DNA of 20,000 nt from an uncultured virus (IMG/VR IMGVR_UViG_2645728113_000006) (Duplodnaviria > Heunggongvirae > Uroviricota > Caudoviricetes). The DNA lies in IMG/VR virus record IMGVR_UViG_2645728113_000006; one strand, given 5' to 3'. Made by a program: the position numbers and the translations under genes. This document shows, in pieces, positions 1 through 20,000 of this stretch. The notes beneath the pieces are model-generated. The model worked only from the letters and a program-made list of their open reading frames with translations, had not been told where the DNA came from and ran no database searches. How positions within the stretch are numbered: the first letter of the stretch is position 1; every line of letters starts with the position of its first letter.

Positions 1-1452
1 TTCGACGGAAAGAAATTCTCAGGAGGCGCCTACGACAAGCTGAAATCGGCTATCGATGAGAAGGACAAGGATCCGAAAGCCGCGACGGGCAGTGTTGACC
101 TCACAGGTTTCAATGATGCCAAGAACAACTTGGCGGCTATTTCTGCCGACTACAAAAACTATCAGAAGGAACTGGAAGCTGCGCAAAAGGCGGGGCTGGT
201 GTCAGAAGCCGACTACCTGCTACGGCGCCAAGCACTCATCGGTAACGAACGGGACCAAGCAACGGCAGCCTACGAGGCAGAGATATCCGTGCTGGAGGCT
301 GCCAAGGGTAAGAAGACCACCACGGCCGCGCAAAGCATCCAGCTTGACCAGAAGATCGCTGACGCGCGCGCAGGGATGGTCAAGGCGCAGAAGGATGCCG
401 ATAGCCAGCTTGAGGTTCTGGCGACAAACGAGACCGGGCGCCTAGCCAAGCAAGAGCGGGCGATCAGTACCTACGTACAGGCTTTGGGTCAGCAACAGCG
501 AGCTCTGGAGCTGGCCGGGCAACGTGCCGTGCTGGGCGTTGGTCAGGGCGATCGCCAAAACGCACTCAGCGGCGAACTGAACAGTCAGCAAGACCGGTTT
601 GCTCAGCAGGCGTTGGAGCTGGCCAACCAGAAGTCTGACCCGTCTCGCAATATGTCGGAGGAAGAGTTCAAGCGTAAGTCGCAGGCTCTCGCCGATGCGA
701 ACAAGGCAGCCACCGACCAGATCCGGCAGAACTATGCCGACGTGGAGAATGCCCAAGGTGACTGGACGAAGGGCGCGACGGCTGCGTGGGACAACTATCT
801 GGATTCGGCTAGGAACATTGCGGGACAGACGAAGAGTTTGTTCGGCAACGCTTTCGGCTCCATGGAGGATTCGCTCGTTAACTTCGCCGTCACCGGCAAG
901 GCGTCCTTTGCTGACTTCACCAAGTCGATCTTGGCGGATATGGCACGCATTGCCACTCGACAGGCGAGCTCGGCGTTACTGGGCAGCCTGGTTGGCGCAG
1001 CGACAAGCTATTTCGCAGGAGGTGGCTCGACTCCAACGTCAGCGGGCTCCACTCAAGCTGGGTACACCGGTGTCGACTTCTCTGGTTACAGAGCGGCGGG
1101 CGGTCCAGTCGATCCGAGCTCTCTGTACCAGGTGAACGAACTAGGTCCCGAGCTCTACAACGAGGGCGGGAAGTCTTACCTGATGACCGGTACCAACGGA
1201 GGGAGCGTGACGCCGCTCTCTACTGGCAGAGGGCCTGGGATGGCTGCAATGTCTGGTGGCGGGGGCACGACGCAAATCAATGTCGAGGTTCATATCGACG
1301 GTGACGGCAATGCGTCGTCATCGGCAGACGCTCCTGGTTACGACCTGTTCGGTAAGGAACTGGCCGCGTTCGTCGAGCAGAAGTACCAGCAGATGCGTAA
1401 CAAAGACATGGGCCAGGGCGGCGTCATCAGCAATGCAATCAAGGGGCGCTAA
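1..1452 (+). CDS. Phage tail tape measure protein, C-terminal part (5' truncated by the window)
   Basis: Frame is open from base 1. Ala/Gln-rich helical sequence with a lambda-type TMP C-terminal block (GDWTKGATAAWDNYLDSA...TGKASFADFTKSILADMARI). Lies directly upstream of the M-L-K genes. Confidence 0.93.
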   Translation, partial: FDGKKFSGGAYDKLKSAIDEKDKDPKAATGSVDLTGFNDAKNNLAAISADYKNYQKELEAAQKAGLVSEADYLLRRQALIGNERDQATAAYEAEISVLEAAKGKKTTTAAQSIQLDQKIADARAGMVKAQKDADSQLEVLATNETGRLAKQERAISTYVQALGQQQRALELAGQRAVLGVGQGDRQNALSGELNSQQDRFAQQALELANQKSDPSRNMSEEEFKRKSQALADANKAATDQIRQNYADVENAQGDWTKGATAAWDNYLDSARNIAGQTKSLFGNAFGSMEDSLVNFAVTGKASFADFTKSILADMARIATRQASSALLGSLVGAATSYFAGGGSTPTSAGSTQAGYTGVDFSGYRAAGGPVDPSSLYQVNELGPELYNEGGKSYLMTGTNGGSVTPLSTGRGPGMAAMSGGGGTTQINVEVHIDGDGNASSSADAPGYDLFGKELAAFVEQKYQQMRNKDMGQGGVISNAIKGR

Positions 1453-1790
1453 TGGCAATCGAACGATTCACCTGGGCAACAGAGAAGGGCGCGGAGGGTG
1501 ATATCACTCAGCGCGTTCGCTCCAAGAAGTTCGGAGATGGTTATGAGCAGTCCGTAGAGGATGGGGTCAACAATCAATCTGAATCTTGGCCTGTGACCTT
1601 CACCGGTATGGAAGCCAAGATCAAGCTGATCAGGAAGTTCCTCGACCGGCACAAGGGTGCAAAAGGATTTCTCTGGACGCCCCCCCTTGGCGTGCTTGGG
1701 CTCTACAAATGCACCGGCTACAAACCTGTGCACCGAGGCGGCCAGGTCTATGCCATCACCGCTACGTTCCAGCAAACCTTTCACCCCTGA
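1452..1790 (+). CDS. Phage minor tail protein, lambda gpM-like (distal tail)
   Basis: 112 aa with FGDGYEQ...G.NN and FLDRHKGAKGFLWTPP motifs; TAATG overlap with the tape measure gene. Confidence 0.92.
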   Translation: MAIERFTWATEKGAEGDITQRVRSKKFGDGYEQSVEDGVNNQSESWPVTFTGMEAKIKLIRKFLDRHKGAKGFLWTPPLGVLGLYKCTGYKPVHRGGQVYAITATFQQTFHP

Positions 1791-1801
1791 GATAACCGCA
1801 C

Positions 1802-2554
1802 ATGGCACTGATCACGGACATCCAGAAACTGGAGCCCGGCGGCGAAATTCGCCTGTTCGAAATTGACGGGACCGAATACGGCGCGGATTACTTGCGTTTC
1901 CACGGTCACGCCATCCCGCACACGCCGGAGGAACTGCTGGCCTACGAGCATTCGGAAGAGGATCTTCCGGCCAAGTCGATTTGGTGGCAGGGCGAGGAGT
2001 ACGCGGCCTGGCCGGTACAGATTGAGGGTATTTCCTCGAGCAGCGACGGCACCGCCTCTCGGCCGACATTCGCCGCTGGGAACATCAATGGTCGCGTCAC
2101 GGCGTTGTGCCTCGCCTTCGAAGACATGCTGAAGTTCAAGCTGACGGTTCGCGAGACTCTGGCGCAGTACCTGGACGCGGCCAACTACCCCGAGGGCAAC
2201 CCGGCTGCTGACCCGACCCAGGAGGCGCTTGAGATCTGGTACATCGACCAGAAAACCAGCGAGGACGGTGAGGCGGTGGTCTGGGAGTTGTCTTCCCCGG
2301 GCGAGATCGACAACCACGGTCTGCCTGGCAGGCAGATGACGACGTTTTGCCACTGGGCAATGACCAATGGCTACCGGGGGCCGGATTGCGGCTACACCGG
2401 TGCGGCCATGTTCGATGATGAGGACAACCCCACGGACGATCCCGCCAAGGATCAGTGCAAGGGCTGCCTCTCGTCCTGCAAGTTGCGCTTCGGCGAGAAC
2501 AACGAACTGTCTTTCGGCGGATTCCCCGCCGTATCCCTTATTGCCCGGAGCTGA
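1802..2554 (+). CDS. Phage minor tail protein, lambda gpL-like
   Basis: 250 aa; IWWQGEEYAAWP motif and C-terminal Cys cluster (CHW...C.Y.G...DQC..CLSSC..RFG...FGGFP); synteny. Confidence 0.93.
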   Translation: MALITDIQKLEPGGEIRLFEIDGTEYGADYLRFHGHAIPHTPEELLAYEHSEEDLPAKSIWWQGEEYAAWPVQIEGISSSSDGTASRPTFAAGNINGRVTALCLAFEDMLKFKLTVRETLAQYLDAANYPEGNPAADPTQEALEIWYIDQKTSEDGEAVVWELSSPGEIDNHGLPGRQMTTFCHWAMTNGYRGPDCGYTGAAMFDDEDNPTDDPAKDQCKGCLSSCKLRFGENNELSFGGFPAVSLIARS

Positions 2555-2556
2555 CC

Positions 2557-3312
2557 ATGCGCAAGCACATCATTGCGGCCATCCAGGCGCACGCGGCAGC
2601 CGAGTACCCGCGCGAGTGCTGCGGCCTGCTGCTGGCCGTCGGTAGGGCGCAGAAGTACGTCCCGTGTCGAAACATCGCCACGGAGCCTAACGAAGAGTTC
2701 CGTCTTGATCCCGAGGATTACGCTGCTGCGGAAGACCAAGGCGAGGTGATCGGGATTGTTCACTCCCATCCGGACGCCACAAGCAGGCCGTCACCGCACG
2801 ACTTGGCCATGTGCGAGGCCACGGCCTTGCCCTGGCACATATTATCGTGGCCTGAAGGGGACTTGCGCACGGTCATGCCCTCCGGCAGCACGCCGTTACT
2901 CAAACGACCATTTGTTCATGGGGTATGGGACTGTTGGGCGATATGCGCCGAGTGGTACCAGCGTGAATGGGGGATTGAGTTTGAAGCCTTCCAGCGCACC
3001 GATGGCTGGTGGGAGAGTGCGGAGAACGCAAGCCTATACGAGCAGCACTACGAGGCCGCCGGCTTTGTACGCGTCGACCGACCGCAGCGCGGTGACATGA
3101 TCGTTATGCAGGTTGGCCGGACGGCGCATCCTAATCATGCAGGGATCTATCTGGGCACTGATCCGGCGCTACCCGACGAAGAGTCAGGCACTTTCGGCCC
3201 TGGGCCGTTCCTGCTGCATCACCTATACGGCAGGCCGTCCGAGATCATCGTCTATGGCGGGCCCTGGCATGACCGAACGCGCCTGATCCTGAGGCATAAA
3301 GTCGTCGCCTAG
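2557..3312 (+). CDS. Tail assembly protein, lambda gpK-like (JAB/MPN + NlpC/P60)
   Basis: Start at ATG 2557 (MRKHIIAAI). JAB motif YPRECCG...VHSHPD...PS..D and NlpC/P60 motifs DCW...NHAGIYLG...LHH. Confidence 0.93.
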   Translation: MRKHIIAAIQAHAAAEYPRECCGLLLAVGRAQKYVPCRNIATEPNEEFRLDPEDYAAAEDQGEVIGIVHSHPDATSRPSPHDLAMCEATALPWHILSWPEGDLRTVMPSGSTPLLKRPFVHGVWDCWAICAEWYQREWGIEFEAFQRTDGWWESAENASLYEQHYEAAGFVRVDRPQRGDMIVMQVGRTAHPNHAGIYLGTDPALPDEESGTFGPGPFLLHHLYGRPSEIIVYGGPWHDRTRLILRHKVVA

Positions 3313-3385
3313 GTTGTATGCCTGAACAGTATCGACTCGTCACGACAATCTACTTATCCTAGATTATTTGATACGAGATCAAATC

Positions 3386-4192
3386 ATGTTGCCCGAGCCA
3401 AGGCTGGCGCTAAACGAACTACTCAAGGAGCGAACCCTGCTCTGGCATAAGATTGCTGAAAATCATTATGTTGACGAGTTTGAGGTTCGGCGACTTTTTA
3501 ATAAGCTTGATCGGCTGATAACAGATCCCGGTGCCGAGTTCAGTATTGCACCAGCCGCTTTGCATGAGCAGGCATATCTTTACGCTTACCAAATGAAAAC
3601 CTCTAACGCCCTGCGGTTGTTTGAAGATGCTCGCCGTGCGGGACTTGATGGGCTTGCCGTATCAATTTCTACGGCCCATGCTTTATATATTTGTGGCGAG
3701 GTCGAAATGTCCAGGGAAGAGATATTGCGTACTGACTATTCTGATGCGAATAACAGGGGGCTGTCAGGGCTGGCTGATACCTGCGTTCATACTGGCTTGC
3801 TGAAAATGGCCAGGGATCTTTACATTCGGTCTGGAAAACAGGGTGGCGAAGTAAGCACTCAAGTTTTGCGTGCGGCCGAAATAATGGACCAGATTGGCGC
3901 GACGGATGAACAAGTAATGCGCAGGATCGCGACGGCTGCAAAAATTATCAAGTCTATGTCTGCGCATCCGTTCATTGCATTTGACCTGTTCGCTATGCAG
4001 GGCGAGGGAATCCTCTACCGCTTCGTAGTGAATGGGAGTACTGAAAGGCTGGTCGAGATTGATATGGCAATTGATGAGGCATTAATCGCTGATTTCGATG
4101 AGGAAATTGATGACGTATTGTCGATTGGGATTGCGCCTTATGAGTTCGGTTCGAATATGTTAGCTGCGGATGGTTATTATGTCGGTGTGTAG
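3386..4192 (+). CDS. Hypothetical moron protein, helical/TPR-like N-terminus; possible partner of the downstream HEPN protein
   Basis: Long ORF (ATG 3386, alternative TTG 3368) with lower GC than the tail genes; overlaps the next gene by 14 nt. No family recognised with confidence. Confidence 0.65.
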   Translation: MLPEPRLALNELLKERTLLWHKIAENHYVDEFEVRRLFNKLDRLITDPGAEFSIAPAALHEQAYLYAYQMKTSNALRLFEDARRAGLDGLAVSISTAHALYICGEVEMSREEILRTDYSDANNRGLSGLADTCVHTGLLKMARDLYIRSGKQGGEVSTQVLRAAEIMDQIGATDEQVMRRIATAAKIIKSMSAHPFIAFDLFAMQGEGILYRFVVNGSTERLVEIDMAIDEALIADFDEEIDDVLSIGIAPYEFGSNMLAADGYYVGV

Positions 4193-4556
4193 TGATGATC
4201 TGTTGTTGTTAGCCGAGTCACTTATTGGAAGTAAGGATGAGGTTGGCAATCGTGCGAGCATAAGCAGAAGTTATTATGCACTGTACCATGAGGCTACAAT
4301 AGCCGCATCGGCGCTCTCTTTAAAAAGCAATCCAGATGTAAAAACAAGTCACGATAAATTAATTTCGCGCTTTACCGGTGCGACTAAAGGTCTTGCCTCA
4401 ATTGGGCGCGGCATTCTCAAGCAAAAGCGATTGCGTGCAATGGCTGACTATGAGATCGGCTCAGATCTCAATGCGTCCGAGGCGAGGTTCCATTTGGCTA
4501 CAAGCAAGCGGCTTGTAAGTGACTTGCGAAGGATCGCTGATCCTGCGAACTCTTAA
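4179..4556 (+). CDS. HEPN-domain protein (putative toxin/RNase)
   Basis: 125 aa from ATG 4179. RASISRSYYALYH and R..ADYE motifs are typical of small HEPN proteins. Confidence 0.75.
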   Translation: MSVCSDDLLLLAESLIGSKDEVGNRASISRSYYALYHEATIAASALSLKSNPDVKTSHDKLISRFTGATKGLASIGRGILKQKRLRAMADYEIGSDLNASEARFHLATSKRLVSDLRRIADPANS

Positions 4557-4815
4557 GATCTTTGCTGGATCAGGTCTTGAACAGAGTTTTCCTGTTATCC
4601 GCCACCCTGCTACAGTCCCGCCAAACCAAAGAGGGAACGACATGCGGATTTTTGCTGTGATGTGCGAGGACCATTGATGTGATGCTGTGTTAGAGCGCAA
4701 GAGACTTTGGCAGTTTTATATGGAAGAGCGAGAAATCGCGAGTAGCTCCTATTGATTGCTGGCGCTGATCATGGCCGAATGATAGCTTTCAACCGTATTA
4801 ATTTTTTTCCACGGA

Positions 4816-5691
4816 GTGGATGTGCCAGCCCTTATTCCCCAATTGGTCAATGCTGCACTCGATCCTCATACATCGGTTGCCAGCTTGCTAAGGCATGCGC
4901 TAGTAGCGGCAAATAGGCTTAGTCTCGTTGACCTGGCCGATTGGATGAGTTCGGAACTCAATGGCTACAAAACCGCTTCACTGCCGGAGTATAGAAAGCT
5001 CCGTGGCACTCTCATTTGTGAGCACGAATTTGGGGGGTGGATGCCTTTAGAGGTCACGCATGCGGCAACCCTTAATATGGTGTCTCAGCGACCGTTCTAT
5101 CAGTCCATCCCGGAATTAGAGCGATTAACTAGCAGCGGCGGGCCTTTCGTCGTTTTTTTTCCTCCAAAGAATGAAGTTTACTTACGCTCATTAATGAGGC
5201 CACCGACTAGGCCGGCAGTGGAAATACAGGCGAGCCAGATATTTGGCCTAATAGAGCTAGTTCGTAGCAGAATATTACAGTGGGCACTAGACCTTGAGTC
5301 CAAAGGGGTTATGGGTGAAGGTATGTCGTTTACATTGCAGGAGCGTCAGATCGTGGCTGCACAGCACTACCATTTTGGCGATGTTACTGGATCTCAAATT
5401 CAAATTGGCTCGAGTGGGTCGAATCAGTCCATCGCACCCGGTGACAGCACGGGAGCAATGAATGCGTTAATCAACCTGCTTCGTGATGTTCTAGCTCGGA
5501 ACGAGATTGATGGCGATGTGGCTGCCGAGTTGGTTGCCGAGCTCAAGACTCTGGAAGCTCAAGCCGAATCACCACGGCCTAAGGCATCAATTATCAGAGA
5601 AACCGCGCTGAGTATTCAGAGGGTCTTAGAGGGGGTTGCCGGTAACGTATTAGCGACCGCCGCTCCATTGATTTATTCGCTGGTGAGTTGA
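4816..5691 (+). CDS. AbiTii-domain protein (putative abortive-infection effector)
   Basis: N-terminus ALDPHTSVASLLRHALVAANRL...W...ELNGY...LPEYRKLRG resembles the AbiTii domain as I recall it. GTG start after GGA; terminator follows. Confidence 0.75.
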   Translation: MDVPALIPQLVNAALDPHTSVASLLRHALVAANRLSLVDLADWMSSELNGYKTASLPEYRKLRGTLICEHEFGGWMPLEVTHAATLNMVSQRPFYQSIPELERLTSSGGPFVVFFPPKNEVYLRSLMRPPTRPAVEIQASQIFGLIELVRSRILQWALDLESKGVMGEGMSFTLQERQIVAAQHYHFGDVTGSQIQIGSSGSNQSIAPGDSTGAMNALINLLRDVLARNEIDGDVAAELVAELKTLEAQAESPRPKASIIRETALSIQRVLEGVAGNVLATAAPLIYSLVS

Positions 5692-5695
5692 TGCC

Positions 5696-5720
5696 AGCCC
5701 AGTCCCGCGCTGGGCTTTTT
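5696..5720 (+). terminator. Rho-independent terminator
   Basis: AGCCCAG-tcccgcg-CTGGGCT-TTTT between convergent genes. Confidence 0.8.
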
Positions 5721-5723
5721 GCT

Positions 5724-6272
5724 TTAAACATTCCGAGGAGTTCGCCGATCCTTGAGTACGGAATCTAGGTCTCGTGCTAATTGGTCGGCGAGAATTCCGA
5801 GGATTGTCCATATGGCCATTGAGCGGGTGCGGATGACAATCGCATGCGTCTCCTCATCCTCTCCTTCGGGCTCATAAGGCGTGAAATTCTTCTGATACAC
5901 GGCGAACCCGATCGGCTCGCTGATTTTGAAGAATTTTGCTAGCAGAGGCTGCAAGCGCACTGGTTCGTTTCGATGTCCTACCGCGTTGCGAAGGTTATTT
6001 AGCGCCTTAATCGAATCCCATAGTTCAGGCTCCATAGCTGAACCCACGATTGCCCTGCAGAGCTCCGTAGCAGTGCCGAAAGTAAAAATATCGTTTCGGC
6101 TATAAGGGCGAGAGTATTGGGCTACCCCAGCGGCTATCAGATCATGCAATTGCTCCTCGACAATCATGTGGCCGCGTAGCACTGCCGACAGCAGTTCACT
6201 GTCCCGTTCGAAGGTGCGATGAAACTGCGCGGTCTTCTTCTCGATGTCCTTTGCGAAAAGTTCTCTTTTCAT
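5724..6272 (-). CDS. HEPN-like (MtlR/DUF4145-type fold) protein with an Rx4H motif
   Basis: 182 aa; VLRGHMIVEEQL...LNNLRNAVGH contains R-x4-H preceded by the usual helix pattern. Confidence 0.6.
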   Translation of the reverse strand: MKRELFAKDIEKKTAQFHRTFERDSELLSAVLRGHMIVEEQLHDLIAAGVAQYSRPYSRNDIFTFGTATELCRAIVGSAMEPELWDSIKALNNLRNAVGHRNEPVRLQPLLAKFFKISEPIGFAVYQKNFTPYEPEGEDEETHAIVIRTRSMAIWTILGILADQLARDLDSVLKDRRTPRNV

Positions 6273-6365
6273 AGTCTTCTTTGCTTGGGTAGCTTCACAA
6301 CTAGCCCGGCGGGCCGGGCTTGGTGATTCGATTTAGTTATGGTGATCACCACCATTATCGGGTCT

Positions 6366-6851
6366 TCATTGCGGCATCGGTGGCCAGCTTTTGGACTCTT
6401 CGACTACGTTGGCGATTACTTCTTCGATGGTTGTCTTTTCGCCGCGAGCCTCGGCATGAAAAAGATCAATTATTGCGTTGAGCATTATTTCCTGTGTGAC
6501 GCCATGCTTCGCTGCTTCGCCTTGTAGATTTTCGATGGTGCTTTTCGGTAACGCTAGGACTAGGTCTTTCTTGCCCTCAGCGACTAGCGCCATTTCTAAA
6601 ACCTCGGGCTGGTCATCAACATCCTGCAGTTTTTCCACTTCACAACCGAGTGCTTTAGAGAGCTTGACTAATGCGGTCATGCGAGGAACCGAGGTGCCCA
6701 TCTCATACCGTCCTATTTGAGGAACGCTTAAGCCACTCGCCTTCGCAAGATCGCGCTGTGTCATTCCCGCGTCTGCGCGGAGGCGGACGAGCCGGGAAGG
6801 GAAGCCTTTCGGGTGGTACATGCTGATTCCATACTGTGGTGTGGAAAACAT
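6366..6851 (-). CDS. XRE-family HTH transcriptional regulator with a possible C-terminal ribbon-helix-helix-like segment
   Basis: RLVRLRADAGMTQRDLAKASGLSVPQIGRYEMG is a classic XRE HTH. Divergent from the arc/antirepressor genes. True start could be the internal Met (MYHPKG). Confidence 0.85.
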   Translation of the reverse strand: MFSTPQYGISMYHPKGFPSRLVRLRADAGMTQRDLAKASGLSVPQIGRYEMGTSVPRMTALVKLSKALGCEVEKLQDVDDQPEVLEMALVAEGKKDLVLALPKSTIENLQGEAAKHGVTQEIMLNAIIDLFHAEARGEKTTIEEVIANVVEESKSWPPMPQ

Positions 6852-6950
6852 GATGTTCGCGAAACATTGTCAGCGCAAGAAGATGATGGCAAATGATGTT
6901 GACTAGACGTCGTAAATGATGCGTAATGATGTCTAGTGATTGTTAAGGAG
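6850..6950. promoter_or_regulatory. Divergent promoter/operator region with ATGATG repeats
   Basis: ATGATG at 6850, 6883, 6893, 6916 and 6926 (two pairs 10 bp apart). Inverted repeat ACTAGAC (6902) / GTCTAGT (6931). TTGACT at 6899 is a candidate -35. RBS AAGGAGG at 6945. Confidence 0.55.
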
Positions 6951-6955
6951 GTTTT

Positions 6956-7123
6956 ATGAGGTCGGAAAAATCGCGATACCCGCTCAGCTTGGAGGCATCT
7001 GTGAAAGTGCAGGCAGAAGGTGAAGCAAAGAAAAATCGACGCAGTTTGAATGCCGAACTCGGACTGTTAATCGAGGAGGGACTGAAATGGAGGGAGCAAA
7101 CGAGCAAGCAGGCAGTAGCCTAA
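6956..7123 (+). CDS. Arc-like ribbon-helix-helix repressor (55 aa, absent from the ORF track)
   Basis: Manual translation: MRSEKSRYPLSLEASVKVQAEGEAKKNRRSLNAELGLLIEEGLKWREQTSKQAVA*. Arc signature A..N.RSLNAE; strong RBS TAAGGAGG. Confidence 0.85.
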   Translation: MRSEKSRYPLSLEASVKVQAEGEAKKNRRSLNAELGLLIEEGLKWREQTSKQAVA

Positions 7124-7191
7124 AACGAAGAAACCCCGGCTTGCAGGCCAGGGCTTCGGGTAACGAGATCAACTACCAGGAAGAAATCGTC

Positions 7192-8055
7192 ATGAGCGAT
7201 ATTAGCACAACCGTTTCGAATGTCATCCCGTTCAATTTCGGCAAGCAGCAGGTGCGTACGCTGCTGATTGATGATCAGCCGTGGTTCGTGGCTAACGATG
7301 TTTCTGCTGCGCTTCAGTACAGCGAAGCGTCGGCGATGACTCGGCATTTGGACGACGATGAAAAGGGTCTGTCGATTGTGCAGACCCTTGGCGGCGATCA
7401 GGAAATGCTGGTCATCAACGAGTCAGGCCTTTACTCGGCAATCCTGCGCAGCCGTAAGGCTGAAGCCAAACGCTTTAAGAAGTGGGTCACCGCTGAAGTC
7501 CTCCCGGCGATTCGCAAGCAGGGCAGCTACCAAGATTCCAGCAATAAAATGAAGGCGCTGATGGATGATCTGGTCGACATGACCGAGACGAATGCACTGA
7601 AGGGCTTGGCGCGCCACAAGGTGGCACATCTTCCAGCCTCCATTCAGCGCAGTGCTTCCGCTCGTATTTATTCGGCAGTGCACACACGTTTCAACGTGCC
7701 GCGTCTTGAGCTTATCCCTGCAAGCCAGTTCGAGTCGGCGTGCAACTTCATCGCGGCCTACGCCGTTCTTGAGGGAGAGTTCATTCCGAAGGGGAACGGC
7801 AAGCCATTCGACATCCCGGAGAAGCTTGGCCAGTGTGAGCGCTATCTCGTCAGCGCAGATCCTCACGGCAATCGGCAGGTCACGCCGGTGCCAATGGGGG
7901 CGTTCGTCCTGACTCGGCAGCAGTTCATGCAGTCAATGCTTGTTGATCGAGATATGCCAGTTTCCACAGCGGAGATGTTCGAGTTTGTAGCGCTGGCGAC
8001 CGAAAACCTGCGCTACCGCTTTCTGTTCCAGGCTGCCCGGAGGGACGCAGCATGA
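7192..8055 (+). CDS. BRO-N domain phage antirepressor
   Basis: FNFGKQQVRTLLIDDQPWFVANDV...INESGLYSAILRSRKAEAKRFKKWVTAEVLPAIRKQG is BRO-N; followed by a P22 Ant C-terminal-like region (VHTRFNVPRLELIPASQF). ATG 7192 follows AGGAAG. Confidence 0.9.
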   Translation: MSDISTTVSNVIPFNFGKQQVRTLLIDDQPWFVANDVSAALQYSEASAMTRHLDDDEKGLSIVQTLGGDQEMLVINESGLYSAILRSRKAEAKRFKKWVTAEVLPAIRKQGSYQDSSNKMKALMDDLVDMTETNALKGLARHKVAHLPASIQRSASARIYSAVHTRFNVPRLELIPASQFESACNFIAAYAVLEGEFIPKGNGKPFDIPEKLGQCERYLVSADPHGNRQVTPVPMGAFVLTRQQFMQSMLVDRDMPVSTAEMFEFVALATENLRYRFLFQAARRDAA

Positions 8056-8627
8056 GCATGGAACTTGTCACACTAAAAATTACCGGCACGTCACCGCTGA
8101 TGATGCACAGCGACAAGCTGGCCAACCCTTTGAATCCAGCAACAAAGGCTCACAAGGAATTGACCGGTAAGCGCAAGAAGACGGACGACGATCATCTTGC
8201 CATTGCTCGCTCTGAGTTTATCGCTGGTGCCTACCACGATGAAAAGCTTGGCTTTTTTGTGCCAGGTGCGAATTTCGATGCGACGTTCTTGGCTGGCGCG
8301 AAGCTCCAAAAGCTGGGCACTCAATGGAAGCGCGGAGCGGTTGTGATGACTGACAAGGCGAAGCTTGAGTTCTCTGGCCCGACAACGCCTGACTCTCTTT
8401 GGGAGGATCAGCGGTTCGTTGACTGCCGCGGAGTAAAAGTTGGTCAAGCCAAGATCATGCGATACCGCCCGATCTTTCTTGAGTGGGCCGTGGAGCTGGA
8501 AGTTGCAATCAACGCTGACGTACTCAACATCGAGGAAGCAAAAAAAGCGATCACTGATTCTGGCCTGTTGATTGGGGTCTGTGAATACAGACCGCGCTTC
8601 GGTCGCTTCGAGGTGGAATATGTCTGA
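8052..8627 (+). CDS. Stand-alone Cas7/RAMP-like RNA-binding protein (candidate Vipr-type effector)
   Basis: 191 aa with RAMP hallmarks recognised by eye: N-terminal strand LKITGTSPLMMH, FFVPGANF (cf. IPGSS.KG), RYRPIFLEWAVELEV, and a C-terminal Gly-rich loop GLLIGVCEYRPRFGRFEV. ATGA-coupled to the antirepressor and upstream of a structured RNA array. Confidence 0.75.
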   Translation: MSMELVTLKITGTSPLMMHSDKLANPLNPATKAHKELTGKRKKTDDDHLAIARSEFIAGAYHDEKLGFFVPGANFDATFLAGAKLQKLGTQWKRGAVVMTDKAKLEFSGPTTPDSLWEDQRFVDCRGVKVGQAKIMRYRPIFLEWAVELEVAINADVLNIEEAKKAITDSGLLIGVCEYRPRFGRFEVEYV

Positions 8628-9078
8628 GTTGACAAAGCACCCGAGCTATAAGCAAGCCGTTGAAGACTTCCTCAAGGAGTTCAAATACGGTGATTTGGTC
8701 GGACATGAATGGCTGGAGGCTCGTTTCGGCATGCCGTCAATGACCGATTCGAAGTCGCTGACTGTTGAGAAGTTTCGTGAGCGTCAGTTCGAGTGGCTGG
8801 CGAACGTCGAGGCATTCAAGTCGGACTTGCTCAAACATCATCAAGTCTGCCTTCAGTCAGTGCGCGGGCGTGGTTATCGATGGGTGCCGCCTCATGAGCA
8901 GACAGAAGTTGCGGTAACTGAGTTGGGCCGGAATGTCAGGAAGGCGTTTCGCGGGAGTGGAGAAAAGCTGAGAAATTTGAGGATTACGGAGCTTACCGAT
9001 GATCAGCGACGGGCAAACCTTGACGCTGTTGCAAAGTTTTCCGCGCTCCAGGGCATGACTCGAAAGGCTCTTGGTTAA
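8620..9078 (+). CDS. Hypothetical protein, accessory gene between the RAMP-like gene and the RNA array
   Basis: 152 aa from ATG 8620 (MSELTKHPSY), 8-nt overlap with the RAMP gene. LQSVRGRGYRWV resembles a winged-helix wing. Stop codon lies inside the first array repeat. Confidence 0.75.
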   Translation: MSELTKHPSYKQAVEDFLKEFKYGDLVGHEWLEARFGMPSMTDSKSLTVEKFRERQFEWLANVEAFKSDLLKHHQVCLQSVRGRGYRWVPPHEQTEVAVTELGRNVRKAFRGSGEKLRNLRITELTDDQRRANLDAVAKFSALQGMTRKALG

Positions 9079-9130
9079 TAGCAGCGTAATATCCTTTCTA
9101 TGAGAGGGCATTGCGGTGCGAATGCATCAT

Positions 9131-9190
9131 GTGGCGTGGCGAGACAAGGTTGGGCGAGGTCTGGTTAGGTCGGGCATGTCTAGGTGAGGG
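9131..9190 (+). ncRNA. Putative guide tract 1 (12 NN-GGY pentamers)
   Basis: GT-GGC GT-GGC GA-GAC AA-GGT TG-GGC GA-GGT CT-GGT TA-GGT CG-GGC AT-GTC TA-GGT GA-GGG; exact 5-nt register. Confidence 0.8.
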
Positions 9191-9245
9191 CTGACAACAG
9201 CGTAATGCCGATTGGAATCAGTCGGCATTGCGGTGGCAGAAGCCG

Positions 9246-9310
9246 CTGGCAGGTTCTGGTCCGGCAAGTCGCGGCTAGGCCCGGCGGGGTGTGATTTGAT
9301 TTGGTATGGG
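9246..9310 (+). ncRNA. Putative guide tract 2 (13 NN-GGY pentamers)
   Basis: CT-GGC AG-GTT CT-GGT CC-GGC AA-GTC GC-GGC TA-GGC CC-GGC GG-GGT GT-GAT TT-GAT TT-GGT AT-GGG; exact 5-nt register. Confidence 0.8.
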
Positions 9311-9375
9311 CTGATAACAGCGTAATGTCTCTTCTTGGAGGAGGCATTGCAGTTTTAGAAGGTTTCGATTGACAT

Positions 9376-9400
9376 GGCCCGCATTGCGGGCTTTCGTGTT
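9376..9400 (+). terminator. Probable terminator closing the array transcript
   Basis: GCCCGC-att-GCGGGC followed by TTTCGTGTT. Confidence 0.55.
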
Positions 9401-9449
9401 GCTCTCTGCCTGGTGATAAAGTCTCGCCATATCTCAACGAGGGAGCGAC

Positions 9450-9851
9450 ATGAAACTGTTCGTAGGATTTTTTTTTATTTTGAGCTTGGTCGGCTGCTCT
9501 AGTTCGCCCATATCTGCCGACAAGGCCGATCCGGTGCCAAGCTCTCGGCTTTATGCCTTCGCTGCAAAGTCCGATTCTCAACTCATTGTTACCCGAGATG
9601 GCGGGATGTTTGGATCTGGATGCAATTACCGTTTCTATATCAATGGGGAGCTTGCTGCCGAATTCTCCTCGGGGGAGGTGGCCAGGTTTGGTGTTAAGGC
9701 CGGCCGAGTAGTGCTTGGCGCGAAGCCAAGCGCAGCTTGCGGGGGAGGGATGATGGTTGAGCGCGATGTCGAAATAAAAAGCGGAGAAGTTTTGAGAAGA
9801 AGAATATCCATGTCGCCCGGCGGTCCAGATATATCAGCTACCGCTTATTGA
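9450..9851 (+). CDS. Lipoprotein moron
   Basis: Signal peptide with lipobox LVGC (MKLFVGFFFILSLVGC); RBS GAGGGAG; terminator downstream. Confidence 0.85.
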   Translation: MKLFVGFFFILSLVGCSSSPISADKADPVPSSRLYAFAAKSDSQLIVTRDGGMFGSGCNYRFYINGELAAEFSSGEVARFGVKAGRVVLGAKPSAACGGGMMVERDVEIKSGEVLRRRISMSPGGPDISATAY

Positions 9852-9858
9852 TCCCATT

Positions 9859-9883
9859 AAGCCCGCTACAGCGGGTTTTTTTT
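9859..9883 (+). terminator. Rho-independent terminator
   Basis: GCCCGCT-ac-AGCGGGT followed by a T run. Confidence 0.75.
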
Positions 9884-9898
9884 CGCCTGGAGAAAACT

Positions 9899-10498
9899 AT
9901 GTCAGCACTCGCAATTAATTATCAGCCGATGACTACCATCTTGCTTTATGGGCAGCTTAGGCAATTTGGAAGATCTTTCAGGTTGTCAGTTAAGTCCCCA
10001 GCCGAGGCTATCAAGGCGCTATGCGTACAGATCCCTGGCTTCGAGCGGTTCCTGTCGAACGCCAAGTCTCGCGGCATTGAGTTTGCCGTGTTTCGAGGGT
10101 CAAAAAATCTTGCAGAAAAAGAATTAGGATTTGGCGGTTCCGGAGAAATCCGTATAGCGCCTGTAATTACGGGCCGAAAGCGCGCAGGCCTGATGCAGAC
10201 CATTTTGGGCGCCATATTGATTGTGGTAGGTTTTTTTGCTTTCGGGTCGACAACAACTACAGGCGCAGCGCTCATAGCGGGCGGTATCGGTAGTGCTGCT
10301 GGGGGCGTAATCCAAATGCTTAGTCCGCAGGCGGCAGGCCTCAAGATGAGCGCTGCGCCCGAAAACCAGCCTGGATATGCATTTGGCTCGGCGCAGAACA
10401 CAACTGCATCCGGCAACCCGGTCCCGCTCTGCTACGGCAAGCGCAGGGTCGGCGGGGCGATTATTAGCGCCGCGATATACGCCGAAGACCAGATGTAG
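9899..10498 (+). CDS. Tail assembly protein, lambda gpI-like
   Basis: ATG 9899 after GGAGA. LYGQLRQFG...SPAEAIKALC ubiquitin-like N-terminus, a hydrophobic Gly-rich segment, and YAFG...GNPVPLCYG. Confidence 0.92.
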   Translation: MSALAINYQPMTTILLYGQLRQFGRSFRLSVKSPAEAIKALCVQIPGFERFLSNAKSRGIEFAVFRGSKNLAEKELGFGGSGEIRIAPVITGRKRAGLMQTILGAILIVVGFFAFGSTTTTGAALIAGGIGSAAGGVIQMLSPQAAGLKMSAAPENQPGYAFGSAQNTTASGNPVPLCYGKRRVGGAIISAAIYAEDQM

Positions 10499-10518
10499 AC
10501 ATCACTTTAAGCGTCGCA

Positions 10519-10543
10519 GCCGCCCACGAGGCGGTTTTTTATT
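10519..10543 (+). terminator. Terminator-like hairpin between I and J
   Basis: GCCGCC-cacga-GGCGGT-TTTTT. Confidence 0.65.
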
Positions 10544-10557
10544 GCCTGGAGAAAAGC

Positions 10558-13500
10558 ATGGGCGCAGCACAAAAGATCGATATACACGGCGCCAAAGGCG
10601 GCGAAGGTAAACCAAAAACGCCGACTGAGGCCCCGGACAGTCTGCGCTCTGTTGCTATCGCAAAAATGCTCATTGCCGTGGGCGAGGGTGAGTTCGAGGG
10701 CACGCCAACTGCCAAAGACATCTATCTCGACAACACGCCCCTGCAAGACCCTCAAGGCAACATAAATTTCCCGAACGTGAAGTGGGAGTGGCGCACCGGT
10801 GCCGTGGACCAGAGCTATATCCAGGGCATCCCTTCGGTCGAGAACGAGACCACGATCAGTACCGAGCTGCGCAGCGGGACACCGTGGGTACGGGCCATCA
10901 GCAATACCCAGCTTTCCGCTGTTCGCGTCCGTTTTGCGTGGCCTGTGCTTCAGTCCGTGGACTCTGGTGGCAACGTCAATGGCTACCGGATTGAATACAA
11001 GGTTGAGCTGGCCACCGATGGCGGCGCCTATCAGCAGGTGCTGAGCGAGGCTGTCGACGGCAAGACCACCAGCCTGTACGAGCGCACGCGCCGTATCAAT
11101 TTGCCGAAGGCCACTTCTGGTTGGCTGATGCGGATCACTCGCCTGACCGCGAATCAGAACAACAACAAAATCTCCGACACGATGCAAATTGCCGGCTTCA
11201 CCGAGGTGATCGACGCGAAGATCCGCTACCCGAATACTGCGCTGCTTTACATCGAGTTCTCGGCCGAGCAGTTCCGCAGCATTCCTGCCGTTACCGTCGA
11301 GACCAAACTGAAGAAGATGCAGGTGCCGAGCAACTACGACCCAGTGTCGCGCACCTACTCGGGCGTCTGGGATGGCACGTTTAAGCAGGCTTGGACCGAC
11401 AACGCGGTCTGGATGACCTACGACATCAGTACCGCCGACCGCTTCGGCCTGGGTCGCCGCATCAAGCCGTGGATGGTTGATATTTGGGAGTTGTATCGTA
11501 TTTCCCAATACTGCGACCAGTTGGTGCCGGACGGGAAGGGGGGCCTGGAACCGCGCTTCATCTGCAACTTGAACCTGCAGAGCAAAGCCGATGCCTGGTC
11601 ACTGCTGCGTGACATATCGGCGATCTACCGAGGCATGACCTACTGGGCCCAGGGCCAGGTCTTCACCCTGTCGGATATGCCGCGTGCCACTGACTTCGAC
11701 TTCGCCTATACCAGGGCCAACGTCCTTGACGGTAAGTTCACCTACTCCAGCGCGTCGGAGCGTACCCGGTACACCCGGGCGCTGATCAGCTACGACAACC
11801 CGCTGAACAACTACGACACCGATGTCACTGCTGTGACCGATGCAAAGCTCCAGCGGCGCTATGGTGACAATCCGCTGGAGATCAGCGCAATTGGTTGTAC
11901 CCGCGAGTCCGAGGCCCAGCGCCGCGGCAAGTGGGCGCTGCTGACCAACTCCAAGGATCGGGCGGTTACCTTCAAGGTCGGCCTCGACGGTCGCATCCCG
12001 CTTCCTGGTTACGTGATCCCCATTGCTGACGAACTGCTTGCAGGTCGGCCGGTGGGTGGCCGTATCTCGGCGGTGAACGGAAAGGTCATCACCCTGGACC
12101 GTGACACCCAGGCCAAGCCCGGCGACCGGTTGATCCTCAACTTGCCAGACGGCAAGTGCGAGGGGCGCACGGTGCAACTGGTCAGTGGCCGACAGGTCAC
12201 CGTAACCCTGGCCTACTCCGTACCACCGGAGCGTGAACTAGTGTGGGCGCTGGACGCCGACGATCTGGCGATCCCGCTTTACCGGGTGGTCAGCGTGGCG
12301 CGGCCAGAGCCCGGCGTATTTGAAATCTCAGCCGTGCAGTACGACCCCAGCAAGTTCGATCACATCGACACCGGCGCCCGGTTGGAAGAGCGGCCTATCA
12401 GCGTTGTACCGATCACCGTAGTTCCTGCCCCGACGAGCGTCGACATCACGTCGAACTACTCCGTGGACCAGGGCCTGGCAATCAGCACCATGAATATCTC
12501 GTGGCCTGCTGTGGCTGGCGCAGTGGCTTATGACGTGGAGTGGCGCAAGGACAGCGGAAACTGGATCAAGCTGCAGCGCACCGGCTCTACCAGCGTTGAC
12601 GTCACCGGCATTTACTCGGGCGCATATCTCGCCCGTGTTCGGTCGGTGAGCGCGTTCGAGATTTCGTCCATTTGGAAGAGCTCCAATCTGACCAACCTGG
12701 AAGGGAAGGTCGGCCTCCCGCCGGCCGTGGCGTTCCTGTCCACCACTAGCGAGCTGTTCGGCATTGGCATTCGCTGGGGTTTCCCGGCTGACGCCGAGGA
12801 TACCCAGCGCACCGAGCTCTGGTATGGACAGGCTAATGATCTGTCGGTGGCGACCAAACTCGCAGACTTGGCGCACCCCCAAGCGAATTACAGCATGCAG
12901 GCCCTAAAGGCCGGCGCGCAGTTCTTCTTCTGGGCTCGCCTGGTCGACCGTACCGGTAACGTTGGCCCGTTCTATCCCGTCGGTAACGGCGTGATGGGGA
13001 TGGCAAGTGCCGATGCGGCGCCGGTGCTGGATTTGATCGCCGGGCAGATTGGGCGTACGGAGCTGGGCAAGGACATCACGGACGAGATCGACAAGATCCC
13101 AGGGCTGCAGGCGCAGATCGACGCGCTCGATGGGTTGTCCGCCTACGACCCGGAGTCGACCTACCTTGAGTTTGACCTAGTGGTGGTTGGTAAGCGGATC
13201 TACCAGGCCACCGGCCCGGTACCCGTCGATACGCCACCACCGAATGCCAACTACTGGCAGGACGTGGGTCAGGCGGTGGTCACTGCCAATGGCCTTGCGC
13301 GTCAAGTTGAGATCAATACCACCAGCATCACCGAACTGGACGGGGTGGTCACGGCTCAGGCGTCAAGTCTTCAGGCGTTGCAATCGGCTTATCGGGACGA
13401 CACGGGGGAGGGGGATCTGGTTGATGCACTCCAGGGCTACAACGCCTCGGCGAGTTTCGCGCAGGAAGTGAAGACGCAGGCCACGAAGAACGCAGCCATG

Positions 13501-14121
13501 GTGCAGCGGCAGACCGAACTTACTGCAGAGGTGGGCGACGTCGCCGGCACCGTAACTGATCTGGAAAGAGTTGTGGTCACTGATCGGGAGGCGACTGCCC
13601 AGGCCATCCAGCAGGTCGGCGTGAAGATCGGCGAAAACACGGCTGATATCCAGACCGTGAGCAAGGCCCAAGCAGACACAGACGGCAAGCTCTCAACGAT
13701 GTGGTCCGTGAAGATGCAGCTCAATGCGAATGGCCAGTACGTCGCGGCAGGCATCGGGCTTGGTATCGAGAACGTAGATGGTCAGTTGCAGAGCCAGTTC
13801 CTGGTGAGCGCCGACAGGTTCGCCGTGGTGAACAACATCAATGGCGTGCTTTCTACACCATTCACCGTGCAGAACGGCCAGGTGTTCATGCGATCTGCCT
13901 TCATCGAGGACGGCAGCATCTCGATGCTGAAGATCGGTGAGGCTCTGCAGTCCAACAACTACGTCGCTGGCGTTCAGGGGTGGCGTTTGGATAAGGCCGG
14001 GAACCTTGAGTTCAACGGTCCGGCACCTGGTGGTGGACGCCTGACGATGACCAATCGTGCGATCAAGGTGTACGACGAAAACAACGTCAAGCGGGTGCAG
14101 CTAGGGGATCTGACAGCATGA
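10558..14121 (+). CDS. Host-specificity / central tail tip protein, lambda gpJ-like
   Basis: 1187 aa; GAKGG N-terminus, YPNTAL, WDGTFKQAWTDN, YCDQLVPDG.GG.EPRF, FN3-like repeats, and C-terminal SQFLVSADRFAV...GWRLDK.G. Confidence 0.96.
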   Translation: MGAAQKIDIHGAKGGEGKPKTPTEAPDSLRSVAIAKMLIAVGEGEFEGTPTAKDIYLDNTPLQDPQGNINFPNVKWEWRTGAVDQSYIQGIPSVENETTISTELRSGTPWVRAISNTQLSAVRVRFAWPVLQSVDSGGNVNGYRIEYKVELATDGGAYQQVLSEAVDGKTTSLYERTRRINLPKATSGWLMRITRLTANQNNNKISDTMQIAGFTEVIDAKIRYPNTALLYIEFSAEQFRSIPAVTVETKLKKMQVPSNYDPVSRTYSGVWDGTFKQAWTDNAVWMTYDISTADRFGLGRRIKPWMVDIWELYRISQYCDQLVPDGKGGLEPRFICNLNLQSKADAWSLLRDISAIYRGMTYWAQGQVFTLSDMPRATDFDFAYTRANVLDGKFTYSSASERTRYTRALISYDNPLNNYDTDVTAVTDAKLQRRYGDNPLEISAIGCTRESEAQRRGKWALLTNSKDRAVTFKVGLDGRIPLPGYVIPIADELLAGRPVGGRISAVNGKVITLDRDTQAKPGDRLILNLPDGKCEGRTVQLVSGRQVTVTLAYSVPPERELVWALDADDLAIPLYRVVSVARPEPGVFEISAVQYDPSKFDHIDTGARLEERPISVVPITVVPAPTSVDITSNYSVDQGLAISTMNISWPAVAGAVAYDVEWRKDSGNWIKLQRTGSTSVDVTGIYSGAYLARVRSVSAFEISSIWKSSNLTNLEGKVGLPPAVAFLSTTSELFGIGIRWGFPADAEDTQRTELWYGQANDLSVATKLADLAHPQANYSMQALKAGAQFFFWARLVDRTGNVGPFYPVGNGVMGMASADAAPVLDLIAGQIGRTELGKDITDEIDKIPGLQAQIDALDGLSAYDPESTYLEFDLVVVGKRIYQATGPVPVDTPPPNANYWQDVGQAVVTANGLARQVEINTTSITELDGVVTAQASSLQALQSAYRDDTGEGDLVDALQGYNASASFAQEVKTQATKNAAMVQRQTELTAEVGDVAGTVTDLERVVVTDREATAQAIQQVGVKIGENTADIQTVSKAQADTDGKLSTMWSVKMQLNANGQYVAAGIGLGIENVDGQLQSQFLVSADRFAVVNNINGVLSTPFTVQNGQVFMRSAFIEDGSISMLKIGEALQSNNYVAGVQGWRLDKAGNLEFNGPAPGGGRLTMTNRAIKVYDENNVKRVQLGDLTA

Positions 14122-14459
14122 TCGCAGGAATCAGAATATGGGGGCCTACTGGCCTCCTTGAATTGGATGAGAACTCTTTCACTGTGAGGGTTGTTTATTC
14201 TGGCCTCGTTGCTCGTACTCCAGGGGGTGGGAGAAATACCTATATTGCAATTCCGGGGGTAAGCCCGGCTACGCACTCAGCTATATGCATTCCAGTTGGG
14301 GCATACCCGCAAGACCCCAGTGCACAAAATGCTTATGCAGTTCAGTACGAGCCTCAGGTAGCTGACGGTGGAGTTTATGTTTGGTTTGGTAACAGGCTTC
14401 ATGCCCAGGGTGCCACAGGTCTATCCACGCAGAGACTGTTAGTGATGAGGTATAGATAA
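14118..14459 (+). CDS. Small tail-tip-associated hypothetical protein
   Basis: ATGA-coupled to J; G.RIW...G.L.LD N-terminus typical of the genes that follow J. Confidence 0.7.
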   Translation: MIAGIRIWGPTGLLELDENSFTVRVVYSGLVARTPGGGRNTYIAIPGVSPATHSAICIPVGAYPQDPSAQNAYAVQYEPQVADGGVYVWFGNRLHAQGATGLSTQRLLVMRYR

Positions 14460-15095
14460 ATGGCTTACGGATTGGAATATAAAAATAACAATGATGTCGT
14501 CACTCTGGATTCTGAGTTTTCGAGGCTGGTTGTTTTGCAGTCCGGAAGATACTCAGGTGGAGTGACTTTTTCACCTGCAATAACAACGGATGAGCCGCCG
14601 CTTGTATTTGTGAGACCGGATGCTTCCGTGACTTTCCAGTATGTAACGATAGGTGGCGGACCGGGCAATTGGACAGGGTTTTCTTATATTGGAGGTGGTG
14701 CTGGAAAATATTTCTGTGCAGCCTTCAAGTCAAGAGAGACTGAAACCTATGGCCTGAGGCTGTGGGATGGCTCTACTAACTTGTTGTTTGATAGTGGAAC
14801 GCCTTGCGCTCAGTTTACGAGGGTGATCTCAAGCTGGGCATATGCCGGCTCGGTTGGTACCGGGCAGCCTGGACAATATAAGACAAGCTGGACTGCCCCG
14901 TCACCGCTAGATACTGGGGATTACATGCTGATAAATACAATCGGTATGGATGTTGCTGGGGCCTCAACCAGATACGCGAAGCTTTACTGTGTTTGGGATT
15001 ATGGGGGGAATCAGGTTGTTCCATTTATTGTTGGCGTGAACAATTCTACGCTGGGATTTTTCGTTCCTATAGCATTTGCTAAACCCATATCTTAG
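14460..15095 (+). CDS. Tail-associated hypothetical protein
   Basis: 211 aa; MAYGL...N and YGLRLWD...LLFDS internally repeated motifs; directly abuts the previous gene. Confidence 0.7.
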   Translation: MAYGLEYKNNNDVVTLDSEFSRLVVLQSGRYSGGVTFSPAITTDEPPLVFVRPDASVTFQYVTIGGGPGNWTGFSYIGGGAGKYFCAAFKSRETETYGLRLWDGSTNLLFDSGTPCAQFTRVISSWAYAGSVGTGQPGQYKTSWTAPSPLDTGDYMLINTIGMDVAGASTRYAKLYCVWDYGGNQVVPFIVGVNNSTLGFFVPIAFAKPIS

Positions 15096-15160
15096 CGAGC
15101 GATAAGTTACACAAAATCTAAATGACCGCCACGAGCGGTTTTTATTGTCTGGAGAAAAGT

Positions 15161-16723
15161 ATGGGCTGGTACAAGATGGGCACGGTTTCCGTTTCCCAAG
15201 GCTCCAATGCGGTGATTGGCACGGGGACATCCTTCATTGCGAACTCGCGCGTCGGCGATGCACTCCGTGGTCCTGACGGTGAGTGGTACGAAGTCACCAA
15301 CATTGCCAGCGACACGGCGTTATCGATCTCTCCGAATTACCAAGGAGTAACGGTTGTTGCCGGCGGCTATTCTCTGGCGCCTATGCAGGGTTACGTCAAG
15401 GATTCGGCAGATCAGCTGCGCGCAGCGACCAAAGTATTCTCTACCGCTGCTACTGACATGTCTGCCCAGATCGCTCAGGCCAAGGCCTCTTCGGATGCAG
15501 CGAAGGTTAGCGAAACGAATAGTGAGGCATCCGAAGCAAATGCTTCTGCTTCGCGTGATATAGCCAAAAAGTGGGCTGAGGCGGACGATGGGGTTCAGGT
15601 AGAGCCGGGTATGTATTCCTCTAAGGCTTGGGCTAATACCTCGTTGTACTACGCCGACCAGTCAAAGATATCTGAGACCAGTGCTAAGGCATCAGCGGAT
15701 GCAGCGGCTGCTTCAGCTTCTGTGCCGCTATCTACTCCTCTCACCAGTCTGAACACTAATAGCTCAACCGTTATCACGGCATCCGATAACATTCTTTCTG
15801 GTTTTGGGAAGCTGCAAGGTCAAAACAAATTAGGTGGGCTGGGTATTCTTCCCGCTGGATCTCCTTGGGTTTCGGACGTTAACGCGCTAACCGCATCCCG
15901 AACATTTACTTACGGTGCCGGTACTACGTCGAATCTTCCCCCTGGTGCTGACTATGGTGAGGGATTATTACTCTATGGTAATTCGGCAAGTGAAGGATCA
16001 ATGTTGTTGTTGAATCATGATACAGATAGAGCATTCATTAAGAGAAAGAGGGCTGGAAATTGGAAGGCCGGAGTCGAATTAGCGATATACCCTCCCGGTA
16101 CAACTGTTCTGTCTATAGAGAATGGTGGCACGGGCAGCTCTAGTGGCGTCGCTACGATGTCAGGGGCTACTGCTAGTAATGCGGGCGCAAAGGGACTTAT
16201 TCCTGCCCCTGCCGCTGGTGATCAGGCGAAATTTTTGGCGGGGGACGGAACATACAAGTCACCACCTTCTATTACATGGGGAGGAATTGTCGGCGCTCTT
16301 TCATCTCAGGTGGATTTGAAGGCCGCCCTTGATGCGAAGATGAGCATTGCCGACGCAATCTTCACCAAACAGTACCCGGCAAATAATGGTGCGCTTTTTT
16401 GGGTGTCATCCCCTGGGGCTTCAGGCCTATTGACCATTACACACGGACTGGCTGCGACGCCTAAGTTAAAGGTCATGTACGCAAAGTGTGTAACCGCTGA
16501 TGGCGGCTTTTCGGTAGGGGATGTTATAGAAGTCGCATGCCCTTCAGGTGATTATGTTGGCTCGACGCCTGGCTATGGGTTTTGTTATTACAGCCCAGAT
16601 GCCACAAATATGTTCATTAGGTTTCCAAGTTCTGGATTTTGGAACGGCCTGATCAAAACGAGCGGCGGTCACGTCAGTTACACCATTGCAAACTGGCAGT
16701 ATGCCTTTCGAGCTTGGAGTTAA
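15161..16723 (+). CDS. Side tail fibre protein
   Basis: ATG 15161 after GGAGA. N-terminal WY..GTVSV..GSNAV.GTGT.F anchor, Ala/Ser-rich coiled region, G..GLIPAPAAGDQAKFL.GDG motif, variable C-terminus. Confidence 0.85.
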   Translation: MGWYKMGTVSVSQGSNAVIGTGTSFIANSRVGDALRGPDGEWYEVTNIASDTALSISPNYQGVTVVAGGYSLAPMQGYVKDSADQLRAATKVFSTAATDMSAQIAQAKASSDAAKVSETNSEASEANASASRDIAKKWAEADDGVQVEPGMYSSKAWANTSLYYADQSKISETSAKASADAAAASASVPLSTPLTSLNTNSSTVITASDNILSGFGKLQGQNKLGGLGILPAGSPWVSDVNALTASRTFTYGAGTTSNLPPGADYGEGLLLYGNSASEGSMLLLNHDTDRAFIKRKRAGNWKAGVELAIYPPGTTVLSIENGGTGSSSGVATMSGATASNAGAKGLIPAPAAGDQAKFLAGDGTYKSPPSITWGGIVGALSSQVDLKAALDAKMSIADAIFTKQYPANNGALFWVSSPGASGLLTITHGLAATPKLKVMYAKCVTADGGFSVGDVIEVACPSGDYVGSTPGYGFCYYSPDATNMFIRFPSSGFWNGLIKTSGGHVSYTIANWQYAFRAWS

Positions 16724-16727
16724 GCGC

Positions 16728-17081
16728 ATGTCACAATTCTTCTACGTGGATAAAGACGGGAATTATCTTGGAAGCTGGGTTGATGCTGAGGATCCGCCCG
16801 AGCCTGGTCTTATAAGTGTGCCTGCGCCTGACTCGGCGGATCAGATATGGCAGTTCCCAGGTTGGTCCAGCAGCGATCTGTTAGACCGGATGGAAGAGGA
16901 TCAGTGGCGCGCCTCGGAAATGCCCAAGGCACAGATGAACATTACCTCTATCGAATATGGGGCCGACGACATCCCAGGTACCGCGGCGCAGTGGAAGGCC
17001 TACTGGCTTGGCCTTCGCAAGTGGACCGAGGAAAACCCTGATTTCCCCGACAGTAGCAAACGACCGGTTCCGCCCAACTGA
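16728..17081 (+). CDS. Tail fibre assembly/chaperone protein
   Basis: ATG 16728; C-terminal WKAYW.GLR.W.E...FPD...RP..P motif; follows the fibre gene. Confidence 0.75.
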   Translation: MSQFFYVDKDGNYLGSWVDAEDPPEPGLISVPAPDSADQIWQFPGWSSSDLLDRMEEDQWRASEMPKAQMNITSIEYGADDIPGTAAQWKAYWLGLRKWTEENPDFPDSSKRPVPPN

Positions 17082-17138
17082 CCCATAGCTAAATACCAAC
17101 AACCGCCTTGAGCGGTTTTTTTTCGCCTGGAGAAAAGT

Positions 17139-17564
17139 ATGCCGACCGCAGAAACTCGAGGGGTGCGTAATCGCAACCCCGGCAACATCGACTACAACCC
17201 GGCCAACCAATGGCAAGGCCAGCTCAAGCCAGACCCCGCCATCGAGAAGCGCTTCGCCCGCTTCGACACTGCCGAGAATGGTATCCGAGCGCTGGGTAAG
17301 CTGCTGCTGACCTACCAGCGTAAGCATGGGCTTAAGACGGTGAAGGCCATTATCAGCCGCTGGGCACCATCGGTAGAGAACGACACCGCCGCCTATGTGC
17401 GCGCCGTCGAGACCAATACCGGCACCCGGCTGGGAGCTGAGATTGATCTGGCCAAGCCTGCAGTGATGTCTGGATTTGTGAAGGCGATCATCCATCACGA
17501 AAACGCGGGGTATGCCTACCCTGACGCTGTGCTGGCGGAAGGCGTGCGGCGGGCACTGGCATGA
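17139..17564 (+). CDS. Endolysin-like protein (lysozyme-like, RG.RN.NPGNI family)
   Basis: RGVRNRNPGNI...F.RF...E.GIRA...I.RWAP..ENDT.AY...HEN; lies upstream of the spanins. Confidence 0.8.
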   Translation: MPTAETRGVRNRNPGNIDYNPANQWQGQLKPDPAIEKRFARFDTAENGIRALGKLLLTYQRKHGLKTVKAIISRWAPSVENDTAAYVRAVETNTGTRLGAEIDLAKPAVMSGFVKAIIHHENAGYAYPDAVLAEGVRRALA

Positions 17565-18076
17565 CGCCCGGGCAGATCCTGGCCGCGATCCTGCTGTCCA
17601 TGGCCGTCAGCGCCGGCGGCACCTGGCAGGTGCAGGACTGGCGCACGGGCAAGAAGCTCGCCGAGCAGGCGGGCCAGTTCCAGGCCGACATGGGGCTGGT
17701 CAGCGCTGCCGCCGCCAAGCAAGCACGCGATGCCACCGATAAGCGCCTGACCCTTGAGCAGCAGCTCGCCGGTCAGGACCAACAACACACCCGAGAACTG
17801 TCCGATGCCCAACGCAACCAGGCTCTACTGCGCGATCGTCTTGCCACTGCTGATCTGCGGCTGTCAGTCCTTCTCGACGCCACGGATTCAGCCGGTGGCT
17901 GCGACGTGCCTGCCGCCCCCGGCGCCGTCGGCGTGGTTCATGCAGCCCGTCGAGCCCAACTTGACCCGGCGCATGCTCAACGAATTATCGCCATCACCGA
18001 TGAGGGCGATAACGGATTGATCGCTCTACGCGCCTGTCAGGGATATGTCACAGAAATACTTAAGAGAAAATATTAA
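17561..18076 (+). CDS. Rz-like inner-membrane spanin
   Basis: N-terminal transmembrane segment, WQVQDWR, coiled coil, and C-terminal LRACQ.YV. Confidence 0.85.
   Translation: MTPGQILAAILLSMAVSAGGTWQVQDWRTGKKLAEQAGQFQADMGLVSAAAAKQARDATDKRLTLEQQLAGQDQQHTRELSDAQRNQALLRDRLATADLRLSVLLDATDSAGGCDVPAAPGAVGVVHAARRAQLDPAHAQRIIAITDEGDNGLIALRACQGYVTEILKRKY
17805..18020 (+). CDS. Rz1-like outer-membrane lipoprotein spanin, nested in Rz in another frame
   Basis: MPNATRLYCAIVLPLLICGCQS carries a lipobox, followed by Pro-rich CLPPPAPSAWFM; fully embedded in Rz. Confidence 0.8.
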   Translation: MPNATRLYCAIVLPLLICGCQSFSTPRIQPVAATCLPPPAPSAWFMQPVEPNLTRRMLNELSPSPMRAITD

Positions 18077-18579
18077 AATTTACAGGAGAAGTGCTCCAGG
18101 TATTGGGGGTGAACTTTGTCTCCAAACTTTTTTGTTAAATCTTGAGCTGAGTAGGAGTAGTAGGTTCTTATTTCCCCTAAGCGGTCCAGACGTATATCTC
18201 CATCATCGTTAAAAAAGTAGGCGTCTTCACCATCTTTTCTAAAGCCGTTTACTATGTGGTGGATAACTTGGGCGTTTGTATATATTGGTGAGGTTGTTAG
18301 CCACTCGGACTCAAAATCACCATCGGCGAACGGTACTCTGTCAGATATTTTCCTATGAAGATATCGCTCAAAGTCTTTTAGTTCTGCTTTTCCAATTCCA
18401 AGCTGCCCTAGGTTATAGCTAACAAATGGCACATAATACGGATTCGAAGTTCGTCCGGCTCTGATCCTGTTTAGAGGATTTTGGCTTGTTGTAAGGCCAA
18501 CCTTGCAGGTATTGAAGTCCTTTAGGTCTATCGCAATGTAGATGTGAGCGAAGGGTATAAATGGGTCATTCGGATGCAT
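18073..18579 (-). CDS. GIY-YIG-like (T5orf172/MUG113-type) domain protein, moron
   Basis: HIYIAID...CKVGLTT...NRI...TSNP...E..LH...SEW pattern; AT-rich; convergent with Rz. Confidence 0.7.
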   Translation of the reverse strand: MHPNDPFIPFAHIYIAIDLKDFNTCKVGLTTSQNPLNRIRAGRTSNPYYVPFVSYNLGQLGIGKAELKDFERYLHRKISDRVPFADGDFESEWLTTSPIYTNAQVIHHIVNGFRKDGEDAYFFNDDGDIRLDRLGEIRTYYSYSAQDLTKKFGDKVHPQYLEHFSCKF

Positions 18580-18789
18580 AGAAAATCCTTTTTTGGTAGA
18601 TAGGTTGAAGTTCGTAATGTCTAGGTAGTAAAAGTTAAAAAGGTTTTTTACTGTCTAAGGGTTGACTTACTCGTGCTTGAAGTAGAAAAGGCCGGATAAT
18701 CTTGGCAGCCAAAAGTAAAATTATAACTATTCTCGCCCCCTCGACCAACAATTGACAGTGCTGAGGGTATAGCAGTCTCACGTAAGGGG

Positions 18790-19473
18790 TCAGTTGCTTA
18801 CCGACTTGATTAGATCCGGGTCGTTGTTTCGCACATTCCCCACGACTGTGTCGACCCTGAACCATTCGAAGGTATCGGCTGGATCTCCCTGGTGCAGCAC
18901 CATCTGTTCGGCGCGCTCCTTTGATGTGGCTGGGTCCAACCATTCTCGGGCCAGGTCCGGCGTCAGTACTACGGGGCGCCGATCGTGAATGTCCACCATG
19001 CCGCCGGCGCTGTCGGCGGTGATGATCACGAAGCCATCGTGCTCGCCTGGGCCTTCATCGGAATCAGGCAGTTGGCCTATGGCCGCACAGAGCACGGGCG
19101 CACCATCCTTCCGGCGTATTAGATAGGGCTGCTTTTTGGGGCCGCCTTCGTCCACCCACTCGAACCAGTTGTTTATGGGCGTGATCGCCCGGTGTGGCCA
19201 GATTGCACGAAAGAATGGGCCGTGGGCCACGTTCTCTACGCGCGCATTGATGGGCGGTGCCCGGTCCTTGGCCCAGTGTGGCCGCCATCCCCACCGAACC
19301 ATGTCGGCGTGCAGCAACTCGCCCTGGAGGTGGAGCAGGGCGACCTGAGTGGATGGGGCCACGTTGTAGCGCTCGAGCGGCAATTCACCCGCGGAGTTCG
19401 CCAGGGCATTGTTCATGCCCAGCGTTGCCACGTACTCACGAATATCGCTGTACTGCGAAATTCTCCCGCACAT
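18790..19473 (-). CDS. SOS response-associated peptidase (SRAP/HMCES family, abasic-site protection)
   Basis: Begins MCGR (catalytic Cys2); RYNVAPS, WG..P.W, INARVE, FEW, IHDRRPVVL motifs. Confidence 0.95.
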   Translation of the reverse strand: MCGRISQYSDIREYVATLGMNNALANSAGELPLERYNVAPSTQVALLHLQGELLHADMVRWGWRPHWAKDRAPPINARVENVAHGPFFRAIWPHRAITPINNWFEWVDEGGPKKQPYLIRRKDGAPVLCAAIGQLPDSDEGPGEHDGFVIITADSAGGMVDIHDRRPVVLTPDLAREWLDPATSKERAEQMVLHQGDPADTFEWFRVDTVVGNVRNNDPDLIKSVSN

Positions 19474-19538
19474 ACACACCTCTCCATCTGTCGAAATCCC
19501 CTACAGAAAAATTGACCGCAAGCCGACTGCAAAGTTAA

Positions 19539-19554
19539 CTGTACATTCGTACAG
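19539..19554. promoter_or_regulatory. LexA (SOS) box
   Basis: CTGTACATTCGTACAG = CTGT-N8-ACAG, between the divergent SRAP and umuD-like genes; TTGACC candidate -35 at 19512. Confidence 0.85.
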
Positions 19555-19574
19555 TGCATGTAAAAGGCAGCATC

Positions 19575-20000
19575 ATGAGCTTTACCATTTTAGGCCCTAT
19601 ATCCGAAGGCGGCACGAAGCTGCCTTTCTGCTCGTTTCGGGTGCCTGCGGGGTTTCCATCGCCGGCAGCCGATCACATCGAGCAGCACATCTCATTGGAT
19701 GAGGTCTTAAACATTAGGGCGCCGCACGTCTACCTGATCGCCATCACCGGCGAGAGCATGCAGGGGGCCGGTATTTTCGAGGGCGACCTTGCGGTTGTAG
19801 ATCGGTCGATTGAGCCAGCGCACGGGCATATCGTGGTGGCTCTGCTGAACAACGACCCTGTCTGCAAGCGGCTGTGCAAGCGTGGGAAAGAGGTCATCCT
19901 GTTGTCGGAAAACCCGAAATACCCGGCGCGGTATGTTCTGGAAGGCGACGAGCTTTCTATCTGGGGCGTGATCACCAGCACCGTGCGCAGCCATGTCTAA
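19575..20000 (+). CDS. umuD: UmuD/RulA-like S24 peptidase (error-prone polymerase V subunit)
   Basis: VPAGFPSPAADH autocleavage site, GESM catalytic Ser, VCKRL catalytic Lys; no HTH; SOS box upstream. Confidence 0.85.
   Translation: MSFTILGPISEGGTKLPFCSFRVPAGFPSPAADHIEQHISLDEVLNIRAPHVYLIAITGESMQGAGIFEGDLAVVDRSIEPAHGHIVVALLNNDPVCKRLCKRGKEVILLSENPKYPARYVLEGDELSIWGVITSTVRSHV

Follow-up and report, generated by a model that had tools for sequence, protein, structure and literature searches.

VIPR systems are RNA-guided systems of mostly viral loci, whose vrRNAs carry 9–16 repeats in which GGY and NN alternate, with a conserved structured tail behind them (10.64898/2026.04.26.720920). In the type II VIPR of Escherichia phage SUSP1, one Vipr protomer occupies each repeat, binding GGY and leaving NN to pair, and the target is silenced and not cut (10.64898/2026.04.26.720920; available text of 10.64898/2026.04.26.720927). 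For VIPR homologues, the same sources describe filaments, gapped pairing, silencing on either strand and help by Vap1, and according to the available text of the second, loss of any of the SUSP1 Vipr residues K33, K82, R138 and D177 abolishes silencing (10.64898/2026.04.26.720920; 10.64898/2026.04.26.720927). Vap1, the accessory protein of type II systems, is predicted to bind DNA and has no nuclease (10.64898/2026.04.26.720920). The SUSP1 system targets a satellite recombinase. A clade of type II VIPRs from P. fulva prophages (>90% identity) carries guides against other Pseudomonas prophages, mainly against lysogeny-lytic switch regulators, and also against other VIPRs (10.64898/2026.04.26.720920). 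Orphan vrRNAs of SUSP1-family phages target vrRNA loci and vipr, and their match to self is below that to rivals, which the available text of the report reads as avoidance of autoimmunity (10.64898/2026.10.15.759431). The VIPR preprints, as far as available, relate Vipr, a RAMP homologue with a thumb and a G-loop, to the class 1 CRISPR-Cas backbone proteins Cas7, Csm3 and Csf2, which likewise form RAMP filaments on guide RNA (10.64898/2026.04.26.720920; 10.64898/2026.04.26.720927).

The DNA analyzed here (IMG/VR record IMGVR_UViG_2645728113_000006; 20,000 nucleotides, hereafter the window) covers, as judged from its genes, the stretch from tail to lysis genes in a lambda-like Pseudomonas prophage, the genus being assigned by nearest homologues. 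Features lie on the plus strand unless stated otherwise. An insert between tail genes K and I ends with an HTH repressor gene, an arc gene, an antirepressor gene, two further genes and 330 non-coding bases. The repressor gene (6366–6851, minus strand; Pfam HTH_3, E = 4.7e-14) is divergent from the operon and found in the same place in phage Medea1. The gene for the Arc-like repressor (6956–7123; phrog_228, E = 3e-4; annotated "Arc family" in Medea1) likely opens an arc-ant-vipr-vap-vrRNA operon and is followed by a Bro-N antirepressor gene (7192–8055; phrog_245, E = 1.5e-57; Pfam Bro-N), whose stop overlaps the start of vipr. Phage Medea1 carries HTH-arc-ant-vipr-vap in equal order and location, and we take the HTH-arc-ant block to resemble the immI region of P22. 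A promoter scan returned no forward promoter for the arc-ant-vipr operon; inspection by eye revealed a possible promoter and operator upstream of arc that the scan had missed (6899–6927; TTGACT-17-CGTAAT under the inverted repeat CTAGAC...GTCTAG). A low-GC insert of four genes (3368–6272) separates tail gene K from the HTH repressor gene and is likely a defence moron. It encodes a 274-aa protein of unknown function, a 128-aa protein with a weak HEPN match (PADLOC, E = 0.002), an AbiTii-domain protein (Pfam, E = 2e-36) and, on the minus strand, a 182-aa protein with an RxxxxH motif.

A first-pass annotation made from the letters alone had described positions 8052–9400 as two overlapping genes followed by three structured repeats around two pentamer tracts, with a RAMP-like first protein, no adjacent cas genes and a tentative link to VIPR-type systems. 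All of this was borne out. The vipr gene (8052–8627) encodes a 191-aa putative RAMP-family guide-RNA-binding protein that matches the solved SUSP1 Vipr (PDB 36pp) with E = 1.3e-46 over residues 3–190 and is a full-length homologue of the Vipr encoded in the SUSP1 genome (42.5% identity), from which a RAMP fold is predicted. SUSP1 residues H17, K33, R39, K82, R138 and R179 are identical here (H19, K35, R41, K84, R139 and R180), and D177 and W178 correspond to E178 and Y179, so that three of the four residues essential in SUSP1 are identical and D177 is replaced by Glu. Vipr homologues made up 819 of 960 candidates. The second gene (8620–9078, 152 aa; phrog_5926), which overlaps vipr by 8 bp, is 24% identical (113 aa aligned, E = 7e-12) to the gene following vipr in SUSP1; by this match the locus has a vap1-like accessory gene, as type II systems do. 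A single-sequence structure model of the vap1-like protein was poor (pLDDT 56).

Neither open reading frame had a match in NCBIfam or PADLOC or a Pfam match above noise, and no cas genes were found beside them among the flanking genes scanned (Pfam, NCBIfam, PADLOC); the neighbours of the module are antirepressor, lipoprotein and tail genes. The locus thus differs from class 1 CRISPR-Cas, which has a cas operon and a repeat-spacer array with contiguous spacers: it is a minimal locus in a prophage tail region, with neither cas genes nor a CRISPR array, and its pairing is non-contiguous. Sequence comparison confirmed the stretch 8052–9400 as a VIPR and placed the module as type II-like. Systems of this type were published in April 2026, and this locus is a further member of that kind.

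The array contains three repeats that begin at 9073, 9189 and 9309 (spacing 116 and 120) and have strong hairpins (z = -3.1, -6.9 and -5.1). Repeat 0 (9073–9130), a long and a short hairpin with no guide upstream, probably sets the 5′ end of vrRNA1. Guide tract 1 (9131–9190) comprises 11 units (9131–9185; nine GGY, one GAC and one GTC triplet) and a closing GAGGG. Repeat 1 (9188–9245) has three stems, a 4-bp GCTG/CAGC tetraloop stem, a 13-bp stem and a 5-bp stem, and separates tract 1 from guide tract 2 (9246–9310), which comprises 12 units (9246–9305; eight GGY, two GTY and two GAY triplets) and a closing ATGGG. Repeat 2 (9308–9352), with two stems, would form the 3′ tail of vrRNA2, and a terminator-like hairpin at 9376–9400 may close the array, as its position suggests, such sites being no commoner than in shuffles. 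The best period-5 GGY run scored 9/12, compared to a maximum of 4–5 in each of 30 dinucleotide-shuffled versions of the window, in agreement with the near-constant GGY triplets and occasional GAY/GTY variants noted in the first pass. The tracts of 12–13 pentamers reported there are real, but the count had taken in the closing NNGGG unit. We count this unit as scaffold, because it is mostly ATGGG in the clade (65 of 106 guides) and pairs with the target at both bases in 0/120 and 0/119 sites.

Across 43 distinct inter-guide repeats of the clade loci, the recurring fold combines the 4-bp tetraloop stem with a 13-bp stem whose sequence varies and a short third one. Pairing of the first stem is preserved in 101 of 106 clade guides, with GCTG/CAGC and GCCG/CGGC as its forms. 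The array repeat is presumably without a hammerhead core. No Rfam match was present in the window, and no other tract with this tail was recognized by eye among 14 further genome matches with 7/12 GGY. A third guide past repeat 2 was ruled out, the GGY letters of 9353–9375 being lost in the near-identical loci L001, L268 and L269. Compared to SUSP1, the vipr-vap1 order and a downstream NN-GGY array are shared, whereas the present locus lies in a temperate Pseudomonas prophage, is fused behind arc-ant and has two guides, none of them upstream of vipr. Its three-stem repeat bears by eye no likeness to the SUSP1 pseudoknot tail, and for the P. fulva clade, too, no 3′ pseudoknot was reported (10.64898/2026.04.26.720920).

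In three of four RNA runs (two studies), contigs extend over the array of a close relative, which indicates presence only, since DNA may be in the libraries. Runs X6, X11 and X15 cover parts of 8859–9560 with L001-like alleles, and X9 covers 7957–8183; the best share among the RNA runs was 0.41. These contigs carry no information on strand, ends or level, and uncovered regions are uninformative.

For decoding, the published one-base-skip code was applied, in which NN of each unit is read and one target base per unit is skipped. When the 7.2-Mb host genome was searched with one skip, guide 1 matched best in the prophage's own J gene (19/24), and for this reason the guides were read as codons. 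Units 2–10 of guide 1 spell, in sense orientation, VDKWELYRI of the tail-tip gene J. Nine consecutive units of guide 2 spell, in antisense orientation, NTPGYAFGS of tail gene I. The choice of the nine core units followed the observation of the near-match to self in J. Viral contigs contain at least 120 exact occurrences of each nine-unit one-skip pattern; all of these fall within a J or I reading frame, the skipped base being the third of its codon, and the J and I sites often lie on one contig, about 1.1 kb apart. A two-skip control of guide 1 gave one stretch in viral contigs, and skip lengths of 0, 2 and 3 gave nothing above the chance tail in the own genome. In genomes of the genus, the exact J site was present in 74/400 (73/399 without the unpublished genome G151) and the I site in 38/400; reversed patterns gave 0. 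The units flanking the nine-unit cores match fully in 0–1 of about 120 sites, and full-tract matches reach only 20/22 (J) and 20/24 (I) because these units match at one base or none. The targets thus match at ≥80% by the one-base-skip rule with the skip on the wobble position, as in SUSP1 (10.64898/2026.04.26.720920). The non-contiguous guide proposed in the first pass was right as to gapped pairing; the one target base skipped per unit had been missed and the targets had not been decoded. Two viral contigs (L171 and L182), and likewise two genomes, carry tail I genes in tandem, with two gene I sites at a distance of about 580 bases.

Some of these data would also suit a decaying relic, i.e., a disused array whose matches record past conflicts: for only nine of the 11–12 units was a matching site found, non-GGY triplets occur in several units, and vipr was found with this query in only 4 of 400 genus genomes (one of them the unpublished G099). 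We consider this highly unlikely. Both the vipr and the vap1-like reading frames are intact, the targets are still common, and of the four tract changes that separate the window from L001/L268, three affect scaffold letters, the nine core dinucleotides of each guide being unchanged.

The own tail genes I (9899–10498) and J (10558–14121) lie 1–2 kb downstream of the array and differ from the guides at read positions. The J site (11476–11502) matches guide 1 at 16 of 18 read bases, with a Lys-to-Ile exchange and Leu encoded by TTG; the I site (10364–10390) matches guide 2 at 14 of 18, with a Thr-to-Gln exchange and Ser encoded by TCG. As a reference set, we used the best 80 of 315 gene I relatives, of which 75 had no vipr in the DNA examined, four VIPR-positive loci and the close relative L348 having been set aside. 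A J site was scored for 68 of these vipr-less relatives, and in 63 of them it matches the guide 1 core at 18/18 bases; the guide 2 core is matched at 18/18 in 69 of 75. The Lys of the J site is retained in 69 of 69 vipr-less J genes. Departures of the own genes from conserved codon positions 1–2 are concentrated in the sites (J, 2/18 versus 8/998 elsewhere; I, 4/18 versus 7/283), with Fisher values that overstate this enrichment, because bases within one codon are not independent.

These differences bear on whether the guides are directed at the late genes of their own phage, where incomplete pairing (18/22 on J) would partly repress tail genes in the lysogen or tune the amount of tail tips. 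Such a role would be consistent with the own J gene, of all sites in the host genome, giving guide 1 its best one-skip match, with targets close to the array and with a host that has no rival target: tblastn detected no second I or J gene in the host genome, and no guide 2 site occurs in it within two mismatches. However, at each of the six core bases where own and foreign alleles differ, both guides agree with other phages, and guide 2 matches its own site at only 15/24, so that we regard self-regulation as very improbable.

The J variant (D-I-W-E-L-Y-R) was found in six viral stretches, five of them with a J guide, while the sixth ends 150 bases upstream; the Leu codon is TTG in all six, although the search pattern allowed CTN. 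The canonical J site is present in none of the eight loci with a J guide, and locus L270, whose Vipr is 98% identical, has no J guide and a canonical J site. Between the window and L001, 0 of 60 bases differ in the J patch, compared to 5–11 in the following 14 60-base blocks and 4–16 in the blocks just before. The carriers of the J guide are not independent events, since they have a common guide ancestry (same odd units; L266/L429 are 100% identical to the window), and the J variant may have a single origin and have spread by recombination. The I variant (ENQPGYAFG) was found in nine viral stretches, two with the I guide, two with a VIPR that has no I guide and five without vipr within 4 kb. 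The link between variant and guide is thus tight for J and loose for I (2/9). In L348/L435, a close relative with a 96% identical gene I, a partial antirepressor match and the lipoprotein gene are present, but vipr, vap and guides are not, which looks like a loss of the VIPR module with retention of the variant I site.

The same VIPR with the same targets might also have come to coexist with divergent own alleles by drift or exchange of mosaic tail modules, guides persisting where the phage already differed. The I data fit such a history, as the variant occurs without the I guide in seven of nine stretches and the own gene I diverges from its vipr-less kin along its entire length, with lower GC3; in addition, VDRWEMYRI-type J sites occur in ten VIPR-positive loci for which no J guide was called, and a clade-wide test of self-avoidance (see below) was mixed. 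For J, on the other hand, the variant was never found apart from a J guide (5/5 assessable stretches), is absent from all 69 vipr-less kin and is unchanged on J backgrounds 74–100% identical to that of the window. Overall, we consider drift or mosaicism rather unlikely.

We therefore favour, with good confidence, the reading that the VIPR silences the tail genes of rival sibling phages by means of its guide RNAs and that the own J allele is probably resistant. The layout of the operon suggests that it would be transcribed and cut at the structured repeats to yield two vrRNAs of about 116–120 nt. By homology to SUSP1 and P. fulva, Vipr would form a filament with one protomer per pentamer, in which GGY is buried and NN pairs with double-stranded DNA, every third target base being skipped; Vap1 would help, and the bound DNA would be silenced, not cut. 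The binding of one GGY per protomer with NN presented for pairing, and action by silencing, had been proposed in the first pass and agree with what is described for SUSP1 (10.64898/2026.04.26.720920; available text of 10.64898/2026.04.26.720927), by analogy to which they may be expected here. As computed, the guides spell codon positions 1–2 of conserved motifs in tail-tip gene J and tail assembly gene I of sibling temperate phages, which are common in the genus. A roadblock in I and J could leave a sibling that co-infects, superinfects or is induced at the same time short of tail tips, and tail-fibre and lysis transcripts downstream would possibly be reduced by a polar effect. The own J copy would, somewhat more tentatively, escape guide 1 through its changes at read positions; a corresponding escape of the own I copy from guide 2 is conceivable but doubtful. 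Against an escape of J speaks its full-tract match (82%), which is only two bases below that of rivals and exceeds the 80% cut-off for target calling of the discovery paper; for P. fulva, no self-hit ≥80% was reported (10.64898/2026.04.26.720920). The escape changes would include the synonymous recoding of Leu from CTN to TTG and of Ser from AGY to TCN, only read positions counting under a wobble-skipping code.

Compared to the known systems, whose targets are a satellite recombinase (SUSP1), mainly switch regulators (P. fulva; by the main text) or vrRNA loci and vipr (orphan vrRNAs; available text), both guides of this locus hit virion genes, i.e., essential structural genes of sibling phages (10.64898/2026.04.26.720920; 10.64898/2026.10.15.759431). 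A self-match below the rival match is shared with the orphan vrRNAs, whereas avoidance here would take the form of an amino-acid change and first-position synonymous recoding (available text of 10.64898/2026.10.15.759431). Tail genes I or J are not named as targets in the running text of the VIPR preprints, as far as available. While VIPR itself is already known, the locus adds decoded tail-gene targets and a guide-linked J allele. Rival and own sites form natural pairs that differ by two read bases in J and by four in I, and they make testable which number and position of mismatches let a phage tell self from sibling in a code without a PAM. A passage on guide-target mismatches was not found by word search in the available parts of 10.64898/2026.04.26.720927 and 10.64898/2026.10.15.759431, nor in the text of 10.64898/2026.04.26.720920. 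Virion genes are indicated as a main target class of Pseudomonas prophage VIPRs, and the presence of targets in up to about one in five genomes of the genus bears on superinfection and polylysogeny.

As a more tentative extension, the guide array and the resistant tail-gene allele may form a linked weapon-and-antidote unit that spreads through mosaic tail modules by recombination. If so, the cost to the carrier would be the Lys-to-Ile exchange and the recoding of Leu 2.3 kb away, tight linkage would aid joint spread, and rival VIPRs would reply, e.g., with the TT-reading J guide of L276 or the guides of L281 and L287 against vipr. RNA-guided conflict would then directly drive amino-acid change in phage structural proteins.

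NN-GGY arrays near homologues, proposed in the first pass as a check, were readily found: at least one guide was called in 52 of 54 Vipr loci. Among 86 distinct clade guides, a match ≥0.9 in a pool of 134 loci was obtained for 38 with one skip, for one with no skip and for none with two skips or with shuffled units. This count leaves out one locus, with which it becomes 41/89. None of the 38 best matches sits in the guide's own locus, and this unselected test agrees with one-skip decoding. Scoring was confined to the last 12 units, and the guide parser may place 5′ ends too far out. Those clade targets that could be labelled by similarity to genes of the window lie in J, I, L, tape measure, arc, ant and vipr; the target pool consisted of DNA around vipr and gene I only and is biased to tail genes, so that the share of tail targets cannot be derived from it. 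With flank-matched controls, the self-match was lower for 15 of 21 guides, tied for one and higher for five, and only 17 of 31 comparisons showed a site less identical than its flanks (p = 0.81). The clade-wide signal of self-avoidance is thus mixed and not established.

Several guides of other prophages were observed in the course of this analysis. Those of L281 (8080–8144) and L287 (8077–8136) aim at vipr, as described for P. fulva guides (10.64898/2026.04.26.720920), and the L281 guide matches the vipr gene of this window at 23/24 read bases and its own at 17. Locus L276 (8201–8260) carries a J guide related to guide 1 with TT in place of CT at the Leu codon, which fits TTG- or TTA-recoded J alleles and is a possible counter-move. 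Past the lysis genes, the window contains an SOS-type pair (18790–20000) consisting of a PRK09951-like gene and a UmuD-family gene. Finally, guides of L004, L274, L277, L283, L284, L286, L288, L307 and L312 converge on the motif LQQGGQ(L/I)KD in a gene that looks like that for a tape-measure protein.

What the first reader, a model, noticed from the sequence alone, without database searches (positions are those of the whole stretch)
9131..9190. Guide 1 decodes, as NN-x-NN-x, to a conserved motif of tail gene J
Dinucleotides: GT GT GA AA TG GA CT TA CG AT TA GA. Skipping one base after each, units 2-10 read as codon positions 1-2 of V-D/E-K/N-W/C-E/D-L-Y-R-I. Gene J at 11473-11508 reads ATG GTT GAT ATT TGG GAG TTG TAT CGT ATT TCC CAA (MVDIWELYRISQ). 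That is 19/24 read bases overall and 16/18 in the core, with the skipped base always on the wobble position. A rough hand binomial gives ~4e-8 per site, ~2e-3 over both strands of this window. From memory, lambda gpJ has VDKW at this place, so the guide fits the family consensus better than it fits this phage.
Basis: partly seen in the sequence, partly recalled or inferred. Interest (0 to 1): 0.95.

Follow-up and report, generated by a model that had tools for sequence, protein, structure and literature searches.

The report
Phage guide RNA silencing rival tails
This prophage carries a known type of RNA-guided gene silencer whose guide spells a conserved stretch of the tail-tip gene of related phages, while its own copy of that stretch differs at the letters the guide reads, which suggests a weapon against kin paired with built-in self-protection.

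Summary
Confirmed and extended. 9133-9187 is a guide (vrRNA) of a type II VIPR locus. The 191-aa gene upstream matches SUSP1 Vipr (E 1e-46), followed by a vap1 homologue and two GGY/NN guides. The nine-unit core, read NN-x, matches at least 120 viral contigs exactly; all 120 listed hits lie in gene J, same codon, in frame. Controls gave 0 and 1 hits. The match to the phage's own J alone is weak (about 0.5 expected per genome). Its two core mismatches are a rare Lys-to-Ile change and a first-position Leu switch (TTG). This patch occurs with the guide in 5 of 5 assessable IMG/VR hits and on four separate J lineages. None of 89 perfect-site records searched whole has Vipr. Guide 2 targets tail gene I antisense, also mismatched in self. 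The system and code are published. These targets and the linked resistance patch are not in the texts I read; their target tables were unavailable. This scan noted similar self-avoidance on other DNA. Nothing was tested at the bench.

The parts
8052..8627 (+). vipr gene (RAMP-like RNA-guided DNA-binding subunit, 191 aa)
   Evidence: phmmer to PDB 36pp_D SUSP1 Vipr E=1.3e-46 over residues 3-190; 42.5% identical to the SUSP1 gene; no Pfam hit
8620..9078 (+). vap1 homologue (152 aa), start overlaps the vipr stop
   Evidence: tblastn 22% identity, E=6e-4, to the gene directly after vipr in phage SUSP1; low-confidence all-helical model, pLDDT 56
9080..9114 (+). leading partial tail repeat (hairpin) that opens the array
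   Evidence: aligns with tails 1 and 2
9115..9132 (+).
   Evidence: hairpin in the fold of the whole unit (z only -1.3 on its own); same motif before guide copies in relatives
9133..9187 (+). guide 1: 11 GGY/NN units; core 9133-9177 reads V-D-K-W-E-L-Y-R-I codons of gene J (sense)
9188..9231 (+). vrRNA 1 tail, two hairpins
   Evidence: -24.1 kcal/mol, z -6.3
9253..9307 (+). guide 2: 11 GGY/NN units; core 9253-9297 reads tail gene I antisense (NTPGYAFGS codons)
   Evidence: at least 120 IMG/VR stretches, 122 of 123 matches in frame in gene I
9308..9350 (+). vrRNA 2 tail, two hairpins
   Evidence: -22 kcal/mol, z -6.3
10364..10390 (+). own gene I site for guide 2, NQPGYAFGS, 14/18 read bases (Thr-to-Gln codon; Ser as TCG instead of AGY)
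   Evidence: gene I = Lambda_tail_I PF06805
11476..11502 (+). own gene J site for guide 1, VDIWELYRI, 16/18 read bases (Ile codon 11482-11484 for Lys; TTG 11491-11493 for CTN); T at all 6 pyrimidine wobble positions
   Evidence: J = PF24801, PF13550, PF09327

Best explanation
This is a type II VIPR cassette in the tail region of a lambda-like Pseudomonas prophage, aimed at kin. Steps known from other VIPR systems (papers): Vipr coats the GGY repeats, the NN pairs read double-stranded DNA skipping every third base, and the bound filament represses transcription. Shown here by sequence: guide 1 spells the conserved VDKWELYRI codons of tail-tip gene J, and guide 2 spells the NTPGYAFGS codons of tail gene I on the other strand, both skipping the wobble base. 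Both sites are common in related prophages. Inferred: the cassette blocks tail-gene transcription of co-resident or superinfecting relatives. The carrier spares itself because its own sites differ at read positions. In J it uses the two routes around a wobble-skipping guide: an amino-acid change (Lys to Ile) and a first-position synonymous change (CTN to TTG). This short patch stays linked to the guide, 2.3 kb upstream, across otherwise different J lineages.
For: Vipr and vap1 homology. At least 120 perfect 18/18 sites, 120 of 120 in J in frame; controls 0 and 1. Genus sample of 400 other genomes, hand tally of 104 non-self rows: 83 perfect, 17 Met, 3 TTG only, 1 Ile+TTG (one perfect and one Met row come from unpublished genomes G241 and G189). 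The one Ile genome, G166, carries the cassette and the guide core; the three TTG-only genomes do not. The Ile variant has only 6 hits in IMG/VR; 5 of 5 with enough upstream DNA carry the guide, one of them identical to the window. In metagenomes 2 of 36 hits are in J and both carry the guide; one repeats an IMG/VR record. Vipr in 0 of 89 perfect-site records searched whole, positive control found. No guide carrier has a perfect own site. L126, with Vipr 98% identical but another guide, has the perfect J site. Ile rows need 4 changes on the tree of J flanks, and one clade is rejected, p-AU 5e-5. The guide core is kept across Vipr lineages 77-84% identical while the last two units vary.
Against: No expression or binding data; no usable RNA run. 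The self match is still 18/22 (82%), above the 80% cut-off the discovery paper uses to call a natural target, and I found no mismatch-tolerance data in the passages read, so immunity is unproven. Carriers are few: about 4 independent Ile lineages plus 2 distant J types. The two tail-proximal units are poorly matched although cryo-EM shows engagement starting at the tail end. Mismatched J sites also occur without the guide: the Lys-to-Arg variant has 107 hits, only 7 of 67 assessable with Vipr and none with the guide. The recoded gene I site is also found in L126 and L164, which lack guide 2, and that site varies widely in the family (18 of 63 perfect). This assembly holds no second J, so no resident target is present now. 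Trees of recombining phage genes are unreliable.
Confidence: 0.75

Rival explanations
1. Targeting of rival J genes is real, but the own mismatches are not adaptive immunity. The cassette persists only where J already happened to differ, or the patch hitchhikes with the cassette by recombination.
For: L132 and L161 carry the guide beside distant J types (45-46% identical) with many natural mismatches. The cassette and J are 2.3 kb apart in mosaic genomes. Other variants of the site are common without the guide.
Against: The identical patch is only about 30 bp: the window and L124 share 30/30 bases at the site but 26-28/30 in adjacent bins, like non-carriers, so it is not a long co-transferred block. 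The Ile variant was not found in any assessable record without the guide.
Confidence: 0.13
2. The guide also or mainly binds its own J (82% match) and damps tail-gene expression. The T-rich site is a mutational scar of that binding (cytosine deamination on the displaced strand).
For: The own site is the most T3-rich of 1179 nine-codon windows in J (6 of 6 pyrimidine wobble positions, against 0.23 in the flanks; canonical sites reach at most 3), and CTG-to-TTG is also C-to-T. The coding strand is the non-target strand for guide 1. dCas9 R-loops cause such deamination in yeast (PMC6411842, abstract seen).
Against: The guide keeps the rival consensus (AA, CT) in all close carriers rather than the own sequence. 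The gene I site shows no matching G-to-A trend and is not AT3-rich for its gene (5 of 9 against 0.43). The Lys-to-Ile change is not a deamination. L161 shows no T excess.
Confidence: 0.09
3. The J match is chance, and the real target lies elsewhere.
For: A 19/24 match is expected about 0.5 times per genome; units 10-11 never match fully among the 120 hits, best 21/24.
Against: 120 of 120 perfect core hits fall on one codon of one gene family, controls are empty, guide variants in distant carriers track alternative codons of the same site, and guide 2 hits the neighbouring tail gene.
Confidence: 0.03

Closest known systems
Type II VIPR systems of phage SUSP1 and a Pseudomonas fulva prophage (bioRxiv 10.64898/2026.04.26.720920; all six parts of the held text read; supplement PDF searched by terms)
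   Same: vipr-vap1 pair followed by an array of about 115-nt units with GGY/NN repeats and a structured 3' tail; 1-nt skip on the wobble position; targets on either strand; targets in prophages of the host genus.
   Different: Reported targets are mainly a satellite and lysis-lysogeny regulators. Here both guides hit conserved tail genes that the carrier itself needs. The paper found no self hit at 80% or more; here self is 82% on 11 units. The G-loop has Glu where SUSP1 and P. fulva have Asp, and residue spacing differs from the P. fulva numbering, so this is probably not the paper's P. fulva clade (inferred). Data S3 and the picture of Fig. S15 could not be seen and may list tail targets.
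SUSP1 VIPR versus F5 satellites and solo vrRNAs (bioRxiv 10.64898/2026.10.15.759431; parts 1 and 3 of 8 and term passages read)
   Same: Wobble-aligned guides on conserved codons; lower self-match than non-self match, reported for guides that target other phages' vrRNAs.
   Different: That paper argues that targets cannot easily escape. Here the carrier's own J differs at codon positions 1-2 by one amino-acid change and one first-position synonymous change. 'recod' occurs 0 times in its main text; its supplementary tables are closed.
VIPR cryo-EM structures (bioRxiv 10.64898/2026.04.26.720927; parts 1-2 of 6 and term passages read)
   Same: Residues named there align with H19, K35, R41, K84, R139 and R180 here.
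   Different: D177/W178 are E178/Y179 here; no structure of this clade was found in the PDB copy.

Membership tests
VIPR | Vipr RAMP-like protein of about 20 kDa with G-loop | tested here: met
   E=1.3e-46 to SUSP1 Vipr, full length; G-loop GVCEYRPRFGRF
VIPR | vrRNA genes of 9-16 GGY/NN pentamers beside vipr | tested here: met
   two runs of 11 units; the only period-5 GGY runs above 4 of 10 in the window
VIPR | conserved structured 3' tail | tested here: met
   repeated tail, two hairpins, z about -6.3; pseudoknot not tested
VIPR | 1-nt skip rule with wobble-aligned coding targets | tested here: met
   120 of 120 and 122 of 123 in-frame hits; other gaps or order give 0-1
VIPR type II | vap1 accessory gene after vipr | tested here: met
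   22% identity, E=6e-4, to the gene after SUSP1 vipr, same synteny; weak but full-length
VIPR type II | placement in the type II clade of the Vipr tree | not tested
   no reference alignment of the seven types at hand
VIPR | vrRNA expressed, processed and bound by Vipr; transcriptional repression of the target | not testable with these tools
   no raw-read RNA run holds the locus; the four runs laid were DNA contigs
VIPR | no self target at 80% NN match or more (as reported) | tested here: inconclusive
   79% on 12 units, 82% on 11 units, 89% on the core; depends on where the guide is cut
P. fulva VIPR clade (over 90% identity) | near identity to P. fulva Vipr | tested here: inconclusive
   sequence not available; residue spacing and G-loop Glu differ from the paper's numbering

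The most novel reading that the evidence does not exclude
VIPR here works as a kin-discrimination weapon with a matching immunity allele. A guide against an essential, conserved stretch of the phage's own gene family is paired with a roughly 30-bp recoded patch in the linked copy of that gene. Guide and patch are kept or moved together across J lineages, like a toxin-immunity pair written in codons. The natural patch shows that two mismatches at read positions defeat a wobble-skipping guide, and its T-rich skipped positions may be a selected feature or a scar of past self-binding.
Probability: 0.6. Interest if true: 0.72.

Novelty: new member of a known kind. Interest (0 to 1): 0.58.

Why it matters
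VIPR was described in 2026, and its wobble-skipping code is proposed to make targets hard to escape. This locus offers matched natural alleles: a guide, over a hundred perfect rival sites and a rare linked self allele. They make three open points testable in a simple reporter: how many and which mismatches abolish silencing, how a carrier avoids silencing itself, and whether skipped bases matter. It also adds essential tail genes of close relatives as a target class in Pseudomonas prophages.

Tried and rejected
Reversed-order guide and gaps 0, 2 and 4 in the window: best 14-17 of 24, chance level; gap 3 finds only the guide itself. Search for an upstream vrRNA: no period-5 GGY run above 4 of 10 elsewhere in the window. 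A second J or Vipr in the assembly: none. Guide 2 with its flanking units (11 units, up to 2 mismatches) in 401 genomes: 1 hit, not followed up; the outer units do not match the gene I site, so this pattern was too long. The Lys-to-Arg J variant as a VIPR-linked escape allele: rejected, mostly Vipr-free. Deamination scar at the gene I site: not supported. Sequencing runs: only contigs, no expression evidence; whether run X4's prophage has the patch could not be read because 329 rows were not shown. Vap1 fold: single-sequence model too weak for a fold search; Atlas hits were all unnamed. Promoter scan at chance level. Of the 120 perfect-site records, 89 were searched whole for Vipr and 31 only in the held flanks (0 hits; 69 of 120 had at least 3.5 kb upstream). 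Three Vipr-positive loci found by another route (L126, L162, L165) do have perfect J sites, and lack the guide. The tree used 56 of 128 distinct J flanks, those over 80% identical to the window downstream of the site. Literature searches: VIPR; R-loop mutagenesis; none listed a paper on this locus.

Full report
Setting. The window is the tail region of a lambda-like prophage (tape measure, L, K, I, J, lysis genes; names partly from Pfam, partly recalled from gene order). Close relatives lie in Pseudomonas records. Between tail genes K and I sits a block of extra genes that ends in a BRO-N gene, a 191-aa gene (8052-8627), a 152-aa gene (8620-9078) and a 280-bp array.

Observation. It is the best such match in the window and in the assembly. 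Permutation gives 5 of 5000 in the window, but 0.58 such matches are expected per genome. The self match is a lead, not a proof. The first unit belongs to the leader, so the guide is 11 units and the self match 18/22.

What it is. The 191-aa protein matches SUSP1 Vipr at E=1.3e-46. The next gene matches the gene after vipr in SUSP1 (22%, E=6e-4). The array has a leading hairpin and two units of leader, 11 GGY/NN pentamers and a two-hairpin tail. The system and the code are therefore known.

Target of guide 1. All 120 lie in J homologues, same strand, in frame, at the codon aligned to V307. One shuffled order gave 0 and a 2-nt gap 1 hit. On 29 J loci the true order scores 18/18 and 2000 permutations at most 15. 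In 400 other genomes of the genus a relaxed pattern gave 104 rows: by hand count 83 perfect, 17 with Met for Leu, 3 with TTG only and 1 with Ile plus TTG. The reversed control pattern gave 1 hit. Two rows come from unpublished genomes (G241, G189), and only the 29 fetched loci were checked further. The target is thus common among kin. Units 10-11 never match fully (best 21/24) and vary among guide copies, while the core is kept with single-unit changes in Vipr lineages 77-84% identical (L132, L161, L164).

Target of guide 2. 122 of 123 matches lie in frame in tail gene I on the opposite strand, spelling NTPGYAFGS. The own site scores 14/18.

Self-avoidance. No guide-1 carrier has a perfect own J site: 16, 16 and 15 of 18 in close carriers; 14 in L132 against its own guide and 13 in L161 against the window's core. 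The Ile variant is rare. It has six IMG/VR hits, all also with TTG; five with enough upstream DNA carry the guide (one is identical to the window), and the sixth has only 153 bp upstream. In metagenomes 2 of 36 hits are in J and both carry the guide; one duplicates an IMG/VR record. The one Ile genome in the genus sample carries cassette and guide; the three TTG-only genomes do not. Vipr was found in 0 of 89 perfect-site records searched whole, 29 of them at least 90% complete. L126, with a 98% identical Vipr and a different guide, has the perfect site. On a tree of J flanks without the site, the six Ile rows need four changes and one clade is rejected (p-AU 5e-5). The window and L124 are identical over the 30 bases of the site but no closer than non-carriers next to it. 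Other relatives' guides hit further tail-region genes (minor tail L and tape measure by likeness to the window's ORFs, and gene I), with own best matches of 12-15 of 18; the panel was limited to tail regions.

Against. The position tolerates other changes without any guide: Lys-to-Arg has 107 hits, 7 of 67 assessable with Vipr, none with the guide. The recoded gene I site also occurs in two relatives without guide 2, and only 18 of 63 family sites are perfect, so it is weaker evidence. At 82% the own J site passes the paper's target cut-off, and I found no mismatch data in the passages read. Cryo-EM shows engagement from the tail end, where both guides match worst. Independent carriers are few, and nothing shows expression.

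Unexplained. The own J site has T at all six pyrimidine wobble positions, the unique maximum among 1179 windows of the gene; canonical sites reach at most three. These bases should not be read. Selection on skipped bases, an AT-rich donor, or deamination of the displaced strand (as for dCas9, PMC6411842, abstract only) could explain it. The gene I site does not back the last idea.

Novelty. A new member of type II VIPR. Tail genes J and I as targets and a linked resistance patch do not appear in the texts read or in searches. Data S3, the Fig. S15 picture and the closed bioRxiv tables may bear on this. Lower self-match is already reported for vrRNA-targeting guides. Two unchecked notes of this scan describe self-avoidance beside VIPR guides on other DNA; I had written my reading before seeing them.

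Noticed in passing
window 1802-2554, 130-1452, 9899-10498; loci L162-L165, L203: Guides of related VIPR loci hit other tail-region motifs (DQKTNEDGE, WQGNEYGAW, MEDAIVNFA, GSKRAGLLQ); the window's own genes carry variants of these motifs (DQKTSEDGE, WQGEEYAAW, MEDSLVNFA, GRKRAGLMQ).
   Followed up: partly
window 3368-6851: Low-GC block of extra genes inside the tail operon, including an AbiTii-domain gene (4816-5691, E=2e-36) and an HTH_3 regulator (6366-6851, minus strand): possible defence island next to the VIPR cassette.
   Followed up: no
L144-L159: Vipr-positive prophages with unusually long guides (up to 29 units by my parser) and a VDRWEMYRI J site without a J guide.
   Followed up: partly
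L126 and L164, gene I: Recoded gene I site (Gln, Ser TCN) without guide 2; may be a relic of an earlier guide.
   Followed up: partly
G000 C34:100239 (+): Best genome match of guide 2 with its outer units, 20/24, in a hairpin followed by a T run; probably chance.
   Followed up: no
G000 contigs C3, C5, C6: The same sequences recur on three contigs of about 300 kb, so the assembly looks partly duplicated.
   Followed up: no
window 9872, 10531, 15134, 17112: Repeated terminator-plus-ribosome-site motif before tail genes I and J, the tail fibre gene and the lysin gene; ordinary for such phages.
   Followed up: no

What the first reader, a model, noticed from the sequence alone, without database searches (positions are those of the whole stretch)
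9246..9310. Guide 2 decodes to the opposite strand of tail gene I (N-T-P-G-Y-A-F-G-S)
Dinucleotides: CT AG CT CC AA GC TA CC GG GT TT TT AT. Reverse complement: AT AA AA AC CC GG TA GC TT GG AG CT AG, whose core reads N/K-T-P-G-Y-A-F/L-G-S/R. Gene I at 10364-10390 reads AAC CAG CCT GGA TAT GCA TTT GGC TCG (NQPGYAFGS). That gives six consecutive perfect dinucleotides plus AA (14/18 in the core), again skipping wobble positions. The flanking units match poorly, so this hit is statistically weaker than guide 1. One guide is sense and the other antisense to its gene, which points to dsDNA rather than mRNA recognition. In both guides the two 3'-most units mismatch, suggesting a ~9-unit functional core.
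Basis: partly seen in the sequence, partly recalled or inferred. Interest (0 to 1): 0.9.

Follow-up and report, generated by a model that had tools for sequence, protein, structure and literature searches.

The report
Phage guide RNA against rival tails
A prophage carries a recently described RNA-guided silencing system (VIPR), and this guide spells out a conserved stretch of a tail-assembly gene of related rival phages while the phage's own copy of that gene differs enough to be spared, so it is a new example of a known system.

Summary
The decode is right, but the window's own gene I is not the target. 9246-9307 is the second guide (vrRNA) of a type II-like VIPR cassette: Vipr at 8052-8627 (SUSP1 Vipr structure, E=1e-46), a Vap1 homologue, and two GGY/NN guides with hairpin tails. 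The 14/18 self match is near chance (243 of 2000 shuffles). All five distinct carriers found mismatch their own site (12-14/18). Across the clade the last unit before the tail is largely unread and the next only partly, which supports the ~9-unit core. Mismatched gene I alleles also occur in VIPR-free phages, so guide-driven escape is not shown. The dsDNA, one-base-skip code is already published (bioRxiv 2026); this scan noted a similar tail-gene guide on other DNA. Expression and silencing were not tested.

The parts
9246..9307 (+). vrRNA guide 2: 13 NN units spaced by GGY-like triplets; units 3-11 (9256-9297) form the core that reads gene I of related phages on the coding strand
9308..9352 (+). 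Conserved 3' tail of guide 2 (constant leader units plus a hairpin at about 9322-9350)
   Evidence: (3 copies; 5 of 21 predicted pairs with changes on both sides)
9133..9187 (+). vrRNA guide 1: 11 units; its 9-unit core reads VDKWELYRI of tail-tip gene J of relatives (sense)
9188..9245 (+). Tail of guide 1 and short spacer before guide 2
9073..9120 (+). First tail copy, overlapping the vap stop codon, with no guide in front of it
8052..8627 (+). vipr (RAMP-like guide-binding protein, 191 aa)
   Evidence: PDB 36pp SUSP1 Vipr, E=1.3e-46; 42.5% identity to phiSUSP1
8620..9078 (+). vap1 homologue (152 aa)
   Evidence: 24% over 113 aa, E=6.5e-12, to the gene directly after SUSP1 vipr
10364..10390 (+). 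Own gene I copy of the target site, NQPGYAFGS: Gln for Thr and TCN for AGY serine remove 4 of 18 read bases
9899..10498 (+). Tail assembly gene I
11476..11502 (+). Own gene J copy of the guide 1 site, VDIWELYRI (16/18)
7192..8055 (+). Bro-N/ORF6C antirepressor-like gene whose stop overlaps the vipr start
6366..7123 (.). Divergent XRE-HTH gene (6366-6851, -) and Arc-like gene (6956-7123, +) heading the cassette

Best explanation
Guide 2 is a natural vrRNA of a type II-like VIPR cassette inserted between tail genes K and I of a lambdoid Pseudomonas prophage. Vipr subunits bind the GGY triplets and present the NN pairs, which read dsDNA two bases at a time and skip the third (shown for SUSP1; inferred here from homology). 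About nine units, plus possibly a tenth through a U-G wobble, pair with the coding strand of gene I of related temperate phages at a highly conserved motif, with the skipped base on the wobble position (target shown by sequence). The bound filament would block transcription of the rival's tail-tip genes, probably with polarity on J, fibre and lysis genes downstream (inferred), while guide 1 hits J on the other strand. The carrier's own gene I differs at two whole units, one of them near the tail where pairing is reported to start, so it is spared (mismatch shown; sparing inferred).
For: Vipr and Vap1 homology, with SUSP1 residues H17, K33, R39, K82, R138, R179 kept and D177/W178 as E/Y. Perfect core in at least 120 viral loci, 122 of 123 matches at one site of gene I in wobble frame, shuffled pattern 2 loci. 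38 of 400 genus genomes with 49 sites, reversed control 0 of 401. 39 of 47 gene I copies at >=65% identity are 18/18. phiAH14a and PseuP_222 are 18/18. At both units where self mismatches, the guide gives the commonest state in relatives (AC in 61 of 75, AG in 56 of 75). Guide 2's NN units are unchanged in all five distinct carriers while scaffold triplet bases vary. All five carriers, on two separate gene I lineages, score 12-14/18 at their own site. No perfect site in G000 or G076.
Against: No expression, binding or silencing data for this locus: no raw-read RNA run was offered and the one RNA-labelled run laid is probably DNA. Core boundaries were chosen after seeing the self match. Over all 13 units the best natural targets score 20-21 of 26, at or just under the paper's 80% filter; unit 2 (AG) mismatches in all 103 distinct targets although that position matches 72% in other clade guides. 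Mismatch tolerance has not been measured: 'mismatch' and 'seed' do not occur in the structure paper, so 14/18 might still bind weakly.
Confidence: 0.85

Rival explanations
1. Same target, but the self mismatches are escape changes selected by this very guide (Thr to Gln, and an AGY to TCN serine switch, one of the few silent changes that defeat a wobble-skipping guide).
For: Gln plus TCN occurs in 1 of 75 non-carrier gene I copies but in both carrier lineages; the sister of the L126 lineage (L240) is 18/18. For guide 1 the link is tighter: 5 of 6 viral contigs with the Ile variant of J carry guide 1 and 37 of 37 non-carrier J sites have Lys.
Against: The same gene I alleles occur without guide 2: L127 and L165 (VIPR, other guides), L228 (vipr, vap and array missing), L233, L263, and L338, whose complete K-to-I interval lacks VIPR yet whose gene I is identical in protein to a carrier's. 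The TCN fraction at this serine (7 of 63) lies within the range of the other conserved serines (0 of 73 to 13 of 69). A guide can persist only where self already differs, which gives the same pattern.
Confidence: 0.35
2. Guide 2 is autoregulatory: partial pairing damps the phage's own tail genes, for example in the lysogen.
For: The near-match lies about 1 kb downstream in the same operon and keeps six contiguous perfect units.
Against: The self score is near chance and falls to 12/18 in the second lineage with the same guide. The guide fits rivals better than self at every differing unit. None of 107 clade guides has fewer than 2 core mismatches to its own locus within 10 kb.
Confidence: 0.07
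3. The match to gene I is chance or a fossil, and the real target lies elsewhere or is gone.
For: Four of 13 units mismatch in essentially all targets; the full 11-unit pattern has 0 viral matches.
Against: At least 120 loci against 2 for the control, convergence on one site in frame, conserved NN units among carriers, and the same loss of match at the 3' units in other guides.
Confidence: 0.05

Closest known systems
Type II VIPR of the Pseudomonas fulva prophage clade (bioRxiv 10.64898/2026.04.26.720920; parts 1-6 of the text read, supplement PDF searched for four terms only, figures and Data S1-S4 not seen)
   Same: Pseudomonas prophage, vipr-vap1-array, GGY/NN guides with a structured 3' tail, 1-nt skip on wobble bases, targets on either strand of other prophages, no self hit at >=80%.
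   Different: The text says P. fulva-clade guides mainly hit lysis-lysogeny regulators and other VIPRs; it does not mention tail genes ('tail assembly', 'tail tip', 'gpJ' 0 hits in the supplement PDF). Data S3 may list such targets. Whether this Vipr is within their >90% clade could not be tested.
SUSP1 VIPR (PDB 36pp; bioRxiv 10.64898/2026.04.26.720927, parts 1-2 of 6 and passages read; 10.64898/2026.10.15.759431, parts 1-3 of 8 and passages read)
   Same: 42.5% Vipr identity, Vap1 homologue, wobble-aligned target in an essential conserved gene; lower self than non-self scores reported for vrRNA-targeting guides.
   Different: SUSP1 is lytic and silences a satellite's recombinase; its tail is a pseudoknot, here a long hairpin is predicted. 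Here the target is an essential homologue of the carrier's own neighbouring gene.
Class 1 CRISPR effectors and CRISPRi-type silencing
   Same: RAMP filament on a guide RNA; repression by binding.
   Different: No cas genes or CRISPR repeats were seen in the window; pairing is gapped.

Membership tests
VIPR | Vipr RAMP-like protein | tested here: met
   E=1.3e-46 to SUSP1 Vipr; key residues kept or conservatively changed
VIPR | vrRNA of 9-16 GGY/NN repeats | tested here: met
   11 and 13 units, some triplets degenerate
VIPR | Conserved structured 3' tail | tested here: met
   three copies with a covarying hairpin; the same tail start recurs before 112 distinct clade guides
VIPR | 1-nt-skip target in another mobile element, skip on the wobble base | tested here: met
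VIPR | No self target at >=80% NN match | tested here: met
   guide 2: 14/18 core, 15/26 overall; no perfect site in the own genome. Guide 1 is 16/18 and 18/22 on its own J, which would pass that filter
Type II VIPR | vap1 DNA-binding accessory gene after vipr, array downstream | tested here: met
   type assigned by likeness, not by placing it in the paper's tree
P. fulva VIPR clade | >90% identity to P. fulva Vipr | not tested
   that sequence was not obtained; the acidic G-loop residue is Glu here, Asp in the paper
VIPR | vrRNA expressed, bound by Vipr, represses its target | not testable with these tools
   only assembled contigs were available

The most novel reading that the evidence does not exclude
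Tail-operon VIPR cassettes act as allele-specific kin discrimination among near-sibling temperate phages: each silences the common allele of essential tail-tip genes (H, L, I, J) and carries a rarer allele itself, and rivals answer with guides against that rarer allele. L127 (Vipr 98% identical) has a guide that reads the 3' end of this window's gene I (21/24; its own gene 17/24), while its J is a perfect guide 1 target. A guide in L204 reads the TCN-serine allele of the same motif that guide 2 reads as AGY (17/18 on this window). Such an arms race would keep amino-acid and six-fold-codon polymorphisms in conserved structural genes, and shows that silent Ser/Leu/Arg box switches are a route round the wobble-proof code.
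Probability: 0.35. Interest if true: 0.62.

Novelty: new member of a known kind. Interest (0 to 1): 0.4.

Why it matters
The code, dsDNA recognition and anti-phage role are published, so the core of the finding is a rediscovery. It adds a natural guide-target pair testable with two isolated phages (PseuP_222, phiAH14a), a target class (tail-tip genes of the carrier's own kin) not named in the texts read, and a positional profile suggesting the unit next to the tail is scaffold and the next only partly read, which matters for target prediction since the papers apply no positional weighting.

Tried and rejected
Full 13-unit scan of the window and own genome: gene I does not stand out. The 11-unit pattern with both 3' units: 0 viral loci. 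Co-resident target in the host: none; one 3-mismatch site, matched by one in the reversed control; only one gene I homologue found in G000. Skip lengths 0, 2 and 3 against fetched loci: not informative, because many loci were fetched with the 1-skip pattern. Idea that the serine switch is exceptional: not supported. Idea that the mismatched gene I alleles are exclusive to carriers: rejected; 22 of 24 loci with the NQPSYAFG variant lack both guides, most of them distant gene I types. Idea of a recombined patch round the site: inconclusive. Promoter and terminator scans: no excess over shuffles. Sequencing runs: contigs only, no evidence on expression. Literature: two searches found three VIPR preprints and one that mentions VIPR arrays (10.64898/2026.10.21.760802, passages only); none of the text read names tail genes as targets.

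Full report
Setting. The window is the tail and lysis region of a lambdoid prophage (tape measure, M, L, K, then I, J, fibre, endolysin, Rz-like) on G000:C52. Between K and I lies a block of extra genes that ends in XRE / Arc-like / Bro-N / 8052-8627 / 8620-9078 / array / lipoprotein. The 191-aa protein matches the solved SUSP1 Vipr (E=1.3e-46; 42.5% identity). The next gene matches the gene after SUSP1 vipr (24% over 113 aa, E=6.5e-12). The array holds three tail copies with a covarying hairpin and two GGY/NN runs. This is the VIPR system of bioRxiv 10.64898/2026.04.26.720920, which reports the 1-nt skip, wobble alignment, targets on both strands and repression in vivo. The structure preprint shows a dsDNA triplex assembling from the tail end; ssRNA targets gave mostly incomplete filaments.

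Observation. The dinucleotides, coordinates and 14/18 count are correct. Taken alone the self match is close to chance: 243 of 2000 shuffled cores do as well in the window; only the six-unit perfect run is uncommon (27 of 2000). In the own genome 43 sites tie at 14 and one reaches 15.

The real target. Of 123 matches, 122 are at the same site of gene I homologues, in the frame where the skipped base is the third codon base; one (L038) is not gene I. One unit-shuffled pattern gave 2 loci. In 400 other genomes of the genus, 38 hold 49 perfect sites; the reversed pattern found 0 in 401; G000 and the other carrier G076 have none. I fetched 66 high-ranking non-carrier loci out of 245 gene I matches; they hold 75 copies, of which 47 are perfect, including 39 of the 47 at >=65% identity. 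Phages phiAH14a and PseuP_222 are 18/18 for guide 2 and 17/18 and 18/18 for guide 1. The core was delimited after seeing the self match, but the two units at which self fails predict the majority state of relatives, which that choice does not explain.

Which units read. In 103 distinct targets the penultimate unit faces GA in 102 (one match plus a possible U-G wobble), the last faces CC in 101, and the two 5' units fail in nearly all; the 11-unit pattern has 0 matches. Among 112 distinct guides from loci with Vipr >=70% identical, the last unit is AT in 66 (2.2 bits against 3.5-3.9 elsewhere). 25 of 107 guides had a 16/16 hit for units -10 to -3 in the fetched loci, against 0 of 214 shuffles; over the 39 guides with any 16/16 window the match was 37% at -1, 69% at -2, 90% at -3 and 92-100% at -4 to -12. 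Selecting only on -10 to -3 and collapsing 26 guides to 19 clusters gave 30% at -1, 65% at -2, 82% at -11 (13 clusters) and 72% at -12 (8 clusters).

Self. Guide 2 was found in 4 viral contigs, 2 metagenome contigs and one genome locus. L123 is the window, L125 equals L203 (L237 from G076 has the same gene I protein and is counted with them), and L270, L274, L340 and L349 hold one contig, which leaves five distinct carriers: window, L125, L126, L270, L350. Their NN units are identical while scaffold bases vary. They sit on two gene I lineages in a tree built with the site removed (57 rows) and score 14/18 or 12/18. None of 107 clade guides has fewer than two core mismatches in its own locus. 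Against a guide-driven origin: Gln plus TCN is also in L127, L165, L228, L233 and L263 without guide 2, and L338 has a carrier-type gene I with no VIPR between K and I; the TCN share at this serine is ordinary. For guide 1 the Ile allele of J occurs in 6 viral contigs, 5 with the guide and one a fragment starting inside J, while 37 of 37 non-carrier sites have Lys. Sparing of self is therefore consistent; whether by mutation or by filtering is open.

Mechanism. Shown by sequence: cassette, guide, target, frame, strand, self mismatch. Inferred from the papers: dsDNA binding and transcriptional block. Inferred by me: polarity on J, fibre and lysis genes downstream, and expression at infection or induction. 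The latter rests on the XRE/Arc/antirepressor head of the cassette resembling the P22 immI region (recalled, no call) and on the fact that sparing own late genes matters only if the complex is present during own lytic growth. No resident target was found in the host genome, so the rivals would be incoming phages or prophages of newly infected hosts. Vipr was found in 5 of 401 genus genomes, far fewer than hold targets.

Wider pattern. Of 41 clade guides with a target, 16 hit tail genes H, L, I or J and 2 hit vipr; the searched loci were enriched for tail genes by my fetching, so the share is inflated. L127's guide reads this window's gene I end (21/24; own 17/24) and its J is 18/18 for guide 1. 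L204 has three guides on gene I, one reading the TCN allele (17/18 here). L204 appears to be the same DNA as the VIPR locus of G099, which the tool marks unpublished; those L204 claims rest on it and may not be published without permission.

Verdict. A real, correctly decoded guide of a known system: new member of a known kind, interest 0.4. Tail genes as targets were not named in the texts I read (searches; finds), but Data S3 and the bioRxiv supplements were not visible and may list them.

Noticed in passing
window 11476-11502; L127, L165, L133, L162: Guide 1-like anti-J guides recur in several VIPR lineages; carriers' own J sites score 13-16/18, whereas L127, which lacks the guide, has a perfect site.
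   Followed up: partly
window 10462-10497 and L127 array: L127's single guide matches the end of this window's gene I (21/24) but not its own (17/24): possible reciprocal targeting between near-sibling prophages.
   Followed up: partly
L204 array (appears to be G099, unpublished): Three guides on gene I, one reading the TCN-serine allele of the motif that guide 2 reads as AGY.
   Followed up: partly
L138, L144: Guides that read vipr genes of other phages (KAHKELT region).
   Followed up: no
L228: Close relative of L127 in which vipr, vap and the array are replaced by about 570 bp of other DNA, keeping Bro-N, the lipoprotein gene and the mismatched gene I allele.
   Followed up: partly
window 6366-8055: XRE, Arc-like and Bro-N genes head the cassette; a Bro-N homologue precedes vipr in most close relatives.
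   Followed up: no
window 3368-6272: Further low-GC cargo between K and I: an unassigned 274-aa gene, a 128-aa gene (phrog_5176), an AbiTii-domain gene (4816-5691) and a 182-aa gene on the minus strand.
   Followed up: no
window 9899-10498: Gene I has lower GC at third codon positions (0.57) than L, K and J (0.73-0.79), like the cassette genes.
   Followed up: partly
L026, L037, L086, L230 and others: Several prophages carry two tandem gene I copies about 580 bp apart, sometimes with different alleles at the target site.
   Followed up: no
Pseudomonas phages Medea1 and vB_Pae_LESphi2: Both named phages carry unannotated vipr and vap homologues (82% and 46% Vipr identity).
   Followed up: no

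Follow-up and report, generated by a model that had tools for sequence, protein, structure and literature searches.

In a phage-borne RNA-guided silencing locus, guide 2 corresponds to that version of tail gene I which is common in related phages, and the same phage carries a rare version. In the phage's own copy a short patch combines a switch of a serine codon from AGY to TCG with a Thr>Gln replacement, and this patch is likely kept coupled to the guide by selection, because self-silencing would thereby be prevented. The DNA analysed, here called the window, is a stretch of 20,000 nucleotides from an uncultured virus (IMGVR_UViG_2645728113_000006), and represents the tail region of a lambdoid prophage whose named relatives are Pseudomonas. 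An earlier note had interpreted the gene I site as self-escape by silent codon changes. Judged by the sequences compared, its observation is confirmed, the association of the patch with guide 2 is real and well-controlled, and its interpretation was partly overstated.

A type II VIPR locus among the tail genes

The insert between the tail genes K and I ends with vipr, a vap1-like gene and then the array (Table 1). Vipr is 43% identical over 192 aa to SUSP1 Vipr, matches the cryo-EM structure entered as 'SUSP1 Vipr protein' (PDB 36PP, E 1.3e-46) and retains the equivalents of H17, K33, R39, K82, R138 and R179, with D177 replaced by E and W178 by Y (residue numbering taken from 10.64898/2026.04.26.720927). 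The two-gene operon of type II VIPR is present, its vap1 member being recognised at E 6e-12. The array holds two guides between three tail elements, anchored at 9082, 9198 and 9318, and its repeat count and shared tails fit the type II vrRNAs, which in the available descriptions consist of 9-16 GGY/NN repeats and a conserved 3' tail. By sequence, the locus is thus assigned to type II VIPR, a known RNA-guided DNA-silencing system. As far as the available texts on Escherichia phage SUSP1 and a Pseudomonas fulva prophage clade describe it (10.64898/2026.04.26.720920, 10.64898/2026.04.26.720927), the vipr-vap1 operon, the downstream GGY/NN guide array and the conserved tails are shared, as are the 1-nt skip on wobble positions and the choice of rival-phage targets on either strand. 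Membership of the P. fulva clade is set at >90% identity to its Vipr, of which a PDB search returned no sequence. Since Vipr resembles SUSP1 Vipr and matches its structure, the 'gapped code' of the earlier note is the published VIPR rule, whereby of every three target bases a GGY/NN unit reads two and leaves one unread, as established experimentally according to the available text of 10.64898/2026.04.26.720920. Likewise, in the published work available, the Vipr-vrRNA complexes of other VIPRs bind DNA and repress transcription.

Neither Vipr nor Vap had a hit in the Pfam search, repeat finders missed the array, and the whole 121-nt fold computed for the guide 2 tail was not significant (z=-1.5). 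RNA-library contigs in three of four runs (two studies) cover the array of near relatives and not most of vipr, with strand and ends not shown, and give a weak hint of vrRNA expression. A Vipr search in whole genomes found few further carriers (4/400 genomes of the genus and 2/200 of relatives).

Other features of the region are recorded here in their own right. The interval 3368-6851 between K and I, likely a defence hotspot, contains, besides an AbiTii-domain gene (4816-5691) and a minus-strand HTH regulator, a gene of 182 aa and an unassigned one of 268 aa that is partnered by a gene of 128 aa. Upstream of vipr (6956-8055) a small gene, annotated as Arc-family at the corresponding place in phage Medea1, is followed by a Bro-N antirepressor as in that phage; at locus L274 the slot of vipr, vap and array is filled by other genes in the same Bro/lipoprotein context. 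A small lipoprotein-like gene without a Pfam hit, present in relatives too, lies between array and gene I (9450-9851). A 43-nt repeat (T-run, GCCTGGAGAAAA, start codon) at 9872, 10531, 15134 and 17112 precedes I, J, the tail fibre gene and a gene at 17139, and is possibly a shared terminator/ribosome-site motif and recombination joint.

Table 1. Positions of the VIPR locus, its guides and their sites within the window
Feature	Position	Strand	Description
K gene	2554-3312		tail region
vipr	8052..8627	+	RAMP-like effector, 191 aa; 43% identity to phiSUSP1 protein, E 6e-57
vap1-like accessory gene	8620..9078	+	24% identity, E 6e-12, to gene after SUSP1 vipr
Leading tail-like hairpin element of array	9078..9127	+	same layout in related arrays
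Guide 1	9133..9187	+	11 GGY/NN units, 9 canonical; gives VDKWELYRI of gene J, read in the coding sense
vrRNA tail with hairpins, between guides	9188..9247	+	
Guide 2	9248..9307	+	12 five-base units to tail, 8 canonical GGY; reverse complement gives gene I NTPGYAFGS
Guide 2 Ser unit	9253-9257		reads AG; window has TCG, Ser164 (10388-10390)
Guide 2 Thr unit	9288-9292		reads AC; window has CAG, Gln157 (10367-10369)
Guide 2 3' tail	9308..9348	+	predicted 13-bp hairpin
Gene I	9899..10498	+	lambda-like tail assembly protein; Pfam PF06805
Guide 2 self site	10358..10396	+	core 10364-10390; third positions A/T-rich
Gene J	10558..14121	+	tail tip protein; Pfam PF24801, PF09327
Guide 1 self site	11476..11508	+	K309I (ATT 11482-11484); Leu312 TTG (11491-11493; guide reads CT)
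Foreign-guide sites	10472-10498, 11476-11502, 8142-8168, 10375-10401		sites of other VIPR phages' guides

The guides and their own target copies

Reading the reverse complement with a skip of 1 nt places guide 2 antisense to codons 154-165 of gene I (10358-10393), with codons 156-164 forming the core. Six consecutive units (PGYAFG) and Asn156 match the window's gene, and the two core mismatches are those already described in the earlier note, namely Ser164, where the guide reads AGN and the amino acid is unchanged with both read bases swapped, and codon 157, where ACN has become CAG (T157Q). On the consensus target all 12 units score 19/24, with mismatches in the 5'-most unit and in both units next to the tail; these mismatches, as well as the K309I change in gene J, were absent from that note. 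The two tail-proximal units (9178-9187 in guide 1, 9298-9307 in guide 2) find no consensus match and vary among guide-1 carriers, the last very often reading AT; from their sequence they look loosely read, which is odd beside structures that resolve the tail end first.

The self match was rejected as stand-alone evidence, since it does not exceed genome background. It amounts to 14/18 on the nine-unit core, a chance value, and to 15/24 over 12 units; on the 10 tail-proximal units it is 15/20, whereas the 7.2 Mb host genome offers 10 places that score 16, and shuffled guides score 14-16 on the nine-unit core in a 760 kb pool. The support for the gapped code comes from the homologues: the guide 2 core scores 18/18 on 94 of 103 unique homologous segments, so that the match is real despite the chance-level self score. 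With skips of 0, 2 or 3 nt guide 2 reaches at most 14/18. For the two guides together 18/18 occurs only at skip 1, with 49 and 20 places at ≥17, and the controls remain at ≤15 for skips of 0, 2 and 3 and at ≤16 for 30 shuffles each, in a pool picked by a gene I motif, a choice which favours guide 2 and not guide 1. A co-resident target in the host was also rejected, because its genome contains one gene I and one vipr only.

The common form of gene I is clear from a survey of 103 unique non-self segments, collected with a search pattern that left both codons free and after removal of one window-derived segment: Ser164 is AGY in 96, TCN in 3 and other in 4, and codon 157 is ACN in 99. TCN is not, in other words, the usual codon irrespective of the system, a possibility that the earlier note had set against its own reading. 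A broader pattern gives an estimated 990 or so AGY and 150 or so TCN stretches, TCN making up about 13% of motif matches, and at least 22 Ser class changes are counted on a 128-allele tree that was deliberately TCN-enriched. TCN as a marker of VIPR carriage was rejected, since among the matches listed nearly all TCN loci are without vipr within 10 kb and AGY is present in 15 of the 17 loci that have VIPR and a comparable gene I but not guide 2. Glutamine at codon 157 is found in 51 viral contigs, 14 with Gln+TCN and 37 others (Gln+AGY in 32); the guide-2 pattern occurs in four contigs of the viral collection, all Gln+TCN, and in 0/37 other Gln contigs. The remaining Gln+TCN contigs comprise two with VIPR but not guide 2 and eight with no vipr in the available upstream DNA (≤7 kb). 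Gln+TCN exists in complete proviruses without a Vipr match (L117/L274, L568), as well as in L576 (63% complete) and L562 (12% complete). Dropped before these counts were duplicate loci of one contig, L520 with readings equal to a counted locus, L140, L145 and L169 with a divergent gene I/J lacking the motif, and L332, L338, L347, L373, L382 and L396, where the pattern matches outside gene I.

Guide 2 is carried by seven records including the window, one of them 100% identical to the window and so not independent. All seven have Gln+TCG, in only two distinct alleles: allele A (window, L127, L129, L334; guide 2 core 14/18) and allele B (L126, L128, L514; 12/18, with an additional Gly>Ser), which outside the site are 63% identical. 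The association between guide 2 and Gln+TCG is strong and rests on these two alleles. The stratification by guide 2 proposed in the earlier note gives TCG in 7/7 carriers against TCN in 2/17 guide-2-negative VIPR loci, with two alleles on the carrier side, the two exceptions (L134, L172) having arrays or alleles related to the window's. The claim of self-escape at gene I stands insofar as the norm is AGY and ACN and every carrier departs from it; against it, the Gln/TCN patch occurs also without guide 2.

Guide 1 and gene J offer a parallel, and J is the cleaner case. The guide finds 133 non-self loci at 18/18, and on the window's own J it scores 18/22 (82% over 11 units), the best site in the host genome; the available text of 10.64898/2026.04.26.720920 gives no self hit at ≥80%. 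The Leu swap reported earlier is present, and a silent TTR-Leu occurs in 27/224 non-carrier segments. K309I, found in 6/6 carrier segments and 0/224 non-carrier segments, is the most guide-specific mark; in L140, whose divergent J supplies a seventh carrier segment, the Lys is retained and the score is 14/18. In each of the two genes, therefore, the match is broken not silently, as had been supposed, because a silent swap and an amino-acid change stand together at each self site (T157Q in I, K309I in J). In L134, whose Vipr is 98% identical, guide 1 is missing and J is of the consensus form, and its guide against the end of gene I scores 13/18 on its own copy and 17/18 on the window, which shows that the mismatch follows the guide and not the lineage. 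Further clusters of rare substitutions at conserved codons occur at codons 57-62 and 87-89 of gene J in L134, L274 and L514, and are possibly traces of guides since lost.

The changes are concentrated in the footprints. Class switches at conserved Leu/Arg/Ser codons number 2/3 inside the two footprints and 3/81 outside (Fisher p=0.008), and the other conserved Ser codons at which the window still has Ser are of the majority class in 7/7. Departures from conserved dinucleotides are similarly distributed, with 4/18 inside and 8/541 outside for both footprints (p=3e-4), 2/9 and 4/448 for gene J (p=0.005), and 2/9 and 4/93 for gene I alone (p=0.087), where six of the nine inside positions are fixed by the search pattern.

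Possible origin and likely retention of the patches

The window's gene I is a divergent allele, 87-88% identical in nucleotides to its nearest non-carriers and ≤74% to the rest, with a GC3 of 0.57. Four VIPR-linked Gln+TCN alleles do not form one clade when the site is omitted (AU p=0.018, for a group named after the pattern was seen and a tree weakened by recombination), and a single Gln+TCN clade was thus rejected outside the patch. Fully independent origins are nevertheless unlikely because rare third bases in the patch are common to these alleles. Gln+TCN alleles differ at 26-34/87 upstream bases, yet at 3-8/42 in the patch, and these few differences together with the shared rare third bases point, at the level of sequence comparison, to recombination as the means by which a single short patch was spread. 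Allele B, with 10-13/42 patch differences, may be a separate origin; its gene I end is changed so as to fit L134's guide, which is absent from the B carriers, a change found also in some VIPR-less alleles, and arrays seem to turn over faster than patches. In many related prophages (L010, L026, L032, L041, L270, L335, L350, L361 and L399) gene I is present twice, as divergent copies in tandem separated by 0.6-1.1 kb, which suggests that cassettes of the K-I interval come with a gene I of their own and could supply patches. A contig designated X20, which covers both array and gene I and has 21 differences in 1,666 nt, was left out of the counts.

To judge from published reporter and phage assays, a guide bound within I or J would most likely lower the expression of tail genes in a competing lambdoid phage. 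A carrier would be viable only with mismatched alleles, and as carriers would survive only with such copies, selection would keep the rare patch beside the guide, be it imported or local. The patch, of some 40 nt, could move between gene I backgrounds by recombination and outlast the guide. AGY>TCG is a putative block of binding and at most a candidate escape mutation.

It is possible, if on balance doubtful, that the serine switch is only a passenger, with the mid-footprint Thr>Gln doing the work and TCG riding in the same patch. The matching part of guide 2 ends with the Ser unit, a non-canonical GTT repeat at the tail-distal edge, where according to the available text of 10.64898/2026.04.26.720927 the R-loop completes last, pairing advancing from the tail end, so that the weight of this unit in escape may be small. 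In the guide/self pairs compared most self mismatches are non-synonymous, and no silent swap is seen without a non-silent change at the same site; alleles with Gln+AGC exist, moreover (L034/L538). Against this, both carrier alleles are TCG although Gln+AGY contigs outnumber Gln+TCN contigs, and the AG-reading unit is unchanged in 7/7 carriers. In addition, a guide in the unpublished genome G104 reads TCN at the same codon, scoring 19/20 on the window against 16/20 on an AGC gene I, which is likely its cognate; since the latter lies on another contig, the linkage of guide and gene is itself inferred. The serine switch is the only silent way to alter both read bases, and here it acts together with an amino-acid change.

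Rather less probable is an origin de novo, in which guide 2 was gained first and the Ser and Thr changes then arose by mutation in the lineage carrying it, possibly aided by local mutagenesis under the bound complex, the patch-bearing non-carriers being ex-carriers or recipients. Such an origin would accord with the skipped third positions, which in J are A or T at 6/7 inside the footprint and 102/424 outside (p=0.001; population value inside 0.116) and in I at 6/8 inside and 36/94 outside (population 0.157). The shifted spans are 11476-11508 in J, coinciding with the 11-unit guide 1 footprint, and 10361-10390 in I. Carriers of allele B show the shift less strongly (3/6, 2/6), and it is not what selection confined to the read bases would predict. 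The J footprint ranks first among 591 nine-codon windows for departure from consensus, between consensus flanks, and the Ile allele of J occurs in six viral contigs, five with guide 1 and the sixth a fragment beginning inside J. L274, with other genes replacing VIPR in an otherwise similar context, and L568 and L572, which have a further rare change at the site of a different guide, also speak for it. On the other side, AGY to TCN requires two substitutions in one codon, import of a lower-GC allele would equally give an A/T-rich TCN patch, TCN with the Thr kept occurs in the VIPR-less relatives L279, L376 and L364, and the two sites have no consistent strand signature, a strand-specific C>T signature having been rejected because it fits J and not I.

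Mere coincidence of linkage, whereby the VIPR insert and its gene I neighbours were co-inherited with no selective tie, is improbable: gene I is indeed divergent throughout and the carriers are few and related, but mismatches occur in both of two unrelated gene I alleles, carriers whose J is otherwise 89% identical have 0/33 differences in the J patch, and in L134 the mismatch goes with the guide. We therefore return to retention of the patch beside its guide as the reading to be set against what is known of VIPR.

Six-fold codons and a wobble-skipping code

The window is in turn a target. Guides of other VIPR phages match it at 17/18, those of L134 at the end of gene I, of L140 in J and of L145 in vipr; the L140 guide reads TT at Leu312. 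Two guides of G104 also target the window at this score; publication of that genome needs its depositors' permission, and only this observation and the mirror guide at Ser164 depend on it. We would suggest, tentatively, that six-fold codons offer a loophole, in actual use, in the wobble-skipping code, and that they serve Pseudomonas lambdoid phages as a self/non-self barcode with two states, such that carriers flip the Ser/Leu/Arg class at the sites of their own guides, the guides of rivals answer by reading the flipped class, and a local scar rich in A/T stays behind where Vipr was bound, unread bases included.

In CRISPR a guide-bearing element generally persists only if its own target copy mismatches. 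The difference in VIPR is that ordinary third-position changes cannot break a wobble-skipping guide: the wobble base being skipped, only first- and second-position changes count. The main Pseudomonas targets in the available accounts of type II VIPR are lysis-lysogeny regulators, whereas here they are essential tail genes which the carrier has in common with its rivals and which are recoded locally. In the available text of 10.64898/2026.10.15.759431, guides that target vrRNA score lower on self than on non-self, and read positions stay conserved where skipped ones vary. Wobble skipping is presented as 'escape-proof', with synonymous escape held to be impossible, and escape is argued to need changes at amino-acid-determining positions. 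To this argument the Ser/Leu/Arg class switches are a silent exception, and a term search and the available text of the same preprint revealed no discussion of six-fold-codon switches. Mismatch tolerance and seed position were likewise not found in the available texts of the three preprints, and a literature search, largely outside subscription journals, for escape by a silent switch of serine codons or for self targets that had been recoded gave nothing relevant. The system is hence already known, and the six-fold-codon switches and recoded self targets are undescribed in the available VIPR texts and the searches covered.

The two sites provide natural paired examples in which guides are aimed at essential genes common to rivals and self is spared, with the silent route, a Ser, Leu or Arg class switch, seen in use beside amino-acid changes. 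Such site pairs are ready substrates for determining the mismatch tolerance and seed position of VIPR, and the recoded skipped bases raise the testable question of mutagenesis at VIPR-bound DNA.

Follow-up and report, generated by a model that had tools for sequence, protein, structure and literature searches.

Type II VIPR systems, RNA-guided gene silencers, have been described in the Escherichia phage SUSP1 and in a prophage of Pseudomonas fulva (bioRxiv 10.64898/2026.04.26.720920; structures in 10.64898/2026.04.26.720927). According to the available text of the structure preprint, double-stranded DNA is bound through pairing of the NN bases of the guide, each third base is skipped, and a PAM is not needed. 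Vipr filaments begin to assemble close to the 3' tail and repress transcription from either strand (10.64898/2026.04.26.720927). The main targets named for the P. fulva clade, delimited by more than 90% protein identity to the P. fulva Vipr, in the accessible part of the discovery paper are lysis-lysogeny regulators and other VIPRs, and the absence of self matches of at least 80% over the whole guide is reported there as a control (10.64898/2026.04.26.720920).

Self-avoidance is already known from vrRNA-targeting vrRNAs and from viral mini-CRISPRs. In the SUSP1 family, such vrRNAs have self scores below their scores on rivals, which is read as avoidance of autoimmunity, and the same preprint, as far as its text is accessible, argues that the skipping of wobble bases prevents mutational escape in coding targets (10.64898/2026.10.15.759431). 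The mini-CRISPR arrays of SPV1 and SPV2 target close kin, and their own orthologous loci are mutated or deleted, preventing self-targeting (PMC6858448, available in part).

The locus analysed here lies in a 20,000-nt stretch of DNA, referred to as the window. As in SUSP1 and P. fulva, it combines vipr, an accessory gene and a GGY/NN array with a one-base skip on the wobble position, its targets are found in other Pseudomonas prophages on either strand, and the whole-guide self match stays below 80% (here 79%). Unlike in the accessible account of these systems, an essential tail gene of the carrier itself is changed at read positions. The self match of the guide is lower than its match on rivals, as for the self-avoiding vrRNAs of the SUSP1 family; their target is a vrRNA locus, whereas the escape-like change in the window affects protein-coding tail genes and takes the route of one amino-acid change combined with first-position Leu or Ser AGY/TCN swaps. 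Similar to SPV1 and SPV2, the virus aims at genes of close kin and its own orthologous site is changed. These viruses, in contrast, use contiguous spacers and Cas proteins of the host, and wobble changes suffice there, while the VIPR code leaves only codon positions 1-2 for such changes. Relative to the available parts of these sources, target-side recoding of a tail gene is the new element. A recoding of the carrier's coding target or tail gene was not found in the literature; the target lists of the discovery paper, outside the scope of that search, may name J or I.

The VIPR locus and its guides

The window covers the tail and lysis end of a lambda-like prophage. A cassette between the tail genes K and I encodes a repressor, a Bro-N antirepressor, a 191-aa and a 152-aa protein and carries two GGY/NN tracts (Table 1). 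As judged by homology and layout against the available description (10.64898/2026.04.26.720920), it is a type II VIPR system. The 191-aa protein shares 42.5% identity with SUSP1 Vipr (residues 2-189, E 1e-45). Among the contact residues named in the accessible part of the structure preprint (10.64898/2026.04.26.720927), the seven residues H17, K33, R39, K82, G87, R138 and R179 are identical; D177>E and W178>Y are conservative, and E71, M72, K88 and C173 differ. The 152-aa protein resembles the neighbor of SUSP1 vipr (23.9% over 113 aa, E 7e-12) and from its position is likely vap1, which reproduces the two-gene layout vipr + vap1 of type II VIPR. A Pfam search returned no family for Vipr or Vap of the window.

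Table 1 Features of the VIPR locus and its sites in the tail operon of the carrier (positions in the window)
Feature	Position	Strand	Details
vipr, RAMP-like effector, 191 aa	8052..8627	+	homology to SUSP1 Vipr
accessory gene, likely vap1, 152 aa	8620..9078	+	resembles the gene directly after SUSP1 vipr
vrRNA 1 repeat tract, 12 GGY/NN units	9128..9187	+	nine-unit core = J motif VDKWELYRI, sense strand
vrRNA 2 repeat tract	9248..9307	+	nine-unit core = antisense of tail gene I motif NTPGYAFGS, Ser AGY
tail assembly gene I	9899..10498	+	located between K and J, following the annotation of phage Medea1; translation
second altered site, own gene I NQPGYAFGS, Ser TCG	10364..10390	+	14/18 to guide 2
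tail tip protein J, 1187 aa	10558..14121	+	Pfam PF24801, PF13550, PF09327
guide 1 footprint on own J	11473..11508	+	19/24 read bases; 16/18 in core 11476-11502
16-bp core common to all five near-J carriers	11481..11496	+	spans the changes at 11483 and 11491 plus T at 11481, 11484, 11496

Read as GGY/NN, the first tract gives GT GT GA AA TG GA CT TA CG AT TA GA, with the core spelling V-D-K-W-E-L-Y-R-I at codon positions 1-2. A conserved 3' tail begins at 9188 for vrRNA 1 and at 9308 for vrRNA 2, and the start of the tail is identical for both 12-unit tracts. This corresponds to the vrRNA format of type II VIPR, in which 9-16 GGY/NN repeats precede a conserved 3' tail, and the same layout is found in related loci. 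With a skip of one base, the length tried, placed on the wobble position, the guide 1 core matches J at 18/18 and the guide 2 core matches the antisense of gene I at 18/18.

Three related inverted repeats flank both guide tracts (window 9080-9355) and are candidate processing hairpins. A promoter and terminator scan gave results at shuffle level. The best chromosomal match of guide 2 (20/24 at G000:C34:100239, + strand) is located within a terminator-like hairpin; it is a single match and may be due to chance. The vipr gene of the window is itself a 21/22 target (8139-8175) of a guide from the related locus L139, and both L139 and L145 carry anti-vipr guides together with altered vipr sites of their own. 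Morons are located between K and the VIPR cassette (3368-5691), namely two genes of 274 and 128 aa, both without Pfam match, and a gene with an AbiTii domain (PF18864, E 2e-36). The 128-aa moron is presumably HEPN-like.

The guide 1 site in the carrier's own J gene

The identity of J is indicated by matches in the PDB to lambda J (8iyk, E 1.4e-39) and the F2 pyocin tail fibre (E 1.2e-65), by its GpJ FNIII-A, Phage-tail_3 and tail-tip domains, typical of a lambda-like tail tip J, and by its place after the tail genes L, K and I. The guide 1 footprint covers J codons 306-317, MVDIWELYRISQ. Relative to the nine-unit guide core, J of the window differs only by AA/AT at base 11483 (Lys>Ile) and CT/TT at base 11491 (Leu TTG), which are the two core mismatches, AAN>ATT and a silent CTN>TTG, that an earlier note on this DNA had proposed. 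A mismatch of the first footprint codon ATG to guide unit GT is common to most relatives and separate from this change. The 19/24 self match was equalled in 3 of 1000 shuffles of the unit order on the window and is thus above chance; across the 7.2-Mb genome, the J site is the best match for the 12-unit guide.

Which units are read can be estimated from the best natural targets of 39 guides from related loci, selected for high score: units 2-11 counted from the tail match at 0.88-0.99. Because matching at the last unit before the tail is no better than chance (0.33) and reaches only 0.54 at the first unit, the read window comprises about ten units. Both self mismatches (units 6 and 9) fall within this zone, over which the self match is 17/20 in the window and 15-16/20 in the other carriers.

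The Lys at this site, described in the earlier note as conserved, is indeed so: among 120 J sites chosen through a flanking pattern downstream, unselected for the site allele, 98 encode Lys, 12 Arg, 9 Glu and one, a distant J, Ile. The odd composition ascribed to the patch is borne out. T is the third base of six of the 11 codons at 11476-11508, compared to C/G-ending codons in 35/40 before and 34/40 after. GC content over 33 or 36 nt is nowhere in the J gene lower than at this site, which ranks 13 of 1177 eleven-codon J windows in codon usage; the T-rich wobble shows no strand bias. Composition alone is insufficient as evidence, however, because one other J stretch (about 10903-10950) is equally T-rich with 6/11 T-ending codons.

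Distribution of the J alleles

A perfect guide 1 site in J is present in about 810 IMG/VR stretches, an estimate from 10 of the 64 IMG/VR parts with 120 stretches listed. Among the matches listed, vipr was found in none of the 69 perfect-site stretches with at least 4 kb upstream. The Ile+TTG allele is found in three IMG/VR stretches, one of them protein-identical to the window, and all three encode vipr and the guide. Genomes of the genus show the Ile pattern in 1/400, a guide carrier, and the perfect site in 18/100. An IMG/VR scan for non-Lys codons gave 36 matches: 31 Arg in more distant J, the three carriers, and two Ile in J proteins of 31% identity, with codons ATC/CTA; the records of these two, 44% and 84% complete, have no vipr. 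The joint variant was thus seen only in guide carriers (IMG/VR, 400 genomes), which speaks against the suspicion that it is equally common in phages lacking the system. This privacy holds for Lys>Ile joined with TTG. For the TTG part it does not, as a scan of IMG/VR for Lys + TTR gave 57 matches, with vipr absent from the available DNA of all. The silent Leu swap alone is background at roughly 6-7%, and since it is ordinary, Lys>Ile carries the signal.

The pattern-drawn sites give the same picture without selection for the allele. Among the 51 of 120 with at least 60% core identity, 30 are perfect, 10 score 17 and 11 score 15-16, with no Ile and two TTG; the 11 unselected sites with at least 85% identity comprise ten perfect ones and one at 17/18. 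VIPR-positive loci without the guide (n=15) have a perfect site in four cases, a VDRWEMYRI-type site in nine and other sites in two. The cultured phage Medea1 is VIPR-positive and guide-free and has a perfect site.

The VDRWEMYRI allele of the 15/18 type also occurs in L328, without vipr within 6 kb. In L146 and L150-L161, a clade that is VIPR-positive but has no anti-J guide, VDRWEMYRI sites (14-15/18) are altered in the same two codons as in the window, possibly as remnants of former targeting or through simple divergence. Two sequencing runs (X6, X8) hold both the carrier allele, at low depth, and common alleles, which are about 40-fold deeper in X6. Carriers and perfect targets hence co-occur.

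Relationship of the guide carriers

Scans for guide 1 gave six matches in IMG/VR, one in GTDB and one in JGI, resulting in seven distinct carriers including the window. None of the seven matches its own J core in full (range 13-16/18). All five carriers with a near J have Ile+TTG, two of them with an additional Ile>Val, and the two with a distant J mismatch anyway (13 and 15 of 18). In four of the five near-J carriers, unit 11 of vrRNA 1 reads G-, which adds a mismatch to the Ser codon they carry.

The near-J carriers share the 16-bp core listed in Table 1 and differ outside it. Each of the five T bases in this core is rare among 50 unselected near-J sites (0-22%). The core probably has one origin and was eroded from both sides. 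With a single origin of the allele, the carriers are not independent.

Between carriers, the J flanks have 78-93% identity; except for the pair L127/L302, each carrier is nearer to a non-carrier than to another carrier. J trees were built from 612 bases upstream and 726 downstream with the site left out (40 unique rows from 57 passing a no-gap filter, which excluded L128; non-carriers taken from the perfect-site and TTR scans). For five carriers, the upstream tree requires four label changes, four of them forced by well-supported branches, and the downstream tree five, three of them forced. The genes between the cassette and the J site are 60-85% identical to the window in L127, L302 and L166. 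On the vipr tree, guide 1 moves between clades (six changes for seven carriers).

L128 is sister to the carrier L302 on the vipr tree (98/92), nested inside the carrier clade, and VIPR-positive, yet lacks both window guides, has one different guide, and its J site is perfect. It differs from the window in 10/30 bases at the site, compared to 1-4 in nine of ten neighboring bins and 9 in one. J divergence thus has a clear peak at the site in comparison to L128. In comparison to the nine closest non-carriers, the site ranks in the top 1.5-13% of windows and is not the maximum. A 37.8-kb contig of run X5 has guide 1 and an unchanged site, with 124 differences elsewhere; it is possibly of the L126 type.

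The gene I site and altered sites of other guides

Similarly, gene I of the window is altered at the guide 2 site, by Thr>Gln and Ser AGY>TCG. Of its 20 nearest Vipr-free orthologues, 19 match guide 2 at 18/18, and L127/L302 match at 12/18. The altered allele is less private than that of J, because it is present in three loci without guide 2, namely L121 and L128 (VIPR-positive) and L263 (vipr not in the available DNA).

Among 118 guides of related loci, 50 have a non-self match of at least 85% among the compared loci, in each case above the best self score. From these, 32 were mapped to the carrier's own orthologue, 16 had none in the available DNA and two were dropped. A clear case of an altered own site is L167, whose tail gene L matches at 15/18 while 11 of the 12 nearest match at 18/18; L133 and L139 are likewise clear, and L143, L154 and L165 are weak. 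The self gap is small for some guides (17/20 self vs 18/20 in L139 and L143).

Probable self-escape and alternative explanations

The two J changes at guide-read positions probably weaken self-binding, by which the tail operon of kin would be silenced and that of the carrier spared. The proposal that the site was altered to avoid self-targeting is supported by the VIPR-positive sister L128, which lacks the guide and has a perfect site, and by the fact that Ile+TTG without the guide was not found in the scans. Further support comes from the 16-bp core shared across unrelated J backgrounds, from the X5 contig with guide 1 and an unchanged site, and from the similar pattern for guide 2 and for L167, L133 and L139. 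As no PAM is needed, a mismatch would be the only cue to distinguish self from non-self. A roadblock inside J would also cut expression of the downstream tail and lysis genes. A guide against a gene conserved in kin would thus block the late operon of its carrier as well, so that carriers are expected to persist only with an altered site. Wobble changes would be useless under this code; first-position Leu swaps, Ser AGY/TCN swaps and tolerated substitutions remain, as seen here. The allele may have arisen once, with recombinants that regained the common site being purged while the guide was present, which would whittle the shared island down to both mismatches. Drift on the guide side (G- in unit 11) would add to the self mismatch.

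The escape may be partial, because the 16/18 core match (89%) equals the mean of 89.2% with which SUSP1 vrRNAs match satellites, targets described as silenced in the accessible Results (10.64898/2026.10.15.759431). Also weighing against self-escape are the VDRWEMYRI alleles at 15/18 in loci that have no anti-J guide, the background occurrence of TTG, the low number of carriers (seven) and the narrow self gap of some guides. The fraction of near-J kin (n=47) scoring no higher than self over units 2-11 is 36% with the window guide and 9% with those of the four other carriers.

An order of events in which the victim came first is an unlikely alternative: the allele would have arisen by drift or as an escape from the guide of another phage, and the resistant lineage then accepted the cassette. 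The same guide, with shared cat/gac triplets, is indeed present in L134, whose distant J mismatches naturally, and the movement of guides between vipr clades, as well as the TT unit of an L134 guide that fits the TTG allele, is in line with such a history. It predicts the allele in guide-free phages, though, and none was found in the 51 unselected near-J sites, the 400 genomes or the exact scans of IMG/VR. Even under this order, self-avoidance would explain the linkage observed today and leave only the origin of the allele to another cause.

Less probable still is that the mismatches merely tune binding, with partial occupancy of the own J gene dampening late genes, for example in the lysogen, as a tolerated or useful self-repression. 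The self match of 17/20 lies near that of the natural targets described as silenced (about 89%, 10.64898/2026.10.15.759431, as far as accessible), and mismatch-tolerance data were not found in the available parts of the VIPR preprints, the structure preprint (10.64898/2026.04.26.720927) having no text on mismatch, seed or tolerance there. Against tuning, the other carriers are further from self, a self-regulating guide needs no rare Lys>Ile change, and the full-length self match is below the 80% line above which the accessible discovery paper has no self matches.

Neutral hitchhiking of a foreign AT-rich patch, unrelated to the guide and linked to the cassette 2.3 kb upstream, is very improbable: the short distance, the single origin and the synonymous T bases common to all carriers would fit, but the DNA between cassette and site is too diverged in L127, L302 and L166, the carriers are polyphyletic in their J flanks, the core they share falls on the guide footprint, the guide 2 site shows the same, and a donor allele was not found in IMG/VR.

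Under self-escape, the locus offers a natural answer to how a PAM-less VIPR carrier could spare itself when targeting genes shared with kin. It also provides a natural mismatch series, in which the two or three altered guide units are known. The published claim that skipping of the wobble base blocks escape in coding targets would have to be qualified, since Leu and Ser swaps and one tolerated substitution appear to be used.

Composition at skipped bases

Relative to neighbors, GC at the skipped positions of own sites is below that of the flanks in 15/18 cases. After merging of shared alleles this holds for 10/13 (one-sided p 0.046, strand bias absent), a value that may be inflated as the neighbors were chosen by high score. 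A link between the Y base of the guide and the skipped target base was not significant (p 0.11). Deamination of the displaced strand was rejected as an explanation of the T-rich patch, since C>T (20/40 at sites vs 58/261 in flanks) and G>A (17/38 vs 43/191) rise alike with sense guides. A low-GC donor for the patch was not found in IMG/VR. A resident rival as the target was also dismissed, as the genome (G000) has just one J and one vipr.

A broader and more tentative idea is that Pseudomonas VIPR cassettes act as weapon-immunity pairs. Each kin-targeting guide might be matched by a recoded island of 16-30 bp in an essential gene of the carrier, which would survive recombination only as long as the guide is there, driving amino-acid change in tail proteins and splitting phage populations, with islands A/T-shifted at skipped bases. 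If the A/T shift is true, VIPR binding could be locally mutagenic, or the skipped bases might not be neutral for binding.

Further guides in related loci

L134 and L303 carry a second guide, a homologue of guide 1, whose Leu unit is TT. This guide agrees with the TTG allele and mismatches their own CTC codon, a possible counter-move in an arms race. The single guide of L128 corresponds to the final codons of tail gene I (equivalent to 10470-10498 in the window). L128, L127, L302 and L263 end gene I with a different peptide, IYSEDKA, possibly a third escape allele. Guides of eight loci (L132, L135, L142, L144, L146, L151, L165, L170) converge on the tape-measure motif LLQQGGQLKD.FGG, and carriers with a tape-measure orthologue show Ala/Ser and Ile/Val variants at this motif.
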